From Octopus sinensis (taxonomy: Eukaryota), in contig NW_021832963.1 of the NCBI RefSeq assembly GCF_006345805.1, positions 1 to 31,480 on the forward strand: 31,480 nucleotides of DNA. The letters run 5' to 3'. Of the stretch, positions 1 to 31,480 are shown in pieces. The notes under the pieces were generated by a model. That model had not been told where the DNA came from and did no database searches. It worked only from the letters and a program-made list of their open reading frames with translations. Each line of letters opens with the position of its first letter. Position 1 is the stretch's first letter. Both the position numbers and the translations under genes were made by a program.

Positions 1-33
1 TATTATTATTATTATTATTATTATATCATTATT

Positions 34-70
<37 letters not shown>

Positions 71-95
71 TATTATTATTATTATTATTACTATT
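1..95. repeat. (TAT)n trinucleotide microsatellite
   Basis: Near-pure tattattat run with a few CAT interruptions. Confidence 0.95.
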
Positions 96-255
96 AAGAC
101 GGTGAGCTGGCAGAATCGTTAGCGTACCGGGCGAAAGGCTTACCGGCTTTTCGCCCGGCTCTTGTTCTGAGTTCAAATTCCACCGAGATCGAATTTTCTG
201 TTCATCGTTTCGGAATCGCTAAAATAAGAAAATATTCGAACACTAGTACCGATGG
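96..255 (+). mobile_element. tRNA-derived SINE family A, degenerate copy
   Basis: Head aagacggtgagctggcagaatcgttagc (A-box-like TGGCAGAATCG), B-box-like GAGTTCAAATTCC, then a decayed ttcatcgtttcggaatcgctaaaataag central domain. Confidence 0.8.
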
Positions 256-983
256 TACTTACTATTCAAAAATTTTTACTTTTGATATTGTTACTGTTGG
301 CGTTGACGTTAACGTTGTTGCTGCTATCTTTGCTGTTTTATTCTATGTTCCTCAATGTCGCTTGGTTTAATTCTCGTGAAAAACTACTGAATATGCTTTA
401 TGTGCATGTGTTATAGACTTAATAGAAATAGGCTTATTAGAGTACCTCGCCTCTGTCATAGCGGTGGATATACAGGGATGAAACAAGACGCCTACGAAAG
501 AGACTCACACATTATTACATACGCGGCGGGTCAGGTGGGAGAATCACGAGATTCATTCATTTCGAACGTATGAATGGTTAAGCTTCCATGAAAAGTTCGT
601 ACGTGAATGAACAGTCTAGGAATTCATAAGCTGCGCACACTTATACATACACATGCCGCATAGAGATACATACACACACAGTGCACACTCTAGCACATAC
701 ACACAAAGAAACAAGAAGCGTACACATATTCACAAACTTACATACGCACATACATCCGTATACACATAACTGAACAAATATATATATATATATATATATT
801 ATTTACATGAACACAAATACATACATATATATATGTGTGTGTGTGTAATTATTATTCTTAAAACTGATTATCATTTAACCAATGATAATCAGTTTTGGTC
901 AGTCATGCCATTGTCGGCAATCCGATGATGACTTAACTAGGCCAAACTTCGAAGTCACTATCAACAGTATTCTTGTCTAATAC

Positions 984-1217
984 AAGGCGGAGAGCTAGCA
1001 GAATGGTCAGCACACTGGGCGAAATGCTTAACGGTATTTCGTCTGCCGTTACGTTCAGAGTTCAAATTCCGCAGAGGTCGACTTTGCCTTTCATCCTTTC
1101 GGGGGTCGATAAAATTAAGTACCAGTTACGCACTGGGGTCAATGTAATCGACTTAATCCGTTTGTCTGTCCTTGTTTGTCCCCTCTGTGTTTAGCCCCTT
1201 GTGAGAAATAAAGAAAT
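984..1217 (+). mobile_element. SINE family A, full length, tail type B
   Basis: Head aaggcggagagctagcagaa, B-box GAGTTCAAATTCC, central gactttgcctttcatcctttcgggggtcgataaaattaagtacc (resembles the Meta/MESC SINE domain, from memory), tail ctgtgtttagccccttgtg...aaagaaata. Confidence 0.9.
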
Positions 1218-1349
1218 AAGAAACGTTAGCAAGCCAGGCGAAATGCTTAGCGGTGTGCTAACATTTCTGCCAGCTCGCCGCCTTCGGAACCGATCTCCAC
1301 CATTTTGTTCTACGTTCACCAATTTTTTCAGTATGTTTAAGTATGTTCT

Positions 1350-1759
1350 TTTCTCTTTTCATAAGACCCAAGAGTTTTAGTTGTGGATATTGATGATTAT
1401 ATCAACTCAAGTGTTCAACTGGTACCTATTTTATTGAGCCCCAAAAAGATGTAAATCAAGGTCTACCTCGTCAGAATTTGAACTCAGAACGTGTAGAGAC
1501 AAAGAAATGCCGCTAAGCATTTGTCCATGATGCTAATGATTCAGTCAACTCACCGCTTTGATAATCCTTTCTGCTATATGTATGAGGCCTGAATCTTTAG
1601 GGGAGGGGTCAGTCGGTTAGATCGACCCTCCCCGATACATTACTGATACTTAATTTATCGACACCCGGTGGAATTTGAACTCAGAACGTACTGACGGACG
1701 AAATGTCATTAAGTACTTTGCCTGGCATGCTAGCGATTCAGCCAACTCACCTCCTGATA

Positions 1760-1824
<65 letters not shown>

Positions 1825-1841
1825 TGATGATGATGATAATA

Positions 1842-1901
<60 letters not shown>

Positions 1902-2040
1902 TAATTTCTGCTACTTATTTCATTGACCCCGTGAGAATAAAGCAAAGTCGACTTCAGCAGAGTTTGAACTCAGAACACAAAAGAGAAGAAATGCCACTGA
2001 GACTTTTGTCCGGCGCCGTAACACTTCGGCCAGCTCACCG
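1350..2040 (-). mobile_element. Three decayed SINE family A copies (about 1350-1559, 1563-1756, 1908-2040) around an (AAT)n tract at 1757-1903
   Basis: Each has the reverse-complement B-box (TTTGAACTCAGAAC) and a ...ctcacc(g) head end. Confidence 0.85.
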
Positions 2041-2188
2041 AATTAGTTGAAGGAGCAGGTATCTTAGTTCCTCAATAGCAAAACCTGTGTTCCTAACTAG
2101 ACTTTGGCCACGACAGGAAAATAGGGCCATCTAACAGCATTTTACGCCCAGGGTCAAATCAGTGCGCTATGTCCCGAGAATATTTATT

Positions 2189-2607
2189 GGATCTTTTCGG
2201 TTTGAACGGTAGTTTTTAACATAATTTCTAAGTAACTAAAAAATTTTAAACTTCGTATACTGGTAGAATGTGTTTATAAAACATCTTTTTCTCTTGACTT
2301 TACTGAGAAAATTCTATAGTTTGTAATTTATTTGTTGTTTTTTTTCTTCAATTTCTGCAATTTCAACCAATCACTGACGTCTATTGAGGTAAAAAAATCA
2401 TTCTGTGCCGTATGAATATGTCCCTCGTTTAAGAAACAGATTGGGTTTATTTACATTTGTGAAGTAAAAAAGATACCCTTCCCCCACCCCTAACCCTAAC
2501 CCTAAAACAGATTGAAATGCAATAGATCGATACTAGGGTCATAATTATGGGTGACAATTTCATGTGACACCGTTAGAAAAAAACTGCCGTTCAAACCGAA
2601 AAGGTCC
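2189..2607. mobile_element. MITE / non-autonomous DNA transposon (GG...CC termini, 8-bp TSD; Mutator- or Merlin-like)
   Basis: TIRs ggatcttttcggtttgaacggtagttttt (2189-2217) and 2579-2607 match at 27/29. TSD tatttatt at 2181-2188 and 2608-2615. Internal (CCCTAA)3 at 2488-2505. Confidence 0.9.
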
Positions 2608-2756
2608 TATTTATTTATTGACGGATAACCACAGTAAACATTAAATTAAATGTGTCTTCCTAGGTCCGTGAGGACACCCGGGCATCTAGCCATTTTGCTT
2701 TGAGACTGTAATGCATAACAAGGAATTTCATTAGAACAGTGTTGAGTTTATATAAC

Positions 2757-2788
<32 letters not shown>

Positions 2789-2884
2789 GCCCTGTGTATA
2801 TGACTGTAGCCCTGTGTGAATATGAATGTGTATCTGTACGTCTGCGCGAGCGCATGTATGTTTTTTTGTTTTTTTATCTGCTCT

Positions 2885-3115
2885 TGACTCTTTACTCTTT
2901 TTCTCTTTTACTTGTTTCAGTCATTTGACTGCGGCCGTGCTGGAGCACCGCCTTTAGTCGAGCAAATCGACCCCGGGACTTATTCTTTGTAAGCCCAGTA
3001 CTTATTCTATTGGTCTCTTTTGCCGAACCGCTAAGTGACGGGGACGTAAACACACCAGCATCGGTGGTTGTCAAGCAATGCTAGGGGGAGACAAACACAA
3101 GACACGCAAACACAT

Positions 3116-3161
<46 letters not shown>

Positions 3162-3321
3162 GACAGGCTTCTTTCAGTTTCCGTCTACCAAATCCACTCA
3201 CAAGGCATTGGTCGGCCCGGGGCTATAGCAGAAGACACTTGCCCAAGATGCCACGCAGTGGGACTGAACCCGGAACCATGTGGTTGGTTAGCAAGCTACT
3301 TACCACACAGCCACTCCTGCG
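2885..3321 (-). mobile_element. tRNA-derived CORE-SINE (family B, octopus OR-type), full length with internal (TA)n
   Basis: On minus: head ggagtggctgtgtggtaag (A-box), GGTTCAGTCCC (B-box), CORE-like gtggcatcttgggcaagtgtctt, internal microsatellite, 3' domain ending gcagtcaaatgactgaaacaagtaaag. Confidence 0.9.
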
Positions 3322-3595
3322 ACTATATGTATTTTCTATTGATAAATGGCTTCACCGAAAGTGAAAGTTCGCTGGTGGTAAAAATAAGTTTAATACGAAT
3401 AAATCAGGCAAGAGCTTCAAACAATGTAGGCCGATCGGTTATTATGGCTGATGTACAATCTAAGGCAAGGTCAGTGTAAATATAAATATACGAAAACGAG
3501 GCTTAGATTTATTGGCCAAACAGAAAAGTATTGTGTAGCTTAGAAGGGCCATAAATATGATATAAAAGAGAAAACGGCTTACGCACACCATAGCC

Positions 3596-3636
3596 ATATA
3601 TATATATGTGTGTGTATATATATATATTTTTATATA

Positions 3637-3707
<71 letters not shown>

Positions 3708-4049
3708 TCTATATATATATATATATAATATATGCATATGCATATATATATATATTTATGTATATAAATGTATATATATATGTAAGTATGTGTATATATA
3801 TATGTATATATATATATATATAATGTATAATGTATATATATATGCATGCATATATATATACGTATATATGTATGTGTATATGTATATGTATATGCATTAT
3901 ATATATATGCAGACATACATGCTTATGCATACACTCACACACATATATTATATATAATAATGTGAAAGTGATATAACACATACGTTATATTATATATTAT
4001 ATGTGTGTGTGTGTGTATATATATATAATACATATATATATATATAATA

Positions 4050-4084
<35 letters not shown>

Positions 4085-4149
4085 CTTATATGTGTGTGTG
4101 TCTGTGTGTGTTTTATATATATAATATACATATATAGATAGATATATAG

Positions 4150-4209
<60 letters not shown>

Positions 4210-4221
4210 AGATAGATAGAT
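3596..4221. repeat. Compound (TA)n/(TG)n/(GATA)n microsatellite
   Basis: Visible directly; source of the YIYI-type spurious ORFs. Confidence 0.95.
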
Positions 4222-4641
4222 AATGTGAAAATGATATAACGGAATAAAAAAGAAAATTTTCATTTCAAGAATTTACACGTATTTATGCGTGCATGCGTGT
4301 GTGTGTGTGCATTCATATACATATAGTTATATAAATAGATATAGATATTGCCAGATACGTGCAGAAAAAATATTTCTCTGGTTTGAAAACTTAGGTTCCC
4401 ACAAATATTGCTGTACACTGGGATCGTCATACGGCCAATAAATCACGCTCACCAGTTGTATTTCACTTCAGTTTTAAATTGTCAACTAATTACTGGTTTG
4501 TCAAACTGCTCTCGTCACACTACGTGACATTATCAATGACAATGTATTGCCCTTCAGACAGGCTCTTTTCATTTGTCACAAGCCAAACATTTTTTCCTTT
4601 TGTTCCTTGTTCAACTGACGATTAGCAATTTATTTTTGTTC

Positions 4642-4840
4642 TGTTGTTGTTGATGTTGTGGCTGCTGCTATCGTTATCGTTGCTGTTGTTGTTCCTGCTC
4701 CTGTTATTGTTGCTGTTGATGTTGCTGTTGTTGTTGCTGCTAGTGGTATTGATGCTGCGGCTGCTGTTGTTGCCGTTATTGTTTTTCTTGTTGCTGCCAC
4801 TACTTCTGTTGTTGTTGTTCCTGCTGCTGCAGTTGTTGTT
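4642..4840. repeat. Degenerate (TTG/CTG)n trinucleotide tract
   Basis: Visible directly. Confidence 0.9.
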
Positions 4841-4894
4841 AAGATAAATTAGCCGTATCCAAACCCTGGATGATTAAGGGATTAGATGAGCGCT

Positions 4895-5168
4895 GATGAG
4901 AGGGAAACAACTCCCGAAATTTGCATATACGTCCATTGGTCTTTTTTTTTTCATCTTCGATCTCTTTGCTTGTTTACATCTGATGCCTCGTATACAAAAT
5001 ATAGCAACAAAAATCAGTGCTGGCTATAGTCTGTATAGAATATCTGTAGAGACAATCTTAACAAGTAATGCAAGAAAAATACCATGCAGAACGAAAGACA
5101 ATTTTCTATGGACTACTTGAAGTTTACTACCTTCCTACACCTTGATCCTTGGATCTTACCTATACACA

Positions 5169-5204
<36 letters not shown>

Positions 5205-5470
5205 TCCAAATTGAAGGTGTGGAGCAAGAAAAATTCGACAGTTTTCCACAAGAGTTTATATTGAAAACCCTATAGATATGCAACATCTCACCACTAACCT
5301 CTAGCTTTCTTAGACATAGCATGACACAATGGAGTAAATCTTCCTCTTCAATCCATAGTCATGGCATCATGCAAATAAGCGAATTAAACCGGACTGTGGA
5401 ATCATACTTCTAGAATGATCCTGTGAAACATCAGTTGATCTTTACATCCATAAAATTTCCATCTAACTCA
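4895..5470 (+). pseudogene. Highly decayed reverse-transcriptase fragment of an R4/Dong-like non-LTR retrotransposon, split by (CA)n
   Basis: Manual translation gives KFDSFPQEFILKTL*ICNISPLTSSFLRHSMTQW...CGI..F*ND, aligning to the R4-clade RT pattern KAFDSVPHxWIxKxLxxYxIxxxxxxFLxxxMxxW...GIFQGDS. Upstream VYKI / CKK..KDNFL resemble the preceding RT motifs. Confidence 0.55.
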
Positions 5471-5771
5471 TTTTTGTTCAAGAGGAACGAAGGTATCTTT
5501 TTTTTTTTGTGAAAAGGGTATATTTTTTCCAACACGTATTGAAGTCGGGATCTTGTAAGTCGTCATAACGTATCTAAAAGGTCCGCAGTTCTTCATTTTA
5601 TTTTTGTTTCTTTTTTGTTCTTTTAGGGGAGGGGACTTTCTGATGTTTCTTGTAGGAGGCACGTTGTCCCTTTTGTCAAAATTTTGCAAACTTTCTTGCA
5701 ATTTTGTATCAGTGCAATCATTTCCTTGGCTAGTACAATAATGATAATGATCATTGTGTCTTGTTGTGAAG

Positions 5772-5857
5772 CATCCTGATGCGGGGAGGGTCTTTGTCAT
5801 TAATATATGAAATTTATATCATATTATCGGACACGTCTCCGAAACGGCCCGTCAATG
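5772..5857 (+). ncRNA. Type I hammerhead-ribozyme-like motif with long stem II (probably decayed)
   Basis: CUGAUGC (5776-5782, A9>C), stem II GGGGA/UCUCC plus GUC/GAC, GAAAC (5841), stem III ACG-GCC-CGU, GUC cleavage triplet (5851-5853), stem I CAU/AUG with one mismatch. Confidence 0.6.
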
Positions 5858-6323
5858 GAACATTATCTTCGTGTATTAGTATGTCATGTTAATGTTGTAT
5901 AATTTCAAATTTTCCACAGGACTCCGTGTTGTAACTTGTTAATCTTTATTACCGTGTATCTTATCGTGTGAATTAATAATCATCGTGTGAATTAGTAATT
6001 CAATAAGTCTTATATTATGTTGATATTTTATATTTTGCCTGTGTATTTATATATATGAGTATTCTTGAATATTTTTAAATAGCTACGAGCTTTATCGTAT
6101 ATCATATCGACGTTTTATATCTATTTTCATATCTATTTGTATATCTACTTATGTATTTATATATTTATAATGCAAACGTGTTTTTTTTTATATTTCTTTA
6201 AATATTTTTAAATATTTGCGAATTTTTAAATATTAAATAATTATATGTTTATATACTTGTATATTTTAATACTGTATTATCTGGAATTTTATATTGGATA
6301 TTTTTGTGTGTCTTTTTGAATAA

Positions 6324-6351
6324 TGTATGTATGTATGCACGTATGTATGTA

Positions 6352-6387
<36 letters not shown>

Positions 6388-6472
6388 TGTATGTATGTAT
6401 GTATGTATGTATGTATGTATGTATATATGTATGTATGTATGTATGCATGCATGCATGCATGTATGTATGTAT
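6324..6472. repeat. (TATG)n tetranucleotide microsatellite
   Basis: Visible directly. Confidence 0.95.
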
Positions 6473-6736
6473 AGGTCCAGATTTGTATGCTTTGCTTTAT
6501 GTATGTATTCTCATGCATATAGTTGTATATCTAGACTTGTTTTACAGATTTTTACAGTTCCAGTGATGGATGGGACCTGAAGTCTTCGAATCAGCTTTCA
6601 CTTTTCTGGTTTTGAGAAGCCTAATTTCTCGAGATTCGTATTTAGGCAGTGTGTTACATACCCCAGGACCCCAATAATTACAGGCATATACCTGGATAGA
6701 GTAACTGCAGGTTTCGTAATAGTTCTGCGTAGATAT
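6471..6736 (-). mobile_element. 3' end of an R4/Dong-like RLE non-LTR retrotransposon (5'-truncated, frameshifted)
   Basis: Minus-strand pieces YAELLRNLQLLYPG / MPVIIGVLGYVTHCLNTNLEKLGFSKPE / LIRRLQVPSITGTVKICK match the RLE C-terminus (PxxxGALG motif) and are homologous to the 22.8-23.3 kb copy. Confidence 0.8.
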
Positions 6737-7142
6737 GTATGTGTGCATGTATGTATGCATGTATGTAAGTGTATGTATGTATGTATGTATGTATGTATGT
6801 ATGTATGTATGTATGTATGTGCATATATATGTGTGCGTATATGGATATATGTATGTACACACGTAGGTATGTTTTTATGTATGTATATGAGTGCATGTAT
6901 CTTTATATGTATGTGTATATGTCTGCGTATATGTATAAGCATTGTGTAGACGCATATATATAAGCATATATATATGCTATCTTCTGTACATACATACCTA
7001 TATATTTATATGTGTGTGTGTGCTTTGAATAATTGCCTACAAATTATACATCCCCTCTTTCTCTCTCTCTCTCTCTCAACTTCTCTCTCTCTCTTCATTT
7101 CGGCATATATGTATATACGCACATACATACACACACATATAC

Positions 7143-7202
<60 letters not shown>

Positions 7203-7680
7203 AGAGTGTCTGTCTGTCTCTGTCTGTGTGTATGTGCGTGTGTGCGTGTGTGTGTGTGTGAGTGTGTGTGTGTGACTCTGAGTGTCTGTCTGTGTGTATG
7301 TGCGTGTGTGTGTGTGCGTGTGAGTGTGCGTGAGTGTGTGTGTTTGTGTGCGTGTGTCTGTCTGGCTGTCTCTGTCTGTGAGTATGTGCATGTGTGTGTG
7401 TGTGTCCGGTCCTGATTATAATGATCGTGATTGTTCTTATAAAATAAGTTTACATCAAAATACATACATACATACACACAAACATATACATACATACACA
7501 CAAACATATACATACATACATACACATACATACATACATACATACACACATACATACATACATACACACACATACATACACACACACACATACATATATA
7601 TATCTGTGCATGTGTGTGTGTATACGAACACACAGTCACACATATATACGCATAGATACGAAGTGAGACACATGTACACA
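6736..7680. repeat. Compound (TATG)n/(TA)n/(TG)n/(CATA)n microsatellites
   Basis: Visible directly. Confidence 0.9.
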
Positions 7681-7726
7681 CACCGTATCAAATATAATTT
7701 TCATTGACATTTATGGAAATACTTGA

Positions 7727-8365
7727 ACAGCAGCAACAACAACAACAGCAGCAGCAGCAATAACAACAACAACAACAACAAAAGTAGCAGCAGGAGCAGT
7801 AGCAGCAGCTGCAACAACTACATCGTTATTAAAAAGCAAAAAGCATCCTCATTCCTCAACACAAGCAGAGACATTCTCTCCGTTTCCTCTTCCTCTTACC
7901 GCCACCATTTCTTATCGCGTTCGTGATCATCGCCATCATGAAGGTGGCCATCGTCGTCGTTATCGTCGTCGTCACCGGTACCATTCTTCATCGTCGTCGT
8001 GATCATCATCATCATCATCACCACTATCATCATCATCATCTCAATCATAATCATAAATCATTATCATCATCATCATCATCATCATCATCATCGCCACCAC
8101 CACCACTATCATCATCATTATCACCATCATCATCATCATCATCATCACCATCATCATCATCTCAATCATAATCATAATCATCATCATCATCATCATCATC
8201 TTCATCATCATCACCATCATCATCACCACTATCATCATCATCATCATCATATCATCATCATCATCATCTCAATCATAATCATAAATCATCATAAATCAAC
8301 ATCATCATCATAATCATCATCATCATCATCGCCACCACCGCCACTATCATCATCATCATCATCAA

Positions 8366-8397
<32 letters not shown>

Positions 8398-8418
8398 ACA
8401 TCATCATCATCAACACCA

Positions 8419-8449
<31 letters not shown>

Positions 8450-8708
8450 CATCATCACCAACACCATCATCAACATCACCATCATCATCATCATCCCATC
8501 ATCTTCATCATCGTCATCGTCATCATCGTCATCGTCCATCGTCATCGTCATCATCGTCCACCGTGATCATAATCATATATGATCATTTTTTGTTTTTTGT
8601 TGCCGTCAAGAAAAATAGCGATAACCCTCAACGTGATAATCGTCGTCATTGACTTCGCCATCGCCATCATCATCCTCATCATCATCACCACCACCACCAC
8701 CACCATCG

Positions 8709-8750
<42 letters not shown>

Positions 8751-8822
8751 CCACCACCTTCACCATCTTCATCGTCACCATCATCATCATCATCATCATC
8801 ACCACCACCACCACCACCATCG

Positions 8823-8856
<34 letters not shown>

Positions 8857-9400
8857 TAACACCACCACCACCATCTTCATCGTCACCATCATCATCATCA
8901 TCATCAACACCATCATCATCACCACCACCACCCCGCCACCATCATCATCATCATCCCACCACCACCATCATCATCATCATCATCATTATCATCACCATCA
9001 TCACCACCACCACCACCGTCATCATCACCATCATCATCATCATCATCATCATCATCCTCATCATACATCATCATCATCAGCAGTATCACATCATCATATC
9101 ATCATCATTATATCACATTATCATCATCATCATCATCATCAATCATCATCATCATCATCATCATCACCACCAACCACCATCAATCATCATCATCAATCAT
9201 CATCATCATCATCAATCATCATCATCATCATCATCACCATCATCATCGCCATCCTCATCATCATCATCATCATCATCATCTTCATTCAGCCTTGTCCTCG
9301 TCGTCTCCACACCCCCCACCATCACCACCACCACCATAGTCAATAACACCAACAACATTATTGCACTCATCATCGTCATCGTGGTCGTCATCGTCGTCGA
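7727..9400. repeat. Short (CAA/CAG)n tract followed by a very long (CAT/CAC)n trinucleotide array
   Basis: About 1.5 kb of CAT/CAC repeats; source of the poly-His/Ser/Ile/Met ORFs. Confidence 0.95.
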
Positions 9401-9529
9401 TAAGAGCAGTAATGGGGCAAGGGTTAGTGTTTTCGGTGGCGTTATCTCCCGACTATATTTAGAACCTCTATCTACCGCTGTGATGTTATCTTTGGATATC
9501 TATGTTTATAGCGCTGCTAACACATACAT

Positions 9530-9643
9530 AACTATATACAAGCATACATGCATGCAAACATACATACATACATAAATGCGTACACACATACATTCATGCA
9601 TACATGTAAACATACATGAATGTGTGGAGATTTATGAGCATGC

Positions 9644-9683
<40 letters not shown>

Positions 9684-9790
9684 ACACACATATCCCTGAA
9701 TATAGATGGATGCACATATTTTGATGGAAAATGTTAAGGAAATAGATTTACCCTAAACAATATGTATATAGAATGAGTGTTTTGTATGGG

Positions 9791-9842
<52 letters not shown>

Positions 9843-9847
9843 ATATA

Positions 9848-9884
<37 letters not shown>

Positions 9885-10085
9885 CATGCATACATATATA
9901 TATATATATTATATATATATACATACCTATATATTTATACATATATGTATATACGTATATATATGTGCGTTGTGTATAAATAGTGAAGGTGTGTATATAT
10001 ACATATATATATGTATACGTGATATATATGTGTGTGTGTATATGTGTATGCATGTATGTATGCATGCATGTATGTGTATATATAT
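9530..10085. repeat. Compound (CATA)n/(TG)n/(TA)n microsatellites
   Basis: Visible directly. Confidence 0.9.
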
Positions 10086-10932
10086 TTCCAAAAATGAGCT
10101 TAAAGCGATATGTTATCCTTATCCTAGCGGTTACCGTGTTTCCTCTCAAATCGGTTTCAATGCCGACTAACCGCAATGGTGTTCTTGTGGTTCCCGGGCT
10201 AACAATAAGTTGCTCAGCTCTGGTAACTTATCTCCTTGGGGAAACGCGAGTCTCCACTTCAGGACAGCATATTTTCGGTAGGGTTTTATCAATGAAAAGG
10301 AGAAATGAGATTTTGCACATCCATAATTGTATTTCACAGTTATTTACATCATCTTTATACGACCTACACATGTTTCAAATGTAGCAACTACAGACTTTGA
10401 AACGGCTGTAGGTGATGACGTTAGGAAGCTGCAACGATAATGATGTTAAGATGCATATCAAACAGTGCGCAGTCACTGCAGTTCAAGCACGTGTAGATAC
10501 CGTAAAGATGCTGGAAAAATCTGTGAAATTGAATAGTATAATAAGCAAAACAAATGAAAATATACGAAAAACGATTTTCGTTGAAAATAGCGATTTTGAC
10601 GTCTATACCTAACGTATAGGCTGTCCACTTTTAGTGGTGAGTCCTCTAAATTTTGTATATACATACCTACATACAATATTATATAATATAATATATATAT
10701 ATACACATACATACATAATACATACATACATACATACATACATACATACATACATACATAATACATACATAATCATACATACATACATATATATATATAT
10801 ATAAGATATATATATATCCTATATATTATATATACACATACATACATACATACATACATACATTGTTAAACTCACACACATTTTTTTCTGCGGTTTTTTT
10901 CTTTTTTCTCCGTTTATTTTCGTTCTTAATTC

Positions 10933-10965
10933 TTTCTGTCGAAGAGCATAGGCTCAAACGTCAAA
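10933..10965 (+). ncRNA. Minimal hammerhead-like motif, damaged (G12 missing)
   Basis: ttt-CUGUCGA-A-GAGC-AUAG-GCUC-(no G)AAAC-GUC-aaa. Confidence 0.5.
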
Positions 10966-11078
10966 TAATAACTTTTCCTACACCTCCGTTGTCTTCTGTT
11001 TTCTGTAAAATTTTGAACTATATATATATAGTTCAAATTTACAGAAAACAGAAGACAACGGCAGGTGTAGGAAAAGTA

Positions 11079-11112
11079 TTTGACGTTTCGAGCCTATGCT
11101 CTTCGACAGAAA
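11079..11112 (-). ncRNA. Minimal type I hammerhead-like motif (Penelope pLTR / retrozyme type), core variant A6U
   Basis: Minus strand: uuu-CUGUCGA-A-GAGC-AUAG-GCUC-GAAAC-GUC-aaa. Palindromic ACGU stem III, as in the dimer-forming minimal hammerheads of Penelope-like elements. Confidence 0.7.
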
Positions 11113-11209
11113 GAATTAAGAACGAAAATAAACGGAGAAAAAGAAAAACCGCAGAAAAAACTGTGTGGAGTTTAACAATGTATGTATGTATGTATGTATT
11201 ATGTATGTA

Positions 11210-11244
<35 letters not shown>

Positions 11245-11380
11245 TGTATGTAGGTATGTATATACAAAATTTAGAGGACTGACCACTAAAAGTGGACAGC
11301 CTATACGCTAGGTATAGACGTCAAAATCGCTATTTTCAACGAAAATCGTTTTTCGTATATTTTCATTTGTTTTGCTTATT

Positions 11381-11458
11381 TGTAGTGGTGATAGTGGTGC
11401 CGGTTGTGGTTGTAGTAGATGTGACTGTGACAGTAGTAGTAGTGGCAGCAGCAGTAAC

Positions 11459-11497
<39 letters not shown>

Positions 11498-11499
11498 AA

Positions 11500-11533
<34 letters not shown>

Positions 11534-11805
11534 TGTAGTGGCAGCAGCAGTGACAGCAGCAGCAGTAGTAGTAGTAGTAGTAGTAGTAGCAACAGCAGCA
11601 ACAGTAGCGGCGGTGGTGGTTGTGGTGGTGGTGGTTGTGGTGGTGGTGGTTGTAGTGGTGGTGGTGTAGTGGTGGTGGCGGCGGTGGTGGTTGTGGTGGT
11701 GGTGGTGGTGGTGGTAGTGATGGTTGTGGTGGTTGTTGTAGTGGTTGTGGTGGTGGTGGTGGTGGTGGTGGTGGTGGTGGTGGTGGCGGCGGCTGCGGCG
11801 GTGGT
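11381..11805. repeat. Compound (GTA)n/(GCA)n/(GTG)n trinucleotide array
   Basis: Visible directly; begins right where the palindrome's right arm stops. Confidence 0.95.
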
Positions 11806-12034
11806 AAGAACAACATAATTACCAACGATATCCACGCAGCTGATCTTACATCTGATTCTCATTTCATTCTGTCTCGCTGACTTTCAATTTAAGAGGATCA
11901 ACAACAACAACAACAGCAGCATAAATGACGACGATGATGACGACGCCGACATAACCGCCAGCAACGACAACAACAACAACAGCTACAATAACGACGATAA
12001 AATAAAATTAAAAGTAGCCACAGGAACAATAACT

Positions 12035-12618
12035 ATTTCAAATTTTTGCCACAAGGGTAGTTTGGGGGAGGTGAAGGTGAGTCGATGACATCGACCCCAG
12101 TGTTCAACTGGTACTCAATTTATCGACCTCGAAAGATGAAAAAAGCAAAGCCGACCGCGGCGGAATTTGAACTCAGAACGTAGCGAGAGGTAAAATACCG
12201 CTAGGCATTTCGTCTAGCGTGGTAGCGTTTCTTTCCTATTCTAGGCACAAGGGCCGAAATTTTGGCGGGGAGGGGTGGCCAGTCGATTAGATCGACCCCA
12301 GTACGCAACTGGTAGTTAATTTATCGACCCCTAAAGGATGAAAGGCAAAGTCGACCTCGGTGGAATTTGAACTCAGAACGTAACGGCAGACGAAATACCT
12401 ATTTCTTTACTACCCACATGTGGCTAAACACAGAGAGGACAAACGGATTAAGTCGATTATATCGACCCCAGTGCGTAACTGGTGCTTAATTTATCGACCC
12501 CGAAAGGATGAAAGGCAAAGTCGACCTCGGCGGAATTTGAACTCAGAACATGAAGACAGACGAAATATCGCTAAGCATTTCGCCAGGCGTGCTACCGATT
12601 CTGCCAGCTCACAGCCTT
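12035..12618 (-). mobile_element. Tandem trimer of SINE family A (full copy about 12618-12400, head-truncated copies 12399-12232 and about 12231-12035)
   Basis: Three GGAATTTGAACTCAGAAC B-box complements; tail-to-body junctions at 12399/12400 and about 12231. Confidence 0.9.
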
Positions 12619-12749
12619 CAACATCGCAAATAATGACAACTAGAACAAACACAATATCAACAACAACAACAACAACAACAATAGCAGTAGCATGAATATA
12701 CAGGAGGACACAATACGACAAGACTACGAAATAATAAGAATAAAAGACC

Positions 12750-12908
12750 GGTACTCCGTCGGTTACGACGACGAGTGTTCCAGTGGACCCGACCAACGGA
12801 ACAGCCTTCTCGTGAAATTAATGTGTAAATGTCTAAACACTCCACAGACAGGCATACCCTTAACGCAGATCTCGGTGGCACGACTCGCCCTTTTGAAATA
12901 CAAGTACT
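12750..12908 (-). mobile_element. Probable 3' half of a third short interspersed repeat
   Basis: GC-richer structured segment ending (minus) ctcgtcgtcgtaaccgacggagtac. Resembles an octopus repeat I recall; only one copy in this window. Confidence 0.4.
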
Positions 12909-12909
12909 C

Positions 12910-13272
12910 CCTCTTTACTTGTTTCAGTCATTTGACTGTGGCCATGCTGGAGCACCGCACAGCTACTCCTACACCTAATCACAATAAAACAGGAAAAGCT
13001 TTTGATTTGGAGCCGCAAACAAACCAACACCGGCTGTCAAGCGGTGGTGAGAGACAAACACGAGCACAAAGAGACACAGGCACAAATATATGCATACAAT
13101 ATATCTTTATACGTCGAGCTTCTTTCAGTTTCCGTCTACCAAACCCATTAAGAAGGCCTTGATTGGCTTTAGACTATAGCCGAAGACACTTGCCCAAGGT
13201 GCCACGCAGTGAGACTGAACCCGGAACTACGTGACTGAGAAGCAAATGTCTTACCACAACAGCCACCCCTGC
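12910..13272 (-). mobile_element. CORE-SINE family B, internally rearranged
   Basis: gaagacacttgcccaaggtgccacgcagtgagactgaaccc core/B-box and tttacttgtttcagtcatttgactgtggccatgctggagcaccgc tail. Confidence 0.85.
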
Positions 13273-14039
13273 ACCTCAACATAAGCTCCGCCGAAAATTA
13301 CTAACAAATGTTCACGTCTCTTTATGGACAGAAAAGGGAGGGTTTTTTTTTTTTCTATTTTCATCTGTATCTGGAGATTCACGGAAGAACAAGTACCCAC
13401 GTTTTCTATACACGAGTGTTTCTTATGTTGGAAACATTTGCTGTCTTCAGCTAGCATTTTCCATGCCAATATAGCTTGTTAGAGAGCTGAAACAGCGTGA
13501 GAGAAACGCCAACAGCTGTAACGCATCCGGAATGTAACCGCAAAATGATTGACTTATTCATATAGATTCATACTAGCCAAAAGCCTGGTTTCGGAATGGC
13601 ACTTGGTACAATGACGCATCTTTCCTTCCTTCTTTCTTCCTTCCTTTCCTTCCTTTCCTTTCTTTCTTCCTTTCTTCCTTCCTTTCTTTTTTTTTTTGTT
13701 CTGGCAACTTACTCCGAAATATTATTGAGTTAATGGATAATTTGAATGTTCTGCTTGAAAGTGGAATTGTAATATAATTGGCCAACAAAACGGATATGCG
13801 TTAATACTGTGTCTCGTTTGTTGAAGTATTTGTTGATTATATTTGTTTCACTTAGGAACGTGGCCAATCTTTTGCAGGGAAACAAAATTAAAAGAGACGA
13901 AATAAATCAAATCAAATATAATATATATCTCCAGTATTTCAATAATCGACCAATTCCTAAGGAAAATGAAAAGGGGGGAACGTATGGACGTCATTTGGTT
14001 TCAATCTTTAAGCATTGCAAATCGTTGCTCTTGAAATTT

Positions 14040-14420
14040 GATTCTCTTGCTTGCTTCAGTCAAATGACTACGGCCATACTGGAGCACCACCTTGAAGGAG
14101 TAATTTTTTTAGTCGAACGAATCGAGACTAGGACTTATTTCTTGGCCCTACTAGTACTTGTTCTATCGGTCTGTTTTGCCAGCACCGGTTGTCAAGCGGT
14201 GATGGGGGACAAACAGACAAAGATACACACATGAATATATACATAAATATATAGACGACGGGATTCTTTCAGTTTCCACCTACCAAATTCACTCCCAAGG
14301 TTTTGGTCGACCAGGAGCTAAAGTAGAAGGCACTTGCCCATGGAGCCACGCAGTGGGACTGAACCCGGAACCATATGGTTGGAAAGCAAGCTTCTTACTA
14401 CACAGCCATGTCTGAGCCTA
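14040..14420 (-). mobile_element. CORE-SINE family B
   Basis: Same blocks as 2885-3321 (cacttgccca..ccacgcagtgggactgaacccggaacc). Confidence 0.85.
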
Positions 14421-14479
14421 GCTCAGATTTATCGATACTCGTTTCAGATCAAGCATCAATTGAGCTTGTTGTAGGATAC

Positions 14480-14592
14480 TAGCAACTCGACTGGTATTTT
14501 ATATCATCGAACCAACGAGAAGGAATGAAAAAGGCAGTTTGGGGATGGAGTGGGATTTGAACGCAGGACGACAATGGTTGTAACTAAATACA
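14480..14592 (-). mobile_element. Very decayed SINE family A-like fragment
   Basis: ctggtattttatatcatcgaacc...ggaatgaaaaaggc...gggatttgaacgcag. Confidence 0.5.
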
Positions 14593-14687
14593 TGAATAGA
14601 GAGAAAGAGTGAGGATGAGTAAAGGATAGAATTTTTGAAAGATAGGATAAGATAAGGAGAAAATAGGTGAGATAATAAAAGAAAGAG

Positions 14688-17050
14688 TTAGAGAGAGTGA
14701 AATAGTAGTATGACAGATTGAATGAGAAATAGTTTGAGAGAAAATATTTTCCTATCCTTCCTTAATACCTATCTCTTTACTACCCACAAGGGGCTAAACA
14801 CAGAGGGGACAAACAAGGACAGACAAACGGATTAAGTCGATTATATCGACCCCAGTGCGTAACTGGTAGTTAATTTATCGACCCCGAAAGGATGAAAGGC
14901 AAAGTCGACCTCGGCGGAATTTGAACTCAGAACGTAGATGCAGATGAAATACCTATTTCTTTACTACCCACAAGGGGCTAAACACAGAGAGGACAAACAA
15001 GGACAGACAAACGGATTGAGTCGATTATATCGACCCCAGTGCGTAACTGGTAGTTAATTTATCGACCCCGAAAGGATGAAAGGCAAAGTCGACCTCGGCG
15101 GAATTTGAACTCAGAACGTAACAGCAGACGAAATACGGCTACGCATTTCGCCCAGCGTGCTAACAGTTCTGCCAGCTCGCCGCCTTATTCCTCCTTAATA
15201 CCGGTTCCCATATGCTATTTATATCTGCACTCGGTCTACTAAGGAGGTTATTGTGTCCTAGCATATGTGCTGCTTCTTTTAGTTTTCGTATTTTTCAGTG
15301 GTGTTCTCTGTCTATTATTTTAAGTTCATCCCACAGGGGGAGATGGTCTCCATTTTTCCATACATGTTAAGCTATACTCGATTTATCAATATCTCCCCGT
15401 GTCACAGCTTTGCGATGTTCCTCTACCGTTATTTTGAGGGGGCTGCATGTTTCGCCTTTATATAACCTACCACAGCTGCATGGGATGGAGTACACGCAGT
15501 TTTTGGTCATATTCTCTTCTATTGATGGAGACATTTGCGAAGTGTTGTATTACTCTTGAATACTGTCCTGATGTCATATGAACCACATATCTTCTGTATC
15601 TTTTCGGAGAGGTCTTTCACATAGGGTAGACAGACTGTGAACAGTTTATTGGTTTCATCCTCTCTTTTCTTCATAATTTGAGTAGATAGTATGTTTTGGG
15701 GGTAGTTGTTGCTTAATAGGTTATTGCTGAACTTGATCATTTCTTCGTGGTGGATATCACGATCGCTACTTATATTGTTTGCTCGATGTTTTAGGCACCG
15801 AGCAGTTCCTCTCTTTACACTGTATGGATAGTGAGAATTGAAGTTAAGGTATCGTCCGGTGAAGGTCGGCTTGCGGTATACGGATGTCCTGAATCCATAC
15901 TTTGTGCATATTATTAATATGTCCAGGAATGCTAGCTGATTGTCGTTTTCCTTTTCCATTGTGAACTGTAAGGCTGGCTTTATTGTGTTCACATGATCTA
16001 ACAGCACTTGTACATCTTCCTGGTGGGGCCAGAGAATAAAGGTGTCATCAACATATCGCAGCCGTAGGGTTGGTTTTAGTGGTGTTGATCCTAAAGCCAA
16101 ATTCTCAAAGTATTCCATGTATATATTGGCTGTTATCGATGATAATCCCGAACCCATAGCTAAACCCGCTTCTTGTCAATATATATCAGTATCCATCCTG
16201 AAATAGGTAGTTTCTACACAGAAGGTCAACATTTCCAGCAAGTTTCTTATTGGTATACTAGTGCGTTCTTTTAGATGGGTGTCCGTCACTAACTGTTCTT
16301 GAATCACCGATAGTCCTTCAACAGTTGGGACTTTGGTGAACAGGTTTATCACATCTAGACTCACCATCTGGTTGGATTCAATGGGGGTATCCTTGATCAA
16401 TTCTGTGAAGTGGGTAGAATTCTTCACGTACGATATTGACTTTCCTGCTAATGGACTGCCACAAGGAAGCGGCTCAGTGGATGACATGCTGAACCTCAAC
16501 AGCTCACGATAGGTGTGAATGGAATACAATCCTTGTGAATCTTAGGCAGACCGTACATGTGTGGTAGTTTACTGTAGTGTTGAGTCAGTTGTCTGTATTT
16601 CATTGGTGTAAAATGATCCTCGTTCTTGATCAAGATCTGTGACAACTTCCTCTCTGTTTTCAAAGTAGGCTCTTTCTTTCATTTGCTGTAGCTACCATCA
16701 CTTATAAGACTTGCCAACTTTTCAAAGTAGTCAGACTTGTTCATCACCACTGTAGTATTTCCCTTGCCCGCTGGAAGTATTATGATGGAATTGTCAATCT
16801 GTAATCTTTTGATAGCGAACTTTTCTTCATTAGTGATATTTGGTTTGGGAAATTTCACTTTTCCCAGTACCTGTCTCACTTTCCACCTTAGTTCATCTCC
16901 CTGAGCTTTTGGTATATTTACGGTTATCTCTTCAATAGGGGCTATTATATCCAAATATAGAATGCGCTTCGTGGTTGTTGCAAAGTTGAGACCTTTGTTC
17001 AGTACTGCTTCTTCAGAGCTTTCTAGATATCGGCTACTTACATTAATTAC
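14688..17050 (-). mobile_element. Penelope-like retroelement (Penelope/Poseidon type), pseudogenised RT + GIY-YIG ORF
   Basis: Manual translation: VINVSSRYL..EEAVLNKGLNFA (N-terminus), ILPAGKGNTTVVMN, MYGLPKIHK..P..PIVS, VSLDVINLFTKVP, MGSGLSSITANIYME, RYVDDTF, FLD, YRKPTFTGRYLNFNSHYP, LPYVKDLSEKI, then NCVYSIPCSCGRLYKGET...EEH...IA*HVW...RKLKEA (GIY-YIG). Several stops and frameshifts. With the SINE removed, the frame reads WEPVLRKDRK... to TAA at 14688-14690. Confidence 0.95.
14770..15185 (-). mobile_element. Young SINE family A dimer inserted at the 3' end of the Penelope ORF, with a 17-bp TSD
   Basis: Full copy 15185-14954 plus head-truncated copy 14953-14770, nearly identical. TSD tatccttccttaatacc (14753-14769) versus tattcctccttaatacc (15186-15202), 15/17. 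Confidence 0.95.
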
Positions 17051-17139
17051 TGAGCATAATCCTATGAACCCGGAAAAATTTTAAACAGAGGGTTACTTAC
17101 TTGCAAACAAATGTGTTAATATGTGTCATTATTAACTGA

Positions 17140-17379
17140 GGTTAACGGGGTCTTTTCCGCTGGCTTTTCATTCCACGGATAAACCTTATCTGCTTCCCCC
17201 TTTACACTTTACATCATGATATTTCTGAGATACACGATCCCTATTGATCGTTTTTTCCCTTTTTACGACCCCTTTTGATCGAAAACCTACCCCACTTTTT
17301 TTTCTCCCCAAAAACAAAAGCTCTATTTTGTAATCTGTCCCATCTGTGTGCAGCCCTGTATAGCTAATAAAGAAACATA
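17140..17379 (+). mobile_element. 3'-UTR/tail fragment of an unclassified LINE (family C)
   Basis: cgaccccttttgatcgaaaacc...aaaagctcta...tgtcccatctgtgtgcagccctgtatagctaataaagaaa; homologous to 22268-22417 and 27848-28066. Confidence 0.75.
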
Positions 17380-17469
17380 ATTACTGCATTTACAGGTGGG
17401 TGACGGAGTTCAGTTTTCATTCTCTGACCTTTGAGTTTCATAAACTACTTAACCTGGCGTGAAATTGAA

Positions 17470-17660
17470 ATGGTGAAGACTGGCAAAATAATTACCACGC
17501 CGGGAATCATTATCACTCAGCAGCATTTCTTCATTTCATACTCCTCTAGGTACTAAGTTCAAATATCATTGAGATCAACAATGCCTTTCGGGGGCAATAA
17601 ATTAAGTACCAAAATATGTACCCGAAATTAGTGTCCTTGAGCCAAAATTTAAAATCAATA
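17470..17660 (+). mobile_element. Decayed SINE family A
   Basis: ctggcaaaat...aagttcaaat...gcctttcgggggcaataaattaagtacc. Confidence 0.7.
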
Positions 17661-17814
17661 ATATTTAATCAAAAAACATATAATTGGCTTTTTTAAAACA
17701 TCAAATGGTTATGGAGTGTCTAGTAGCGTGAAATAGGGATCAGAAGGGGTTGATATGCAAAACATGGTTCAAAATGACAGGATTAAAGAGATGCTATAGT
17801 AGTAAAACATCAAG

Positions 17815-18000
17815 CCACCGCCAATCCGTACCCCATCGTATTTCCTAATCACATCACGCCATATCATACGATAGTACATCACATTACACCTACCTAATCG
17901 CGCCACACTAGTCCACACCTCTGCAGAATACGCTAGATCCCCACCCCGCCACGCCTCGCTAGCCAGACCACACTGCGCCAAGACATGCCACACCACGCTT
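17815..18000. repeat. Decayed pentanucleotide (CCACA/CATCA-like) repeat
   Basis: Approximately 5-bp periodicity in a C/A-rich tract; similar at 18670-18780. Confidence 0.55.
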
Positions 18001-18039
18001 CATTATATAATTTTCTACAAATAACACACATACAGATAT

Positions 18040-18119
18040 GCAAACATATTTTGAGGCATATATGTGAATATGTGTGTGTACATCATATATACATATGTGT
18101 ATAAATATATATATATAAC

Positions 18120-18151
<32 letters not shown>

Positions 18152-18559
18152 ATATATATCATGTATATACATTTAACATGTTTAATATATATTTATATAT
18201 TATATATATATGTATGTATATATATATATATAAAACACACACACACATATATATATATATAAATATATATATATTTATATATATCATATATATACATACA
18301 TATATTGACAGACATAATATATATGTACATACATACACAAATACACACACACACATTAACACCCATACATACATAGACATATATATAATATATATACACA
18401 CACGCACGCACACACAGACACACACATACAAACATGCATCCATACATATACATATATATATATATATACATACACACACTAACACCCATAAATGCATAGA
18501 CATACATATAATATACACACACAAACACCCATACATAGATATATACACACACAAACACC

Positions 18560-18597
<38 letters not shown>

Positions 18598-18665
18598 TAC
18601 ACACACAAGCATACATATAGATAAACACACACACACACAAACACACACACTAACACCCATACATA
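18040..18665. repeat. Compound (TA)n/(CA)n/(CATA)n microsatellite
   Basis: Visible directly. Confidence 0.9.
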
Positions 18666-18934
18666 CAGACTAAAACATAGACACCAGACCTCCTCGCCAC
18701 AGCCCCGATATCCATCACATCGTATCTCATCAGACATCAGAACCTTTACAGCATCTTTTACCAAAATACAACCAAAATTGGATTCCGTTTACAATGCAGT
18801 ATTATGTAATACATTGATTTCTCTTTTCCTCTTTTCAATTCATTTGTTCCTTTATTTTTTTTTTTACACTCTATATTATTGTTGTTGGTGCTGTTGCTAT
18901 TGTTGGTCAGATTTAGATTAAAAAGAATTATTAT

Positions 18935-19155
18935 TAACGAGTTTCTAGAATCGTTAAAGCATCGGGCGAAATGCGCAGCAGTATATTTCGACGCTCTTAA
19001 CGGTCTGAGTTCAAATGCCGTCGAAGTCGACTTGGCATTTCATCTTTTTGGGTGGCGGTCGATAAAATAAGGAACGGTTGAATATTAGTGCCTATGTGAT
19101 CGGCAACCCCACCACCCATCGAATTCCTGGCCTTATGCCAAAATTTGAAACCATT
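18935..19155 (+). mobile_element. SINE family A (tail type A), diverged
   Basis: agaatcgttaaagcatcgggcgaaatgc...ctgagttcaaatgccgtcgaagtcgac...ggccttatgccaaaatttgaaacc. Confidence 0.8.
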
Positions 19156-19159
19156 ACTC

Positions 19160-19421
19160 TTTTTATTTTACTCTTTTATTTGCTTCAATCATTTAACTGC
19201 AGCCGTACTGGAGCACCGCATTTAGTCGAGCAAATCGTCCCCACGACTTATTCTTTGTAAGCCTAATACTTATTCTATCGGTCTCTTTTACCGAACCGCT
19301 AAGTTACGGGGACGTAAACACACCGGCTTCGGTTGTCAAGCGATGTTGGGGGGACAAACACAAACACAGACGCACAAACATATACACATACACATACATC
19401 ATACATACATACATACATACA

Positions 19422-19500
<79 letters not shown>

Positions 19501-19504
19501 ATAT

Positions 19505-19548
<44 letters not shown>

Positions 19549-19714
19549 ATATACGACGGACATCTTTCGGTTTCCGTCTACCAAATCCACTCACAAGGCT
19601 TTGGTTGGCCCGAGGCTATATTAGAAGACACTTGCCCAAGGTGCCACGCAGTGGGACTGAACCTAGAACCATGTGGTTCGTAAGCAAGCTACTTACCACA
19701 GTGCCACTCCTACG
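19160..19714 (-). mobile_element. CORE-SINE family B, full length with an expanded internal microsatellite of about 190 bp
   Basis: All blocks collinear with 2885-3321. Confidence 0.9.
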
Positions 19715-20127
19715 CATCTGATTCATTTATTTATCTCCAAGAAAATATTAATATTTTGCCTGGTGATTGTCGAAGACAGTAATTAATGCCTTCGTGGTGT
19801 TTTGATTAGAATTAACGAATAAATACTCAGAAGTCTTTTATTTCATTTCAGCGCCGTGCATCTTTGGAAGGTTCTAGTGGCATATCTGTTTTCCGTAAAA
19901 AAAAAAAAAGAGATTGCTAGAGTTGTTAGTCCCTCACTCCTCAAACCTTCTATATTTCTGGGGGGAAACTGATACAATTGGTGGGTCCTCCAAGCTCATC
20001 TTGCGACACAACGGCGCCGAGATACTAAAAGACAGACAGACAGAAAGAGAGAAGAGAGAGAGAGAGTGAGAGAGAGAGAAACAGAGAGAGAGAAACTGAG
20101 AGAGAGATATAAACAGGCAACAGACAG

Positions 20128-20232
20128 ATACCAATAGAATAACTGGTAGGCTTACAAAGAATAAGTCCTGGGATCAGCTTATTCGACTAAAGGCGGTACT
20201 CTAGCGTGGCCGCAGTCAAATCATTGCAACAA
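20128..20232 (+). mobile_element. CORE-SINE family B 3' tail fragment
   Basis: ggcttacaaagaataagtcctggg...cgactaaaggcggtactctagcgtggccgcagtcaaat. Confidence 0.8.
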
Positions 20233-20258
20233 ATAGATACATACATACATAGACAGAC

Positions 20259-20289
<31 letters not shown>

Positions 20290-20369
20290 CAGAGAGATAT
20301 GTTCCGTCTTTCCGTTACGTATTCTTTGAACCTAAGACTAAATAAAAAAAATAACTTGTGGATAATTGT

Positions 20370-21155
<786 letters not shown>

Positions 21156-21160
21156 TTGTC

Positions 21161-21400
21161 GTTTTAATGCAAGTTTACTGCACTAATCAAACTTGTGTGC
21201 ACCTGCTAACTGCAGACTGCATAGGTCACCGCTGCGCACTTACAGGTCTCTTTGACCTCAACTATACACAGCAGCAACAGTCTTGCCACAAATCAGAATT
21301 AACTGAGCACAACGAACGTCCGGTCTGTGTGAGGCGTCCAACGAAATGAGCATCGAAATCTATCGATCCCATTCAGACTCCAAATCGATTAGTCTTCCAG
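21161..21400 (-). mobile_element. Possible 3' end of a CR1-like LINE
   Basis: Minus strand gives a frameshifted ..NRLESEWDR* (compare the CR1 terminal FKxRLDxxW) followed by a UTR-like stretch ending at simple repeats. Weak. Confidence 0.3.
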
Positions 21401-21419
21401 AATATTATGTTACGCATGT

Positions 21420-21985
21420 TATGTGTGTGTGTGTTTATGTATGTATGTATGTATGTATGTATGTGTGTGTATCTATGTATGTATGTATGTATGTATGTGT
21501 GTGTGTATCTATGTATGTATGTATGTGTGTGTGTATGTGTGTGTGTGTATGTAAGTATGTATGTATGTATGTATGTATGTGTGTGTGTATCTATGTATGT
21601 ATGTATGTATGTGTGTGTATGTGTGTATGTATGTATGTATGTATGTATGTATGTATGTATGTATGTATGTATGTGTGTATGTATATGTATTTATGTATGT
21701 ATGAATGTGTATGTGTATGTATGTATCTATGTATGTATGTATGTCTACGTATGTATGTTGGTATGTATGTATGATTATATGTATGAATGCTGGTAGGTAG
21801 GTATGTATGCATGTGTGTGTATGTATGTGTGTATGAATGTATGTGTGTATGCATGCATGTCTGTATATGTGTGTATATGTGTATGTATGTGTGTATATGT
21901 GTATGTATACGTGTATGTATGTGTATGTATGTGTGTATGTATGTGTGTATGTATGTATGTATGTATGTATGCATATGTTTCTAAA

Positions 21986-22027
<42 letters not shown>

Positions 22028-22035
22028 TGTGTTGT
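21420..22035. repeat. (TATG)n/(TG)n compound microsatellite
   Basis: Visible directly. Confidence 0.95.
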
Positions 22036-22267
22036 GATTTGTAGAGAGAGAAAGACTGGGAGAGAGAACAAGAGAAGAGGGAGACGAGTAACGAAAGAAT
22101 AAACGGTTGAAGAATAATTGGAATGAATTCATTTGTTTATTGCTTCGACCTCTGGATAAATACCTTATGTGTGCTTCTATGGACGAACAACCATCTATCA
22201 GTCTGTGTATCTGCCTCTCAGTCTGTCTGTCTATCTATCTAATCTAGCTATGTGTCTGTGTCTATTT

Positions 22268-22417
22268 TATCCCACCCCCTTTTTTGTCCTCTTTCTTTCC
22301 TTTTACGATCCCTTTTGATCGAAAACCAAACCGCCTTTTGTTTACCCCCAAAAGAAAAGCTCTACCTTGTAATTTTGTCCTGTCTGTGTGCAGCCCTGTG
22401 TGGCTAATAAAGAAACA
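22268..22417 (+). mobile_element. LINE family C 3' tail fragment followed by (CTAT)n
   Basis: cgatcccttttgatcgaaaacc...ctgtgtgcagccctgtgtggctaataaagaaaca, then (CTAT)n at 22418-22468. Confidence 0.8.
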
Positions 22418-22467
22418 TATCTACCTATCTACCTATCTATCTATCTATCTATCTATCTATCCATCTA

Positions 22468-22771
22468 TCAAGCAAATCGACTCCAGGACTTATTCTATCG
22501 GTCACTTTTGCCGAACTACTTAGTTACGAGGACGTAAACACATCACCATCGGTTGTCAAGTGATGTTGGGGGGGGGTGGCAAGCACAGACGCACAAATAT
22601 ATACACACACATACATATATACGACGGGCTTCTTTCAGTTTCCATTTACCAAATCCACTCACAAGGCTTTGGTCGGCTCGAGGCTATAGTAGAAGACACT
22701 TGCCCAAGGTTCCACGCAGTGGGACTGAACCTAGAACCACGTGGTTCGTAAGCAAGCTACTTACCACACAG
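22468..22771 (-). mobile_element. CORE-SINE family B, truncated at both ends
   Basis: gaagacacttgcccaaggttccacgcagtgggactgaacc; ggacgtaaacac. Confidence 0.9.
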
Positions 22772-23424
22772 TCGTGTAACCGCATGTGTAGGCATTGTTG
22801 TGTTTCTCTGAAAGACATTACGCATGTGATTAGTAGATGTCCTTAAACGTCATCACGGTACTACCTCCCTATGCGGCATGATGTTGTTGCTAAAACAATT
22901 TACAATGCCATCCGTAAAAAAGACTGTCCTGAAATAAACTTAGAAAAACCCTCTGTTATGGAACCAACTCACGGAATACTGGTGGAATATTTCGATCAAA
23001 TCTTCTGTCAAATGTAAGCATAACAGGCCGGATATTGTTGTGTGGGACAGAGGGGCAAAAGTATGTACCATCATAGAAGTTAACTGCCCCTGCAGATATA
23101 GATATCTCTTTGAAAATCAAAGAAAAAAAGGATATCTATGGACAACCGCTTCGAGATTTCCAGCGTTAAAACCCAGACAATGAATTCTTATTCCTGCCAT
23201 AATAATTGGAGCACTAGGTTTTGAGAATTTGGATAAACTGGGATTTTCAGAAAGCGAAATTGACCGGCTGGTCCGTATATTACAAGTTCAATCTGTGAGT
23301 GGAACAGTAAATATATTCAAGACTTTTCTCAAGTCCCAAATGTGAATTTGTGTTAACTACATCCCAAAGATGGAGCCTGCTCCCTCCTCAGTGGAAGATT
23401 TATAATAATTAAAAAGTAGAAGAG
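22772..23424 (+). mobile_element. 3' portion of an R4/Dong-like RLE non-LTR retrotransposon (CCHC knuckle + restriction-like endonuclease), pseudogenised
   Basis: Manual translation: CRHC..KDITHVISRCP (CCHC), YLPMRHDVVAKTIY (RHD motif), WWNISIK..KCKHNRPDIVVWD..VCTIIEVNCP (PD..E), KEKKDIY, PIIIGALG, LGFSESEIDRLVRILQVQSVSGTVNIFKTFLKSQM* (TGA at 23343-23345), then a short 3' UTR. Not captured by the ORF track because of stops and frameshifts. Confidence 0.92.
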
Positions 23425-23520
23425 ACATACATACATACATATATGCATACATACATACATGCATACATACATACATACATACATACATACATACATACAT
23501 ACATACATACATACATACAT
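23425..23520. repeat. (ACAT)n microsatellite abutting the RLE LINE 3' end
   Basis: Visible directly. Confidence 0.95.
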
Positions 23521-24049
23521 TTAAGGTTTCGTAGGTTCGTAAGACGAAATCTTCTCATCAGATATCTAGGGAAGAGTTAAATGATTTGAGACAAATCATG
23601 GCTATATATGTTTGGTCTCTATTGGTCAACTCAGGACATATTGTGTTGATGCTACCGAAACTTCCTGATGCTCATTAAAAAACATTTTCCAAGAAATCAT
23701 ATCAATATAAACTCTTCAATCCCTACGATGTATAAAGTTCAGTTACTCATGCTTAGATAACATTGCTTCAAATATCGCATGCTGCCTGTATAGAAGAAAC
23801 AACCTCCCTCATGTTGGTCATCCAGCCTTAATTTTAAACCTAACGCCAATGACGCCCGAACTACCATCCGGCGACAAACAATCCACCCTGAAACAATGAA
23901 CTGATGTCGCTAATTACATATACCACAACTTGAGAGAGGACAAATGCCTCCAACATCCTGTCCGAGCACCTGGAGGGGGAAAAAGAATAAACAAAAGAAC
24001 TGGTGTCGCTTCCGCAGCATTACCACCACGTTTCTAGAGTTGATCAATA

Positions 24050-24168
24050 CGTGTGTGTGTCTGTATTTTAGTGTCTATGCTTGTTCCCCCACCATCACCC
24101 GACAACCACTGCTGGTGTGTTTACGTCGCCGTAACTTAGCGGTTCGGCATGATAGACCGATAGATTAA
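24050..24168 (+). mobile_element. CORE-SINE family B 3'-domain fragment
   Basis: gacaaccactgctggtgtgtttacgtcgccgtaacttagcggttcggc. Confidence 0.8.
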
Positions 24169-24289
24169 ATATTTGTCATAATTACTAAGTCCATATATTT
24201 CGGGTAAAATAGCACTTTATAAAGTATTAAGACAGCAAGAGGAATATATTTACCCGTTGTCCTGCCAAGATAATGTTCGATCTGCATTC

Positions 24290-24615
24290 TTATCATCAAC
24301 CAAGTGCCCTCCCTGTGTCCAAAATTCTCCAGTTTCCTCTGTGTTTTGTTGCATTCATACAGTCAGCTAGGTTTTTGTTTCCAGTTCATTCGTCAGTCCA
24401 CAAACGTCGATGACTGTCACTTGCTCTTTTCCCGCCACACTTCTTATCCAAACGGTTTTAGGCAATGACTCGTGGTACATCACACGTCCAAAATATGGTA
24501 ACTTTGTGGACTTGATTCTTCACACAAGAGATCGTTGGTCTTTCAACTTTTCTAGTTCATTCTGCAGTGTTTGTTACCCTTCCTTTCCAACATATTCAGC
24601 CCAATCTGTAGAACA
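24290..24615 (-). mobile_element. Decayed 3' end of an RTE-clade LINE
   Basis: Manual minus translation: FYRLG*ICWKGRVTN...RIKSTKLPYFGRVMYHESLPKTV...VAGK..HRRLWTD...ATKHRGNWR. Matches the RTE C-terminal pattern (ISWxDRVTN / RKLxYFGHV / GKRxRGRPRxxWxD / DRxxWR). Ends gggcacttggttgatgat. Confidence 0.75.
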
Positions 24616-25279
24616 CTGATTTTCTCAATAAATCCAAAAAATTAAAAAAACCTAATACTGACTACATCACTATTTTTGCCCACCAACTCCGCCATTTTCT
24701 ATTTCGAATTTACACGATTCTTTTCTGTTTTCACGCCCACGTTTACTCTGTTACCCTTATTGCGCTATAATTCCGTTACCCATTCTCTTTTCTTGACAGC
24801 AGTTAGTCAAATTACCATAAGTTCACTGGAATTCCATAGAAATCTTAAACGTCAACATTACGCTGAGTTACTTAAAATGGGGGTTCGTTCATTCTATCTT
24901 TTAAAACACATCATTTCCTTTCATAGCGTTTACTTTAGATTAACTTAGCTTAGCTTCGGACTATTCCGCGCCTTTCTTTTGTTGATCTTCGCTACACTTA
25001 TCCCATTTTACGCCTCATTTCCGTATAATAATTCTAATTTCCTATTCCATATTCTCAGGTTGCCTTTAATCTAAATTCTTTCTTCATTCTTCATTTTTTT
25101 ACATCCTTTGTATGTCTATTTTTTTTTTGCTTTTGTTTCTGCCTTGGTGTCTACATTTTATTTATACAAACGTGAATGTGTGTTTGTGTGTGCAAGTTGC
25201 AAGTGTAATAATGTGTGTGTGGATCTATATGTCTATAACAGTGTGTGTGTGTACAGAATAATCACCCAACAACACATCT

Positions 25280-25290
25280 ACGTATGTGTG

Positions 25291-25341
<51 letters not shown>

Positions 25342-25736
25342 GTATGTATGTATGTATGTATGTATGTACATATATAAATACACACACACATATGTATTTA
25401 TGCACATGTCGATTATAAATGTATATATACATGCACACACACTCAAACATATATTTGTACGTATGTACGTATGTATGTATATATGATTATATATGTATAT
25501 TATGATTATAATCAATAATATAATGTATATTTATATATATATATACATATATCTATGTATCTATATATACATATAATATATATATGTACTATATATATAA
25601 ATGCATATATATATGTATATATATATATAATATATATATGTATATGTAATATACATATATACTATACACGATATCTGTATGTATATGTACAAATGTGATA
25701 TACAATCACATATACATGCATATACATATGTGTATA

Positions 25737-25775
<39 letters not shown>

Positions 25776-25868
25776 AGTGAGTGAGTGAGCGAGCGAGTGA
25801 GTGAGCGAGCGAGTGAGTGAGCGAGCGAGTGAGTGAGCGAGCGAGCGAGAGAGAGAGAGAGAGAGAGT
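25280..25868. repeat. Compound (TA)n/(TATG)n/(GA)n/(GAGT/GAGC)n microsatellites
   Basis: Visible directly. Confidence 0.9.
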
Positions 25869-26163
25869 AAAGTGGAATCGCTATAGTGCGTACCTCATTC
25901 CTATATCCACTTTTTTTAAAATCTGTCCTACACAGAATTCCTTATTTCTCATCAAGGCCTGCTTCTTTTTGTTTACCTTTCTTTTTTTATATCATTATCG
26001 TTACTATTTTTCTTCATTATGTTAATCTTTGTTTACACGCAAAACCCTCACAACAATACACACTCACACACACACACACATACACACACATTTTTTGCTT
26101 TGTCCTATACTATCCATAATGGGTTTTTTCTTAAAGTAAACCCTTTGTGGTTCATAAAGAAAC

Positions 26164-26224
<61 letters not shown>

Positions 26225-26360
26225 AAATTCAGCCGAGGTCGATTTTGCCTCTCATCCTTCGGGGTCGATAAATTAAGTACCGGTGAAACACTGGTACCGA
26301 CGTCATCGACTAGTCCCCTAACCCCAAAATTTTAAGTCCTTGTGCTTTCAGTAGAAAGGA
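26225..26360 (+). mobile_element. 5'-truncated SINE family A (tail type A) embedded in (TAT)n
   Basis: gccgaggtcgattttgcctctcatccttcggggtcgataaattaagtacc...ccttgtgctttcagtagaaagga; (TAT)n on both sides. Confidence 0.85.
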
Positions 26361-26366
26361 CTGTTG

Positions 26367-26375
26367 TTATTATTA

Positions 26376-26436
<61 letters not shown>

Positions 26437-26437
26437 C

Positions 26438-26527
<90 letters not shown>

Positions 26528-26901
26528 CATCATCATCACCATCATCATCAGCTTCATAATCATCATCATAAACAAGTCCTCATCATCATCAATACCATCA
26601 TCCCTATTATCACCATGACCACCACTACTAACAACAACAACAACAACAACAATAGTCCACTACCAAAAAGAACCACTCGATCCAGACGACGTCTACCACC
26701 ACCATCCTCCTCTTCTTCCTGCTCCTCCTCCTCGTAATCGTCATCATCATCATCATCATCATCATCAACATCATCATCATTATCGTCATCATCGTCGGAG
26801 TCGTCGCCGCTGTCGTCATCTTTCATTCTTTTATTCATTTCTTCAGGTTCTTATACTGTATATCACTTCATACATCACACCACCACCACCACCACCCTCT
26901 T

Positions 26902-26933
<32 letters not shown>

Positions 26934-27315
26934 TCTCTTTCTCTCTCTCTCACTCTTTCTCCTCTCTTTCTCTTTTTCTTCTTCTTTGACACCAATTATT
27001 TTCCTCTTTATCACCCTGTGTGTGATTGTGTGTATGCATATATACATATACATACATTTATATATATATATACATATATATACAGACATATATATATATA
27101 TGAATATATTCATATGTATATAAATATATCTATATACGTATATATATATATATATATATATAATACACACACACACATATATATATATACATACATAAAT
27201 ACATATATATATGTGTGTGTCTATATATGTGTGTTTGTTTTTGTGACAGCCTTAATGTATAAATGCATACACGCACACACATACACACTCACACACACAC
27301 GCACACACACATATA
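26367..27315. repeat. (TAT)n, (CAT)n, (AAC)n, (CT)n, (TA)n and (CA)n microsatellite cluster
   Basis: Visible directly. Confidence 0.9.
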
Positions 27316-27750
27316 TTAGCTATTAGCGGCAAAAACAGCCGTTGTAACGAATATCTAACCAACACAACCAACACAACTCGGAGTTGATAAGAAACTGCAG
27401 TAACCATCTTGAGAGATAATCGCGCCTAGACATATAGGTGCTAAAAAAGCACAAATTATATCCGCAGATGAATTTCGTCACTACCGGTTTTTGTTTTGAG
27501 ATTGTTGTATCACGTGATTTCACTGCCGGTTTACATCATCAGCAGAAGACACACATAATTGAACACAAGACCAAATTTCGTCAAATCGATATAGTTTGAT
27601 ACGGGCTAATCAGTGAATGGCGTCGCAAATAGCTGGCGGGCCTTGAATAAATTAGCTTTTTAGCGATGGCAGCAGCGTTTGTAACGAATATTAATTCGTA
27701 TAGACCAACTTAAATTTGATATGCTATGAAAACGCCATAAACTGCAGTAA

Positions 27751-27790
<40 letters not shown>

Positions 27791-27847
27791 TGAGTGTGAG
27801 TGTATGCATATACATACGCACACAATATAGATAGATAGATAGATAGA

Positions 27848-28066
27848 TTTCTTTATTGGCCACACAGTGCTAAACACAGAAGGTACAAATTAAAAAATAG
27901 AGCGTTTCTTTTTGGGAAGAAGAGAAGGGGAGAATAAAAGGGAGACGGCGATTTCCGATCACAATGGATCGTTAAAAGAAGAAAAAGAAAGAAAGAAAAA
28001 CGGGGGGGGGGCGAATTCCGACGAAAAGGGATCGTGAGGAAAAGGAAAAAGAAGTGGGGCCGATCA
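27848..28066 (-). mobile_element. LINE family C 3' tail fragment inserted in (GATA)n
   Basis: tttctttattggccacacagtgctaaacacag...agagc...aaaagggatcgt; flanked by (GATA)n at 27827-27847 and (GACA/GATA)n at 28067-28240. Confidence 0.75.
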
Positions 28067-28107
28067 ATAGACAGACAGACAGATAGATAGATAGATAGAT
28101 AGATAGG

Positions 28108-28185
<78 letters not shown>

Positions 28186-28574
28186 CACAGACAGACAGAC
28201 AGACAGGCAAGCAGACAGACAGACAGGCCGACAGATAGATATTCATAAATAGATACTTCTACACACATGCAATATTATATTCATAAAGCAATCCAGCCTT
28301 CCCTCTTTTCCCTATGTACGATTACACATTACTTGACGGCTTCAGCATGTATGCAAAGCGTATATCTATCTCATCTCTACCACCCCTTATCTTCCTTGCT
28401 ATTGTAGTTAGGTGTCTTAACTGTCCAGTCTTAACACTTGCCTGCAATGCAGACATTAACAAAATGTTTACCTACCATTTGTCGCAATGTCAGCCATTTT
28501 GCGTCAAATCAATTGCCCTCTAGACATGTTAAGCATACAAATGCTGTCTCAATGACGGCCTGGGTTTTACTTGT

Positions 28575-29430
<856 letters not shown>

Positions 29431-29708
29431 TTTATGCAGTCATTAAAACAACTTGCTAATAGCTAAATACGATATAAATAACTCAGTAAACCGTCGTGTT
29501 ATTTTTAACATTGAAATGAAAGGACAACAGAAAGACAGCGGGGAGGGGGTGAAGGAGAGAAGACAGGGAGAAGAAGGAGGAGGACGGCTGAATTGCAGAT
29601 GATCATGGTGGTGACGGTGAGAGAAAAGATTGTAAAGATATTGATATTTCAACTAATCGAAATATAATCAAAATGGTTCCTAATTATATAACATTATTTC
29701 TTTATGAT

Positions 29709-30214
29709 AAGGCGGCGAGCTAGCAGAAACGTTAGCACGCCGGGTGAAATGCGCAGCCGTATTTCGTCTGCCGTTACGTTCTGAGTTCAAATTACGCCGA
29801 AGTCGACTTTGCCTTTCATCCTTTCGGGGTCGATAAATTAAGTACCAGTTACTCACTGGGGTCGATATAATCGACTTAATCCGTTTGTCTGTCCTTGTTT
29901 GCAGGAAAACTGCTGACCTCGTGTCCAAATTTAAAACCATTATTTCGAAGACACGTTGTAAGGCATCGGTGTGGCAGAGTCGTTAACACACTTGACAAAA
30001 TGCTTATCGGTATTTCTTCTACCTTTACATGGCCAGAGTTCAAATGTCACCGGCGTCAACTTTGCCTTTTATCCTTTCAAGGTCGATGAAATAAATATTA
30101 AGTTGGTTCTGGGGCCGATTACATCGGCCAGCCCCTTCCCGTAACCTTTCAGGCCTTGTGCCTCGAGCAAAACGAATTTCGTCTGCTTTTATGTTCTGAG
30201 TTCAAATTCCGCCG
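29709..30214 (+). mobile_element. SINE family A cluster: young copy 29709-29900, older copy about 29960-30170, short internal fragment 30174-30214
   Basis: aaggcggcgagctagcagaaacgttagc head; three GAGTTCAAAT B-boxes. Confidence 0.9.
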
Positions 30215-30271
30215 ACATACATACGTACATACATACATGTATGACGATTTTTTTTTTCATACACACATACA

Positions 30272-30461
30272 TGTTGGCGATTATTTTTCCTCTGTCTTCC
30301 CTTCTCTGGATCTTTCCTTCTCCTATGTTTCCGACGAAGAGTTCCGCTCGAAACGTTAAACCCTCCTTCTTTCCTTCTTTCCTGAGTGTCTAATAATACT
30401 ATATTTGTTCCACGTCCTCGCGTTGTTGTGTTTTGTTTCTGCTTTCATGTTTGGATTAACT
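30272..30461 (+). mobile_element. Short non-autonomous hammerhead-bearing element (Penelope pLTR / retrozyme-like)
   Basis: Pyrimidine-rich unit of about 190 bp between (CATA)n tracts, containing the hammerhead at 30327-30361. Confidence 0.6.
30327..30361 (+). ncRNA. Minimal type I hammerhead-like ribozyme, core variant U4C
   Basis: GUUU-CCGACGA-A-GAGU-UCC-GCUC-GAAAC-GUU-AAAC. Stem I GUUU/AAAC, stem II GAGU/GCUC, palindromic ACGU stem III. Confidence 0.7.
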
Positions 30462-30462
30462 T

Positions 30463-30692
30463 TACATACATAGATACATAAATACATACATACATTGACA
30501 CTCACGCTCATACATACATATATATACATACATATGTTCACACACACATAATACACATATATACATACATACAATTATACACATACATACACACACATAC
30601 ATACATGCATAAACACATACATACATACATACATACATACACACATACATACACACATTCATACACATACAAACACACACATACATACATAA
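30463..30692. repeat. (CATA)n/(CA)n microsatellite
   Basis: Visible directly. Confidence 0.9.
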
Positions 30693-30739
30693 CATGATAT
30701 AATATTCTCGTTATTCCTCAGTTATGCTGACACCTTATA

Positions 30740-30905
30740 TGCCTTTGTTTATTTCTTAACTGTTTGTTTGTTGCACCTTAAAACCCGGTGTATCATGGCT
30801 GCTACAGGAAATTGGTTTTTTGGGCAACACACCCGGAAGTACATGTTGTTATTACATAGTTCTCCGAGTCGTTAATTTTATGATGAACGTTGCTATGGAA
30901 ACCTA
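30740..30905. promoter_or_regulatory. Candidate cis-regulatory module (RFX X-box + ETS + forkhead motifs)
   Basis: GTTGCTATGGAAAC at 30889-30902, CCGGAAGT at 30833-30840, TGTTTATT at 30746-30753, TGTTTGTTTG at 30761-30770, all in non-repetitive DNA. Confidence 0.35.
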
Positions 30906-31348
30906 CGTGTGTACGGTTTCAGTTATTGTCGGGTTTGGTTTTTGTGTGTTTGTTTTATGTGCACGTCTGTCTGTGTACAGTTTAGCAGCACTTTTACAAA
31001 TGAAACTGTTCTAATTGGTCACAGAATTTGGCACAAGGAATGCAAAGATTCGGGAAGGAAAAGAGAAGGAGAGAAAGACGTGGAGGAGGAGGTGGTAGAA
31101 ACGAGACAGAAATATAAAAATACCCGTACACATATGCACGCGCCTTTGTGTGTATGTATGTAAACCATTCTTTTTAAATATTAGTAAATATATACTCTAC
31201 TAAAATTTTTGGACGCTTCAACTGCAGGCGAAATTGCTTATATAAACGTGTGTGTATATCGGTGTCTCTGCATACACACACACACACATATAAACACACA
31301 CACACACACACACACATAACTACATATTATATATATATATATATATAT

Positions 31349-31480
31349 GGGGAGAATTCGCAAAATAAAAAGACGAAGACAGTGTGTGTAGACAACAAAC
31401 AGGTATTAGTATACTCTCGGGAAGGGAAAAAGTCTTTAACGTTTCGAGCCTACGATCCTCCACAGAAAGGAACACAGAAA
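31349..31480 (-). mobile_element. Hammerhead-bearing short element (same family as the palindrome inner arms), running off the window end; 3' end abuts (TA)n
   Basis: Minus 31469-31434: CUUU-CUGUGGA-G-GAUC-GUAG-GCUC-GAAAC-GUU-AAAG. Downstream gacttttt...tgtcttc similar to 10971-11018. Confidence 0.7.

Follow-up and report, generated by a model that had tools for sequence, protein, structure and literature searches.

The window analysed here (31,480 nt from Octopus sinensis) is the whole of a small unplaced contig in an assembly of 2.72 Gb. It carries a spacerless palindrome that is probably a real, young and small fold-back inversion of stacked repeat ends, in the less common polarity. With moderate confidence, we regard a one-off fold-back at the DNA level, primed by (TA)n and giving a single inverted duplication of about 420 bases, as the best explanation of its structure.

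Results

Geometry of the palindrome

The left side of the structure was aligned to the reverse complement of the right side. This alignment gave an inverted repeat of 841 nt (10540-11380), in agreement with the initial annotation, which had described a spacerless palindrome of about 840 bp at 10541 to 11379. The symmetry centre was found where it had been placed, at 11024/11025 inside (TA)6, with perfect pairing over the first 13 pairs outwards, and the right end is abrupt as described, the trinucleotide array starting at 11381. Reading inwards, the left arm consists of a family-2 end, a microsatellite and a family-1 end, followed by (TA)6 and then the mirror of the same units; the outer ends are co-terminal and the flanks are unrelated to each other (Table 1). 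The arms are unequal (485 bp on the left, 356 bp on the right), the microsatellite on the left being longer by about 124 bases. The predicted fold of the 841 nt reaches -567.6 kcal/mol (z -49 against 20 shuffles).

Table 1. Features of the palindrome and its flanks (positions in the window).
Feature	Position	Strand	Remarks
Left flank, old dispersed repeat (family 3)	10084-10529		internal inversion near 10395; 72-76% matches at many loci
Filler of 10 nt at left junction	10530-10539		matches neither family 3 nor family 2
Left outer arm, family-2 fragment	10540-10655	+	inverted internal piece 10540-10577, then the family 3' end; truncated at 10540
Left (TA)n/(ATAC)n tract	10656-10862	+	about 124 bases longer than its mirror
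Left inner arm, 5'-truncated family-1 copy	10863-11018	+	40-bp internal deletion; 6-7 one-sided indels
Left minimal type I hammerhead-like motif	10931-10967	+	U6; G12 missing in the assembly (probably an error)
(TA)6	11019-11030		usual 3' tail or target of family 1; symmetry centre
Right inner arm, family-1 copy	11031-11179	-	same 40-bp deletion; family state at every polarisable site
Right minimal type I hammerhead-like motif	11077-11114	-	features compared with available text of PMC4209133
Right microsatellite tract	11180-11264	-	
Right outer arm, family-2 fragment	11265-11380	-	truncated at the same base as the left arm
Right flank, degenerate trinucleotide array	11381-11786		AGT/GCA/GGT

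A single duplication

Comparison of the sequences shows that the two arms arose by one duplication and not by two insertions. A 46-nt haplotype of family 2 occurs at only these two places in 2.72 Gb, even when up to two mismatches are allowed, and both inner arms share a 40-bp internal deletion; a deletion like it is seen in L008, while most relatives retain the 40 bp. Two element ends would also be brought together if family 1 had inserted twice, independently and in opposite orientations, into one (TA)n target, and neighbours of this kind do arise across one (TA)n (L084, L078, L087); in L063 the 44-bp stub differs from its partner. We nevertheless consider two insertions extremely improbable here, since the private deletion, the microsatellite and the private family-2 haplotype, which lies outside the element, are common to both arms, and since family-1 members are only 79-88% alike. 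The 46-nt search and the inner-arm comparison (40 scored of 1441 candidates) revealed no donor locus with the same composite elsewhere in the assembly, which favours a local DNA event.

The outer arms differ by two substitutions (10612 and 10639) and no indel in 122 columns, whereas 6-7 indels are confined to the left inner arm, a rate of about 4-5 per 100 bases. All six differences between the arms that could be polarised are derived in the left arm. The polarisable differences of the inner arms comprise no substitution and two indels in 58 columns, as compared to 115 substitutions and one indel in 1389 columns among paralogs. Since this indel-only pattern is unlike the divergence of the family, and since its rate resembles that of frame shifts in the (TA)n tracts of the contig (1.6-5.5 per 100), the indels of the left inner arm, including the "lost G12" of its motif, are probably consensus sequencing errors. 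The left inner arm is thus likely under-polished; outside the microsatellite, the two arms are in truth likely to be nearly identical. If the rate that follows from the available part of PMC13282606 holds here, a count of 3-4 substitutions in about 280 bp would put the age of the event at roughly 2 million years at most.

The repeat families in the arms and flanks

The inner arm belongs to a short, dispersed, high-copy element (family 1; 1441 first-look candidates in the assembly). Among the 40 candidates scored, the best paralogs show 79-88% identity over parts only, and no third close copy was detected. The 3' end of the family is fixed and followed by TATATA (766 exact matches in the assembly, 4 for the reversed control), and its 5' truncation is variable, with 64-699 nt of common upstream sequence in 28 copies. 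This combination of a fixed 3' end at TA repeats with a variable 5' extent is, in sequence terms, the pattern of a retroposed element. GIY-YIG elements are numerous in the genome (149 matches, 5029 candidates). No RT or GIY-YIG frame linked to family 1 was found in the 8 kb upstream of six copies, and family 1 did not form the sense-strand 3' end in the 30 best of the 149 GIY-YIG loci; family 1 therefore appears to behave like a non-autonomous Penelope derivative, an assignment that is provisional. A second, more diverged copy lies at about 31345-31480 (minus strand), cut by the end of the contig; its core also has U6. Apparently intact GIY-YIG-bearing frames were seen in L084 (883 aa), in L085 (780 aa) and in several frames of 781 aa, and downstream of many long GIY-YIG frames there are hammerhead-like cores that begin with U3, in part of the U3-A8 type.

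The outer arm (about 120 bp) is a fragment of another high-copy repeat, family 2 (1675 first-look candidates), cut in both arms at the same base, past which its relatives continue. The initial annotation had proposed that about 135 bp of non-ribozyme host flank were duplicated together with the element; the copy does reach beyond the element, but what it contains is the 3' end of a repeat family and not host DNA. Copies of family 2 form head-to-head inverted structures with variable inversion points, often with an extension of about 80 bp at one end, and the longer ones carry a canonical type I hammerhead core of their own (3 of 18 loci: L037 at about 1342-1425 on the plus strand, L045 and L050), in which helix III is palindromic and the helix II region long. 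An interpretation of the outer arm as a MITE was rejected in view of the inversion points that vary between copies, the one-sided extension and the canonical core in the longer copies, although head-to-head copies of this family could be mistaken for such elements.

On the left flank, relatives of family 3 continue with shared sequence where the window copy breaks off, at 10530-10539. The filler at this junction was considered as the start of the right-hand array, but the resemblance is not significant, 9% of random 10-mers scoring as well. The outer flanks are a broken family-3 copy and a trinucleotide array, with no clear target-site duplication at the outer ends. No second (haplotig or allelic) copy of the flanks above 86% was found among the scored candidates (40 of 193 and 37 of 37), short SINE ends aside. 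Elsewhere in the window, SINE-like units are tandem and clustered at 14764-15136 and 12040-12620 (184-bp period, 96%).

The palindrome as a real locus or an assembly artefact

The initial annotation had itself pointed to an artefact of a fold-back read or of assembly as an alternative. Such a structure could in principle come from one long read that is chimeric or folded back on itself, or from a single-copy locus whose two haplotypes were assembled in opposite orientations, and the window is indeed a whole small unplaced contig whose left inner arm bears one-sided indels at a rate like that of the (TA)n frame shifts. One-sided errors would, however, also be expected in a real palindrome if the polishing reads all map to the better arm. 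Moreover, a fold-back read mirrors its own flank, while the flanks here are unrelated, and a single such read would mirror the length of the repeat, while the two microsatellites differ by 124 bp.

Contigs of the public runs X1 to X4 were placed on positions 10930-11430, a stretch that ends short of the left junction. A 65-nt contig of X1 falls on 11278-11342 with a single difference, C>T at 11308, which is the variant of the left arm; the left outer arm, otherwise clean, thus has one of its variants in X1, on a haplotype private to the locus, although X1 may be the assembly's own sample. The nearest paralogs differ at three sites or more (closest of 27 pieces covering most of the stretch). 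At 11281 the contig has the right-arm letter, and no matching C-version is listed; X1 shows only one version of 11308, as a single-copy locus would also give. No contig piece of the four runs spans 10930-11430. Cover is absent in all four at 10964-10980, 11134-11269 (of which 11171-11269 was skipped as repeat) and 11389-11430, gaps that carry no weight. In X1 to X3, depth in the bin 10998-11014 (about 33, 38 and 8) with none in 10981-10997 suggests short pieces across a tail-to-tail centre; these are not locus-specific; L063 is a possible source, and so are fold-backs formed in the library between ends of the family, whose depth is about 100,000-fold, and the pieces were not counted as support. 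Taken with the unrelated flanks and the unequal microsatellites, the X1 contig makes an artefact rather unlikely, and we consider the palindrome likely to be real.

The hammerhead-like motifs

The inner arms had been described as hammerhead-bearing. Their motifs do have a minimal type I-like architecture, but this is not canonical. The right motif has the core CUGUCGA, an extra A, a 4-bp helix II, GAAA, a palindromic ACGU and a helix I with one mismatch. The core is CUGUCGA in both arms, and departs from the CUGANGA conserved in minimal type I hammerheads of PLEs. Among 28 family-1 relatives (27 parsed, 24 of them with U, and L018 read by eye), position 6 is U in 25, C in two and A in one (L026). 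The right arm and the relatives have the GAAA box, the G10.1-C11.1 pair, an extra base after A9, the palindromic 15.2-16.2 and the cleavage triplet. Helix I can form 5 bp in most relatives and is mismatched in both arms. As compared to the minimal type I hammerheads of metazoan PLEs, to the extent that these are covered by the available text of PMC4209133, the extra base between 9 and 10.1, the G10.1-C11.1 pair, the palindromic 15.2-16.2 and the predominance of solo copies are alike, as a short helix I may be, while U instead of A at position 6 across family 1 and a helix II of only 4 bp are different. Close pairs of minimal hammerheads on opposite strands are noted for Schistosoma in the same text.

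A left motif without G12 and a right one retaining GAAAC, as initially annotated, are true of the assembly, but the left loss, seen in none of the 28 relatives, is probably the sequencing error discussed above. The motif folds are no better than those of shuffled sequences (z 0.38 and -0.57). A scan of Rfam at E<=1 showed no hammerhead family among the best 150 matches listed (10 weaker ones were obtained besides); miRNA matches at the palindrome centre were below the gathering score and reflect the hairpin. The sequence suggests that the motif at this locus is likely inactive, a passenger in the duplication.

It had also been proposed that the locus could give rise to ambisense, self-cleaving hairpin RNA. 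The structural part of this proposal agrees with the predicted fold, since any transcript, from either strand, would form a long rod and have a single sense motif within its 5' half. The functional part found no support, and we consider it very improbable: the core has U6, helix I is weakened by its mismatch, the motif folds are not stable, and the rod pairs each motif with its complement, in which it would be buried. According to the available text of PMC4209133, minimal motifs do not cleave as monomers and cleave at a low level as dimers, and the dimer fold is unavailable here because each strand has only one sense motif. In RNA runs, the share of sequence words present was 0.04-0.10.

Tail-to-tail junctions and palindromes in the genome

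A pattern search of the assembly for tail-to-tail junctions of family 1 retrieved only four other sites, as against at least 766 element ends. All are stubs of 10-44 bp that sit across (TA)5-9 and are bounded by more TA repeats, and none extends through the element into the flank. L063 has a 44-bp stub with three differences from its partner and a third scrap of 3' end downstream; L064 and L075 have stubs of about 10 bp. In L076, on a chromosome-scale scaffold, a perfect 28-bp fold-back copies the private letters of its partner, which indicates, on the evidence of these letters, the same kind of event in miniature. A fifth pattern match (L065) was rejected as a family-1 junction, being a palindrome with 53-bp arms inside a SINE (1473-1578). 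A control search for tail-to-tail junctions of family 2, which has no matching denominator, gave no match.

Near-spacerless inverted repeats are common around unrelated repeats: 26, seven of them selected by the query, were present in 25 of 66 three-kb loci. In many of them the outer ends have (TA)n, as is usual for the polarity of Penelope, and some consist of two opposed SINEs. The suggestion of the initial annotation that the element itself generates local inverted duplications is therefore not supported, the tail-to-tail junctions of family 1 being moreover rare and otherwise short. Near-perfect palindromes unrelated to family 1 occur about once per 11 kb in the loci fetched (L065 1473-1578, L004 485-751, L009 1335-1464, L020 821-1157 and L037 1609-1767). 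Copies of family 1 also lie antisense behind another element: at L084 and L078 behind the 3' end of a GIY-YIG element, at L087 behind a SINE; from their arrangement, these different elements tail-to-tail across one (TA)n appear to reflect shared targeting.

Discussion

The observations on which a fold-back reading is based are a single duplication, a centre in (TA)6, arms cut at the same base and unrelated flanks. A break or a cruciform cut at the (TA)n could have produced a 3' (TA)n end that would anneal to itself; synthesis primed in this way would then have run back over the same strand for as long as there was template, and the new end would have been joined to a second break, at the point where family 3 is broken off. 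Fold-back synthesis primed at (TA)n had been proposed initially, and it is retained as the best explanation, with a single duplication that extends beyond the element; of the element itself, only the (TA)n tail would contribute. The end of the copy lies a few bases at most from the point at which family 2 is truncated in the other arm. An in-place fold-back alone leaves these co-terminal ends unexplained; it requires in addition that synthesis stalled at the array or that a hairpin-capped fragment was captured. In yeast, short single-stranded DNA hairpins near a break are established primers of fold-back inversions (PMC7467729, available part). The inversions of yeast GCR described there are alike in being spacerless or short-loop inverted duplications on a short self-complementary centre and in needing a second junction for stability. 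The octopus locus differs from them in its very small size (about 420 bp), in being fixed or segregating in an animal assembly, in a hairpin derived from the TA tail of a retroelement and in a second junction without homology.

Alternatively, the palindrome could have been formed from RNA. A sense read-through transcript (family-2 fragment, microsatellite, family 1 and (UA)n end) would fold back and be copied to its 5' end by a Penelope-type RT, the hairpin then being integrated whole. The locus would in that case be a fossil of the predicted, rarely seen tail-to-tail product of Penelope RT self-priming, in which the (UA)n tail primed run-off copying and upstream sequence was carried along. 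Because of run-off copying, this route accounts for two arms that end at the same base and for two foreign flanks. It also agrees with a centre that is exactly the 3' tail of the element, with family-1 copies that share a fixed 3' end at (TA)n but vary at the 5' end, and with the many GIY-YIG elements of the genome. As far as the available text of PMC3846280 goes, a Penelope RT that self-primes on a sense read-through RNA would give the tail-to-tail arrangement, and in that of PMC11167929 a PLE protein nicks both strands of AT-rich DNA in vitro and extends them, ribozyme cleavage not being needed. Against it stand the other junctions, only four and all stubs, and the autonomous partner of family 1, which did not appear in the six upstream stretches or the 30 of 149 GIY-YIG loci. 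An origin from RNA is considered unlikely above all because a donor locus is missing from the assembly and a clear target-site duplication is lacking, and the DNA-level fold-back is preferred.

A relation to the inverted pLTR units of Penelope had been part of the initial annotation. In the available text of PMC8557442 and PMC3846280, most of these units have their copies head-to-head, the 3' ends pointing outward, and the arms are truncated to different extents. The locus resembles such units of endonuclease-positive Penelope-like elements in that a 5'-truncated element associated with (TA)n and bearing a hammerhead is present in inverted copies, but its 3' ends face inward across (TA)6, its arms are co-terminal and they include a microsatellite and a second family. 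The outer ends show neither a clear target-site duplication nor the (TA)n expected of Penelope units. Since the locus is tail-to-tail and the known units are head-to-head, the relation is not upheld. The locus also shares with non-LTR retrozymes, as presented in the available part of bioRxiv 10.64898/2026.07.22.740005, a short non-coding unit with a type I hammerhead and a proposed origin from PLE pLTRs. Retrozymes are head-to-tail tandem repeats with complete motifs, whereas the locus is an inverted pair of dispersed copies, and no head-to-tail tandem hammerhead units were found in it. In the accessible part of the literature we found no description of this locus, nor of tail-to-tail hammerhead palindromes beyond one sentence in PMC3846280.

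For ribozyme biology, interest may lie in a family of at least 766 copies that keeps a minimal hammerhead architecture with U at position 6. If the event took place at the DNA level, the locus is a further small fold-back inversion of low importance in a genome rich in repeats, and indicates that (TA)n tails of retroelements can nucleate such inversions. If instead it took place at the RNA level, (TA)n-tailed hammerhead elements would seed palindromes and templates for long dsRNA, and the four stubs (10-44 bp) would be aborted products. The locus would then provide direct evidence as to whether Penelope elements replicate by sense or antisense self-priming, as well as a route for 5' transduction.
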